From: Mobula hypostoma
Taxonomy: Eukaryota
Direction of reading: 5' to 3'
Assembly (NCBI RefSeq): GCF_963921235.1
Contig: NC_086107.1
Location: 99,016,001-99,080,000, forward strand
Length of the DNA stretch: 64,000 nt
A model generated the notes under the pieces. That model was not told the origin of the DNA, ran no database searches, and saw only the letters and a program-made list of their open reading frames with translations. Shown one piece after another: positions 1-64,000 of the stretch. The stretch's first letter is position 1, and each line of letters starts with the position of its first letter. A program made the position numbers and the translations under genes.

Positions 1-889
1 CGAGTCACACCCATCAGATCGTTACAAGGCGCATTGGTGCAGAACCTCCTCCACGACCAGGTTCAACACGTTGACGTCCTGTGGAGGCTTGCGTGCTTCA
101 AGGACCCCTCCGGGCGATGCCAGCTCAGGGCCACCCACGTTGGAACGGCTGTGGAGGAGATGCCAGGCGAAGATCGATCCAACCCCGGCTCCCGAACGGA
201 CGGACTCGCGCCTGCCCCTCCCGGGACACACTTCATCATGAATCAAGCCAACCTTCCAATATATGAACCCCCAGCTTGCCCCTGTGGTGCCCCCAAAAAA
301 GCCGGGACGTCCCCCACCTAGTCCAAACATGGCCTCTCAACCAAGATCCAAGGCGGCTTTGCCGCGGTCCATCGAAGCGGCCGCGAGTTGGACTTTGACA
401 AAAAAACAATTAGAAATGTGAAGAGAGAAAAAAAAAACCTGCCATTCGAAATAACAAGAGTGGAACCTGGGAAAGCAGTAACAATGCAGAATAAAGTGTA
501 ACAGCTACGGAGAAAGTGCAGTGCAGGCAGGCAATAAGGTGCAAGATCATAACAAGGTAGATTGTGAGATCAAAAGCCCATCTCTAGTACAAGAAGTCCG
601 TCCTGATGGCGGCGCGATAGAAGCTGTCTATCGGTCTGGTGGTACGTGCTTTTGCATCATCTTCCCGATGGGAGAGGGGAGAAGAGAGAGGGCGGGATCT
701 TTGATTATGCTGGCTGTTTTACCGAGACAGCGAGAAGCGTAAACAGAGTCCGTAGCGGGAAGGTTGCTGCTGTGATGGGCTGAGCGGTGTCCATAGCGCG
801 CAGAGCAGCTGGCATACCAAACTGTGATGTGTCCGGATAGGTGACGGCGCCTCGGTGCAACTGTTGAAGGTCATCCGGAATTTCTTCAC

Positions 890-2740
890 CCTCCTGAGGC
901 AGCTTGCTCTGCTGGGACACCGACACGCCTCACTTCGTTCAATCAGCGTCTCTCACTGACTTGATCTTCCAGCAGCACGAGTGAGTGAGTGTGTGTGTGT
1001 GTATGTCATAGTCATAGTCATACTTTATTGATCCCGGGGGAAATTGGTTTTCGTTACAGTTGCATCATAAATAATAAATAGTAATAAAACCATAAATAGT
1101 TAAATAGTAATATGTAAATATGCAAATTGTGCCAGGAAATAAATCCAGGACCAGCCTATTGGCTCAGGGTGTCTGACCCTCCAAGGGAGAAGTTGTAAAA
1201 TTTGATGGCCACAGGCAGGAATGACTTCCTATGACGTTCTGTGCTGCATCTCGGTGGAATGAGTCTCTGGCTGAATGTACTCCTGTGCCCAACCAGTACA
1301 TTATGTAGTGGATGGGAGACATTGTCCAAGGTGGCATGCAACTTGGACAGCATCCTCTTTTCAGACACCACCATCAGAGAGTCCAGTTCCGTTCCCACAA
1401 CATCACTGGCCTTACGAATGAGTTTGTTGATTCTGCTGGTGTCTGCTGCCCCAGCACACAACAGCAAACATGATAGCACTGACCACCACAGACTCATAGA
1501 ATATCCTCAGCATCGTCCGGCAGATGTTAAAGGACCTCAGTCTCCTCAGGAAATAGAGACGGCTCTGACCCTTCTTATAGACAGCCTCAGTGTTCTTTGA
1601 CCAGTCCAGTTTATTGTCAATTCGTATCCCCAGGTATTTGTAATCCTCCACCATGTCCACACTGACCCCCTGGATGGAAACAGGGGTCACTGGTACCTTA
1701 GCTCTCCTCAGGTCTACCACCAGCTCCTTAGTCTTTTTCACATTAAGCTGCAGATAATTCTGCTCACACCATCTGACAAAGTTTCCTACCGTAGCCCTGT
1801 ACTCAGCCTCATCTCCCTTGCTGATGCATCCAACTATGACAGAGTCATCAGGAAACTTCTGAAGATGACAAGACTCTGTGCAGTAGTTGAAGTCCGAGGT
1901 GTAAATAGTGAAGAGAAAGGGAGACAAGACAGTCCCCTGTGGAGTCCCAGTGCTGCTGATCACTCTGTCGGACACACAGTGTTGCAAGCACACGTACTGT
2001 GGTCTGCCAGTCAGGTAATCAAGAATCCATGACACCAGGAAAGCATCCACCTGCATCGCTGTCAGCTTCTCCCCCAGCAGAGCAGGGCGGATGGTGTTGA
2101 ACACACTGGAGAAGTCAAAAAACATGACCCTCACAGTGCTCGCTGGCTTGTCCAGGTGGGCGTAGGCACGGTTCAGCAGGTAGACGATGGCATCATCAAC
2201 TCCTGTGTGTGTGTGTGTGTGTGTGTACCTGGTAACAGCCCATAGATCAAAGTTCCCTCTGTTTCGCAGATGAGATGAACTGTGTCGAGATGGTAGCGCC
2301 AGTCAGGTTGGGGCGACGTTGGACAAACCTGTGATACTGTTGCGGTCCTTCCCGGGTATATGCAGAGACCCAGTTGAGAGACTGGACTGACGTGCTGGAG
2401 TGTCTGTGACCTCACTGAAGCCAGTGACTTCACCCGGACGCGGCGGCAGGGGACCAGTTGCCACGGCGCCAGAGCCCCCGCCGCCTGTAACTGGCGGGTC
2501 GGCAGGTGGCAGTGTGTTACAGCCGAACCCAGAAGCCCCGCACCGGGACCGGAGCTACTCCGCAGACTGCGTGATAGCCCAGAGGGAGTCCGGGCACGGT
2601 ATCTGCAGCCGTGAGACCTGCGGACAAACCCCGCTGCGTGCGGCACACTGAACCATGCCTCGAGGCTGGGTGCAGTCCCAAGACGGAAGGGCTGTGGAAC
2701 CATCGCAGACTGAGGGGTTGAAGTCTATGTTAGATATCCA
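890..2740 (-). mobile_element. Degenerate Tx1/L1-clade LINE ORF2 3' remnant, split by a Rex1-like insertion
   Basis: Minus-strand translation '...TLIYGLLPGTHTH' (~2210-2260) resumes on the other side of the insert as 'CCWKIKSVRDA...VSQQSKL' (~900-980). This resembles the C-terminus of Tx1-like ORF2 and the copies at 15053 and 33000. Confidence 0.55.
1005..2203 (-). mobile_element. 5'-truncated Rex1/Babar-like non-LTR retrotransposon (RT plus C-terminal region), frameshifted
   Basis: ORF 1412-2134 has FFDFSSVFNTI, QGTVLSPFLF, HLQKFPDD and KKGQSRLYFLRRL; it continues in ORF 1156-1497. 3' end has AATAAA and a (GACTAT)n tail. It has a 14-bp deletion between CTGCT repeats relative to the 17172 copy. 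Confidence 0.88.
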
Positions 2741-3859
2741 GCAACCCTAATCTCTGAGCACATTTATGTTTTTAAAAATATATAAATGAAGCGTAGTTTG
2801 ACATAGAAAAAAATTCAAAGTTCAGGGTGTTGGGGAGAGGTATGAAACCAGAGGCGCCGGGCCAAGGCAATTTCTGTTCGGCCCCTGACCACCGCCAATC
2901 TCCCGAAGTTCACTACACACCCACCCGTACCTCTGCATTTGAAGGGTAAGCATATAATTACTTTTGCATATAAAGGTCAAGCACTCCGAATACCCTGCCT
3001 GACCTTGCTGACATTGGCTGCCGGACTCCGTCGCAACTGACGGGGTCCTGTCTCTTTAGGCAATCGTTCTGTCATTCTCCATTGATCCAGCCTCTCCTGC
3101 TCTTGTTGAACCAGGACTCCCCAATCTTCTTTCCTCAAGGAGACTTCCCCGACTCGCCCTGAGTACAGCCAAACCTTCCCAGCGCAGCTTTCAACTCTGG
3201 AGGACCAGGACCAGGTTAAATTCCTGGATTCTGCCTTTGGTACTCTGGCCAGGATGTGTTGTCTCCCCCATTTGAGGGATCTTCCCTTTTATTATGCTGT
3301 GTTAGGGTGTATCTGTGACTGGTTAATGGCTCCTGTCAGCTCTGACCCAGTAGGCTGGAACTTACCTGCAACAATGATGTCATTACTGCGTTCACCCCTC
3401 TACCCTGACCTGCACGTATGGATACATGATTAGTGAAACACAGTCCTCGCCCCACAGGGCTACACACACAGGCCAGGGTGTTATGAGCCCTCTGGGTCAG
3501 TGCAGTGAACCGTAGAGCATTGGGCTTTTAGGTTTCTAGGGCAACCCTGTCTTTACTAGTGTCATTAAGCCCTTGTACTTTCTGTTTAATTTTGTTACTG
3601 ACTGGCACGGGCTTTCCACGTTCTGTGATTAATTAAGGTGGACTCCTGATAAGTGCTTATCGCGGGGTCCTTGTTTTGAGAATGATTCATCTCACAGTGT
3701 TGCTCGGTCGAGTCACTGATCTTCCATCGGAATTCCTATGTATAAACTCTTGCCACCATCTCTACATGGGAGTCTGTCATTCCTCCGCCCGGGTCCAGTT
3801 TTTGCCAACCGTCCCCAGTTTGAGCTCATTTCAAGGCGCCCCCTGTCTCCCAGAGGCAC

Positions 3860-4015
3860 ACGAGATTCTGCAGATGCTGCGAATTTGGAGCCACACACAC
3901 ATAGAATGCTGGAGGGCTCAGTGAGTCGGGCAGCATCTATGGAGGGAAATCAACAGTCGATGGTTTGGGCCAAGACCCATCATCAAGGCTCGGTGAAGCA
4001 TCCAACTCCAGATCT
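3860..4015. mobile_element. Penelope-like element terminal fragment
   Basis: GATTCTGCAGATGCTG...CACACACATAGAATGCTGGAGG...GCAGCATCTATGGAG matches the terminus attached to the GIY-YIG remnants at 6199, 7360 and 51190. Confidence 0.6.
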
Positions 4016-5025
4016 TTCCCAGGACCTTAACACATTCAGAGGACAATGGCCTGTCAAAACTGCCTGTCAAAATGGGATGGTACAGTAGTATGTCAACACA
4101 GAGTGAGATTTTAAGCATCTCCTGTGACTTGGCACCTAACCCAGTCCATTCACAGCAGCCTCCTGACCCCGTGTTTCATGAGGCTGCCAGACGTGGGTCA
4201 CCCAGTGATTTCAGGTCCTTTCCAAACCATCCAGTGATGGCTCACCACAAGAAACTGTCCATTACACAGGGGCCATTTCACCCCGGGTCTCTGAAAGAGT
4301 TCCTCAGTCCCATGATCAGACCCTCACACCTCCCTGGCACCGTGCTCTCGGTGTGCGACAACTTCTTGTGGGTGGGCAGTCAGGGTCTGGTTCCCCCCCC
4401 CCGTTCATTTCCCCCTGCCCACCCCCTCTCTGACCAGGCTTTCACCATCTGAGCCAGGCCAAGCATGACCTGATGTCTCAGTATTGAAGACAGAGTGTTA
4501 ATCCTGGTGTTTAATGGTCACCCCATGGTTTACTGGCCGGTGGCTCAGTCTCCATATTGGCCAAACACCTCCCCAGGATGTGATGCTGACCATCTCCTCA
4601 CCCCACCCACAGGAACTCTACACCTAGCCCCTCCCAATTCTTCATATTAAATAACTTCCTATATCCTCTCACACAGGTCCAGAAAACGCCTTGATTCTTT
4701 TGGTTGCAAAAGGCCAATTGATCGACCTTTCCAGGGGATGTGGGAGGAAGCAAGATTACCTGGTGGAAATTGGTCCATAAATTGGTAAATTGGTAGATTA
4801 TTGTCACAGGTACCGAGTTACAGTGAAAAACTTTGTTTTGTATCCCATTCGTACTGATCATTCGATCACATCAGGTGCATTGAGACAGTGCAAGAGCGGC
4901 AAACAATAACAGAATACAGAAAGAAGTGTTACAGTTACAGAGAAGGTGCAGTGCAGGTAGACAAGGTCATAACGAGGTAGGATGTGAGGTCAACAGTTCA
5001 TCTTATTGTACAAGGGGTCTGTTCA

Positions 5026-5342
5026 TATTTTTTATAGGGATCCGTTAGTCTCGTGAGACCATGGATTTGTGCCTTGGAAAGTTTCCAGGGCGCAGGCCTG
5101 GGCAAGGTTGTATGGAAGACCAGCAGTTGCCCATGCTGCAAGTCTCCCCTCTCCATGCCACCGATGTTGTCCAAGGGAAGGGCACTAGGACCCTCACAGC
5201 TTGGCACTGGTGTCGTCGCAGAGCAATGTGTGGTTAAGTGCCTTGCTCAAGGACAGAACGCGCTGCCCCAGCTGAGGCTTGAGCTAGCGACCTTCAGATC
5301 ACTAGACCGACGCCTTGACCACTTGGCCACACGCCAACACAA
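5026..5342 (-). mobile_element. tRNA-derived SINE (same family as 14215-14542)
   Basis: Minus strand: A box TGGCCAAGTGG, B box AGCTCAAGCC and a CORE-like GTCCTTGAGCAAGGCACTTAACC. Flanked by imperfect 10-bp direct repeats GGTCTGTTCA (5016-5025) and GGTCCGTTCA (5343-5352). Confidence 0.85.
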
Positions 5343-5479
5343 GGTCCGTTCAGTTCTCTTAAAGCAGTGCGATAGAAGCTCTCCCTGAGCCTGGGGGTAC
5401 ATGCTTTCAGGAATTCGTACCGACCGCCCAAAGGGAGGGGGAAGAAGAGAATTCAGAATCAGAATCGTAGATTCATGAG

Positions 5480-5742
5480 ACTCTGCAGGTGCTGGAAACC
5501 TTGAGCGCCACACACAGAATGATGGAGGAACACACACAAAGCGCTGGAGGAGTTCAGCAGGTCAGGCAGCATCTATGGATGGGAACAAACAGCCAATGTT
5601 TTGGGCCGGGATCCTTCATCAGGACTGGTGAAGATTCTTGGCCCGAAGCGTTGACTGTTTATTCCACACAATGATGCTGCCTGACCTGCTGAGCTCCTCC
5701 AGCACATTGTGTGTATTTCTCTAGATCTCCAGCATCTGCAGT
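5480..5742. mobile_element. Inverted pair of Penelope-like termini (palindromic non-autonomous unit)
   Basis: CTGCAG.TGCTGG...GCTGGAGGAGTTCAGCAGGTCAGGCAGCATC is mirrored by GATGCTGCCTGACCTGCTGAGCTCCTCCAGC...CCAGCATCTGCAG. Confidence 0.7.
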
Positions 5743-5754
5743 ACCTTTTGTGTC

Positions 5755-6935
5755 TGCAAAATGCTGGAGGGACTTCTCATGCTAGGCAGCATCCATGGAG
5801 GGGGACAAATAATTGATGTTTCAGGCTGAGACTCTTCATCAGGACTGGAAAGGGAGGGGGCAGAAGTCAGGATAAGAAGGTTTGAGGGTAGGGGAAGGAG
5901 GGCAAGCTGGTAGGTGATGAGTAACCCCAGTTGAGGGGAAAGGTGGGTGGGTGGGAGGGGAGGATGAAGTAAGAAACAGGGAGGGGATAGGTGGGAAAGG
6001 TAAAGGGCTGAAGAAGAGGGAATCTAATAGGAGAGGATAGTAGACCATGGAAGGAAGCGGGAAATCAGAGGCTGTTGATGGGCAGGTGAGGAATAGAAAA
6101 GGGGTGATAGGTTAACCAGAACAGAAAATGGGAACAGAGAGAAGGCAGAGGGGGAGAAATTATCGGAAGCTGGAGAAATTTATGCTCATGCTATCAGGTT
6201 GACCTCCCTCCAGTGTGTCCCCCCCTTCACTGATGAGACCCGAGAGAGATTGGAAGATTGCTTTGATGATCACCTTTGCTCTGTCCCCCGTAAAAGGCAG
6301 GGTCTCCTGGCGGCTATCCATTTCAATTTAACTTCCCACACCCATTTTGACATGTCTGTCCATGGCCGTGATGAGGCCAAACTCAGGTTGGAGGAGCGAC
6401 ACCTCATATTCTATTTGAGTGGCCTTCAACCTGATGGCATGAATATCAATTTCTCAAATTTCCAGTAAATGCTCGTCTTCTGTTCCTTACCCCTGTTTTT
6501 CCTTTTCTCCTCTCCTAATCCAGCTAGTCCCAATCACCCTATATATTTTCCCTCCCTCTCTTTCTCATTCTTCATCACCCGCCCACCCTTCCCACTAGTT
6601 TTCCTCCCCACCGATCCTCCCTTTATTCTGTGCCCCTTTGTCCTCTCCTATCAGATTCCATCGTCTTCAGCCCTTTGCCACTTCCACCTATCACCTCCCA
6701 CCTTCTGACCTCATTCCTACCTTTATCTGCCTGTCAACCCTCCTCCCTCAGCTGGACTCACCTAGTCTCTGTCAGTTCTTGCTCCACCCTTTCATCTACC
6801 TCTTCACACAGCCTGTCTCCCCCTTTCTTTCCATTCTGGGTGAAGGGTCTATGCTGACTGTCCATTTCCCTCCACAGATGCTGCCTGACTCATAGAGTTC
6901 TTCCTGCGCTTATCTGTTGCTCCAAGTTCCAGCAC
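5755..6935 (+). mobile_element. Penelope-like element remnant: inverted 5' segment, GIY-YIG endonuclease C-terminus and 3' UTR
   Basis: ORF 6199-6468 (ETRERLEDCFDDHLCSV...HFN...LRLEERHLIFYLSGLQPDGMNINFSNF) is typical of vertebrate PLE GIY-YIG ends. A pyrimidine-rich 3' UTR follows, and 5755-6200 is an inverted copy of that UTR. Confidence 0.8.
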
Positions 6936-6944
6936 TCGCATTGT

Positions 6945-8320
6945 AATGTCGCGCTCTGTAAAACTCTGGTTAGATCCCACTTGGAGTATTGTGTTCAGTT
7001 CTGGTCGCCTCCTTACAGGAAGGGTGTGGAAGCCTTAGAGGGGGTGCAGAGGAGATTTGCCAGGATCAGAGAGCATGTCTTATGAGGAGAGGTTGAGTGA
7101 GCCAGGGCTTTTCTCTTTGGAGCAAAGGAGGATGAGAGGTATATAAGATGATAAGAGGCATATACAGAGTGGACAGCCGGTATCCCTTTCCCAGGGCAGA
7201 AATGGCCAACACAACAGTGCATGATTTTAAAACCAGATACTTCAGGCAGATGGGGCTCATCGGCTGTGGTTGGCAGCTCATCTAGGAGAAGGAAAACTCT
7301 GATCTCAAATCTCCTTTGCCTTGTGGTTACACCCACTCATGGGGATGGCTTCAGAAGTAAATCCATTCTGATATGTCTATCCACGGCCTTCTCTACTGTC
7401 AAGATGAGGCCACACTCAGGTTGGAGGAACAACACCTTATATTCCGTCTGGGTAGCCTCCAACCTGATGACATGAACATTGACTTCTCTACCTTCCGTTA
7501 ATGCCCCACCTCCACCTCGTACCCCATCCGTTATTTATTTATTTGTTTGTTTGTTTGTTTGTTATTTTTTCCTTTTTTTCTCTCTTTTTTCTCTCTCTGT
7601 CCCTCTCACAATAACTCCTTGCCTGCTCTCCATCTTCCTCTGGGCTTCCCCCCTCCCCCTTTTCCTTCTCCCTGGGCATCCTTTCCCGTGATCCTCTCAT
7701 ATCCCTTTTGCCAATCACCTGTCCAGCTCTTGGCTCCATCCCTCCCCCTCCTGTCTTCTCCTATCATTTTGGATCTCCCCCTCCCCCTCCCACTTTCAAA
7801 TCTCTTACTAACTCTTCCTTCAGTTAGTCCTGACGTCGGCTGTGCTTCTTCCTATAGATGCTGCCTGGCCTGCTGCGTTCACCAGCATTTTGTGTGTGTT
7901 ACTCGGTCTTTGTTGTTCCTTTGGGTTCATCAGTTGCATGGAGAGTGGGAGAGGTTGCTACATGGGCAACAGCTTGCTCTCCATATCGTACTGCCCAGGC
8001 TTGCATATCTAGACAGCAAGGACACAACATCCACAGTCAATTCCGACCGACAGAGTCCTCAAGTATAAGATGATTGGGGGAAATGATGTCAGAAGTAGGT
8101 TTTTTACACAGAGAGTGGTAAGTGTGTGGAATGCAGGGCCTGGGGTGGTGAAGGGGCAGATACGTTTGGGAAATTTACAAGAATCTTAGATAGGCACGTG
8201 GATGAAAGGAAAATGGAGGTTATGTGTGAGGGAAGCACTAGGTTGATCTTAGAGTAGGTTTAAAGGTCGGTGCAAAGGCATGTGCTGAAGGGCCAGTACA
8301 GTTCTGTCTTGTTCCATGTT
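6945..8320 (+). mobile_element. Degenerate CR1 3' end with nested inserts (RTE-like ~7230-8070; Penelope-like ~7360-7900)
   Basis: LYKTLVRSHLEYCVQFWSP-type coding at 6955-7010, and CR1 sequence resumes at ~8075 (TTTTTTACACAGAGAGTGGT). The nested PLE encodes LRLEEQHLIFRLGSLQPDDMNIDFSTFR. Confidence 0.7.
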
Positions 8321-8504
8321 GAATGCAGTCTCTTTGCCTCTAAGCATTACATCGGCAAACTGGCACTGCCTCAGCGGGAGCATCAGCTGTACATCGTGCA
8401 AGTGGGCGCAGACCCCTCCTCAGCCAGCTTCCTGCAGTCCTGCTCACTGGGGATAATGCTCGGGGCTGTGACAATGGCAGGGCAGCCAATGTTGTCTACA
8501 CATG

Positions 8505-9030
8505 CCGTGGGAGTACGCAGAAAATCGGAAGCAGTGAGCTGGCTGTGTGCCCAGAGACCCGAGTTCTTTGGGCACAGAGCTCGCAAGAAGCAACGCAACG
8601 GACTTTTAACATCGTAAATCAGCGAGTTGTTTGTTATGTCTCCCCTCTCGCTGTGAAATGGAGACATCTCCTTTTCCCTTATTGGGGAAAAAGAGAGCCC
8701 GTGGTGTGTCGAATTACTGGGTGAACGAGTAGTCTTTGGGGTACTGCAAGTCTGTGTCTTTATTGATGCTTTGCTGCACACTTGAGTGCTCGGTTGGTGG
8801 GGGGGGCACTGATGCTTTTTTGCTGGTGGGGGGGTTTGTTGCTCTGCTGCTGCTTATGAGTGGGAGGGGGCAGCTGGGGGGGACTTTGGGGTTCTAACAT
8901 TAAACTGTCATTCATTCTTTGGGGCACTCCTCTATTTTTGTGGATGTTTGCGAGAAAAAAAAAGAATTTCAGCGTGTATATTGTACACATTTCTCTGACA
9001 TAAAATGTACCTTTGAAACCTTTGAAACAC
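8505..9030 (+). mobile_element. Unclassified non-autonomous retroposon with (CTTTGAAAC)2 tail
   Basis: Ends in ATAAAATGTACCTTTGAAACCTTTGAAAC, a short tandem 3' tail typical of CR1/L2-group retroposons. No coding motif seen. Confidence 0.45.
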
Positions 9031-9136
9031 GGACTTAACAAGGCCTTTGTCAAGGTCCAGAAAGGGAGGCTGGTCTGGAAGTTCAAAGTTCAAAGTAAAG
9101 AGTGTATATGTCACCATTAACCACACTGAGACTCAT

Positions 9137-9430
9137 TTTATTTATTTATTGAGGTACAGCACAGAATAGGCCTTTCTGGCACTTTGAGCCACACCGCCCA
9201 GTAACCCCCCCCCCACCCTGATTTAACCCGAGCCTGATCTCTGGACAATTTACAATGACCAATTAACCTACCAACCAGTACAACGCTGGTTAGTGGGAGG
9301 AAACTGAAGCGCCCGGAGGAAACCCACACGGTCACGAGGAGAACGTACTAACTCCTCGCAGCCAGCAGTGGGAAATGAACCAGGGTTGCTGGTGCTGTAA
9401 AACGTCGTGCTGACCACCGCGCTACCGTAG
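9137..9430 (-). mobile_element. HE1-like V-domain SINE
   Basis: Reverse complement contains the V-domain GTACGTTCTCTCCTCGTGACCGTGTGGGTTTCCTCCGGGCGCTTCAGTTTCCTCCCAC and ends in an (AAAT)n tail. Confidence 0.75.
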
Positions 9431-9597
9431 ACCAAAGAAACACAATAGAATCAGTGAAAAACTACACACAAACAAAGACTGACAAGCAACCAATGTGCGA
9501 AAGAAGACAAACCATGCAAATACTAACATTAACAAATAAATAAATGAGTAAATAATACTGAGAACATGAGTTGTTGAGTCCTTGAAAATGAGTTCAT

Positions 9598-10292
9598 AGG
9601 TTAGATTAGATTAGATTAGATTATGAGGACACTCAGTCCTCGTTTATTGTCATTTAGAAATGCATGCATTAAAAATGATACAATGTTCCTCCAGTAGATA
9701 TCACGGAAACACAAGACAGACCAAAACTAAAACTGACAAAAACCACATAATTATAACATATAGTTACAACAGTGCAAAGCAATACCGTAATTTGATAAAG
9801 AGCAGACCATGGGTACGGTAAAAAAAAGTCTCAAAGTCCCGATGGCCCCAACATCTCATGCAGATGGTAAAAGGGAGAAACTCTCCCTGCCATGAGCTTC
9901 CAGCGCCGCAAACTTGCTGATGCAGCATTCTGGAAGCTCCCGACCACAGTCCGACTCTGAGTCCGTCCGAAAACTTCGAGCCTCCGACCAGCCCTCCGAC
10001 ACCAAGCACCAAGCACCATCTCTGCCGAGCGCTTTGACCCCGGCCCTGGCCGCCAAGCTACAGGGCAAAGCCAAGGATTCGGGGCCTTCCCCTCCGGAGG
10101 TTTCGGATCACACAGTAGCAGCGGCAGCAAAGCGGGCATTTAAGAAATTTCACCAGATGTTCCTCCATGCTCTCACGTCTGCCTCCATCAAATCAGAATT
10201 GTGCCCAGCACCCTACTTGATAGATTACAGATATTCATCACCGGAGAGGCCGCGTGCATTGCATCACGCCACCATCTTCTCCTCCTCCCTCT
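9598..10292 (-). mobile_element. Non-autonomous LINE derivative with (TCTAA)n tail
   Basis: (TTAGA)4 tail at 9601-9620 and GC-rich 5' end GGAGAAGATGGTGGCG. Its 3' part is repeated on the + strand at ~48140-48315. Confidence 0.6.
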
Positions 10293-10304
10293 GACCTCAG
10301 TGCT

Positions 10305-11950
10305 CAGTGGTCAGTTCAGAGTTGAGGTGAGTGAAGTTATCCATGCTGGTTCAGGGCGTGATGGTTGAAGGGTAATAACTGTTCCTGAACCTGGAAATGT
10401 GGGACCTAAGGCTGCTGTATCTCCTTCCCGATGGCAGCAGAGAGAAGGGAGCATGGCCTGGATGATTGGGGTCCTTAATGATGGATGCTGCTTTCTAGTG
10501 TCAGTGGTCCTTGTAGATGTTCCCAGTGGTGGGGCGGACTTTCCCTGTGGTGGACTGGACTGAATCCACCACCTTTTGTTGGCTTTTTCATTCCTGGGCA
10601 CTGGTGCTTCCACGACAGGTCATGGTGCAACCAATCGGAATGCTCTCTACAGTGCATCTATAGAAGTTTGTCAAAGTTTCAGATGACCTGCTGAATCTGT
10701 GCAAACTTCTCAGAAAATAGAGGCACTGCTGAGCCTCCTATGAAATGGTACTTGCGTGCTGGTCCCAGGATAGACCCTCTGATACGATAACACCCAGGAA
10801 CTTAAAGTTACTGATCCTTTCTACTCTGATTCTCTATTTAGGACTGGCTCAGGAACCCCCAATTTCGTCCTCCTGTAGTCAATAATCAGCTCTTTGATTT
10901 TGCTTACATTGAGTGAGAGGTTATTGTTGTGGCACAATTTTGTGGCAACTAGATTTGCAATCTCCCTCTGACGTTCTGATTCATCAGCACCTTTGATTTA
11001 GCCAACAATACTGGTGCTGTCCACAATCAACTATGGCATTGGAGCTGTACTAAGCGTCACAGTAATGTACAAAGTGCGTAGAACAGGGGGAGAGGTGGTT
11101 AGCACACAGTCTTGTGCTGACGGTGATTATGGGGGAGATGTTCTTCCCAATGCAAACTGACTGGGGTCTGCAAGCGAGGACATCGAGGATCCGGTTGCAC
11201 AAGGAGGTATTGTCACCTAGGTGTTGGAGATCATTGATTAGTTTCGAGGGGACGATAATGTTGAATGCTGAGCTGTCGTTAATGAAGAGCATCCTGTTGT
11301 ATGCATCTTCATTGTCCAGGTGTTCCAGAGATGAGTGAAGAGCCGGTGAAATGGCGTCTGCCGTTGACCTGTTGTGATGGCAGGCAAGTTGGAGCAGATT
11401 AGATTAGACTAGATTCAACTTTATTGTCATTGTGCCGAGTACAGATACAAAGCCAATGAAATGCAGTTAGCATCTAACTAGAAATGCAAAGAATAGTGTT
11501 ATTTACAAAATGACTGTGAATAAAAAGTAAGTGCTACAGCCCACAAATGTAAAAGTACTGGGACAGTACAATATGGATGCAATACTGCTTCACGCTGTGA
11601 TGTGAGGTTCAGCAGGGTCACAGCCTCAGGGAAGAAGCTCTTCCTGTGCCTGCTGGTCAAGTCACTCCTCAAGCAGCAGTTGATATACTCCATGACCAAC
11701 CTCTCAAAGCACTTCATCACTGGATATACGTGCTGCTGAACCATAGTCGTCGAGGCAGGTTACCATGTTGTTGGGCACCGGTATAATTGAAGCCGGCTTG
11801 GAGCAGGTGGGTACCTCAGTCTGCCAAAGTTGAAGATATCAGCGAACACTCCAGCCAGTTGATCACTACTTGGCCAGGTACCCTGTCTGGGTCAGAAGCT
11901 TTCAGTGGGTTCACCTTCTCCCGTCGGCGTCAGAGACTGAAATCACAGGG
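10305..11950 (-). mobile_element. Degenerate Rex1/L2-group LINE RT region, with a nested (TCTAA)-tailed 3' fragment at ~11400-11655
   Basis: Fragments MKCFERLVMEYI (11499-11744) and [19 protein letters not shown] (11050-11292), plus downstream degenerate C-terminal ORFs. Confidence 0.7.
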
Positions 11951-13110
11951 CACATGGTGAACAAGCCGATCAGATACATAATTGGCTCGGTGGAAGGAGA
12001 GTGTGTATGTGGGGGCGGGGGCGGTGTGGAGGGAGGGCTGTTATTCATATTAGAGACCTGTGAACGGTGTATGTCGCAGGGATCAGTGCTAAGTCCTCTG
12101 TTGTTTGTTATCTATATTAACTATTTGAATGACAATGTTGCTAACAAGGCTAGTAAATTTGTGGCTGACTTCAAAAAGTGGACAGTGGGAAAGGTTATCC
12201 AAGATTGCAACAGGATTGGGATTAACTGGGAAAGTGGGCCAAGGAATGGCAGATGGAATTTAATTCCAATAAGGGGAAGGTATTGTATTTTGGTAAGCTG
12301 AACCAGGGCAGGACTTGCACAGTAGATGGCAGGGCCCTGGAGGATGTTGTGGGACTGAGATCAAGGGATACAAATACACACCATAGTTCCCCAAAAGTGG
12401 CGATGCAGGTAGACAGGATGGTGAAGGAGGTATTTGGTATGTTCTCCTTCCTCAGTCAGGGCACTGAGTACCAGAGATAGGACATGGTGTTGCAACTGGA
12501 CCAGGTGCTGGTGAGACCATACCTAGGAGTATTGTGTAGTTCTGATCACCCGCCTATAGAAAGGATGTCATTAAGCTGGGAAGGGTGTGGAGAAGATTCA
12601 TGAGGACTGGAGGGATTTAAGTTACGAGGAGAGGCTGGGTAGGGTCACTGGGGCAAGGGAGGTTGAGGAGAGACCTTATAGAGGTTTATGAAATCATGAG
12701 GGGCATAGATGATGTTCACTGGGCAGGGGAGTCCAAACCTAGAGGGCACAGGTTTAAGGTGAGGGGGGAATGATTTAAAGGGTCCAGAGGGAACAGGTTT
12801 TTCCACATAGAAGGCGTTTGGTGTATGGAAAGAGTGGTGAGATGGGTGTGATCACTATGTTTAACAGATATTTGGACAGGTTCGTGGAAAGAAAAGGTTT
12901 ACATCAGGGGTTCCCAAGCTGGGGTCCACTGATCGCTCCGTTAATGGGAGGGGTCCATGGCATGAAAAGGGTTGGAAAGCCCTGGTTTAGAGGGATATGG
13001 GCTACACACAGGTGAGTGGGACTAGCTCGCATAGGCAAACTGGTCGGCAATGATGAATTGGGCTGAAGGACTTGTTTTCCTGTTGAAGGACTCTATGATT
13101 CTATCTGACC
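11950..13110 (+). mobile_element. Degenerate CR1 LINE 3' portion
   Basis: SQGSVLSPLLFVIYINYL...SKFVAD and WQMEFN-type motifs, followed by a CR1-type 3' end. Confidence 0.8.
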
Positions 13111-13384
13111 CCTCACTGTCCTGCCCCCCCCATTCATCATTCAGTGTGCTTGGGAGGGGGTGTATGGGATGGTTGAAAGGGGGAACAAAGGGAGAGAGAC
13201 CCGGGGTGAGCCAAAAAAGGTGGGAGAGCAACATGGAGAGTGGGTTACCCAAAACTCATCGTTCATTCCATATTCACCCAGGTGGGGTATAAGGCATCGT
13301 TCTTCAAGTCTGCATTCGCCTTCATCGCGACAGTGGAGAAGGCCAAGGATGCACAGCTCGAAGGGATTCCGCCCCCCCCAACTC

Positions 13385-14190
13385 ACACTGGCTGCAAGGT
13401 GGCTCCTCCACAATCTCCATCAGCCCAGGTGCACCACGAGGCGGTGTGCTTAGCCCCCTGCTCTACTCACTTCATACTATGACTGTGCGGCTAAGCACAG
13501 CTCCAAAGCCATATTGAAGTTTGCTGGCGACACCACTGTTGTAGGCTGAATCAAAAGGTGGTGATGAATTGGCATATGGGGGAGGTTGAAAATCTGTTCG
13601 ACTGGTGCCAGAACAAGCTCTCGCTCGATGTCAGCAAAACCAAGGAGATGATTATTGGCTACAGGAGGAGGAAACCGAAGGTCCGTGAGCCAGTCCTCGT
13701 TAGGTGACCAGCGGTGGAGAGGTGGGATTATCATTTCAGAGGATCTGTCCCAGGGCCAACACGCACAGTAAGTGCTATCACAACGGAGGCATGGCAGCCC
13801 CTTTACTTTCTTAGAAGTTTGTTATCTAAAATGTTGACAAACTTCTATAGATACACAGCGGACAGTATCCTGACTGGTTGCATCACTGGTGTGGAAACAC
13901 CAAAGTCCATGAACAGAAAGCCTACAAAAAGTAGTGAATTCAGCCCAGTCCACTGAGTACGTTTGCAAGATGTACTGCCACAAAACAGCAATATCCATTA
14001 TGAAGGACCCCCCCACACCCAGACCATGCTCTCCTCTCACTGCTGTCACCAGGAGGGTAACAGAGCACCAGGTCCGGCACCAGCTGGTATTACCCTTCAA
14101 TCGTCAGGCTCCTAAACCAGCGTAGGGAACTTCGTTCACCCCAACACTGAACTATGGAGTCACTTTCGAGGACTTTACAGCTCATATCTA
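13385..14190 (+). mobile_element. Degenerate Rex1/L2-group LINE 3' portion
   Basis: GCVLSPLLYSL...KFAGDTTVVG and QPLYFLRSL...NFYRYTADSILTGCIT motifs across frames. Confidence 0.7.
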
Positions 14191-14214
14191 TTTATTGATA
14201 TACAACGTGGAGTA

Positions 14215-14542
14215 AGTGTGGGCACATGGCCAAGTGGTTAAGGCATTGGACTAGCGACCTGAAGGTCGTGAGTTCGAGCCCCAGCCGAGCCAGTGTGTTG
14301 TGTCCCTGAGCAAGGCACTTAACCACACATTGCTCTGCGACGACACTGGTGCCAAGCTGTATGGGTCCTAATGCCCTTCCCTTGGACAACATTGGTGTCG
14401 TGGAGAGGGGAGACTTGCAGCATGGGCAACTGCTGGTCTTCCATACAAACTTGCCCAGGCCTGCACCCCGGAGAGTGAAGACTTACCAGGCGCAGATCCA
14501 TGGTCTCGCAAGACTAACGGATGCCTTAATAATAGAAACAAA
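14215..14542 (+). mobile_element. Full-length tRNA-derived SINE with 13-bp target-site duplication
   Basis: A box TGGCCAAGTGG, B box AGTTCGAGCC, CORE-like GTCCCTGAGCAAGGCACTTAACC and an A-rich tail. ACAACGTGGAGTA occurs at 14202-14214 and 14543-14555. Confidence 0.9.
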
Positions 14543-14555
14543 ACAACGTGGAGTA

Positions 14556-14770
14556 GGCCCTTCCTGCCTTTGAGCTGCACTGCCCAGCGATTCCTCCAGT
14601 TTAATCCCAGCCTAATTACAAGACAATTTACAATGACCGGTTAACCTTACAGTCTTTGGAATGTAGGAGGAAACTGGAGCACCCAGAGGAAACGCACACG
14701 GTCACTGGGAGAACTCCTGGATTGAACCCAGGTCGCTGGTACTGTAATTGCACCAGCCACTCTGCCGCCA
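14556..14770 (-). mobile_element. HE1-like V-domain SINE (host of the 14215 SINE)
   Basis: GGAGGAAACTGGAGCACCCAGAGGAAACGCACACGGTCAC is the reverse V-domain. Confidence 0.7.
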
Positions 14771-15052
14771 TGCTGTTTTTAATATTTATTTATTTATTTA
14801 TTTATTATTTGTTTATGTGCATTGGCACAGTTTGTTTTCTTTTGTACATTGGTTGTTTGTCCATCTCTGTTTGTGGTTTTTCATTGATTCTATCGTGTTT
14901 CTCAGTATTTACTGTGAGTGCTTGTAAGTGACACAATGTTCTGTGTGTGTGGCTCAGATTTCCAGCATCTGCAGATTTTCTCTTGTTAGTGAAGCTCAGG
15001 GTTATACACAGTGGCATACATGCACTTTGATAATAAATTTACTTTGAACTTT

Positions 15053-16005
15053 GAGACGATCGTCCACCTCTTTGTGGCCTGTGTGTTGGCAGAGATGGAC
15101 TGGAAAAGGACATAGTCATCCTTGCTGAGGTTCATCCCAAACACCGAGGAACAAGCAGACGATCTACTGGCTGTTCCCAGGGACACACACTGAAACGGAC
15201 ATTGAGGTCATCAACTCGGGGAAAGATGCGCTGGCGGCCCGAAAGATTGAATTGTCTTTGTTACTTACATCCTTCACATACATGAGCAGTAAAAATCTTT
15301 ACGTTACGTCTTCGTCTAAATCTCAATGTGCAATTTATAGTAATTTGTAATAAATAGTATGTACAACAGGAAAGTCAGTATAGCATAGAAATACAATTGT
15401 ATTAGCATGAATTAATTAGCCTGATGGCCTGGTGGAACAGGCTGTCCCGGAGCCTGTTGGTCCTGGCTTTTACACTGCGGTACCGTTTCCCAGATGGTAG
15501 CAGCTGGAACAGTCTGTGGTGGGGGTGACTTGGATCCCCAGTGATTCTTTGGGGCCTTTTTATGCACCTGCCTCTGTAAATGTCCTGAATAGTGGTAAGC
15601 TCACATCTACAGATATGCTGGGCTGTCCGCACCACTCTCTGCAGAGTCCTGCGATTGAGGGAGGTATAGTTCCCGTACCAGGCAGTGATGCAGCCAGTCA
15701 GGATGCTCTCAATTGTGCCCCTGCAGAAAGTGATGAGGATTTGGGGGCCCATACCAAACTTCTTCCACCGTCTGAGGTGAAAGAGGCGCTGTTGTGCTTT
15801 TTTCACCGCACAGCTTGTGTGTACAGACCACGTGAGATCCTCGGTGATGTGTATGCCAAGGAGCTTAAAGCTGTTCACTCCCTCATCACCAGCACAGTGA
15901 GATACCCCCAACTGGCATATCTCAGGATGCAGGAGTGTGTGCTGAGGGAGACATGGAAACTCAGTGCAGCCTAAGGTTCGGTGGGGAAGGTCCACAGTCT
16001 AAAGT
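15053..16005 (+). mobile_element. Tx1-like LINE 3' remnant interrupted by a Rex1-like insert
   Basis: TIVHLFVAC...RFIPN...IYWLFPGTHTETDI...INSGKDAL (15053-15245) resumes at ~15888 as QHSE...LRMQECVLRETWKLSAA. Confidence 0.55.
15248..15888 (-). mobile_element. Rex1/L2-group LINE 3' end
   Basis: ORF 15402-15995 includes FKLLGIHITEDLTWS, KKAQQRLFHLRR, ESILTGCITAWYG and HPHHRLFQLLPSGKRYRS. Confidence 0.85.
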
Positions 16006-17171
16006 CCCGCTGTAACTGGACACTGCGGAGCTGGGCCCTGTGTCACAGCCATTCGAACACGTTGAGGATACATTGTTTGAGCAGCATGTTGACATATTGC
16101 AGGTATTGTAAGCGAATATAGTCGCCAGGAAATGCAGACATTGCCACGTTCGGTTCGTCTGACTCTCCATGTACTGTGAATGGAGTACGTCTTTTGAACA
16201 GGGTCAGTAGGTCACAGCGAGAGGCCGCATCACAGACCTGCGAACTCTCCGCCTGTCTGATGCTGTGGTCAGTGGGTCACAACCAGATGCCGAGCCCCGG
16301 ACCCGTGAGCTCCCCGCCCGCCTAACGCAGAGGGCCGACTCTGCCCTCGGAGAAACAGCGGAAGCAGGGACAGGAGCGGGCCATTCGACTTGTGACCCTG
16401 GCCCGGCCAATGAGATCGTGGCTGGACCCCCATCCCCCTTCCAGAATATTCTCAGTGACTGACCTCTGATGCACTTTGTAGTCGAGAACCCAATTAAGAA
16501 AACAAATGGCCAGAACCACAGAGAAAGAGGGGAACAGCACGCATCATGGAAACAGTTGATGCAACCGACTGCATTCTAAACCAGACTCAGTCCTTAGATC
16601 CGCTCCTTGGAGCAGCCAGAGTAGTAGGCCCAAGCCTGGATCTCAAGTTCATCACATTAGTGGGGTAAAAATACCTTCCCGTATCCTGACCCTGGAGTGA
16701 AACTGGGTTGTTCATTTCAATGAGATCTCCTCCTGATCTTTCTGAACTCCAGTGGAAACAAGCTAATTGAGCAACGTCTCCTCGCACCATAGACAGCACT
16801 CCCACGTGTCGTCGTGTGACCCTCCTTAGAAAGAAGTCACGCTGAAGATGTAGAATCATTGTGGGTAGAGTGAAGATACTGCAAGGGTGAAAAGACCCTG
16901 ATGGGAGTTATATACAGGCTCTGATCAGTAGCCAGGATGTGGGCTGCAGATTACGAAAGGCATGCAATAACAGCAATGTTGCGATAATCATGGGGGATTT
17001 CAATATGCAGGTAGATTGGGAAAATCCAGTTGGTGCTGAATCCCAAAAGAGGGAATTTGAAGATTGCTTACAAGATAGATTTGAGCTCACTAGGGAACTG
17101 GGTGTTATGTAATGACCCAGATTTGACTGGGAAGTTTAAGGTAAAGGAACCGTTAGGAGGCAGATATAATA

Positions 17172-17893
17172 TCATAGTCATAGTCATAGTCATACTTTAT
17201 TGATCCCGGGGGAAAATTGGTTTTCATTACAGTTGTCGTAAATAATTAAATAGTAATAAAACCATAAATAGTTAAATAGTAATATGTAAATTATGCCAGG
17301 AAATAAGTCCAGGCCCAGCCCGTTGGCTCAGGGTGTCTGACCCTCCAAGGGAGGAGTTGTAAAGTTTGATGGCCACAGGCAGGAATGACTTCCTATGACA
17401 CTTACTGTTGCGTCTCGGTGGAATGAGTCTCTGGCTGAATGCACTCCTGTGCCCACCCAGTACATAATGTAGTGGATGGGAGACATTGTCCAAGATGGCA
17501 TGCAACTTGGACAGCATCCTCTTTTCAGACACCACCGTCAGAGAGTCCAGTTCCATCCCCACAACATCACTGGCCTTACGAATGAGTTTGTTGATTCTGT
17601 TGGTGTCTGCTACCCTCAGCCTGCTGCCCCAGCACACAACAGCAAACATGATCGCACTGGCCACCACAGACTCGTAGAACATCCTCAGCATCGTCCGGCA
17701 AATGTTAAAGGACCTCAGTCTCCTCAGGAAATAGAGACGGCTCTGACCCTTCTTGTAGACAGCCTCAGTGTTCTTTGACCAGTCCAGTTTATTGTCAATT
17801 CGTATCCCCAGGTGTTTGTAATCCTCCACCATGTCCATACTGACCCCCTGGATGGAAACAGGGGTCACCGGTACCTTAGCTCTCCTTAGGTCT
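17172..17893 (-). mobile_element. Rex1/Babar-like 3' end (near-identical to 1005-2203), inserted in CR1
   Basis: ORF 17272-17868 is open and nearly identical to the first copy, with the same (GACTAT)n tail. Confidence 0.9.
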
Positions 17894-18254
17894 CCTGAGG
17901 TAATATATTAGAATTCACCCTGCAGTTTGAAAAGGAGAGGTAAAATCAAACGTAACAGCATTACAGTGTACAGGGAATTACAGAGGGATGAGAGAGGAAC
18001 TGGCCAAAGATGATTGGAAGGGATGATGGCACAACAGCAATGGCTGGAGTTTCGGGGAGATTCGGAAGGCACAGGAAAGATACATCCCGAAGATGAAGAA
18101 ATATTCTATAGGGAGGATGAGGCAACCATGGCTGACAAGGGAAATCAAAGACAGCACAAAAGCAAAAGAGAGAGAGAGAGAGAGAGAGAATAAAATACAG
18201 CAAACATTAGTGGGAAGGCAGGGGGATTGGGAAGCTTTCTTTACAGATTTCATC

Positions 18255-18700
18255 ACCTAGGTTACAGAGAAAGGTTGAACAAGTTGGGTCTTTATGCTTT
18301 GGAACGTAGAAGGTTGAGGGGGGACTTGATAGAGGTGTTTAAAGTTATGAGAGGGATTGATAGAGTTAACGTGGATAGGCTTTTTCCATTGACAGTGGGG
18401 GAGATTCAAACAAGAGGACATGAGTTGAGAGTTAAAGGGCAAAAGTTTAGGGGTAACATGAGGGGGAACTCCTTTACTCAGAGAGTGGTAGCTGTGTGGA
18501 ACGAGCTTCCAGCAGAAGTGGTTGAGGCAGGTTCGATGTTGTCGTTTAAAGTTAAATTGGATAGATATATGGACAGGAAAGGAGTGGGGGGTTATGGGCT
18601 GAGTGCAGGTCGGTGGGACTAGGTGAGAGTAAGAGTTCGGCACAGACTAGAAGGGCCGAGATGGCCTGTTTCCATGCTGTAATTGTTATATGGTTATATG
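18255..18700 (+). mobile_element. Short CR1 3' end of a different subfamily, nested in CR1
   Basis: ORF YRERLNKLGLYALERRRLRGDLIEVFK...FTQRVVAVWNELP, with a (GTTATATG)2 tail. Confidence 0.85.
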
Positions 18701-21034
18701 GAACAGAAGGCAACAAAAAAACCATTAAAGAGAGAAAAGAGGAAACATGAAGGGAAGCTAGCTAATAATATCGAAGAGGATATGAAATTTTTTTTCAGCT
18801 ATACTGTAGAAAGAGTAAAAGGAGATGAGAGTGGATATTGGACTGCAGGAAAATGAGGTAATAATGGGGGAACAAAGAAATGGTCAATGAGCTTAAAAGT
18901 ATTTTGCATCAGTTTTCACTGTGGAATGTGAGGAATGTGAGACAGTGGGGGGCAGTTGCTATGACTACAGAGAAGGTGCTTGGGAAGCGAAAGGTTTGAA
19001 GGTAGATAAGTCACCTGGATCAGATGGACTACACCCCAGGGTTCTGAAAGATGAGGTTGAAGAGATTGTGGAAGCATTAGTAATGCCCTTCCAAGAATCA
19101 TTAGATTCTGGAAGGTTTCCTGAGGACTGTAAAATAGCAAATGTCACTCCACTCTTTAAGAAGGGAATGAGGCAGGAAATTATAAGCCTGTTAGCCTAAC
19201 TTCAGTGTTTGGAAAGGTGTTGGAGTCCATTGTTAAGGATGAGGTTTTGGGGTACTTGGAGGCACACGATAAAATGGATCAGAGTCAACCATGGTTTTCT
19301 AAAGTGGAGATCTTGCCTGACAAACCTGTTGGAATTTTTTGAGGAAATAACAGGAAGAATAGACAAAGGAGAGTCAGCGGATGTTGTTTATTTGGGGCCC
19401 TTTTGTCTTTGGCTGTTTGTGACTAGTGGCGTTCTGCAGGGGTTGATGTTGGCACCACTTCTTTTCATGTTGTATGTCACTGATTTGGATGAAGGAATTG
19501 ATGGCTTTGTGGCCAAGTTTGCAGATGCTACAAAGATAGGTTGGGGGGGGGCATGTAGTGCTGAGGACCCAGGGTGCCTGTGGATGGACTTGGACAGATT
19601 GGAGGAATGGGCAAAGAAGTGGCAGATGGAATATAATGTAGGGTAGTGCATGGTCATGCACTTTGTCAGAGGGAATAAAAGCTTGGGTTTATTTTCTCAA
19701 AAGGGAGAAAATTCAGAAATCCGAGGTGCAGAGGGACTTGGGAGTTCCTGTGCAGGATTCCCTAAAGGTCAACTTGCAGGTTGAGTTAGAGGTAAGGAAG
19801 GCCAATGCAATGTTAGCATTCATTTGGAGAGGGCTAGAATACAAGAGCAAGGATGCAATGCTGAGGCTTCAGAGGCTTAGGCCAGCTGCATTTGGAGTAT
19901 TGTGAGCAGTTTTGGGCCACTTATCTAAGAAATGTGCTGGCATTGGAGAGGGTCGAGAGGAGGTTCACAAGCATTTGCTAGCTCTGGGTCTGTACTCGCT
20001 GGAGTTTAGAAGTACGGGGAGGGGGTGTGTGCGTGGGGATCCCATTGAAGCCTACTGAAAGGCCTAGAGTGGATGTGGAGAGGATGTTTCCTATAGTGGA
20101 GAAGTCTAGGACCAGAGGGCACAGCCTCAGAACTGAGGGATGTCCATTTAGAACAGGTGAGGAATATTTTTTGTGGAATTCATGGCCACGGATGGCTATG
20201 TAGGCCAAGTCATTGGGTATATTTAAGGCAGAGGTTGATAGGTTCCTGACTAATCAGGACGTCAAAGGTTACGGTGAGAAGGCAGGAGGATGGGGTTGAG
20301 AAGGATAACAAATCAGCCATGATGGAATGCAGAACGGACTTGATGGGCCGAATGGCCTAATTCAGCTCCTATGTCTTATGGTCTTATAATAAACGTTAAA
20401 GTTTGTGGAGAGTAACAAGATGTACCAGCAGCTGATCTTAAAACCCATCTCGAAAAATTTCCTCACAAATCCTCCTCATCCCAAACTAACTGTTGTTCAG
20501 AATCCAGTATGTGTCATTGGATCAAACCGAACTGTTCTTTGTTAAACGTTTCACTCATTTCAATTCAAATTCTAAGAGGCAAAGTTTTTATTCTTTGGGT
20601 TGAGAGAATAAGTAAAGAAGGAGCGGAAAGTCGAAGCCTGTGTCTGCAGGCCTAAGTCTGAGTTCAAAAGTTCAAAGTTCAAAGTACATTGATTATTGAA
20701 GTGTGTTTACATTATACAACCTTGAGATTCGTCTCTTAACAGGCAGCTATGAAACAAAGAAACCCAAAAGAGCCCATTAATAAAAGACCGTCAAACACCC
20801 AATGTGCAAATAGAAAAAAAACATCATGCCCACAAAAAAGGAACCGGTAAAACTAAAAGAACCCATTTAAATAAAAGACCATTGGCCATCCAATATGCAG
20901 AGAGGAAAGAAATACAAGCAAATAGCAATCTGAACTGAACACAGGCAAGTGAGTCCCACATTTCAGCAATAGTTGAGCGCAGAACCAAGTCGGGGAGCAG
21001 CGATCTGAACCAGCTCGACCCTCACCTTGGGCCC

Positions 21035-21264
21035 TGAAGCACCTTCAATTACTCCAAAAGACTGAGGTTTGGTAAAAATACTGAAAGGCTTTTATTCGCT
21101 GTACAATACGACCTCCACAGTGAGTGTCTGCCCCCGGACTGAGGGGGAGGGGCAAGGCGAACACCTTTATACAGGACTCTGTGGGAGGAGCCACAGGGGC
21201 AGTCAGCAGAGGGGTGTGTCCAGACAGGTAACCGAGTTACAACATATATACATGGTTTACCACA
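21035..21264 (-). repeat. 3' LTR (TG...CA)
   Basis: Minus strand reads TGTGGTAAACC...TATAAAG...AATAAA...GTGCTTCA. It differs from the 5' LTR by 4 substitutions and 1 indel by eye. Confidence 0.95.
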
Positions 21265-21282
21265 TTCACCCCTCCTTTTTTT
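21265..21282 (-). promoter_or_regulatory. Polypurine tract
   Basis: AAAAAAAGGAGGGGTGAA lies immediately upstream of the 3' LTR on the minus strand. Confidence 0.85.
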
Positions 21283-21333
21283 AAAAAGAGTCCCGCGGGG
21301 TGAAGTGACTGACAATATTTACAAGAAGTATAT

Positions 21334-24300
21334 TTACAGGTTAAGTCTATCAGGCGGTCGAGTCCGTCGCTGTGATCGACGTAGCACCGGCGGTGATTGC
21401 ACCGGCGATGGCGGTTGTGCTGGCTCCGGCCTGACTTCAGGTGCCAGCACGTTAGGCGTCGGTAGTCCCTCGTGCGTGTGCGTCGCGCCCGGTATGGGAG
21501 TGTCGTGTGGTGTCTGTATAGGGTTTGGGGTGCACGGTGCCTCGTAGGTACATACATTAGTGGGTACGGGGTCAATAGTCACCACGGAGTGTTCAGGGTA
21601 GGGGCCCAGAGCTCCTGCGAGCGCCAGGTCGCGGATGGAGACCGTGTCCTCCCGTCCATCAGGTAAAACCACGTAGGCATACTGGGGGTTTGCATGAAGT
21701 AAGTGAACCCTCTCGACCATCGGGGAGTATTTATTGCTCCTCGCATGTTTCCGAAGCAGCACTGGCCTCGGGGACGTCAGCCAAGATGGTAGGGTGGTTC
21801 CAGTGGTCGATTTTCTGGGAAAAGAAAAGAGCCGCTCATGGGGGGTGGCATTGGTGGCTGTGCATAACAGGGAGCGGATGGAGTGGAGTGCCTCGGGAAG
21901 GACCTCCTGCCAGTGGGAGACCGGCAGTCCCTTTGACCTGAGGGCTAAGAGTGTGGCTTTCCACACTGTGCCATTCTGCTTCTCTACCTGTCCATTCCCC
22001 CGGGGATTATAGCTCGTGGTCCTACTGGTCGCAATTCCCCTAGCCAGTAGATATTGGTGCAGCTGGTCACTCATAAACGAGGACCCTCTGTCACTATGGA
22101 TATAGCACGGGTATCCGAACAGAGTGAAGAGCTTGTGCAGGGCTTTTATAACTGACGTGGTAGTGGTGTCAGGGCAGGGGATGGCGAAGGGGAACCGCGA
22201 GTACTCGTCGATAACGTTAAGAAAGTACACATTGCGGTCGGTGGAGGGAAGGGGGCCCTTAAAGTCAACACTCAGTCGCTCAAAGGGGCGGGTGGCCTTG
22301 ATGAGTGGTGCCTTTTCGGGTCGGTAGAAGTGCGGTTTGCACGCTGCGCAGACTTGGCAGTCCCTGGTCATCATCCTGAACTCCTCAAGGGAGTAAGGCA
22401 GGTTCTGGGCTTTCACGAAGTGGAAAAGCCGGGTGACTCCCGGGTGGCAAAGGTCTACATGTAGGGCGTATAGCCGGTCGATCTGCGCGCTGGCGCATGT
22501 TCCCCGGGATAGGGCATCGGAGGGCTCGTTGAGCTTCCCAGGCCTGTACATGATGTCATAGTTGTAGGTGGAGAGTTCGATTCTCCACCTCAGAATTTTA
22601 TCATTTTTGATTTTGCTCCGCTGCTGATTATTAAACATGAACGCGACTGAGCGCTGGTCAGTTAGCAGGGTGAACCTTTTGCCGGCAAGATAGTGCCTCC
22701 AGTGCCTTATAGCTTCCACTATGGCCTGGGACTCTTTCTCTACCGCAGAGTGCCGAATTTCAGGGCCTTGAAGGGTACGGGAGAAGAACGCCACTGGTCT
22801 TCCTGCCTGGTTGAGGGTAGCAGCCAGCGCAAAGTTGGAGGCGTCACTCTCTACTTGGAAGGGAATGGCCTCATCCACCTCATGCATTGCTGCTTTGGCA
22901 ATGTCCCCTTTTATGCGGTTGAAGGCCGCGTGGGCCTCGGCAGAGAGGGGGAATGTGGTGGACTTGACCAGGGGGCAGGCCTTGTCTGCATAGTTAGAGA
23001 CCCATTGGGCGTAATATGAAAAGAAGCCCAGGCACCCTTTGAGGGCTCTGAGGGTATTGGGAAGAGGGAGTTCCAACAGGGGGTGCATACGGTCGGGGTC
23101 AGGGCCAATGACTCTGTTCTCCATGACACACCCAAGGATAGCAAGTTGGGTGGTCCCAAATACACACTTGTCCTTGTTATAGGTGAGGTTGAAAGATTTG
23201 GCCGCTTGGAGAAATTTTTGGAGGTTGTTGTCGTGATCCTGCTGGTCATGACCGCAGATGGTGATGTTATCCAGATATGGGAACGTGGCCTTCAGTTGGC
23301 ACTGGCCCACCATCTGGTCCATTGCCCTCTGGAAGACAGATACACCATTCGTGACACCGAAGGGGACGCGCAGGAATTGATAAAGCCTGCCGTCCACCTC
23401 GAAGGCAGTGTAAGGGCAGTCCTACCCGCGGATGGGGAGCTGATGGTAAGCGGATTTTAGGTCTATGGTCGAGTACACCTTGTACTGTGCTATCTGATTG
23501 ACGATATCCGCGATGCGGGGTAGAGGGTACGCGTCGAGCTGCGTGAACCTATTGATGGTCTGGCTATAGTCCACGACCATCCTATTCTTCTCCCCGTTCC
23601 GAACAACCACCACCTGCGCCCTCCAAGGACTTGTGCTTGCCTCAATGACCCCCTCCCTGAGCAGCCACTACACCTCCGACTTAATGAAAGCTCTGTCCCC
23701 CGCGCTGTACCTCCTGCTTTTCGTTGCCACAGGTTTACAGTCGGGGGTCAGGTTGGCGAACAGCGGTGGGGGAGGGATCCTGAGGGTGGAGAGGCCGCAA
23801 GTGGTGTCGGTAGTGTGGCAGTTGGCATGGTGTTGGGTGGGATGTGCGGGTCGGTGTGTGTGTGTGGTCAGTAGCGGGGTACGTGACATATCTCTACAAA
23901 ACAGGGGATTTATGACAGTAATTGGCGGGAGGGGCCCATCATACTTCATTGTCACGCTTTTCAGGTGGCTCTGGAAGTCCAACCCCAACAGCACAGGGGC
24001 ACACAGTTGAGGCAAGACCAGTAACGTAAAGTCCCGATATTCTGTGCCCTGCACCACTAGCGTCACTGCACAACCCCCCCCGGATGTCTGTTGTATGCGA
24101 CCTGGAGGCAATGGTGACCCTCCGACTTACCGGCCGTATCATGAGTCCACAATGCTGCACCGTGGCCGGGTGGATAAAACTCTTCGTGCTGCCTGTGTCA
24201 AACAGGCAGTTTGTCCTGTGCCCCTCCACCAGGATTTCCATCATTGACCTTGCGAGCTGGTGGGGAGCGCTTTGGTCGAGGGTCACGGAAGCCAGGGTGG

Positions 24301-24967
24301 GGTCACTGTCTTGGTCCGGCGCGGTGGGGTGCCCCTTGAGCACCCATTGGTCGTAGGCGGTGGGAGGTGGCGCCGACCAAGATGGCGGCCCCCATGTCTC
24401 GCACGTGGTGGCAGCCGAGGTCGATTCGCCGGCAGGTTGCGGGGTCTGCGGCACCCACGAGGCCATCGGGGGATCGCGTGCCTGGAGAGCCTCGGAGTTA
24501 TGCAGAGCGGCCTCCAACGTATCAGCCAGCTCCATCGCTGAATTTAGGGTAAGATCGGCTTTTTCCAGCAGCCGCTGGCGTACGTACACTGACCTGGTCC
24601 CCGTAACGAAGGCGTCTCTCACTAGGAGTTCTGCGTGCTGCGCCACCGTCAGCTCCTGGCAATTGCAGGCCCGCACGAGCGTCCGTAGGGGCTGGACAAA
24701 CTCAGCACTCGATTCTCCGGACCGTTGTTGCCGTGTCGCTAAGCGATGCCGAGCATAGACGCTGTTTATCGGCCGCAGGTATTGTCTTTTGAGTGCGTTC
24801 ATCGCGCTGTCGTAGTTCGGCTGGTCTCTGATCAGCGAATAAACCCGTGGACTGATCCTGGAGCGTAGAACTCTGCGCTTCATTACGGGGTCGGTCGCTT
24901 TAATCTCCTCTAGATACGCTTCGAAGCAGGCCAGCCAGAGTTCGAAAGCATTTCCAGCGTCAGGCAT
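21334..24967 (-). pseudogene. Disrupted gag-pol polyprotein of the Gypsy element
   Basis: Motifs: gag LVRDAFVTG; protease LFDTGS; RT RMVVDY, IDLKSAYHQL, PFGVTNG, YLDN; RNase H SDAS, EKE, TDQ, DALSR; integrase HHCC and D-D-E (VDF, SDRG, VEK). ORFs 23668-24111, 23422-23613 and 21334-23397 share one frame separated by two TAG stops. One frameshift lies near the C-run at ~24075. Confidence 0.93.
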
Positions 24968-25056
24968 TTGCGGATCAAGGTCTAATTTGTCTGGTCTCAG
25001 AGTTTAAAAATGTACAGCGATGTTTTAAATGTTTTAAAATGTACAGCGAATAAAAT

Positions 25057-25285
25057 TAAAGCACCTTCAATTACTCCAAAAGACTGAGGTTTGGTAAAAT
25101 ACTGAAAGGCTTTTATTCACTGTACAATACGACCTCCACAGTGAGTGTCTGCCCCCGGACTGAGGGGGAGGGGCAAGGTGAACACCTTTATACAGGACTC
25201 TGTGGGAGGAGCCACAGGGGCAGTCAGCAGAGGTGTGTGTCCAGACAGGTAACCGAGTTACAACATATATACATGGTTTACCACA
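25057..25285 (-). repeat. 5' LTR
   Basis: Direct repeat of 21035-21264, with the terminal CA mutated to TA. Confidence 0.95.
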
Positions 25286-25891
25286 GGCCCCGACACCCTG
25301 ACCTTTCCAAACTGGCCCGGTGCCTAAATCTACGCCCAGACATCGGGTTCTACTGCCTCGAGTCCTCCGGAGGCTGCAAGCTGGTATCCCGCACATACAC
25401 AGTTCAAGGACTGTGCGTGGGTGGGAGGGAGGAAGGGGCTAGTTTTGCTGTTGCTGTTTGGTAGCTAGTTCTGCTCTGTCTTGTTCTGCCGAGCCTGGTG
25501 GGCGTGCTGTGTTGTTGCTGGAATGTGTGGAGCCTTCAGCGCCTTGGTTGTTGACGCAAACAATGCATTTCACTGAAAATGTTTTGACGTACACACGATA
25601 AGTAAGTTTGAATCTTGAAAGTGTCCTTTTGGAAACAAACTCTCTGTTCCTTAAAGTTCTGTAGTCAAAATTAGAAGACATTATTTTGTATTTCAAACGT
25701 AATTCAGGCATTCTCCCCACAAGTTGTTGCCATGGTGATCACATGATGGAAGTGTTGTGCTTTTAATCCACTGGGCTTTTACTTTGATTGAAATTCACAT
25801 TTACTCTTGAGAAATCAGAGAATCAGCTGGAACAATAAAGATCATGAGTGACATCTAGACTAATATTTGGGAAAACTAATTTCTTGTCAAG

Positions 25892-26245
25892 ACTCTCTCT
25901 CTCTCTTCTCCCTCTTTCTCCCTTTCAATCCCTCTTTCTCCCTCTCTATCCCTCTCTCTCACTCCTCCTTTCTCTCCCTCTCTCCCTCTTTCTCCCTCTC
26001 TTCCTCTCTCCCCCTCTCTTCCCCTCTCTCACTCTCTCTCCCTCTCTCAATCCCTCTTTCTTCCTCTCTCTCTGTCCCTCTTCTTCCCCCTCTCTCTCTC
26101 TCTCCCCACTCTCTCTCTCAGTCCCCTTCTCTCCCCCTCTCTTTCTCTTCTCCATCTCTCCCTCTCTCTTCCATTTCCCCTCAATCTCTCTCCCTCTTTC
26201 TTTCTACCCTCCCCTCTCCCCTCTCCCTCCTCACCCTCTTCACTC
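25892..26245. repeat. CT-rich low-complexity tract
   Basis: Almost exclusively C/T on the + strand. Confidence 0.9.
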
Positions 26246-26579
26246 TGAGTGTAAATTCAAAGGAACTCAGCAGTCACCGAGCCTCACGCACCGCCTTAAA
26301 GATCACAGAGAATTCCTGCACAGTGCAGATATGAGTAATCACTCCCAAGGGTTAAACTGACACAGTTTAAAATACACTCGTGCATTCTTCTAGGAGACTT
26401 TCAGACTTCAAGGACTTAACACAAAGGACTGCTGTGGGTTACAGACAGACAGACACACCCACACAATTCAGACTGCAGCAGCGTCCAATCTCTCCCACTC
26501 TCTAAGCTCACGTCTGCACCAGAGCTCACATTATAAAACCCAGTCCCTCTATGGTTGCTGATAATACTTGCAGCAAAGC

Positions 26580-26900
26580 TGCAACTAGCAGAGTGGCTGT
26601 CTCGGCGCAGAGACACGGGTCCATTCCTGACACTGTCCATGTGGAGTTTGCATGTTCTCCCTGTGGCTGAGTGGGTTTCCCTCGGGTGCTCTGGTTTCGT
26701 CCCACATCCCAAAGATTTGCGGGTTTGTAGATTAATTGGCTGCTCTAACTTTACCCTGTTGTGTGGTAAAACCTGGGGGGAGGTGTTGGGAATGTGGGGA
26801 GAGTAGAAAGTTTCTACGTTCACCCTGTGACCGCGTGGGTTTCCTCCGGGTGCTCTGGTTTCCTCCCACAGTCCAAAGACGTACTGGTTGGCAGGTTGAT
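26580..26900 (+). mobile_element. Two adjacent HE1-like V-SINE pieces
   Basis: GGAGTTTGCATGTTCTCCCTGTG...GGGTTTCCCTCGGGTGCTCTGGTTTC, then a second V-domain at 26820-26890. Confidence 0.7.
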
Positions 26901-27870
26901 TGTCAATGATTTGGGTTGACGGAATTGGTGGCTTTGTGGCCAAGTTTGCGGTTGATACGAAGATAGGTGGAGGGACAGGTAGTTTTGAGGAAGTAGAGAG
27001 GCTACAGAAGGACTTAAGTTATGAGAAGGGGCAAAGAAGTGGCAGATGGAATACAGTGTCGGGAAGTGTATGGCCATGCATCTTGGTAGAAGAAATGAAA
27101 GGGTTGACTATTTTCCAAATAGAGAGAAAATAGAAAAATCTGAGGTACAAAGGAACTTGGGAGTTCTTGTGCAGGATTCCCTGAAGGTTCATTTGCAGGT
27201 TGAGTCTTCGGTGAGGAAGGCAAATGCCATGTTAGCATTCATTTCAAGAGGACTAGAATATAAAAGCAAGGATGTAATGTTGAGATTTCATAAAGCACTG
27301 GTGAGGCCTCACTTGGGAGTATTGTGAGCAGTTTTGGGCTCCTTATCTTAGAAAGGATGTGCTGAAACTGGAGAGGGTTCAATGAAGGTTCACGAAAATG
27401 ATCCCAGGATTGAACGACTTGTCATATGAAGAGTGTTTGATGGCTCTGGGTCAGAAGAATTCAGAAGAACGAGGGGTGACCTCATTGAAACTGATCAATT
27501 GGTGAAGGGCCTCAATAAAGTGGATGCGGAGAGGATGTTTCCAATGGTGGGAGACTTTAAGACCAGAGGACACAGCCTCAGAATAGAGGGGTATCCTTTT
27601 AGAATAGAAATGAGGAAAAATTTCTTTAGCCAGAGAGTGGTGAATCTGTGGAATTCATTGCCACAGGCAGCTGTGGAGGCCAAGTCTTTATGTATACTTA
27701 AGGCAGAGGTTGATAGATTCTTGATTGGTCAGGGCATGAAGGGATACAGGAAGAAGGCAGGAGATTGGGGCTGAGAGGAAAATTGGATCAGCCTTGATGA
27801 AATGCTGGAGCAGACTCGATGGGCCAAATGGCCCAATTCCGCTCCTATGTCTGATGATATTATGGTCTTA
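26900..27870 (+). mobile_element. CR1 LINE 3' ~1 kb
   Basis: VAKFAVDTKIGG, KANAMLAFISRG and RKNFFSQRVVNLWNSLP motifs, with a CR1 tail. Confidence 0.88.
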
Positions 27871-28319
27871 ATTGGTCATTGGAAACCTGTGATGAGGCTA
27901 GAGTTAAATAGGTGGGTCACTGGACGGTGTGGCTCGGTGGGGCCGGTTCTGTGCTGTATCTCCAAATAAAAAGGGATGAACTTAAATGGGTTGTCAGTGG
28001 TCAGCATGGACTCAATGGGCTGAAGGACCTTTTTCTGTGCTGTGTGTCACTCTCCAGACAGAAAACCAGGCTGACATGGACTAGATGGGCAGAAGGGCCT
28101 GATTCTGTGCCCTAGCAGTCTATGATTCTGTGACCCTCCCCAGCGACATCCAACGTTTCAGTGGGATGTGTGTTAATCCCCTTCAGAAAGCTTTCACTCC
28201 CTGGCGGTGAACCGCAGGATGTTTCCCTGGTCTGTTTCAAGCCTGTTTATTTATAGGCCCTTTGAGCCCCGCCACCCAGCAACCCCCGATTTAACCCTCA
28301 TCTAATCACGGGACAAAGA

Positions 28320-28565
28320 GGCAGCACTGCGACGAAGTGGTCGGCACAACGCTTTGCGATACAAGCTAACCTGGGTTCAATTCCTGCCGCTGTCTGCAAG
28401 GAGTTTGTATGTTCTCCCTGTGACTGCGTGGGCTTCCTCCGGGTGCTCTGGTTTCCTCCCACAGTCCAAAGAAAAACTGGTTGGCCAGTTAATTAGTCAT
28501 TGTAAATTGTCCCGTGATTAGGCTCAGGTTAAAACTTGGAGGATTTTTTTTGGGGGCAGCCATAC
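28320..28565 (+). mobile_element. HE1-like V-domain SINE
   Basis: B box GGTTCAATTCC followed by the V-domain GGAGTTTGTATGTTCTCCCTGTGACTGCGTGGGCTTCCTCCGGGTGC. Confidence 0.75.
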
Positions 28566-29859
28566 AGAGCAGGACTTAAAAATTACTACAAATCAAAAAA
28601 TCAAATTTAAATAGAAATTCAAATTCAGGTTTATTTATTGTTCAACTATACATGAATACAGCCAAACAAAACAGCGTTACTCTGGGGCCAAGGTGCAAAG
28701 CATACACAGCACTTTCAAAATTGCGAGCAAAAAAAAAACATAGTCACGCAAAAAAAACACAAATATCGCCCAAGACCCTGAGCGACATGTCCCGCAAATT
28801 GATGGTGCAGTGCTCAGCTACTGCAATCCAGCCTGTCATTCCACTGATTGAACACTGGAGGGCAGCACTGGCGGGAGTACAAGTTACAGCAATAAATAAA
28901 TGGTTGAAATGGTGAAGAAGAAGGTAGTGTTCATGGACCGTTAAATGTTTTTTTTCGTGTATTGTTCCAGGCTCCGACAGATCTGGTACTCTTGGTGTTC
29001 TGGGATGGCCTGTGTGCATATATGAGGGTACATTCTGTCATGTCCCTTACCTGGCCTGTTCAATCCTGCTGCTCGCTTGGACTCTGAACGAGGATCGACA
29101 GGAGTCACGTGACACGGGAGACACTGGAACCCAGAGCGAGAAGCAAACTGCTGCAGGAACTCAGTGGGGTAGGGTGGGGAGGGGAGACGGGCTGTCAATG
29201 CTTTGGGCTGAGGCCAGGGGAAGTGTTTCAGCTGTCCGCTTCCTCCCACAGAGGCGGGCCAGCCTGGTGAGTTTCTCCAGCGCCTTGTTTGCTGAGGTCC
29301 AACGGCATCCGCCTCTGTCTCGCTCTGGGCCCCGTCTCCGCAGGCTGCCTGGCTTTGGCTGCTGTGCGGGAGGAGGGACGCTGGGCTCCCTCGGGTGCCC
29401 AGGCAGCGTAGGAGGATGTCCTCTGTGCTACATGGATGACCGAGGTAGTGTTGCCCCAGTAAGGGGGTGGTGGTGTTCAGGCCTGTAATTCCAGCCCCTC
29501 CCATACCCATAACACCCAACTCGCACCCCCCCACCCCCCAAAGATGTACAGCCGACCGTGCTCCCACCCCAATGCATGAAGCCTATCTGACCTTTCATCT
29601 CAGGCCTCCAGCTGCCCGGCATGATGTCTGTCCACAGGAGGGACTGTCCTCTCCCTACCCCTTCCACTGCAGCTGGAATGCCCGCCCCTCTCATCCCCAA
29701 CCCACCCCTCGCTGCCCCTTCATCCCTCACACTCTGGCCCCTGACCCCGGCTATTCCTGAAATCCTGGGCAGGCCTCCTTCTTCCCAGCAGTGCCCTTCA
29801 CAACCTCCAGCGTTATTCCCCTCCCCACCACTCCCACCGTCCCTGGTGGTCAGGCTCTG

Positions 29860-30350
29860 GAGAGTCAGAGTCAGACAAGGTTTTACAGCACAGACAGGCC
29901 CTTCGGCCCAGATAGTCCATGCTGGCCCAGTTATCTGCTTCCATTAGTGCCGTCTGCCTTTGCTTGTCTCATACATCTCTAGACCTTTCCTATCCATGTA
30001 CCTGTCCAAGTGTCATTTAGACATTGTAATTGTACCCACCTCAACCACTTCCTCCGGCACTTGGTCGCATGTACCCATCTGTGTGAAAAATCTGCCCCTC
30101 AGACCTCCTTCCCCTCCCATCTTAAACAAATAACCCCTAGCTTTAGACTCTCCTACCCTGGGAAAATGATGGCGACAACTCATCTTATCTATGCTCTTCG
30201 AGACCTTACAGACCCCTCAGCAACCTTCATTCCAAGAAAATCAGTCCCACCCAGTCCAGCCTCTCTTTCTAACTCAAGCCCTCCGGTCCCAGTAACATCT
30301 CATGAATCTTCTCTGAACATCTCGGGTCTAATCACATCTACCTGTAATGC
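29860..30350 (-). mobile_element. Degenerate CR1 3' end
   Basis: Reverse CR1-type terminus (ACAGACAGGCCCTTCGGCCC...CATGTACCTGTCCAAG...CTGTGTGAAAAA). Confidence 0.6.
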
Positions 30351-30364
30351 AGCCTCCAAGAGAA

Positions 30365-30665
30365 CCACATCATTGCCGTAGGGTTTGGAGGCATGCCTAC
30401 CTCAATGACCCGGAGATCTACGTTGGCTGGAGTCAGGGCCTTGTGCTCTGGCTGTGGTTAGGGTCACCCATGCCAAACAGGGTCAAAGGGTAGAGGCCAG
30501 ACCAAGAGTGGTCCAGATTCAGGGGTCAGCTCAGGGCTAATGGAAACAGGAATAAAGAACCCTTCTGTATCTGTGTGTGACTGAGGACCCTGAACGTGGG
30601 GGACAACAGAAAAGATGGCCAAGGACAGACAGAGACAGAGGACGTTCACTGCCGCTCAGGCAGTA
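30365..30665 (+). mobile_element. Probable RTE-clade 5' UTR-derived non-autonomous fragment
   Basis: CCTCAATGACCCGGAGA.CTA.G...GGTTAGGGTCACCCATGCCAAACAGGGTCAAAGGGTAGAGGCCAGAC resembles RTE 5' ends as recalled; not searched. Confidence 0.45.
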
Positions 30666-30704
30666 AGTAAGTGCCTGTAGTTCAGGAGCACACAGTACCA
30701 GGTT

Positions 30705-31238
30705 GACCTGTCTGGTCTTGAACAGGATAACCTGGTATGGAAGTTGTCCTGTCCAAGAGCAGAAGAAGCTGCAGAAGATCGTGAACACGGCACAGCACAT
30801 CACACAAACCAATCTTCCGTCTGTGGATTCACTTTACACCGCACGCTGTCGGAGCAGTGCTGCCAGGATAATCAAGGACATGACCCACCCAGCCAACACA
30901 CTTTTCGTCCCTCTTCCCTCCAGGAGAAGGTTCAGGAGCTTGAAGATTCATACAGCCAGATTTGGGAACAGCTTCTTTCCAACTGTGATAAGACTGCTGA
31001 ACGGATCCTGACCCGGATCTGGGCCGTACCCTCCAAATATCTGGACCTGCCCCTCGGTTTTTTTGCACTACCTTACTTTCCATTTTTCTATTTTCGATTT
31101 ATGATTTATAACTTAACTTTTTAATGTTTACTATCAATTTGTAATCCAGGGAGCGGGAAGCGCAGAATCAAATATCGCTATGATGATTGTACGTTCTAGT
31201 ATCAATTGTTTGGTGACGATGAAGTATAAAGTATAAGG
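30705..31238 (+). mobile_element. Rex1/L2-group LINE 3' end
   Basis: ORF ITWYGSC...KLQKIVNTAQHI...HPANTLFVPLPSRRRFRS...SFFPTVIRLLN, with an (AAGTATA)2 tail. Confidence 0.8.
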
Positions 31239-31239
31239 T

Positions 31240-32365
31240 AAATATCTAATCAGCCAATCATGTGGGAGCAACTCATTGCCTAAAAGCATACGGTCATGGT
31301 CAAGAGGTTCGGTTGTTGTTCAGACCAAACTTCAAAATGGGGAAGAAATGTGATCTAAGTGACTTTGACTGTGGAATGATTGTTGGTGCCAGATGGGGTG
31401 GTTTGAGTATCTCAGAAACTGCTGATCTCCTGGGATTTTCACACACAACTCAAGACCATAATGCCACAAGATATTGGAGCAGAATTAGGCCATTTGGCCC
31501 ATTGAGTTTGCGCTGCTATTCCATCATGGTTGACCCATTTTCCCTCTCAGTCCCAATCTCCCGGCTTCTCCTGGTATCCCTTCATGCCCTGACTAATCAA
31601 GAATTTATCAACCTCTGCCTTAAATATACCCAGTGAGTTGGCCTCCACAGCTGCCTGCGGCAACAAATTCCACAGATTCCAGCAGGTCGGTGCTGGATCC
31701 CAAGAGGGGGAATTTACAGAGAAAGGTGTAGAAAAAAAAAATCCAGTGTGTGATGGCTCTGCCGGCAAAAACACTTTGTTAATGAGAGAGGTCAGAGGAG
31801 AACGGCCAGAATGGTTCAAGCTGACAGGAAAGCGACAGTAACTTGAATAACCACACGTCACAACAGTGACAAACAAGAGAGAATCTGCAGATGCTGGAGA
31901 TCCGAGCAACGCACACAAAATGCTGGAGGAACTCAGCAGGCCAGGCAGCATCCATGGAAAAAAAGCCCAGTCGACGTTTTGGGGCCGAGACCCTTCGGCA
32001 GGACTGGAGAAAAAAAGATGAGGAGTAGATTTAAAAGATTGGGGGGACGGGAGAGAGAAACACAAGGGGGGAGGTGAAACCGGGAGAGGGGAAGGGGGAA
32101 GTAAAGAGCTGGGAAGTTGATCGCTGAAGGAGATACAGGGCTGGGGAAGGGGGAGTCTGATAGGAGAGGACAGAAGGCAGTGGAAGAAAGAAAAGTGGGG
32201 AGAACAGTGGTATGCAGTAGAGTATTTCTGAACCCACAACACATCGAACCCTGAAGTGGATGGGCTACAGCAGCAGAAGATCATGAACATCCACTCAATA
32301 CAGGATAATACTGAATCATATTGAATAATACAGGAGGCACCCACGAAGTGAGCTCTGAGAGTATG
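31240..32365 (+). mobile_element. Tc1-like DNA transposon remnant interrupted by CR1 (~31450-31680) and Penelope-like (31869-32202) inserts
   Basis: MGKKCDLSDFDCGMIVGARWGGLSISETADLLGFSHTT is a Tc1 paired-like HTH. It continues at 31712 and 32203. The PLE insert is flanked by AACAGTG at 31862-31868 and 32203-32209. Confidence 0.8.
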
Positions 32366-32999
32366 CTGTGAAATCTGCTGTTTTGTGGCAGCCATACATT
32401 AAAATTACTGTACAATATTAAATAACTAAAGGATATAAATAAATTACTTTATTTAATAAAGTAAAGGATATAAATAAATAAACAATGATTATAAATAAAT
32501 AAACAGATAAATAATTGATACAAATGAATAAATAATGCAGATAAATAAGCAGTGTGGTAGTGTTCATGAACTATTGAGAAATCTGATGGCCGGAGAGGAA
32601 GAAGCTGTTCCTGAATCGTTGAGATTAGGTCTGCAGACTCCTGTACAGCTTCCCTGATGGGAGAAATGAGTAGAGGGCCTGCCCTGGATGGTGAGAGTCC
32701 TTGGCGATAGATATCACCTGCTGCCTCTCGAAGATGTCCTCGATGATGGGGGGACGTGGTCGTGATGGGTGTGGCTGACTCTACGACTCTCTCTTTCGAT
32801 CCTGTGCAATAACTTAGTGAAACGGCTGAACTTGCAACATCCCATTATCTCCCTGCTGCGACCTCACAGACCCGGGGTTGTCCTGGTGGCCCGTCCACCC
32901 CTCCTGCCTTCTCCGTCTAGCCAGTTGTCTAGACCAGTTGACGCCGACGTCGCAGGAGCTCCAGCTGAACTGTGTCAGCCTCCCAGCGGCCATCGGAGC

Positions 33000-33575
33000 T
33001 CCCACAGAGAGAACCGCGTCCTCACGTCTCTCAACAGCGCGCCCGCCCTGTACCTCTCCCCAGCACACATTGTCGGCCGGGGACTCTGTGGACACGGAGA
33101 GGAGGTTCTCTGAACGAGTGGCCCAAACAATTCAGAATGCCTCGTCGTCAGATCTGACCAACAAGCTCTGAAGGCCTCACCTGGCCGGTGGTGAGAGGGG
33201 CTCTCCCAGTCAGAGCCGAGGCTGGTAACCAGCGCATGTTGCCCTCAGGATGGCAGAGGAGGGGAGGAGAGGGTCACCCACCTCTTTGCAGACCTTGGGT
33301 TTGCCAAGATGGCGCGGAGACCGATTCAGATTCCTTGCCACGTTTCACCCCGAGCAGCTGCGTAACAAAGGACACTCTGATCTACAGGCGCACACGCACA
33401 CAGACGTCAAGTCCAACTGGAGGTCCCCAACCCGGGAAAAGGTGTCCTGCGGCCTGCCCAAGACCTGTTGGACTCCCAGCACAGTGAGGTGTCCGTAGGG
33501 GGACACGCTGAGGGCCCAGTGCAGGCGATACAAGGGCTCAGTGGGGAAAGACCACAGTCCAGGCTCCTCTGGCAG
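33000..33575 (+). mobile_element. Degenerate Tx1-like LINE ORF2 3' end
   Basis: QNASSSDLTNK, LTWPVVRGALPVRA, HLFAD, RFTPSSCVTKDTLIY and WGKTTV motifs across frames. Confidence 0.65.
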
Positions 33576-33634
33576 GAGCTGAGCTGGGTGCAGAAGCCCC
33601 TCATACAGTGAAAGGGTGGATTACCCCAGGGGAC

Positions 33635-34485
33635 CACTTGGATGGGCGGGCAAAAAAGTGGCAGATGGAATACAGTGTTGGGAAACGTATGATAATACAT
33701 TCTGATAAAAGGAGCAATAGTGCAGACTATTATCTAAATGGGGAGAAGGTTCAAACATCAGAAGTGCAGAGAGACTTGGGAGTCCTCATGCAAGACCCCC
33801 AGAAGACTAATTTACAGATTGAGTCTGTGGTAAAGAAGGCAAATGCAATGTTGGCATTTATTTCAAGGGAAATAGAATATAAAAGCAAGGAGATAATGCT
33901 GAGGCTTTATAAGACACTAGTCAGGCTGACTTGGAGTATCGTCAACAGTTTTGGGCCCCATATCTCAGAAAGGATGTGTTGTCGTTGGAGAGAGTCCAGA
34001 GGAGGTTCACGAGGATTATTCTGGGATTGAAGGGGTTAACATATGAGGAGCGTTTGGCAGTTTTGGGCCTGTACTCACTGGAATTTAGAAGAATGCGGGG
34101 GGATCTCATTGAAACCTACCGAATGTTGAAAGGACTAGATAAGGTGGATGTGGAGAGGATATTTCCTATGGTGGGGGTATCCAGAACTGGAGGGCACAGC
34201 CTCAAAATTGAGGGGTGCCCCTTTAGAAGAGAGGTAAGGAGGAATTTTTTTAGCCAGAGAATAATGAATCTGTGGAATGCTCTGCCACAGACTGCAGTGG
34301 AGGCCAAGTCCGTGCGTATATTTAAAGTGGAAGTTGATAGTTTCTTGATCGGTCAGGGCAGCAAAGGATAAGGCGAGAAGGCAGGTGTATGAGGTTGAAT
34401 GGGATCTGGGATCAGCCATGATGGAATGGTGGAGCAGATTCGATGGGCTGAATGGCCTAATTCTGCTCCTATGTCTTATGGTCCT
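33635..34485 (+). mobile_element. CR1 LINE 3' portion
   Basis: ORFs 33608-34030 and 33931-34371 ([30 protein letters not shown]), with a CR1 tail. Confidence 0.9.
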
Positions 34486-36398
34486 GTGGCTTAAAAAAAA
34501 TAAGCTAACACCACTTTGTCCATATGACATCAAAAATGTAAAAAATATCTCGCACTGTGTTTATTCTTTTGTAGAAATTTCTTCTGATTAAAGTTTATTA
34601 CTGAAATAAAAAAGATCCTTTTGATGGCACCAACTTTGTTTATTGTGAGTCTGTGAGCTGACCAGTCCACTGTCCTTAAGAAATATCATTTTGTTCAGGG
34701 TCAGTCTGTCTTTATCTTGAAGGGCTGATAAGTGGTTTCTCTCTGGCAGTGATCACAACATTAACCCCCCCTCCTGAAGATAAGTCTGGACGTTCCTCTT
34801 TCACCTTCTGCTCAAAGCCGCCTGGGATATTGTTTGGTCGAGATTCACGTGTGTAGTCACGTACCTGGCCTTGCAGCCCTTCTGCCTGACCGCGATGCCA
34901 AAGGTGATCTTGCCGCAAGTCCCCCTTCTCTCTTCCTCAGATCGCTCTCCACGCACCCCCCCCCCACCCCCGGTCAATCTCTTGGCATCAACCTCTCCCT
35001 GTCCTCCTCATCCATCCTGTATCAGCATAAATCATTTGTTCTCCTCCCCTCTTCCCGGGAATTCACGTCCTTCTCTCTCTCGGCCCCCTCTTTCAGTTGA
35101 TCCATCTTGCTTGTCTGTGTCTGTTTTTTTGTGGTGTGAGTTTGTCTGTGTGGATACATAGGTGTATGTCCGTATGTGAACAGGTTTGAATGCAGTATGT
35201 GTGTTTGTCTGTTCATGTGTGTCTCTGGGTCTAGATCAATGTGTGTGTCTCTGTGTGAGTGGGTTTTTTTTCTTTCTTTTCTCTCTGCCTTCCTGCATGT
35301 CTTTTTATTCATTTTATTGCGTGGAACAGGTCAGGACCTTTACCTGACAGATCAGGGAAGGGCTGTGACCTCGATGTTGATGACTTTGATGCCTGTGGCC
35401 TCTGTGTTGGAGATCCTCATGTTGGGAATTGTGGTGCTGGGGACCTCAGTGTTGGGAACCACCATACTGGGGTCGGCTGTTGGGGATCTTGCTGTTGGGG
35501 ACGATATTGGGGACCTCGATGCCTGGGTTCTTGGACACAGGGATTGTTACAGTACAAGTCAGGGGTGTGAGAAGCGGTGACCTCTGTGGAAGGCCAGTGG
35601 CCGGAGCCTGGACCAAGCTCAGCATTCCGAGCAGGAGAAGGGAACATCCGAGGACTAACACGGCAAAACATCCTGGCTGTCTTCCTGCTGGAAATTCTGG
35701 TCTCAGAGGCACTTTGGCTCTCTGTACATTAGAGGTCGCGGGGTCAGATAGACAGCTGGGGCCAATAATGGGATCCAAATTCTGGCTGTTTGTGGTCTTT
35801 CCAGCCGGACAGCTGAAAACTGATCCCCGGAGGATGGAGTGGCTGTGGACAAACATTCTGCGAGGGTAATGACCTCGTTTAAGGGCCTGTCCTTTGGTCA
35901 CTTGTTCCTGAGAATGACGTCAACTGTGTGGGAAAGACAATTCAAATGGGAGAGAGCAGAACACCAGGACCCTCCGTGGCAGCTGGACACATATGTAGCA
36001 CGGAGATGCGCAGGAGGGGAGGCTCCAGGCTTCTCCTGACCTCCTGCCGTCCCACCCCCACTACCCCCGGCTCCCCTCACCCTCCCGACCCACAACTGTG
36101 CTTTTATCCCACCTAGCAGTGTGTAATGGTTAGTGGCTAAAGTGGGGAGACAGAGGGTATGGCGGAATCAGTCTTGGGGGAAATTTGAGGGAAAACTGGG
36201 CATTATTCCAAACAACTCAGTTTGGACAGTGAGTTGGGGGGGTGGTGAATGTGGGGAGTGAGTGTGGATGGTGACAGCAGTGGGTGGGGGGAGCAAGTGT
36301 GAAGGGGGTGAGTGTTAGCATTGTGTGAGGAGAGTGAGAGTGGAGGGGTGAGTGTGTGGGGGAGTGAGTGTGAGCAGTGGGTGTGGGGAGTGAGTGTA

Positions 36399-36639
36399 TG
36401 TAATATTTTAGTAATATTTGAGTAATATTGTAAATATATTGTTTGATTAAGCATCCTTTATTTGTTTAAATAATTAATTTTGGGTTATATGTAAAAGTAC
36501 ATGAATGGCATACGTTATCACACCACCAGGTCAGAAGTGCACACCTCGCTAAAAGTAAAAAAGGAAGAGTGTATGAGTTGTCCTCAGCTCTGTGTGTGTT
36601 TTTTCTTTCCGATTAGTTTTGGAGTTACAAAAAATAACA
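36399..36639. mobile_element. Probable solo LTR
   Basis: 241-bp AT-rich unit starting TGTAAT and ending ATAACA, inside a GT-rich tract. Flanks are GTGTA and GTGTG (near-TSD). Confidence 0.6.
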
Positions 36640-38989
36640 GTGTGTTTGTGGGTGGGGAGTGAGTGTGTGCGATGAGTGTGAATTGTGAGTGAGTGTGAGT
36701 GGTGAGTGTACATAGTGGGCAAGGGCAGTGATGAGTTGGCGTAAGGGGAAGGGCTTATTTGTGGAATAAGTGTGCAAGTGCTGGATGTGTGTGTCAGCCG
36801 CAGAGTGGAAAACGTGGGTGTGGAGAGTGAGCACAGGTTGCGGAATTCAGGAGAAGGTTTTGCAATAGACCTGCAAGTGTAGAGCTGGTTTAGAAGCAGA
36901 GAGTTAACGTGAGTGTGGGGGTGCAGAGATGAAATAGGCAGGGTAACAATGTGAGTGTGGAATTGATGGGTGAGAACTGATGAGGGGCAGGAGTGGCCTC
37001 GGCCAAGGACGTGTACCCACGTGGAATGTGTGTGTATGAGTGTACATGGGCATGCAAGGAACGGACGTGCGGCCACGGAGTGAGTGTACGTGGAGTGAGT
37101 AGTGAACTGGGTGCGCTGAGTTGGTGTGCCCCTGGGCAAAGGTGGTGGGGCGCGGAGGCTCTGCGTCCGGGACTGTCCTCCATGACTGAACGGTAAAGAT
37201 AGAATACACAGACCATAAACCGCAGAGTCTCCCAAAGGGAGACCACAGCCGCAGGGCCCGCCCAATGCTGCAGCCAGTCCTGCAGCCTGAAGGCAGCATT
37301 CCACAGCCACGGAGCCAGGTTCAGTGCTGAGGTGAGTGCCGATGGCCCCAGGCCACAGCAGCAGAGCCAGTTCAACACGGAGGCGAGCAAGACCTCACAG
37401 AGTACTGAGCCAAACACCCGTTCGTCATTTGTCCTCGATCTCGATGCTTACATCTGGCTCGGTGCTTAAATCGGCTGAAAATCGGTTCGTTTTCCACCCT
37501 CGGTCCCGGGCCCCGTTGCTTCATTCCGGCCCGAAGTTTCAGACCAGCCTGAAATTTCAATGCAGCCCAAACTCCACCCCAGCAATGGCCGCCTCAGGCA
37601 TACCTGCATTCTCGAAAGTCCATCTCCCCGAATCCTTCAGGATGCTGCAAAAAAGCCAGGATGTACAGACAGTTCAGAAGCACGACTCCCAAAGGGAAAT
37701 TACAGATTGCAGTGATTGTAGTGCAGACAAAAATACTTAATAGAATAGTTACAGAGCCAGCAACGGCCTAATGAGATGGCAGCTTCACTTGTGGATTCGC
37801 TGCTGCCTTCTCAAACTTCCCGGTTGGAGATTCCGGTGCTCCATTGATTCACCTGGGCAACCCACTACGAGAGGCCCAGAGCTGTGATCAGCACCATGGC
37901 AACCGATTGATGGGGGAGGGGGGGCGGAATAAAAGGCTTTGGCAGCAACGGCCTGACAATAACTTGTTACCAGGGGCGAGGACCAACAGAAATTTGACCA
38001 ACCACATGGGGGGGGCAAAGAGCAACTGGCCAGAGGAGCCACTCCTGACCTCACCCCCTCACCAGCAACAAGGAAGCTAATGGGGGTGGCAGGTAGGCAA
38101 TGTGTCTGGGGGAAGGGTTGCAGCCGGACTGGCAAAAGGGCTGGGGAAGGGTTTTTGATGGACTGGGAGAAGGGCTTAGGGTATAGTGGGAAAAGTTTTG
38201 GGGATGGATTGTCCAAAGGGCCTGGGGATCGAATGGGGGAAGATTTCAGGGATGAACTGGGGGCAAGGGTTTTAGGTGGACTGGGGGAAGTATTTAAGAC
38301 AGACTGGGTAAAGTTTTGGGGACAGATTGGGGTAAGGACCTGGAGATGGTAGCTATCGTCAAAAGACATGCCCTCTAGTGCAGTCAGCATCCTGGTAAAT
38401 CTTCTCTAAAGCTTCCACATCCTTCCTGTAATGAAGCGACCGGAACAATGTTATTAATATTCCAAGTGTTGTCTAACCAATGCTTTATAGAGCTGTAATA
38501 TCACCTTGTGGCTCTGGAACTCAATCCCCCGACTAATGAAGGCCAACACGCTGTACGTCTTCTTAACCACACTATCGACTTGTGTGGCAACTTTGAGGGA
38601 TCTATTGACCCAAGATCCTCTGTTCTTCCACACCGCCAAGAGTCCTGCCATTAACCCTGTATTCTGCCTTCAGATTCGGCCTTCCAACGTGAATCGTTTC
38701 ACACTTCTCTGGGTTGATCTCCACCTGCCACTTCTCAGCCCAGCTCTGCATCCTATCGATGTCCCGTTGTAACCTTCTACACTATCGTCAAATCTACCAA
38801 ACTTCATGTCGTCTGCAAACTTACTAACCCACCCTTCCATTTTCTCATCTGAGTCATTTATAAGAACCACAGAGAGCAGGAATCCCTGCGGACCACCACT
38901 GGTCCCTGAACTCCAAGCAGATACGTTTCATCTACAACTACCCTCTGCCTTCTGTGGTCAAGCCAATCCTGAATCCATGCAGCCATGTT

Positions 38990-41079
38990 AAAAGAATAAA
39001 TGCCATGGCAAAAGAATAAATCAAGGAAGGTAGTGCACCCGTGGCTAACAAGGGAAATTAGGGATAGTATCAATTCCAAAGAAGAAGCATACAAATTAGC
39101 CAGAGAAAGTGGCTCACCTGAGGACTGGGAGAAATTCAGAGTTCAGCAGAGGAGGACAAAGGGCTTAATTAGGAAGGGGAAAAAAGATTATGAGAGAAAA
39201 CTGGCAGGGAACATAAAAACTGACTGTAAAAGCTTTTATAGATATGTGAAAAGAAAAAGATTGGTTAAGATAAATGTAGGTCCCCTACAGACAGAAACAG
39301 GTGAATTGATTGTGGGGAGCAAGGACATGGCAGACCAATTGAATAATTACTTTGGTTCTGTCTTGACTAAGGAGGACATAAATAATCTTCCGGAAATAGT
39401 AGGGGACAGAGGGTCCAGTGAGATGGAGGAACTGAGGGAAATACATGTTAGTAGGGAAGTGGTGTTAGGTAAATTGAAGGGATTAAAGGCAGATAAATCC
39501 CCAGGGCCAGATGGTCTGCATCCCAGAGTGCTTAAGGAAGTAGCCCAAGAAATAGTGGATGCATTAGTGATAATTTTTCAAAACTCTTTAGATTCTGGAC
39601 TAGTTCCTGAGATTTGGAGGGTGGCTAATGTAATCCCACTTTTTAAAAAAGGAGGGAGAGAGAAACCAGGGAATTATAGACTGGTTAGCCTAACATCGGT
39701 GGTGGGGAAACTGCTGGAGTCAGTTATCAAAGGTGTGATAACAGCACATTTGGAAAGCGGTGAAATCATCGGACAAAGTCAGCATGGGTTTGTGAAAGGA
39801 AAATCATGTCTGACAAATCTCATAGAATTTTTTGAGGATGTAACTAGTAGAGTGGATAGGGGAGAACCAGTGGATGTGGTATATTTGGATTTTCAAAAGG
39901 CTTTTGACAAGGTCCCACACAGGAGATTGGTGTGCAAACTTAAAGCACATGGTATTGAGGGTAAGGTATTGATGTGGATGGAGAATTGGTTGGCAGACAG
40001 GAAGCAAAGAATGGGAATAAACGGGACCTTTTCAGAATGGCAGGCGGTGACTAGTGGGGTACCGCAAGGCTCAGTGCTGGGACCCCAGTTGTTTACAATA
40101 TATATTAATGACTTGGATGGGGGAATTAAATGCAGCATCTCCAAGTTTACGGATGACATGAAGCTGGGCGGCAGTGTTAGCTGTGAGGAGGATGCTAAGA
40201 GGATGCAGAGTGACTTGGATAGGTTGGGTGAGTGGGCAAATTCATGGCAGATGCAATTTAATGTGGATAAATGTGAAGTTATCCACTTTGGTGGCAAAAA
40301 TAGGAAAACAGATTATTATCTGAATGGTGGCCGATCAGGAAAAGGGGAGGTGCAACGAGACCTGGGTGTCATTATACACCAGTCATTGAAAGTGGGCATG
40401 CAGGTACAGCAGGCGGTGAAAAAGGCGAATGGTATGCTGGCATTTATAGCAAGAGGATTCGAGTACAGGAGCAGGGAGGTACTACTGCAGTTGTACAAGG
40501 CCTTGGTGAGACCACACCTGGAGTATTGTGTGCAGTTTTGGTCCCCTAATCTGAGGAAAGACATCCTTGCCATAGTGGGGGTACAAAGAAGGTTCACCAG
40601 ATTGATTCTTGGGATGGCAGGACTTTCATATGATGAAAGACTGGATGAACTGGGCTTATACTCGTTGGAATTTAGAAGATTGAGGGGGGGATCTGATTGA
40701 AACTTATAAAATCCTAAAGAGATTGGACAGGCTAGATGCAGGAAGATTGTTCCCGATGTTGGGGAAGTCCAGAGCGAGGGGTCACAGTTTGAGGATAAAG
40801 GGGAAGCCTTTTAGGACCGAGATTAGGAAAAACTTCTTCACACAGAGAGTGGTGAATCTGTGGAATTCTCTGCCACAGGAAACAGTTGAGGCCAGTTAAT
40901 TGGCTATATTTAAGAGGGAGTTAGATATGGCCCTTGTGGCTAAAGGGATCAGGGGATATGGAGGGAAGGCTGGTGCAGGGTTCTGAGTTGGATGATCAGC
41001 CATGATCATACTGAATGGCGGTGCAGGCTTGAAGGGCCGAATGGCCTACTCCTGCACCTATTTTCTATGTTTCTATGTT
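38990..41079 (+). mobile_element. Young 5'-truncated CR1 LINE with a 566-aa open RT frame
   Basis: ORF 39000-40700 has YLDFQKAFDKVPH, GVPQGSVLGPQLF and KFTDDMKL, with a frameshift at the G-run ~40685. (TTCTATGT)2 tail; ATGTT at both junctions. Confidence 0.95.
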
Positions 41080-41236
41080 TCCCTGGATCCCGTGCCTCCT
41101 GACTCTCTGAATGACCCTATCATAGGGAACCTTATCAAACACCTGACTAAAATCCATATTCACCACATCCATTGCTCTACCTTCATCAACGTGCTTTGTC
41201 ACATCCTCAGAGAATTCAAACAGACCCATGAGGCAT

Positions 41237-41670
41237 GACCATAAGATATAGGAACAGAATTAGACCATTTGGCCCAATGAGTCTGCTCTGCCATTTCACC
41301 AAGGGTGATCCATTTCCCTCCCAACCCCATTCTCCTGCCTTCTCCCCATATCCCCTGATGCCTTGACTAATCAAGAATCTATCAACCTCTGCTTTAAATA
41401 TACCCAATGACTTGGCCTCCACAGCCACCTGTGGCAACAAATTGCACAGATCCATTAGCTAAAGAAATTGCTCCTCATTTCTGTTCTAAAAGAACACTCT
41501 CTATTCTGAGGCCGTGTCCTCTGGTCTTAGACTCTCCTACCATGGGAAACATCCTCTCCACATCCACTCTCCTGGGGCCTTCCAACATCCGATAGCTTTC
41601 AATGAGGTCACCCCCCTCATTCTTCTGAATTCCAGTGAGTAGAGGCCCAGAGCCATCAAACACTCCTCAT
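41237..41670 (-). mobile_element. CR1 3' end nested in older CR1
   Basis: Reverse tail CCATAAGATATAGG; ORFs 41216-41455 and 41475-41663. Confidence 0.8.
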
Positions 41671-42624
41671 AGGACATGCTGACTGTCTCTGATCAGACTG
41701 TGTTTCTCCAAATGCTTGTAAATCCTGTCTCTGAGGAATTTCTCCAAAAATTTTACCACCGCTGAAGTAAGACTCGCTGGTTCCCAGGGTTATCCCTGTT
41801 CCCTTTCTGGAACAAAGGAATAAAATTTGCCACCCTCCAATCATCAGGTACTGCCATTGTGGCCAGTGATGAAGCAAAGATCATCGCCAATGGTCCAACA
41901 ATCTCTTTCCTCACTTCCCGTAGTATCCCATCTGATCTTGGGGATTTATTTACCCCAATGGTTTTCAAAGTTCCAATCCTTCCTCTTTAACATCGACATA
42001 GACTGAGGAAGATTTTGGGGACAGTTTGAGGTAAAGGCCAGGGGGTGGAGTGGGGATGTTTGGGGAAACAGAATGGGTGCGGGAAAGGGGTTGGAGACCG
42101 ATCGAGGGAAGTATTTGGGGGCGGACTAGGGGAAGGGTTTAGGATAGACTTAGAAAGGTTCTGGTGACAGACAGGGATTTTAGACGGACCAGGGGAAGGG
42201 TTTAGGATGGACTGGGAAAGGTTCTGGTGACAGACAGGGATTTTAGACGGACCAGGGGAAGGGTTTGGGTGGGCTGAGGAAGGAGTTAAGACAAATCGGA
42301 TGGGAAAGATCTAGAGACAGTCTGGGGAAATGTTAGCTTGTTTCCTGCTTGGGTTCCCCGTGAACCAGCTCACTAATTATACCATGAGCTTAAACCCTGC
42401 CTGGTGCTTACGTTTCCATGGTGATCTGCTCACTTAGCTTGCTCGTTTTCTGTAAATAATCTCCGCCTTTCCCTTAACCCCTTGCATTCTGCAGGCTGCA
42501 AGTCCTACTCACAATTCGAGTTGTGTCAAGACCCTCGAATCAACCCCTCTCTCCAGGCAGGTGAGTATCCTGCATCTGAACTAACACCCCTGGAACTGCA
42601 GAGGAACTATAGAACTACTGTCCT

Positions 42625-42885
42625 TAAATTTTATTTGTTGAGCTACAGCGTGGAATAGGCCCTTTTTGATTTAACCCTAGCCTAATCACGGGACAATTTA
42701 CAATGCCCAACTAACCTAGCAGTTGGTACATCTTTGGACTCTGGGAGGAAACTGGAGCACCCGGAGGAAATCTGTGAGGCCACAGGGAGAACATATGAAC
42801 TCCTTACGGACAGTGGCAGGAATTGAACCCCGGGTCGCCCGTACTGCAAAGCGCTGTGCTGGCCACTACGCTACCGTGCCGCCCC
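42625..42885 (-). mobile_element. HE1-like V-domain SINE
   Basis: Reverse head GGCACGGTAGCGTAGTGG, B box GGTTCAATTCC and V-domain. Confidence 0.8.
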
Positions 42886-42892
42886 AGTGGAG

Positions 42893-43560
42893 GTCACAAG
42901 ATCACAAGACAAAGGAGCAGAAGTAGGCCATTCGGCCCATCGAGTCTGCTCCGCCACTCCACCATGAGCTAAACTATTCTCCCATCTAGTTCCAATTTCT
43001 GGCTTTTTCCCCATATCCCTTGATACCCTCACTAATTAGATACCTACCAATCTCCTCCTTAAACACCCTCAATGATCAGGCCTCCACAGCTGTATGTGGC
43101 AACGAATTCCATAAATCCATGACCCTCTGGCTGAAAAAATTTCTCCTCATCTCTGTTGTAAATGGGTACCCTCTAATTCTAAGACTGTGGCCTCTTGTCC
43201 TGGACTCACCCACCAAGGGAAACAGCCTTTCCACATCTACTCTGTCCAACCCTTTCAACATTCCAAATGTTTCTATGAGATCCCCCCTCATTCTTCTATA
43301 CTCTAATGAGTACAGTCCAAGAGCCGACAAATGCTCCTCATATGTGAGCCCCTGCATTCCAGGAATCATCCTCGTAAATCTTCTCTGAACTCCCTCCAAG
43401 ATCAGTACATCTCTTCTAAGATAGGGGGCCCAAAACTGCACACAGTGTTCCAAATGAGGTCTCACCAATGCCCCATAGAGCCTCATCAACACCTCCTTAC
43501 TCTTATACACTATTCCTCTTGAAATGAATGCCAACATAGCATCCGCTTTCCTTACTGCCC
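42893..43560 (-). mobile_element. CR1 3' end
   Basis: ORF 43076-43843 C-terminal half reads RKADAMLAFISRG...RNFFSQRVMDLWNSLP. Tail is (TCTTGTGA)n. Confidence 0.9.
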
Positions 43561-44029
43561 CTGGGGAGAATTGGTCTTTCTCCCTGGACCTCTGTCTGTG
43601 GGCCACCAGGGTAAAAGGCCAAGGCTGCAGCTGAGAGCGGGCGAGATGGAACCCAGGAGGTGTGTAGGGTTGGCGGGTGAAGATGGCCCATCGGGGAGGG
43701 CAGCCACAGGACCATCCAAAGCTTTGACCCCCTCGAAGCCCCGCATGGAGGGAGGGGCTGGTTCGCGGGTCTTGACGCAAAGTCTGGAGTGTGTGGGGAA
43801 CCCAGGAACGACACTGCTCTGTCTGTGTGGGCCGGTGACCCACAGCTCACAGCTGCGGGCCGGACACGCAACAATTAGTCTCTCACGCCCACAGCCGGAA
43901 TTAAAGCAAGTACGTCATATTCGGCGATGAAGGGTCTGCTGCTTCTGGGAGTGTCGTGCACTGAAGGGCAAACGGGAGGTGGGTGAGAGACTGCCCTTGT
44001 GTACCGCCCATCACCAACCACACCTGACC

Positions 44030-44325
44030 ACCAGAGATTCTGCAGATGCTGGAAATCCAGAGCAACGCACACAAAATGCTGGGCAGGCCAGGCAGCATCT
44101 ATAGAAATAAATAAAGGATCAACATTTGAGGCCAAGAGCCTTCGTCAGGACTTGTGGGGCAGGGGGAAGGGTGAATTGTAATGGGCTCCGGTCAGTGGAC
44201 CACCCACTATCATCTGTACTTCTTTTTCCTCCCATCCTACCGAAGTGTCTCGGTCTGAAACGCTGACCGTACTTTTCTCTGTAGATGCTGCTGAGTTCCT
44301 CCAGCATTGTGTGTGTCTGCAGATT
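44030..44325. mobile_element. Inverted pair of Penelope-like termini
   Basis: GATTCTGCAGATGCTGG...CACACAAAATGCTGG is mirrored by CCAGCATTGTGTG...CTGCAGA. Confidence 0.65.
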
Positions 44326-46574
44326 CTGTACACGGCTGGTGTTTCCTTATATTCCCATTAACCCCCTCACAGTGTTCTATTCTCAGCCGGCGTCACTTTC
44401 ATGATCTTGATGGGTCTGGAGATCAGAGGTGAACTGAACTGCCTGGAAGCTGCCAGGTCATAGGTGTGTCAGAACAGGCTGCCCCAAGGTGGGGGTGAAC
44501 ATCGTCCGGACCAGGACTGGGGCTCGGTCCAACACTCAGGCCCTTTGCTGCCACTTGCTTGGGTCTGTCCTTTCCCCGACCCTGGTGAGGAAGTCATCTT
44601 GGTGAATGACCATGCTGGGGAGTTACAGGGAGGACATGGAGGAATCACCCACGAGTTCCACTCAGGGTGAGGGTTGCTTATTGTTAGTATGAACTTTGGT
44701 TTTCAGTTTAGCCCCCGTGCTGTTACTGAGGGCAGAGGTAATCTCATCCACCAGCATTAACATTGTAGTGACCATTATCGAGTTGCCTACGATGTTCTCC
44801 TAAGGAGTTGCCTATGATGTTCTCCTCAGGGGTTGTCTATTGGTGGCTCCTCAGGTGGTTGTCGAGGCGATCTGGATCCATATATTGTGGTGCGGTGTGG
44901 ACAATGGTACGTGGCGGCTGGGTCTTTAGGTTGTTCAGTCTCCCTTTTCACAGCCACTGCTTGTACTCTGTGGCATAGCAGAGGTCACTGTCTTGTGCAG
45001 CTCCCTCTTGAACAAGTTTCCTCTGGGTCTACCTATTGAGCGCAGGCCAGATTTTAGAAGTAGCGTTGAATTTCTTCAGGCTAACTGTGGTGTTTCTTTT
45101 CCCCACCAGGCGCTTACTGACTCCTTCATCTGGGAGTAAAGGATGTTCTTGGGGAGACACGAGTTGGGCACCTGGATGATAAGACTTACCTGTAGCATTA
45201 AAAGGACGATGGGGTACAGGGATTTGATTTGACGCGTTGGGTTTGGGATTGCTTAACCCCAGTGCGGACATTGCTTCTGGGCACACCTGGGGCTGCCCCA
45301 GCTTTGCCCTTCCCTAGTGAAAGCAGGAAGTGCTTCTCACCACTGAGTACATTTACACTGCCACAAGAAAGCAGCCCCCCACCACCCCCCCCCACCATCC
45401 AGGCCATGCCCTCTTCACGCAACTACCACTGGGCAGAACTTACAGAGACCTTATTTCCCACACTGCCAGGTTCAGGAACAGTTATTACCCTACAACCATC
45501 AGGCTGCTGAACTGACTGAACTTCAACCATCTCAACTCTGAACCGATTCTACAGATTACCAAGAACTCTTTTACAACTCATGATCTGACCATTATTTTTT
45601 CATTTGCACAGTCTGCCTCCTTATGCACATTTGTTTACGCATTTTTTTTTGCAAATCCCATTGTATTTCTTCCCCCCTCCCGCAAATGCCTGCAAGAAAA
45701 TGTAGTATATGGTAACATACATTTACTTTAAGTTTTCAAGTGTTGGAGATACTTTGCAGGCCGGGCAGTATCTGTGGAATGAAGGAACTGGCTTCATATT
45801 TTAGCTCAAAAACTAATTGAGTGGGAAGGATGGGCTTCGAAGTGTGTTGGTAAACCTGAAGTCGGGCAGGTGATCTCCTTGTGTTGCATGGTCAAGCTCT
45901 TCAGTTTTATCTCAGTGCAAAAAAGCTAGAGGTTCTCCTCCAGCCACTCGCAGGTCTGAAAATTGAAATCCTCACCGAGGACTTCTGATGAAAACAAGAC
46001 CACAGGCCTATATACTGAAACTCCCCAAGCCATCCCTGTTGTGATTAAATCCTCCTATACCAAACCCGATGAAGACTGAAATCTTCCAGAGCCAGCGTCA
46101 GTATCCCCTCAAATATTTGCACGCTTGCCTCGTCAAAGTGCTACTGAACACGGTTGAGTCCTGAGTCACCATTTGAGGAAGATTCCACTTGGCACCGCAG
46201 GGTCCAGGACCAAATGCAGTGGACCCTGCGGGCTTCCCATACGCACCTGAGCACCGTCTCCAGTGGGTCTGTTCCACCGGCATTCTGGGGCGTATGGGGA
46301 GGTTGTCACGGAAGAGGGGAAGGAATGGTGGGCATGACCATTGGGTTGTTGGTTGCCTTGCCCAGTGTGACCACAAGTTCTGGATATTCAGGAGGACCTG
46401 GCGTTCAGGGGTAGCTCCATCATACACATGTGTAGCCCAGCCAGGCACGGACACAGAATCCCCTAGGAATTTACTGATGAACCAATTGTGTTCTCAGTAA
46501 AAGGCCCGCGTGGTTACGGTCACTGGTATGTTATATTGATTTTTACTTCATCGTCTGAAAAATACAGAAGATAG

Positions 46575-46800
46575 GGTACTGCAGATGCTGGAACGTGGAG
46601 AGAGAACCAAACTGCTGGAAGATCTCTGCAGGTCAAGCGGCATCCATGGAAGGAAATAGACGGATGCCTTCTCCGGTTGAGAACCTTCAGCCAGGCTGAT
46701 GCAATCTTGAATGAAGGGGCTTGACCTGAAATGTTGACCGTCTATTTCCCTGCGCAGATGCTGCCTGACCTGCTGAGTTGCTCTGGCAGTGTGCTTGTCG
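46575..46800. mobile_element. Older inverted pair of Penelope-like termini
   Basis: CTGCAGATGCTGG...GCAGGTCAAGCGGCATC is mirrored by GATGCTGCCTGACCTGC. Confidence 0.55.
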
Positions 46801-47814
46801 CTTTGACGAATGTTGCACGTTGGAATTTTCACCTATATTCTTTGGACTCATGACCACAAGGAAACAAACTCAAGCATACAGTCACCATGTGGTAGCGATT
46901 CCGATTCTGATTCATTTATTTCTCACACGTACGTACACCGAGATAGACCCTGAAATGCATCGTTTGCATGAACAGACAACACAACGTTAAGGGTGTGCTG
47001 GGGGCAGCACATAAGTGTCACCAGGCATTCTGACGGCAATGTAGCACATCTACAACGTTCGGCAGAACAACCACGAACAACAACAGCACAAAAACAGCCA
47101 AACCAGCCTCTTTCCTCCCACCCACCCAGACCGGGCTCTGATCCCAGGGCAGGCCACCTTCGGGTGCTCAACCTCCAGTGGGCTTGTGGATTTTGCAGAT
47201 TTGTAGACATTGGGCCTCTGACTACTGGACACGCCAACCCCGAGCTTTTACCATCGGGCCTCCGATTTCTGGACATGTCAAACCAGAACTTCGGCCTTCA
47301 GGACTCTGACCCCCATACACGCCAACACTGAGGTTTGACCATTGGGCCTCTAAACTCTGGACATACCAACCCAGACCTTTGACCATTGATCCTCAACGAC
47401 TTCAGTCTTTGATCTCAGGCTTTGATCTTTGGGATCAACCTCAGGACTTGCCAATCACAGGACCCCAAATTCCAGGCCTCAAACTCAGGACGGATGGACC
47501 TGCGACCCTAGGACACACTGATCTGGGGTGGGGTGGGGGCGGGGGTCACCGGCCCTTGTCCATGGAGCCCACCGACCTTGGTCAGTATCCATGGGAATCG
47601 CTGCTCACTCGCTCATTATCTCTTTTACCCCCCTTTCTCAAACTCTCCTTGCCCTCTCTCGCTCCTGTTCCCAGTCTCTTACGCCCCCTTGACCCCCCAC
47701 CCCCTGTGTCATGCTCACCTTTGTGCACTTGATCACCGAGATCACACTGGATCCCTGAACCAGCTGTTGGACTCTCCCCACACGGTAAGCAGCTCATGTT
47801 GTCAACATTTCTTG

Positions 47815-47895
47815 CTTATTTATTTATTTATGTATTTATTTATTTATGTATTTATTATTATTATTATTATTATTGTTATTATTATTATTATTTCT
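47815..47895. repeat. (TTTA)n/(TAT)n microsatellite
   Basis: Direct read. Confidence 0.9.
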
Positions 47896-48324
47896 TTCTT
47901 TTTGTATCTTCACAGTTTGTTGTCTTTTGCACACTGGTTGAATGCCCAAGTTGGGGTGGTCTTTCATTGATTCTGTTAGGGTTATTATTCTATGGATTTA
48001 TTAAGTATGCCCACAAGAAAATGAGTCTTGGGGTTGTATAGGGTGACATATATGTATAGGGTGATATATATGTACTTTGATAATACATTTTTGAGCTTGG
48101 AAGTTTGAAGAACAGCAGACACTTGGTTGAAATATAGTATCCGTTATTGTTGCACTGTTGTAACTATATGTTATAATTATGTGGTTTTTGTCAGTTTTTC
48201 AGTCTTGGTCTGTCCTGTGTTTTGTGATATCACACCAGAGGAATATTGTAACATTTCTTAATGCATGCATTACTAAATGACAATAAAAGAGGACTACGTG
48301 TCTTCATAATCTAAAATATTCGTG

Positions 48325-48612
48325 GACGCCATAGTAGTGTAGCAGTTAGCGCGACAGTATTATAGTTTGGGGCAACGGAGTTCAAAGTTCAGTCCTGGTT
48401 CCTCTGTAAGGAGTTTGTACGTCCTCCTTGTGAAATGTGTGGGGTTCCTCTGAATGCTCCAGTTTCCTGCCACGTTCCAAACAGATACCAGGTAGTAGTT
48501 TAATTATCAAATGTCCCATGATTAGTCTAGGGTTAAATTGGGGGTTGCTGGTGATGCAGCTCAACAGATTCTATACACTCTTAGAATAAACTGTATCTCT
48601 GAATAAAATAAA
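48325..48612 (+). mobile_element. HE1-like V-domain SINE
   Basis: tRNA-like head followed by GGAGTTTGTACGTCCTCC...CCAGTTTCCTGCCAC and an A-rich tail. Confidence 0.65.
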
Positions 48613-49261
48613 AAATATTTTCTGCAAGGGCACGGGCTACCCAGAGCAACAAGGATTAAAAACCAAATTCACAGCCCCACAACCATACTGCCCAATATCC
48701 CCACCACAACTGTCCTACCACTTCTGCCCCACTGACCCTTCATGTACCCACCACAATCCCCACCCCCTGACCCTCACGACCCCCACCCTTCTTTCCCCAC
48801 CAGTCCACCAACATTCCTACCACTGTCCTAACACCAATGTCCCACCAACATAGTCCTATTTCACCCCCACAAACACCTCCACTACCACTGCCACCACCTT
48901 CCTCATTCCACAAGTCCCACCCCATCACATCCTCACCTCTACTCTTCCAGCCCACAGTCCCAACACCATTGTCCCCACCAACATTCCAACTAAGACCCAC
49001 ACTACGATCATCCCACAACTCCCACTGCTGTCCCAACCCACCAGTGTCCTACCACCACCACCGTCTTGTTGCACGTCCACCCATGCCTCCTCCATCATTG
49101 TCCCAGAGCCGTCCCTCTGTCTTCTCACCACGGCCCCTTCACCAACACCTCCCAAATCCACTGTCATAGCCCAAATCCACTGCCATAGCTCAAATCCACC
49201 ATCCACACATCCCACCATCACCATCCTCACCATCACTACCCCCCACCATCCCTGACCCCAA

Positions 49262-50565
49262 TCCGTCACTACCCCATTCCATCACTACCCCGTTCCATCA
49301 CTACCCCCATTCCATCATTAATCCCCTACCATCACTACCCCCATTCCATCACTACCCCGTTCCATCACTACCCCCATTCCATCATTAATCCCCCACCATC
49401 ACTACCCCGTTCCATCACTACCCCATTCCATCATTAATCCCCCACCATCACTAACCCATTCCATCACTAACCCGTTCCATCACTACCCCATTCCATCACT
49501 ACCCCATTCCATCACTACCCCCATTCCGTCACTACCCCATTCCATCACCAACCCCATTCCAACATTACCCCATTCAATCACCAACCCCGTTCCATCACTA
49601 CCCCGTTCCATCACTACCCCATTCCATCACTACCCCATTCCGTCACTACCCCATTCCATCACTACCCCCATTCCGTCACTACCCCATTCCATCACCAACC
49701 CCGTTCCAACACTACCCCATTCAATCACCAACCCTGTTCCATCACTACCCCGTTCCATCACTACCCCATTCCATCACTACCCTGTTCCATCACTACCCCG
49801 TTCCATCACTACCCCATTCCATCACTACCCCGTTCCATCACTACCCCATTCCATCACTACCCTGTTCCATCACTACCCCGTTCCATCACTACCCCAATCC
49901 ATCACTACCCTGTTCCATCACTACCCCGCTCCATCACTACCCCATTCCATCACTACCCCACTCCATCACTACCCCGTTCCATCACTACCCCATTCCATCA
50001 CTACCCCGTTCCATCACTATCCCATTCCAACACTACCCCATTCCATCACTACCCCGTTCCATCACTACCCCAATCCATCACTACCCTGTTCCATCACTAC
50101 CCCGCTCCATCACTACCCCATTCCATCACTACCCCACTCCATCACTACCCCGTTCCATCACTACCCCATTCCATCACTACCCCGTTCCATCACTATCCCA
50201 TTCCAACACTACCCCATTCCATCACTACCCCGTTCCATCACTACCCCATTCCATCACTACCATGTTCCATCACTACCACATTCCATCACCAACCCCATTC
50301 CATCACTACCCCATTCCAACACTACCCCGTTCCATCACTACCCCATTCCATCACTACCCCGTTCCAACACTACCCCGTTCCATCACTACCCCGTTCCATC
50401 ACTACCCCGTTCCATCACTACCCCCATTCCACCACCAAACCCCATTCCATCATGAATCCCCCCATCATCACTGCCCCATTCCATCACTAACCCACCACCA
50501 TCCCTGCCCTCCATTCCATCAGTGCCTCCCATTCCATCACTACACTCCCCCCATTTCATCATCAC
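49262..50565. repeat. 16-bp minisatellite (CCATCACTACCCC[A/G]TT)n
   Basis: About 1.3 kb of tandem units, degenerate at both edges. Confidence 0.95.
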
Positions 50566-50834
50566 CCCCACCCAAGATCATTGCTCCACATAGAGCCATG
50601 GAAAGCTTCAAACTTCACTGAGTCTCCCTGCGGGTGAGCCTTCTGCCGTGTGGTGATCTGGGCCCAGACAAGCGACCTTGACAATGAAAGGAGGTTCCGC
50701 GGGGCCACAGAAGTAGAAAGAAGCAACTGCTGTCCAGACAGTTGGGGACAGACCAGCAGGCAGCGGGAGGCTGTAGTCAGATGTGGAAGACGCAGCAAGG
50801 CAAGGGCAAAGATATCGTGCAGACATTGTGCAGT

Positions 50835-50978
50835 CGCCCAAGCTAATCATGGCCGCCTAAGCTGAACATGGCCACCCAAGCTGAACATGACCGCCCAACC
50901 TGAACATGACCGCCCAACCTGAACATAGCTGCCCAATCTGAACATGGCCGCCCAAGCTAATCATGGCTGTTCAAGCTA
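50835..50978. repeat. 19-bp tandem repeat (CGCCCAAGCTGAACATGGC), about 7 copies
   Basis: Direct read. Confidence 0.85.
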
Positions 50979-51189
50979 AGTTCAAAGCTTAGATCCAGCT
51001 AAACTTTGCACAGTGTCTTTGTTCAGTCCTGAGAACCAAGGTTACCAGACATACCCGGACCAAATAAGAATACTAATGAAAGCTTGTTGGCTTTTACTAG
51101 CCACTGAAAAGTTATTTTACTAATTCTAAAGTATTTTTGGTCTTTAACATGTAGATTTTATTGGTTACTAACACCTGAAATATGTAAAC

Positions 51190-51757
51190 ACAATAGATTC
51201 TGTAGATGCTGGAAATCTTGAGCCATACACACAAAAGGCTGGAGAAACTCAGCAGGTCAGGCAGCATCTATGGAGAGGAATAAACAGTCAATTTTTTTGG
51301 GTCAAGACTCTTCATCAGGAAAGGAAGGGGGCAGAAGCCAGAATAAAAAGTTCCGGGGAGGTGGGGCTGGGGCAAAGATTACAAGTTGGCAGATGATAGG
51401 TGGGTGGGTGGTGAGTGGGAGAGGGGGCGAAGTAAGAAGCTGGGAGGGGATAGGTGGAAGAGGCAAAGGGCTGAAGAAGGAGGAATCTGATAGGAGGGGA
51501 GAGTGGACCAGGGAACTTTGGGAAGGAGGAGGGGAACCAGAGGGAGGCGATGGGCAGGTGACGAGAAGAGAAGGGGTGAGAGTGTATCCAGTACGGGGAA
51601 TGGCAAGAGAGAGGAGGGAAGGGGAGAAATTGCTGGAAATCGATGTTCATGCCGTCAGGTTGGAGGCTACCCGGACGGAAAATGAGATGTTGCTCCTCCA
51701 GCCAGAGTTTTCCCTCATTATGGTCGTATGGGAGGCTATGGGCAGACAAGTGCATTA
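51190..51757 (-). mobile_element. Penelope-like element 3' end (GIY-YIG C-terminus plus UTR)
   Basis: ORF 51315-51755 reads KLWLEEQHLIFRPGSLQPDGMNIDF; same terminus as the other PLE copies. Confidence 0.8.
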
Positions 51758-52618
51758 TGATTGGTGTTTATATATGTAAATAATGAGATTCGATGGTGTA
51801 CACAGTTTCCATTAGATCCATATCTGTATAAAAATCGACGAACTTGAGCAGAGCAGTTTGGTGACAGGTCTGTGTGCACGAGGACAAAAGGGGTGACTGA
51901 AGTACGAGTGTGAGCTGTCAGAGTCCAGTTAGTCAGCAACGATATGGGCCCCCGCCCCGGGTTCTTGCACCCGCCTTGTGTGCAGACAGAGCAGGGCTGG
52001 GCTTCTGTAGTGGGGAGGGGGGAGTCAGGCTGCGTGTGGCACAGGGCAGCAGGAAAGCATATGAGATGGGAGGAGGGAGCAAATACGGGATGTTGGAGAG
52101 GAAAGTGGGTGAGGCAAATGGGAATGGCCGAGGAGTAAGCAGGTTTAGGTGGGGGGCTGGGGTTTGAGGAAGGATGGGGCTAGTGGGAGGGGTTAGTAGA
52201 TGGGATTGGCAGGTGGTTGGGTTAGTGGCAGGGGTTGAGGAGTGGGCAGCTTTAGTTGACAGTGGGCAGTCAGGCGAGGGTGGTGGGTAGGCTTTAGCAG
52301 TGGGTGGGCCTGGGCAGATGGGTGGGGATATGCGATGGGTGGTGTTTGGCAGTGAGCGGAGTTCGGGAGCGGGTATCGTGGGTAGGGTTTGTCTGTGGGT
52401 GGGGTTAAAGTGAGGGGTTTGGCTGGGAGTGGGCAGGGTTCAGCGGTGGTCATGGTTAGCAGGTGATCTTGGGCACGAGTTAGGGTCCATGGACGGGGTG
52501 GGGGGAAATGAGTGGGGTTACAGTAGTGGGCGGGGCCAGCTGGTGGGCGGGGCTGAACGGCGGCTCCCCATTGGCTTCCCGCTAAGAAACAATTAGACAT
52601 TCAGTGAAAGGACTTCAA

Positions 52619-52624
52619 TTTATT
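52619..52624 (-). terminator. Candidate polyadenylation signal of the RASD gene
   Basis: AATAAA on the minus strand about 150 nt downstream of the stop codon. Confidence 0.55.
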
Positions 52625-52770
52625 TACAAAGTGCCAGCACGTTTAGGTTCTGTTTCGAGCATGGCGATGGTGGGAATCTGGCGTCCCGTGGGCTGGGGGT
52701 GAGGGGTGAGGGGCGGGGCAGGTGCGGATGGGCGAGCCAAGCCTGGGGCTGCCCCAGCCCTGGGCACTCG

Positions 52771-53300
52771 TCACTGGATCAGACACTTCTCCCGCTCTCG
52801 GGGCTGTCCACGGCCCATCACCTTCTCCTTGATGTACATCAGGTCACTGTTGACGCTGGGCCGGCGGGCCAGAGGCGACACCATGCCGAAGGCCCCCAGC
52901 TCCTTGGCCCGCTTGAGGCCAAAGGACTTGTGGTGCAGAGCCTCGCAGTACTGCGCGGAGATCTTGCGGTGGAGGGCGGGGCTCATCTCGTGGGGGAGTT
53001 TGGCCATGCTGAACAGGGCGCGGAACATCTCCTCCACGTTGGCGTTCTTCTTGGCCGAGATCTCGAAGTAGACGCTGCTGGCATCGCCGGCGATCAGCCG
53101 CTCACCCTCCTCGGCCAGGACCTCGCGGTGCAGCTCGGCGCGGTCCACCTTGTTGCCGCACACGGCCATGGGGATGTCCATCGCCTTTTTGGTCTTGTCC
53201 TTCAGGCACATCTTGCACTCGATGATCTGTCTGCGCAGTCGCTGCACCTCCTCAAAGGAGTCTCTGCTGTCTAAGCTGAAGACCAGGATGAACACGTCTC
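52771..53300 (-). CDS. RASD2: Terminal coding exon of a RASD-family small GTPase, RASD2/Rhes-like
   Basis: Polypyrimidine tract and CTGCAG acceptor, then (G)GA GAC GTG = GDVFILVFSLD, the phase-1 junction typical of RASD genes. Has G4 GNKVD, G5 EISAK, AKLPHEMSPALHRKIS, RRPSVNSDL and C-terminal CaaX CLIQ. Exact paralogue is uncertain. Confidence 0.9.
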
Positions 53301-53859
53301 CTGCAGGATGACAGGAAGGAGGGAGGGAGGGTCACCGAGACAGTTGGAGTAGGGTAGGGGCAACTGCAATGGTTGACACGGTGGCCAAGGTGTGGAGAGA
53401 AGTTTGGTCCTTTAGTCCGTCCCTCCCTGTACCTCTACTCTCCCATCTCCCATCCCACTGTCCCATCCCTCACTCCCATCGCAGTCCCTCCCTCCTTTTG
53501 TCGCTTCCCCCGCTCTCACCCCCTCAACCCTCCCATCACCCCATCCCTCTCTCCCTTCCACCTCCCCATCCCTCCCTCCCTCTGCCACCGCCTCTCCCTC
53601 CCACTCTCCCACCTTCCCTCCCCATCTCTTCCCTCCTACCGGCCCATCCCTCGCACCCTCCCACCACTCTGTTCCACCCCCCCCCGTCCCTCACATCACC
53701 CCACCCAAGGAGTAAGCGTCAGGAATAAGATTCATGGGAGTGAGAGGGAGATGGGGAGGAAGAAAGAGTTAGGACGGAAGAAAGAGACATGTAGTATAGA
53801 TAGAGTCAAAGTACGGGTAAAGCTTGAACTGTTCCAGTTTGACTATTGGATCAGAGAGT

Positions 53860-54560
53860 ATTTTTTATGAGGATAAGCTGAACAATTTAGGGCTTTTCTC
53901 TTTGGAGCAAGGGAGGATGGGAGGTGACTGGATACAGTGTACAAGATGATAAGAGGCATAGTTTAAGTGGACGGAGTGTTTCTGAATGTAGTTCATTGCT
54001 TCATTTCACAGGTAAACAGTTATAATGATTATTTAATGTACTTAATAAATATATTACATCAGTGGTGATTTTGGGAGATGGCATTTGTGGACAATGGCAC
54101 GGACTGGGTACAATTGGAGCAAGTTTATTTGGGTGAATCAGCACCAGATTATATGATAGTCACATCAAATGAATTCATGTGTTTTAGTACAGTACATATC
54201 ATACGAGAATAGACTGAGCGAGCTGGGGCTTTTCTCTTTGGAGTGAAGAAAGATGAAAGGTGGATTGATAAAGATGTACAAGATGTTAAGAGGCATTTTC
54301 CTAGGCTGGAAATGGCTAATGTAGGGGGCATAACTTTAAGCAGACTGGGAGATGTCATTGGGAAGTTTATTTACAGAGTGGAGGATGCCTGGATCACCGG
54401 AGTGGTGGTAGAGGCAGATTAAGAAACCCTTAGATAGGCACGTAGATTGTAGAACAATGGGGGGGGGGTCATGTCAGATGGTAGGGTTAGACTGATTTTA
54501 CAGTAGGTTAAAAGGCCAGCACAACATGGTGGGCCGAAGGAACTGTACTGCATCTTCTAT
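53860..54560 (+). mobile_element. Degenerate CR1 3' fragments (intronic)
   Basis: Two GGGCTTTTCTCTTTGGAG...ACAAGATG.TAAGAGGCAT pieces and a CR1-type end. Confidence 0.6.
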
Positions 54561-55594
54561 TCCCAATCTGCGGTGGCCAAAGTTTGGAGAAACGCCAGGG
54601 AACTGTGGAGTCGAGTTAGCGTCAGTGTCTGTGGGTTAGTGGAAGGGTGCAGGTACATAATGGATTTGTGGGACTGTGGTATAGGCATGCTAAACTGGGA
54701 TGAGGCCTAGCCGAAAGCTGTAATGATCCAAAGGCCTGGAAGTTCCTTATGTTCACAAGCTTAGTGTTGTTACCCTCAGGTCATATGGCAAGTTCTTACG
54801 GTTCTCAGCATGGAGCCCAGGGGCTCTCTCTCCCTCGAGCCCACTGTTCCACCACAGCAGCAACTCTCCGCTCTGGGGGTTCCGCCCCTGCTTGAAGGGC
54901 CGAGGCCTCCAGGAGCTCAGGGAGGCCTGGTGCTGGGGTAGAGACTCCCCAGGGCTCTCTCTCTGCTCGGTGACTCCCTCTGAGAAGCCAGCACCCACTC
55001 TGTCGCCGGCCATGCACTAAACTGGGCAGCCTCCCTAACGCAACAGCGAGCAGCGGATTGTGGGCTGGCAGTGGCCCAGAGGTTGGGAATCTGCTAGCGA
55101 TATCAAAACCGTCATGGGGGGGGGGCTCTGGGAGATTGTAGAAGGTCATAGATCCCTCTGAGCAGCGTGGGTGCAGCGGGAATGGAATTCCCAATCCCAG
55201 CTCCGTGTGTAAATGAGAACTGGTGAGGTTGGAATCTCCCGACCGGAACGTTTTGGGCTCACTGTCAACATCACCTGGAGAACTTCAGCTCTGTAGGGGC
55301 GATGATAGGAGAAATGTCCCGGGCCTGAGTTTCCTGTCAAACTCCAGAAAGTTGCTCGAAGTGGCCGCACTCCTGTCTACTGCAATTTTCACCAACACAG
55401 AGCTGTCCCGTACTGAGCTATGCAGAGAATGTGCATTGCACCTACACCTTGAGTAGGTGGTACAGGCCACCCCGGATTAGGAATTCCTGATTTATGAGGT
55501 CTACTACAAACAAATGAGCTCCTAAAGCATTATTAAATTCAGAAGTCTGATTCATATACATAGAAATGTTTATTCCTTCAAACAGCTGAACGAG

Positions 55595-58500
55595 TTCTCT
55601 CTCTCTCCCCTCCTCTCTCTCCCTCCTCTCTCTCCCTCCTCTCTCTCTCTCCCTCCTCTCTCTCCCTCCTCTCTCTCTCTCTCCATCCTCTCTCTCCCCT
55701 CCTCTCTCTCCCCTCCTCTCTCTGCCCTCCTCTCTCTCTCCCTCCTCTCTCTCCCTCTTCTCTCTCTCCCCTCCTCTCTCTCCCCTCCTCTCTCTCTCTC
55801 TCCATCCTCTCTCTCCCCTCCTCTCTCTCTCCCTCCTCTCTCTCCCATCCACTCTCTCTCCCTCCTCTCTCTGTCCCCTCCTCTCGCTCTCCCATTCTCT
55901 CTCTCTCCCCTCCGCTCTCTCCCCTCTACTCTCTCCCCTCCTCTCTCTCTCCCCTCTGCTCTCTCCCCTCCTCTATCTCCCCTTCTCTCTCTCTCCCCTA
56001 CGCTCTCTCCCCTCCTCTCTCTCCCCTCCTCTCTGCTCTCTCTCTCTCTCCTCTCTCTCTCCCCTCCTCTCTCTCCCCTCCTCTCTCTGCCCTCTTCTCT
56101 CTCTCCCTCCTCTCTCTCTCCCCTCCTCTCTCTCCCCCCTCCTCTCTCTCCCTCCTCTCTCTCCACTCCCCTCTCTCTGCCCTCCTCTCTCTCTCCTTTC
56201 TCTCTCTCTCCCCTCCACTCTCTCCACTCCTCTCTCTCCCCTCCTCTCTGCCCTGCTCTCTCTCTCTCACTCCTCTCTCTCTCCCCTCCTCCCTCTCTCC
56301 CTCCTCTCTCTCCCTCCTCTCTCTCCACTCCCCTGTCTTTCTCCCCCTCTCTCTCCCCTCCCCTCTCTCCCCCTCTCTCTCCCTCCACTCTCTCGCCTCC
56401 TCTCTCTCCCCTTCTCTCTCTCCCCCCTCTCTCTCCCCTCCTCTCTCTCTTCCTCCTCTCTCTCTCCCCTCCTCTCTCTCTTCCTCCTCTCTCTCTCCCC
56501 TCCCCTCTCTCCCCTCCACTCTCTCCCCTTGGCTCTCTCTCCCCTCCACTCTCTCCCCCCTCCTCTCTCTCCCTCCTCTCTCTCCACTCCTCTCTCTCTG
56601 CCCTCCTCTCTCTCTCCTTCCTCTCTCTCTCCCCTCCACTCTCTCCCCTCCTCTCTCTCCCCACCTCTCTCTCCCCTCCTCTCTCTGCCCTCCTCTCTCT
56701 CTCTCCTCTCTCTCCCCTCCCCTCTCTTCCCTCCACTCTCTGCCCTCCCCTCTCTCCGCTCCTCTCTCTCTCCCCTCCTCTCTCTCCCCTTCTCCCTCTC
56801 TCCCTCCTCTCTCCCCTCCTCTCTCTCCCCTCCTCCCTCTCTCCCTCCTCTCTCTCCACTCCCCTCTCTTTCTCCTCCTCTCTTTCTCCCCCCTCTCTCT
56901 CCCCTCCTCTCTCTCCCCTCCCCTCTCTCCCCCTCTCTCTCCCCTCCTCTCTCTCTCCCTCCTCTCTCTCGCCTCCTCTCTCTCCCCTTCTCTCTCTCCC
57001 ACCTCTCTCTCTCCCCTCCTCTCTCTCTTCCTCCTCTCCCCTCCTCTCTCTCTTCCTCCTCTCTCTCTCCCCTCCACTCTCTCCCCTCGGCTCTCTCTCC
57101 CCTCCTCTCTCTCCCCTCCTCTCTCTCCACTCCCCTCTCGCTCCCTCCTCTCTCTCCCCTCCTCTCTCTCCCCTCCTCTCTCTCCCTCCTCTCACTTTCC
57201 CCTTCTCTCTCTCTCCACTCTGCTCTCTCCCCTCCCCTCTCTCCCCTCCTCTCTCTCCCCTTCTCTCTCCCCCCTCTCTCCCCCCTCTCTCTCTCCCTCC
57301 TCTCTCTTTCCCCTCCCCTCTCTCCACTCCTCTCTCTCCCCTCCTCTCTCTCCCTTCCTCCCTCTCTCCCTCCTCTCTCTCCCCTCCCCTCTCTCCCCTC
57401 CTCTCTCTACCCTCTCTCTCTCTTTTCCTTCTCTCTCTCCCTCCTCTCTCTCCCTCCTCTCTCTCTCCCATTCTCTCTCTCTCCCCTCCGCTCTCTCCCC
57501 CCTCTCTCTCTCCCCTCCACTCTCTCCCCTCCTCTCTCTCCCCTTCTCTCTCTCCCCTCTGCTCTCTCCCCTCCTCTCTCTCCCCTTCTCTCTCTCTCTG
57601 CTCTCTCCCCATCTCTCTCCCCTCCTCTCTCTCTCCCTCCTCTCTCTCTCCCCTCTGCTCTCTCCCCTCCTCTCTCTCCCCTCCTCTCTCTCCCCCCCTC
57701 TCTCCCTCCTCTCACTCCCCTCCCCCCTCTCTCTCCTCTCTCTCTCCCCTCCTATCTCTCCCCCCTCCCTCTTCTCTCTCCCCTCCCCTCTCTTCCCTCT
57801 TCTCTCTGCCCTCCTCTCTCTCTCCCCTCCCATCTCACCCCTCCCTCTCACCCCTCCCCTCTCTCTGCTCCTCTCTCTCTCCTCCCCTCTCTCCTCCTCC
57901 CACTCTCCCTCCTCTTTCTCTACCCTCCTCTCTCTCCACTCCCTCTCTCCCTCTCTCTCCCCTCCTCTCTCTCCCCCTGTCTCCCCTCCTCTCTCTCCCC
58001 TCCTCTCTCTCTCCCCTCCGCTCCTCATCTCTCTCCACACCCCTCTCTCTCCACTCCCCTCTCTCCCCTCCCCTTTCTCCCCTTTCTCCCCTCCTCTCTC
58101 TCCGCTTCTCTCTCTCTCCCCTCCCTCTCTCCCCTCCTCTCTCTCCTCTTCTCTCTCTCCCCCTCTCTCTCCACTCCTCTCTCTCTTCCACCCCTCTCTT
58201 CCGTCCACTCTCTCCCCTCCCCTCTCTCCGCTCCTCTCTCTCCTCACCTCTCTCTCCCTTCCTCCCTCTCTCCCTCCTCTCTCTCCCCTCCCCTCTCTCC
58301 GCTCCTCTCTCTCTCCCCTCCTCTCTCTCCCCTTCTCCCTCTCTCTCCCCTCCTCTCTCTCCCCTCCTCCCTCTCTCCCTCCTCTCTCTCCCTCCTCTCT
58401 CTCCACTCCCCTCTCTTTCTCGCCCTCTCTTTCTCCCCCCTCTCTCCCCTCCTCTGTGCTCTCTCTCTCCCCTCATCTCTCTCCCCTCCTCTCTCTCCCT

Positions 58501-61500
58501 CCTCTCTCTCTCTCCCCTCTTCTCTCTCCCCTCCTCTCTCTGCCCTCCTCTCTCTCTCCTCTCTCTCCCCTCCTCTCTCTTCCCTCCCCTCTCTCCCCTC
58601 CCTTCTCTCCGCTCCTCTCTCTCCCCTCCTCTCTCTCGCTTCCTCCCTCTCTCCCTCCTCTCTCTCCCCTCCCCTCTCTCCGCTCCTCTCTCTCTCCGCT
58701 CCTCTCTCTCTCCCTCCTCTCTCTCGCCTCCTCTCTCTGCCCTCTCTCTCCCCCCTCTCTCTCCCCTCCTCTCTCTCCCTCCTCTCTCTCTCCCCTCCCC
58801 TCTCTCCCCTCCACTCTCTCCCCTCGGCTCTCTCTCCCCTCCTCTCTCTCCTCAACTCTCTCCACTACCCTCTCTCTCCCCTCCCCTCTCTCCCCTCCTC
58901 TCTCTCCCCTTCTCTCTCTCCCCTCCACTCTCTCCCCTCGGCTCTCTCTCCCCTCCCCTCTCTCCCCTCCTCTCTCTCCCCTTCTCTCTCTCTCCCCTCC
59001 CCTCTCTCCCCTCCTCTCTCTCCCTTTCTCGCTCTCCCCCCTCTCTCTCCCCTCCTCTCTCTCTTCCTCCTCTCCCCTCCTCTTCCTCTCTCTCCCCTCC
59101 CCTCTCTCCCCTCCTCTCTCTCCCCTCCTCTCTGCCCTGCTCTCTCTCTCACTCCTCTCTCTCTCCCCTCCCCTCTCTTCCCTCCCCTCTCTCCCCTCGC
59201 CTCTCTCCGCTACTCTCTCTGCCCTCCTCTCTCTCCCTTCCTCCATCTCTCCCTCCTCTTTCTCCCCTCCCCTCTTTCTCCCCTCCACTCTCCCTCCCCT
59301 CCTCTCTCTCCACTCTTCTCTCTCCCCTCTCTCTCCCCTCCTCTCCCTCCCCTCCTCCCTCTCTGCCTTCTCTCTCTCCCCTCCTCTCTCTCCCCTCCCC
59401 TATCTCCCTCCTCTCTCTCCACACTCCCCTCTCTCTCCCTCCTCTCTCTCCCCTCCTCCCTCTCTCCCTCCTCTCTCTCCCCTCCTCTCCCTCCCCTCCT
59501 CTCTCTCCCCTCTGCTCTCTCCCTCAACTCTCTCCCCTCTCTCTCCCCTCCTCTCTCTCCCCTCCTCCCTCTCTCTCCCCCTCCTCTCTCTCCCCCCTCT
59601 CTCTCCCCCCTCTCTCTCCCCCTCCTCTCTCTCCCCTCCCCTCTCTCTCCCCTCCTCTGTTTCCCCCTCTCTCTCCCCTCCGCTCTCTCTCACTCCTCTC
59701 TCTCTCCCCTCCGCTCTCTCTCACTCCTCTCTCTCACCTCCTCCCTCTCCCTTCTGTCTCTGCCGGCCTCTCTCTCCCCCTGCTCTCTCCCCTCCTCTCT
59801 CTACCTTCTCTCTCTCTCCCCCTCTCTCTCCCTCCTCTCTCTCCCCTCCATCCTCTCTCCCTCCTCTCTCTCCCCTCCTCTGTCTCCCCCTCTCTCTCCC
59901 CTCCGCTCTCTCTCACTCCTCTCTCTCTCCCTCCTCTCTCTCACCTCCTCCCTCTCCCTTCTCTCTCTGCCGGCCTCTCTCTCCCACTGCTCTCTCCCCT
60001 CCTCTCTCTACCTTCTCTCTCTCCCCCCGTCTCTCTCCTTCCTCTCTCTCCCCTCCTCCCTCTCTCCCTCCTCTCTCTCCACCCTCTCTCTCCTTCCTCT
60101 CTCTCCCCTCCACCCTCTCTCCCTCCTCTCTCTCCCTTCCTCTCTCTCCCCTCCTCCCTCTCTCCCTCCTTTCTCTCCACCCTCTCTCTCCCTCCTCTCT
60201 CTCCCCTCCTCCCTCTCTCCCTCCTCTCTCTCCCCTCCTCTCTCTCCCCTCCTCCCTCTCTCCCTCCTCTCTCTCCCCTTCTCTCTCTCCCCTCCTCTCT
60301 CTCCCCTCCTCTCTTTCTCCCCACCCTCTTTCTCCCCTGCCATCTCTCTCCCCTCCTCTCTCTCCACTCCTCTCTCTCCCCTCTCTCTCCCCTCCCCTCT
60401 CTCTCCCCTCCTCTGTCTCCCCTTCTCTCTCCCCTCCGCTCTCTCTCCCTCCTCTCTCTCACCTCCTCTCTCTCCTCTCCTCCCTCTCTATCTCCCCTCC
60501 TCTCCCTCCCCTCCTCCCTCTCTCCCTCCTCTCTCTCCCCTCCTCTCTCTCCCCTCCCCTATCTCCCTCCTCTCTCTCCACACTCCCCTCTCTCTCCCCT
60601 CCACTCTCTCTCCCCTCCTCTCTCTCCCCTCCTCTCTCTCCCTCCTCTCTCTCCCCTCCTCTCTCTGCCCTCCTCTCTGTCTCCCTCCTCTCTCTCTCCC
60701 CTTCCCTCTCCCCTCACCTCGCTCCATTCCTGTCTCTCCGCTCCTCTCTCTCCCCTCCTCCCTCTCTCCCTCCTCTCTACCTCCTCTCTCTCCACTCCCT
60801 TCTCTCTCTCCCCTCCCCTCACTCTGCCCTCCTCTCTCTTTCCCTCCTCTCTCTCTCCCCTCACCTCTCTCCCCTCACCTCTCTCCCCTCCTCTCTCTCC
60901 CCTCCTCTCTGCCCTGCTCTCTATTCCTCCTCTCTCTCTCCCCTCCTCTCTCTCCCCTCCTCTCTCTCCCCTCCTCGCTCTCTCCCTCCTCTCTCTCTCC
61001 CCTCCTCTCTCTCCCCTCCGCTCTCTCCCCTCCTCTCTCTCCCTCTCCTCTCTCTCTCTCCTCCTCTGTCCCCTCCGCTCTCCTCTCCTCTCTCTCCCTT
61101 TCTCTCTCTCTCCCCTCCACTCTCTCCTCCTCTCTCTCCACTCCCCTCTCTCTTCCCTCCCCTTTCTCCCCTCCTCTCTCCCCTTCTCTCTCTCTCCCCT
61201 CCCCTCTCTCACCCCCTCTCTCTCCCCTCCTCTCTCTCTCCCTCCTCTCTCTCTCCTCTCCCCTCTCTCCACTCTCTCCCTCCTCTCTCTCCCCTCCTCC
61301 CTCTCTCCCTCCTCTCTTCTCTCTCTGCTCTCCTCTCTCTCCCCTCTGCTCTCTCCCTCCTCTCTCTCCCCTCCTCTCTCTCCCCTCCTCCCTCTCCCCT
61401 CTCCTCTCTCCCTCCTCTCTCTCTCCCCTCCTCTCTCTCCCCTCCTCCCTCTCTCCCTCCTCTCTCTCCCCTCCCCTCTCTCTCCCCTCCTCTCTCTCTC

Positions 61501-63052
61501 CTCCCCTCTCTCTCCCCTCCTCTCTCTCCCCTCCCCTCTCTCTCCCCTCCTCTCTCTCCCCTCCTCTCTCTCCCCTCCTCTCTCTCCCTTCCTCTCTCTC
61601 TCCCCTCCTCTCTCTCTCTCCCCTCTGCTATCTCCCCTCCTCTCTCTCCCCTTCTCTCTCCCCTCTGCTCTCTCCCCTCCTTTCTCTCTCCCCTCCGCTC
61701 TCTCCTACTCTCTCTCCACTCCCCTCTCTCTCCCCTCTGCTCTCTCCCCTCCTTTCTCTCCTCCCCTCTCTCCACTCCCCTCTCTCTCCCCTCCCCTTTC
61801 TCCCCTCCTCTCTCCCCTTCTCTCTCTCTCCCCTCTCTCACCCCCTCTCTCTCCCCTGCTCTCTCTCTCCCTCCTCTCTCTCTCCCCTCCCCTCTCTCCC
61901 CTCCCCTCTCTCCGTTCCTCCCTCTCCCCTCCTCTCTCGCCCCCCTCTCGCTCCCCTCCTGTCTATCCCCTCCTCTCTCTCCCCTCCTGTCTCTCTCTCT
62001 CCCCTCCTCTCTCTCTCCCCTCCTCTCTCTCCCCTCCTCTCTCTCCCCTCCTCTCTTCCCCTCCTCTCTTCCCCTCCTCTCTCTCCCCTCCTCTCTCTCC
62101 CACCTCTCTCTCCCCTCCTCTCTCTCCCCTCCTCTCTCTCCCCTCCTCTCTCTCCCCCTCCTCTCTCTCTCCCCTCCTCTCTCTCTCTCCCCTCCGCTAT
62201 CTCCCCTCCTCCTCTCTCTCTCCTCCCCTCTCTCTCCGCTCCTCTCTCTCCCCTCCTCTCTCTCTCCCCTCCTCTCTCTCCCCTCCTCTCTCTCCTCCTC
62301 CTCTCTCTCCCCCTCCTCTCTCTCTCCCCTCCTCTCTCTCTCTCCCCTCCGCTATCTCCCCTCCTCTCTCTCTCCCCTCCACTCTCTCCCCTCCTCTCTC
62401 TCCCCTTCTCTCTCCCCTCTGCTCTCTCCCCTCCTTTCTCTCTCCCCTCCGCTCTCTCCTCCTCTCTCTCCACTCCCCTCTCTCTCCCCTCTGCTCTCTC
62501 CCCTCCTTTCTCTCCTCCTCTCTCTCCACTCCCCTCTCTCTCCCCTCCCCTTTCTCCCCTCCTCTCTCTCCCCTTCTCTCTCTCTCCCCTCCCCTCTCTC
62601 ACCCCCTCTCTCTCCCCTGCTCTCTCTCTCCCCTCCTCTCTCTCCCCTCCTCTCTCTCCCACCTCTCTCTCCCCTCTTCTCTCTCCCCTCCCCTCTCTCT
62701 CCCCTCCCCTCTCTCCTCTCCTCTCTCTCCCCTCCCCTCTCTCTCCCCTCCTCTGTCTCCCCCTCTCTCCCCTCCTCTCTCTCTCCCTCCTCTCTCTCCC
62801 CTCCTCTCTCTCCCCTCCTCTCTCTCACCTCCTATTTCTCCCCTCCCCTCTCTCCCCTCCTCTCTCTCTCCCCACCTCTCTCTCTCCCTTCTCTCGCTCC
62901 CCTCCTCTCTCTCCCCTCCTCTCTCTCCCCTCCGCTCTATTCCCTCCTCGCTCCCTTCCCTTCTCCCCTACACTCTCTCTCCTCTCTTTCCTCCTCCACC
63001 TCATTCTCCCCTCTCCATCCTCTTCCCCCATCCTTCCCACCCCTCTCTTTCA
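55595..63052. repeat. ~7.5 kb polypyrimidine/polypurine (CT-rich) tract
   Basis: The + strand is almost only C and T, built from variants of CTCTCTCTCCCCTC. Confidence 0.98.
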
Positions 63053-64000
63053 CTAATTGTTCTATTTTTATCACTCTTATCTGTTTTTGATTCTGTTCCC
63101 TGCAAAACTGCGGAGGTGTGGTTTCCATATCGAGAGATGTTTGTGTATTTGTCGACTTAACGATAAGATTAACTGATGCGAGAGCAGCAGCCACTCATAG
63201 CTCAGGAACTGTCTCAGGCCCACTGGACTGGCACGGAACCAGCGACGGGGACGGGCACCTGTGTTCCAAACAGTGGGAGGAAGCGTTTGTAGGCAGGACA
63301 GGGCCAGTGACCCAGAGCCCCGACTAACACTTCATAAACAGGTTCGAATCCCACCACAGCAACTGTGTAATTTAAATTCAGTTGAATATCTGAATTTTTT
63401 TTTAAATGCAGGTAACAACAGGACAACAGCGTTGCCAGATGCCCCCATCAGGCCTGGCACCTATCGCAGGGAGAGGAATAGTCAGTGTTTCAGGTCAGAA
63501 CCAGGGAAGTGGGAAAGCAATCAGCCTTTAAGTTACAGAGAGGGAGAGGGGTGGAGTGAACTCTGACCCAGGTTGTCATGGCAACCATTATTATAAGTTC
63601 TGGCCACACGTCATCTCCAAAGATTCTTTCCTGGAGCCAGGCAGCTTCTCAACAAAGCCCACTCAGGTGTAATATCCTCACACTCCCTGCACAGCATCCA
63701 TTAAATGATCCTCCCTGCTGTCCTTGTCCTGCTGATAATTGCTGAGTCTATTCGTACGTTCACATTTATTTATGTGTGACTGTACTGGCAATAAAGTGAA
63801 TCTGATTCTGACTTATGAGACGAGAAAGGAGACAACATATCCGGCAGCGTTCATGGACAGACGGTGAGAACTTGGTTACCTGAAATAGCTGAACTCTGCA
63901 CTAATTCTTCATAGCTACAGTGGGCCTGGACCAGAAGATCAGGTGCTGTTCTCAACCTTATTTTGGGCATTGTCGGCACAATGCGGAAGGCCGAAGAGAG

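Follow-up and report, generated by a model that had tools for sequence, protein, structure and literature searches.

Sequence comparison indicates that the RNA helix found at the primer site in a large lineage of animal Gypsy retrotransposons is real, conserved, and covarying. In the element described here, which lies on the minus strand of a 64,000-nucleotide stretch of the Mobula hypostoma genome (hereafter the window), the primer-binding site (PBS) position is occupied by a 16-mer that complements a segment of the element's own LTR. This pairing is likely to serve self-priming of reverse transcription in one geometry or another. Between the two geometries considered, the evidence favors a Tf1-like arrangement, with the LTR arm at the 5' end of the RNA, over one with the primer internal to the transcript, and the Tf1-like arrangement is the one toward which we lean.

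The element is a 4.26 kb Ty3/gypsy retrotransposon with an LTR at both ends, and all coordinates below refer to minus-strand features of the window. Its 5' LTR (25057..25285, 229 nt, TGTGG...GCTTTA, ending ...GCTTCA in the family) and its 3' LTR (21035..21264, 230 nt) are separated by 4 substitutions and 1 indel. Both start with TG, and the 5' LTR ends in TA in the window copy and in CA in 29 of 30 copies. These TG...CA ends delimit the LTRs, as do the 5-bp target-site duplication GGGCC (25286..25290 on the 5' side, 21030..21034 on the 3' side) and the polypurine tract AAAAAAAGGAGGGGTGAA (21265..21282) that adjoins the 3' LTR, and these termini are those of a Ty3/gypsy element. Between the LTRs, 3.8 kb of sequence code for gag, aspartic protease, RT, RNase H, and integrase, with PR-RT-RNase H-IN in the Ty3/gypsy order (Pfam, minus-strand frames), and in the window copy this internal region (21334..25003) is divided among four reading frames. 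A preliminary description of this DNA had called the element a Gypsy element, an assignment borne out by the domain order and by the best solved relative, Ty3 Gag-Pol (E 1.8e-71, with the related protein P0021 as query). It had also noticed no chromodomain, and Pfam finds none in the 695-aa RT-RH-IN frame. One feature is specific to the window copy: a partial second copy of the PBS region (25003..25030, with TCGCTGTACA at 25020-25011) replaces the gag ATGGAACAGG of the other 29 copies, and the gag ATG is lost in the window copy because of this duplication.

The 5' LTR ends at 25057, a single spacer A follows at 25056, and the 16-mer TTTTATTCGCTGTACA runs from 25055 to 25040, which places this 16-mer, the 3' arm of the helix, in the position of the PBS. 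It is the exact reverse complement, at 16/16 bases, of TGTACAGCGAATAAAA in the 3' LTR (21105-21090). The 5' LTR copy of the same segment, TGTACAGTGAATAAAA (25111..25126), is the 5' arm and candidate self-primer. It pairs with the putative PBS at 15/16 positions plus one G-U, the difference being a C>T at 25119, within a CpG, where the family has C. All three sets of coordinates, and the 15/16 match with its G-U pair, were recovered as first described. The AATAAA that the preliminary description had seen in the paired segment proved to be the only one in the LTR, and the arm does lie downstream of the TATAAA (25187..25192), at a distance of 66 nt from its first T rather than the roughly 60 nt given before. 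No TGG stands directly after the 5' LTR, in agreement with the original claim that a tRNA-type PBS is absent, and the site is complementary, as in Tf1/sushi elements, to the element's own LTR/R and not to a tRNA.

With up to 2 mismatches allowed, the 16-mer has 3 matches in the 64-kb window and no others, and none of 100 dinucleotide shuffles had 3 matches (mean 0.01). The 95 nt from 25130 to 25036 fold at -30.6 kcal/mol, compared with -13.4 +/- 2.9 for shuffles (z = -6.0), 1 of 200 of which was equally stable. The predicted leader fold is one long hairpin, in which the 16-bp duplex is followed by a small internal loop and a second R/U5 stem; the latter is formed within the enclosed R/U5 stretch (25061..25110) by GCCUUUCAGUAUU (25110-25098) and AGUAAUUGAAGGUGC (25075-25061). 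In an undamaged sister copy, the predicted pair probability is at least 0.98 at 12 of the 16 positions, whether the RNA is started at the arm or at the A of an initiator-like motif farther upstream.

The arm pair is the normal state of the family and not an accident of the window copy. A search with the LTR and leader against the host assembly (3.48 Gb, 200 contigs) gave 1998 first-look candidates, the 40 of which that were scored were 98-100% identical, and the family is very abundant and recently active, with thousands of young copies in the host genome. Both arms are present in all 30 copies of an alignment made of the window copy and 29 others, and a normal TGG PBS is found in none of them. 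The 5' arm is exact in 21/30, carries the CpG C>T in 8/30, and has another change in 1/30; the 3' arm is exact in 19/30, has a terminal G for A in 7/30, and has other single or double changes in 4/30. As a result, 14/30 copies form 16 Watson-Crick pairs and 9/30 form 15 with one G-U, and in the other 7, a single mismatch occurs in 3 copies, two G-U pairs in 2, and a mismatch combined with one or two G-U pairs in 2. The pairing stops sharply at 16 nt in 30/30 copies, CAA precedes the site in 29/30, and the gag ATG lies 9 nt after it in 29/30. Arm changes among the ray copies are mostly CpG decay, and the copies are too alike for covariation to be read from them. An assembly artefact was considered as the source of the arm pair and rejected, since the sister copies carry both arms. 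When a Hypanus protein was used as query in the host genome, only the window element's own family was returned and no more distant families, so the cross-family evidence presented below comes entirely from metagenome contigs and contigs filed under metagenome-assembled genomes (MAGs).

The element belongs to a compact (~4 kb), chromodomain-less Ty3/gypsy lineage that is found across animals. Using the RT-RH-IN frame as query, 1620 proteins among 8000 candidates scored had E <= 1e-10. The closest named matches listed were from Mobula hypostoma itself (93% identity), Hypanus sabinus (75-84%), and Scyliorhinus (68-77%), followed, at 50-60% identity, by hundreds of ~1200-aa polyproteins from contigs of about 4 kb and from a sea anemone, Trichinella, and a psyllid. 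A search for longer proteins added Trichuris, Narcine, a shrimp, and a moth, such that the named matches are spread over rays, sharks, sea anemones, nematodes, crustaceans, and insects. Precomputed Pfam annotations contain a chromodomain in 0/240 relatives among the matches listed (120 + 120), so the lineage lacks one defining feature of the Tf1/sushi group. As a side observation that serves as a lead only, neighbors in a protein atlas carry the automatic names "K02A2.6-like" and "Gypsy retrotransposon integrase-like" and not Tf2-like; no literature classification was found for the name "K02A2.6".

To compare leaders across this lineage, 80 metagenome loci with 39-65% protein identity were gathered via an alignment of 16 proteins, pattern matches from which encoded a relative in 532/601 cases. 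Another 7 loci were taken from contigs filed under bacterial MAGs, for a total of 87, and a viral contig collection held no relative. In 24 loci with two LTRs, the bases that follow the 5' LTR (CA plus one base) perfectly complement an LTR segment that starts 51-70 nt before the LTR end. No LTR pair was detected in the outgroup loci L093, L094, L098, L101, and others. In the 53/80 loci whose match begins near the RT start, scanning covered the expected interval 1150-2100 nt upstream of the RT match; 13 of these 53 had no such region, and in 20 of the remaining 40 a perfect pair of arms, 11-19 nt long, stood in this context. At L034, the pair was found at a second element of the same contig. 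When both strands of all 80 loci were scanned for pairs of at least 12 nt, 24 loci had one in the right context, and a handful of background matches turned up in other contexts (L033, L040, L046, L049/L050, L097). With L038 (11 nt) and L041 counted, the metagenome total is 26/80, to which the MAG-filed loci add 3/7. An arm pair of 10-19 nt is thus present in 29/87 loci, in the common context of arm + AAA/RCC ... CA + 1 nt + complementary arm (the slash marks the predicted cut discussed below), and it is perfect over at least 11 nt in 28 of them. The exception, L041, has a 17-nt perfect pair that an LTR change has shifted by 2 nt from the usual junction, with 10 nt of it in the common register. 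Three loci (L039, L044, and L083) share one common uncorrected mismatch within a 19-nt duplex. Most of the 58/87 loci without a pair lack the region or are truncated or rearranged, and at L081 the region is present and the match has decayed. When the search regions were shuffled with dinucleotides preserved, the best perfect arm was at least 11 nt long in 1/116 cases and at least 12 nt long in 0/116. Chance was considered as the origin of the arm pair and rejected on the basis of this null, the window shuffles, and the conservation over 30 ray copies.

Nineteen distinct arm sequences were collected, the ray's included, and they differ substantially from one another, as illustrated by ATTTCTAGTCGAATAAA, TGATTCTAAGCTGTTAAAA, GTTTACGCGTAATAAA, GATGTTTTGATTAAA, TAATGTAATAAAA, and ATGTAGACAAAT. 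Single compensatory steps can be seen between close types, a C:G to T:A change between L032 and L033 and a T:A to G:C change between L042 and L049. For a covariation analysis, 16 sequences were aligned (the ray and 15 loci, with duplicates and later-found loci left out). Pairing was found in 87.8% of cells, compared with 62.2% when partners were shuffled (0/500 shuffles as high) and 30-44% when the partner was slid by 1-3 columns. Both sides had changed in 17/19 aligned pairs, the covariation score was 0.66 vs 0.18, and RNAalifold recovered the same helix from the alignment alone, with 16 pairs, 14 of them with compensatory change. The paired share is inflated, since the loci in the alignment were picked for having the inverted repeat, but such picking cannot produce an arm whose location is constant, a single base past the LTR and 0-65 nt ahead of gag, or a sequence that is specific to each family. 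The complementarity that was first described in a single ray copy is therefore kept in distant relatives through two-sided changes. Because the arm sequences differ between families, a conserved tRNA primer is ruled out and self-priming as in Tf1 fits; on present comparisons, the only RNA that always matches the site is the element's own R. The near-universal perfection of the pairing would fit a PBS that is recopied from its primer in each cycle, as in retroviruses.

The leaders of the different types share an architecture that extends beyond the two arms. The 5' arm, whose last bases are UAAA or AAAA in almost every type, runs through ...AAA/RCC into a small hairpin, RCCU-loop-AGGY in most types, that is predicted to stack on the long-range duplex. 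After this hairpin, 20-40 bases lead to the CA of the LTR, followed by one spacer base and the 3' arm, and the gag ATG comes 0-65 nt later. In 12/19 types, the end of a canonical AATAAA or ATTAAA coincides, to within one or two bases, with the 3' end of the 5' arm. The other 7/19 have no canonical hexamer in the arm and keep the pairing; in 2 of them (L031 and L032) the hexamer lies in the enclosed loop, and 5 have no canonical hexamer in the hairpin.

If these leaders are used for self-priming, then a 12-19-nt segment at the start of R or no more than a few bases from it (here UGUACAGCGAAUAAAA) would fold back onto the PBS that lies one base after the 5' LTR, and the intervening R/U5 hairpin would stack on the resulting primer-PBS duplex. 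The element's RNase H would cut after the last paired A (...AAA/RCC), at the junction of the two stacked helices, and synthesis of strong-stop DNA would proceed from the freed 3'-OH over the spacer, U5, and the remainder of R. The predicted primer would end in ...GCGAAUAAAA and be joined to DNA that starts with the complement of the spacer and the LTR end. The position of the 3' arm suits this scheme, since a minus-strand primer must end where that arm begins, this being the point that defines the LTR end. In the Tf1-like version of this mechanism, the 5' arm would also be the 5' end of the RNA. The LTR upstream of the arm measures 159 nt in the ray and 91-161 nt in other types, and it shrinks to 59 nt in L161 and to about 43 nt (counted on the sequence) in L078. 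So little upstream LTR places the arm at or near the RNA start in L161 and L078, where there is no room for a start 35 nt farther upstream, and the lineage-wide reading is therefore of the Tf1 type. Two observations count against placing the RNA 5' end at the arm. Many types have an arm that opens with a pyrimidine, an atypical start for Pol II, and in the ray the TATAAA and an initiator-like motif together predict a start 35 nt upstream of the arm. Four sequencing runs (X1, X4, X5, and X9; Logan contigs) contain short repeat contigs with loose ends that diverge at the LTR edges, and these look genomic.

The ray prediction just mentioned is the source of the best-surviving alternative, an internal self-primer, which we regard as unlikely. 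Transcription in the ray would start at A 25161 within the initiator-like CTCAGTCC (25157..25164, identified by motif match to the consensus), and the arm would lie 35 nt inside R. This A is 31 nt after the first T of the TATAAA (25192-25187), which is the usual TATA-initiator spacing, and both motifs are found in 28-30 of 30 copies, though the copies are about 98% identical anyway. No TATA box occurs at that distance, however, in those other arm types that were inspected together with their upstream LTR, and the short upstream LTRs of L161 and L078 oppose such a start. Two cuts would also be needed to free an internal primer, unless it kept a 5' tail of 35 nt; such a variant has not been described for Tf1, and in the retroviral scheme a tail of this kind would give plus-strand strong-stop DNA with an unpaired 3' flap. 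The complementarity ends sharply at 16 nt in 30/30 copies, which is expected if the primer is copied to its 5' end. The preliminary description had taken the partner to be internal to R and had proposed a different priming mode on that account. As stated, this proposal is not supported; it is drawn from the TATAAA/initiator-like prediction in the ray, against which the short upstream LTRs of relatives speak. The further suggestion of priming by the 3' R copy found no support, as cutting at that site would separate R from the template. A more elaborate proposal, which we find doubtful, would make one 12-19-nt segment both the 3' poly(A) signal and the 5' self-primer, with the pairing silencing the 5' signal and setting the cut after the hexamer; in the ray, this primer would lie 35 nt inside the transcript, with two cuts or a 5' tail.

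On the other hand, the arm-PBS duplex could be a purely structural or regulatory hairpin, active in poly(A) masking, packaging, or dimerization, with another primer being used for reverse transcription. This is improbable in our judgment. It would account for the AATAAA or ATTAAA at the end of the 5' arm in 12/19 types, which in the ray is the sole hexamer of the LTR, and HIV-1 masks its 5' poly(A) signal in just such a way, within a hairpin. It would leave unexplained why the 3' arm always starts one base past the CA of the LTR, at the required end of a minus-strand primer, and why the 7/19 arm types without a hexamer in the arm keep the pairing. There is also no alternative PBS for another primer to use, the next TGG being that of ATG-G at the start of gag, where the sequence differs from copy to copy. 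That a host tRNA, tRNA half, or other small RNA binds the site, the LTR match being secondary, is very improbable, since the site differs over 19 arm types that each match their own LTR, the ...AAAA-3' end cannot be the 3' end of a tRNA (which is CCA), an Rfam search of the element with E up to 1 gave no match, and the tRNA comparison that the preliminary description had called for, which covered 20 host genes of three isoacceptors (Lys-UUU, Cys-GCA, and Thr-CGU only) in a genome for which Rfam listed 60 tRNA genes, found a longest identity of 6 nt.

The Tf1-like geometry is also favored by the position of the poly(A) hexamer. Since the hexamer is part of the arm and the arm is in R, both ends of the RNA would carry the poly(A) signal. 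If R is very short, with the arm at one end and a poly(A) site 10-30 nt past the hexamer at the other, then the overlap of primer and poly(A) signal has a simple explanation, as the hexamer would come to stand at the 3' end of the primer segment, and the 5' copy would also be hidden by the duplex. It is plausible that, as a second function, a 12-19-bp arm-PBS duplex could hide the 5' signal in this way, a possibility that the preliminary description had raised, and at the 3' end of the RNA, the PBS would be 4 kb away and already paired.

If this mode of priming is confirmed, tRNA-independent priming would be a common strategy of animal retrotransposons rather than a curiosity. Annotation pipelines that demand a tRNA PBS would misjudge such elements, and defenses aimed at the tRNA-PBS match, such as the 3' tRNA fragments treated in the available portion of PMC7472051, would miss them. 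Because the primer overlaps the poly(A) hexamer, a connection between 3'-end formation and the initiation of reverse transcription can be tested directly. A search of the full-text literature found neither self-priming in a chromodomain-less animal lineage nor a primer ending in a poly(A) hexamer, and an earlier description of either is possible.

To our knowledge, Tf1-type elements are the only ones for which self-primed reverse transcription has been proven. According to the accessible parts of PMC7175516, PMC10085805, and PMC4600332, the first 11 bases of Tf1 pair with the PBS and RNase H cuts between bases 11 and 12, and the first two of these sources state that Tf1 requires the primer-PBS duplex together with adjacent duplexes. 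In the literature searched (PMC6317226, PMC4600332, PMC3601003, PMC10085805, PMC7175516, and PMC6934838 among it), self-priming is discussed for Tf1, Tf2, Tj1, other fission-yeast elements, and the vertebrate Tf1/sushi group, as well as for Tcn1-like elements of fungi and non-seed plants, listed fungal elements, and the plant TAR copia elements. The excerpted text of PMC13524379 annotates animal Gypsy elements with tRNA PBSs only. As in Tf1 and Tf2 of Schizosaccharomyces pombe and in Tj1, so far as the excerpts of PMC7175516, PMC10085805, and PMC4600332 describe them, the PBS here is complementary to the element's own LTR and not to a tRNA, the duplex abuts the LTR end, and a helix in R/U5 is adjacent to it. 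The duplex here is longer, however, at 12-19 bp vs the 11 bp given for Tf1 in those excerpts, and in place of the three-duplex "pretzel" they describe, a long hairpin with a stacked small hairpin is predicted. In our leaders, the primer-PBS duplex and the adjacent R/U5 hairpin are both predicted, and no conserved third duplex was noticed in these folds. Unlike in Tf1, the primer segment ends in a poly(A) hexamer in 12/19 types, and unlike Tf1, Tf2, and Tj1, the lineage has no chromodomain and has animal hosts.

The comparison can be extended to retroviruses. The HIV-1 hairpin holds the 5' copy of AAUAAA, and a retroviral helix near the PBS, U5-IR, is needed for initiation; a 1998 paper by Lin and Levin reportedly makes the U5-IR comparison in its title. 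The leaders described here resemble both in having a helix near the PBS and a hexamer within a hairpin, but in contrast to retroviruses with their tRNA primers, a single helix would here do both jobs.

The vertebrate Tf1/sushi elements such as sushi-ichi are, like the ray element, vertebrate Ty3/gypsy elements with a predicted self-primer, as reported in the available portions of PMC10085805, PMC6317226, and PMC4600332. These are chromoviruses, whereas a chromodomain is found in 0/240 of the relatives listed for the present lineage, which is set apart from them by domain content. A parallel in method comes from PMC6317226, the available text of which predicts self-priming for plant Tcn1-like chromoviruses and TAR Ty1/copia elements. 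There, as here, self-priming was deduced for whole lineages from complementarity between the PBS and the LTR. Those elements belong to another superfamily or clade and have other hosts, and the link to a poly(A) hexamer is not described in that portion of PMC6317226. In any case, the same signature from which self-priming has been deduced in the relatives of Tf1 now appears, in sequence form, in a chromodomain-less lineage of animals.

Many copies of the family, spread over many contigs of the ray genome, still have stop-free reading frames some 1300 codons long. Together with an LTR identity of approximately 98%, these intact frames point to very recent or ongoing activity of the family in this genome. 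Motif C of the reverse transcriptase in the window copy (23270-23290, minus strand) reads YLDN rather than YxDD. Among the 120 protein relatives listed for the RT-RH-IN frame, Y[LIMV]DN is the form in 79 and YxDD in 27, with the motif not found in the other 14. Replacement of the second catalytic Asp by Asn is unexpected for a plainly active, abundant lineage.

The gag of the ray family (23939-25003, minus strand, in the window) lacks a CCHC zinc knuckle, unlike that of the long relatives, 60 of 61 of which carry one within their first 450 residues. The window copy has an additional peculiarity of its own at the start of this gene. The region directly after the 5' LTR that occupies the primer-site position is partly duplicated at 25003-25030, with a second TCGCTGTACA at 25020-25011, and this duplication has replaced the gag start codon, which is present in the other 29 aligned copies.

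The element is bracketed by six collinear direct-repeat blocks (19484-20330 and 26911-27805), approximately 7.4 kb apart and 77-84% identical, which have the appearance of a different interspersed repeat present in two old copies. Directly upstream of the element is a CT-rich low-complexity array; this array and two nearby 94-nt repeat units, which lie 164 nt apart and share 79% identity, fall within 25887-26243 and 26645-26902. Inside the element, ARAGORN called a 91-nt tRNA-Gly(CCC) on the plus strand at 22504-22594, antisense within the integrase-coding region. Rfam found no tRNA there at E values up to 1, so the call is in all likelihood spurious.

Seven relative loci (L161-L167) are animal-type Gypsy retrotransposon contigs contained in bacterial MAG records, assigned to Hyphomicrobiales, Rubritalea, Ekhidna, Metamycoplasmataceae and Gammaproteobacteria, and their presence in these bins looks like eukaryotic contamination.

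At the end of the integrase frame (21334-21400, minus strand), alignment A1 of the protein relatives reveals a basic motif, LRRSxRxRRPPxRLxL, that lies at the extreme C-terminus of the polyprotein and is conserved across phyla. This motif could serve as a nuclear-import or tethering signal, and in chromoviruses the position that it holds is instead occupied by the chromodomain.
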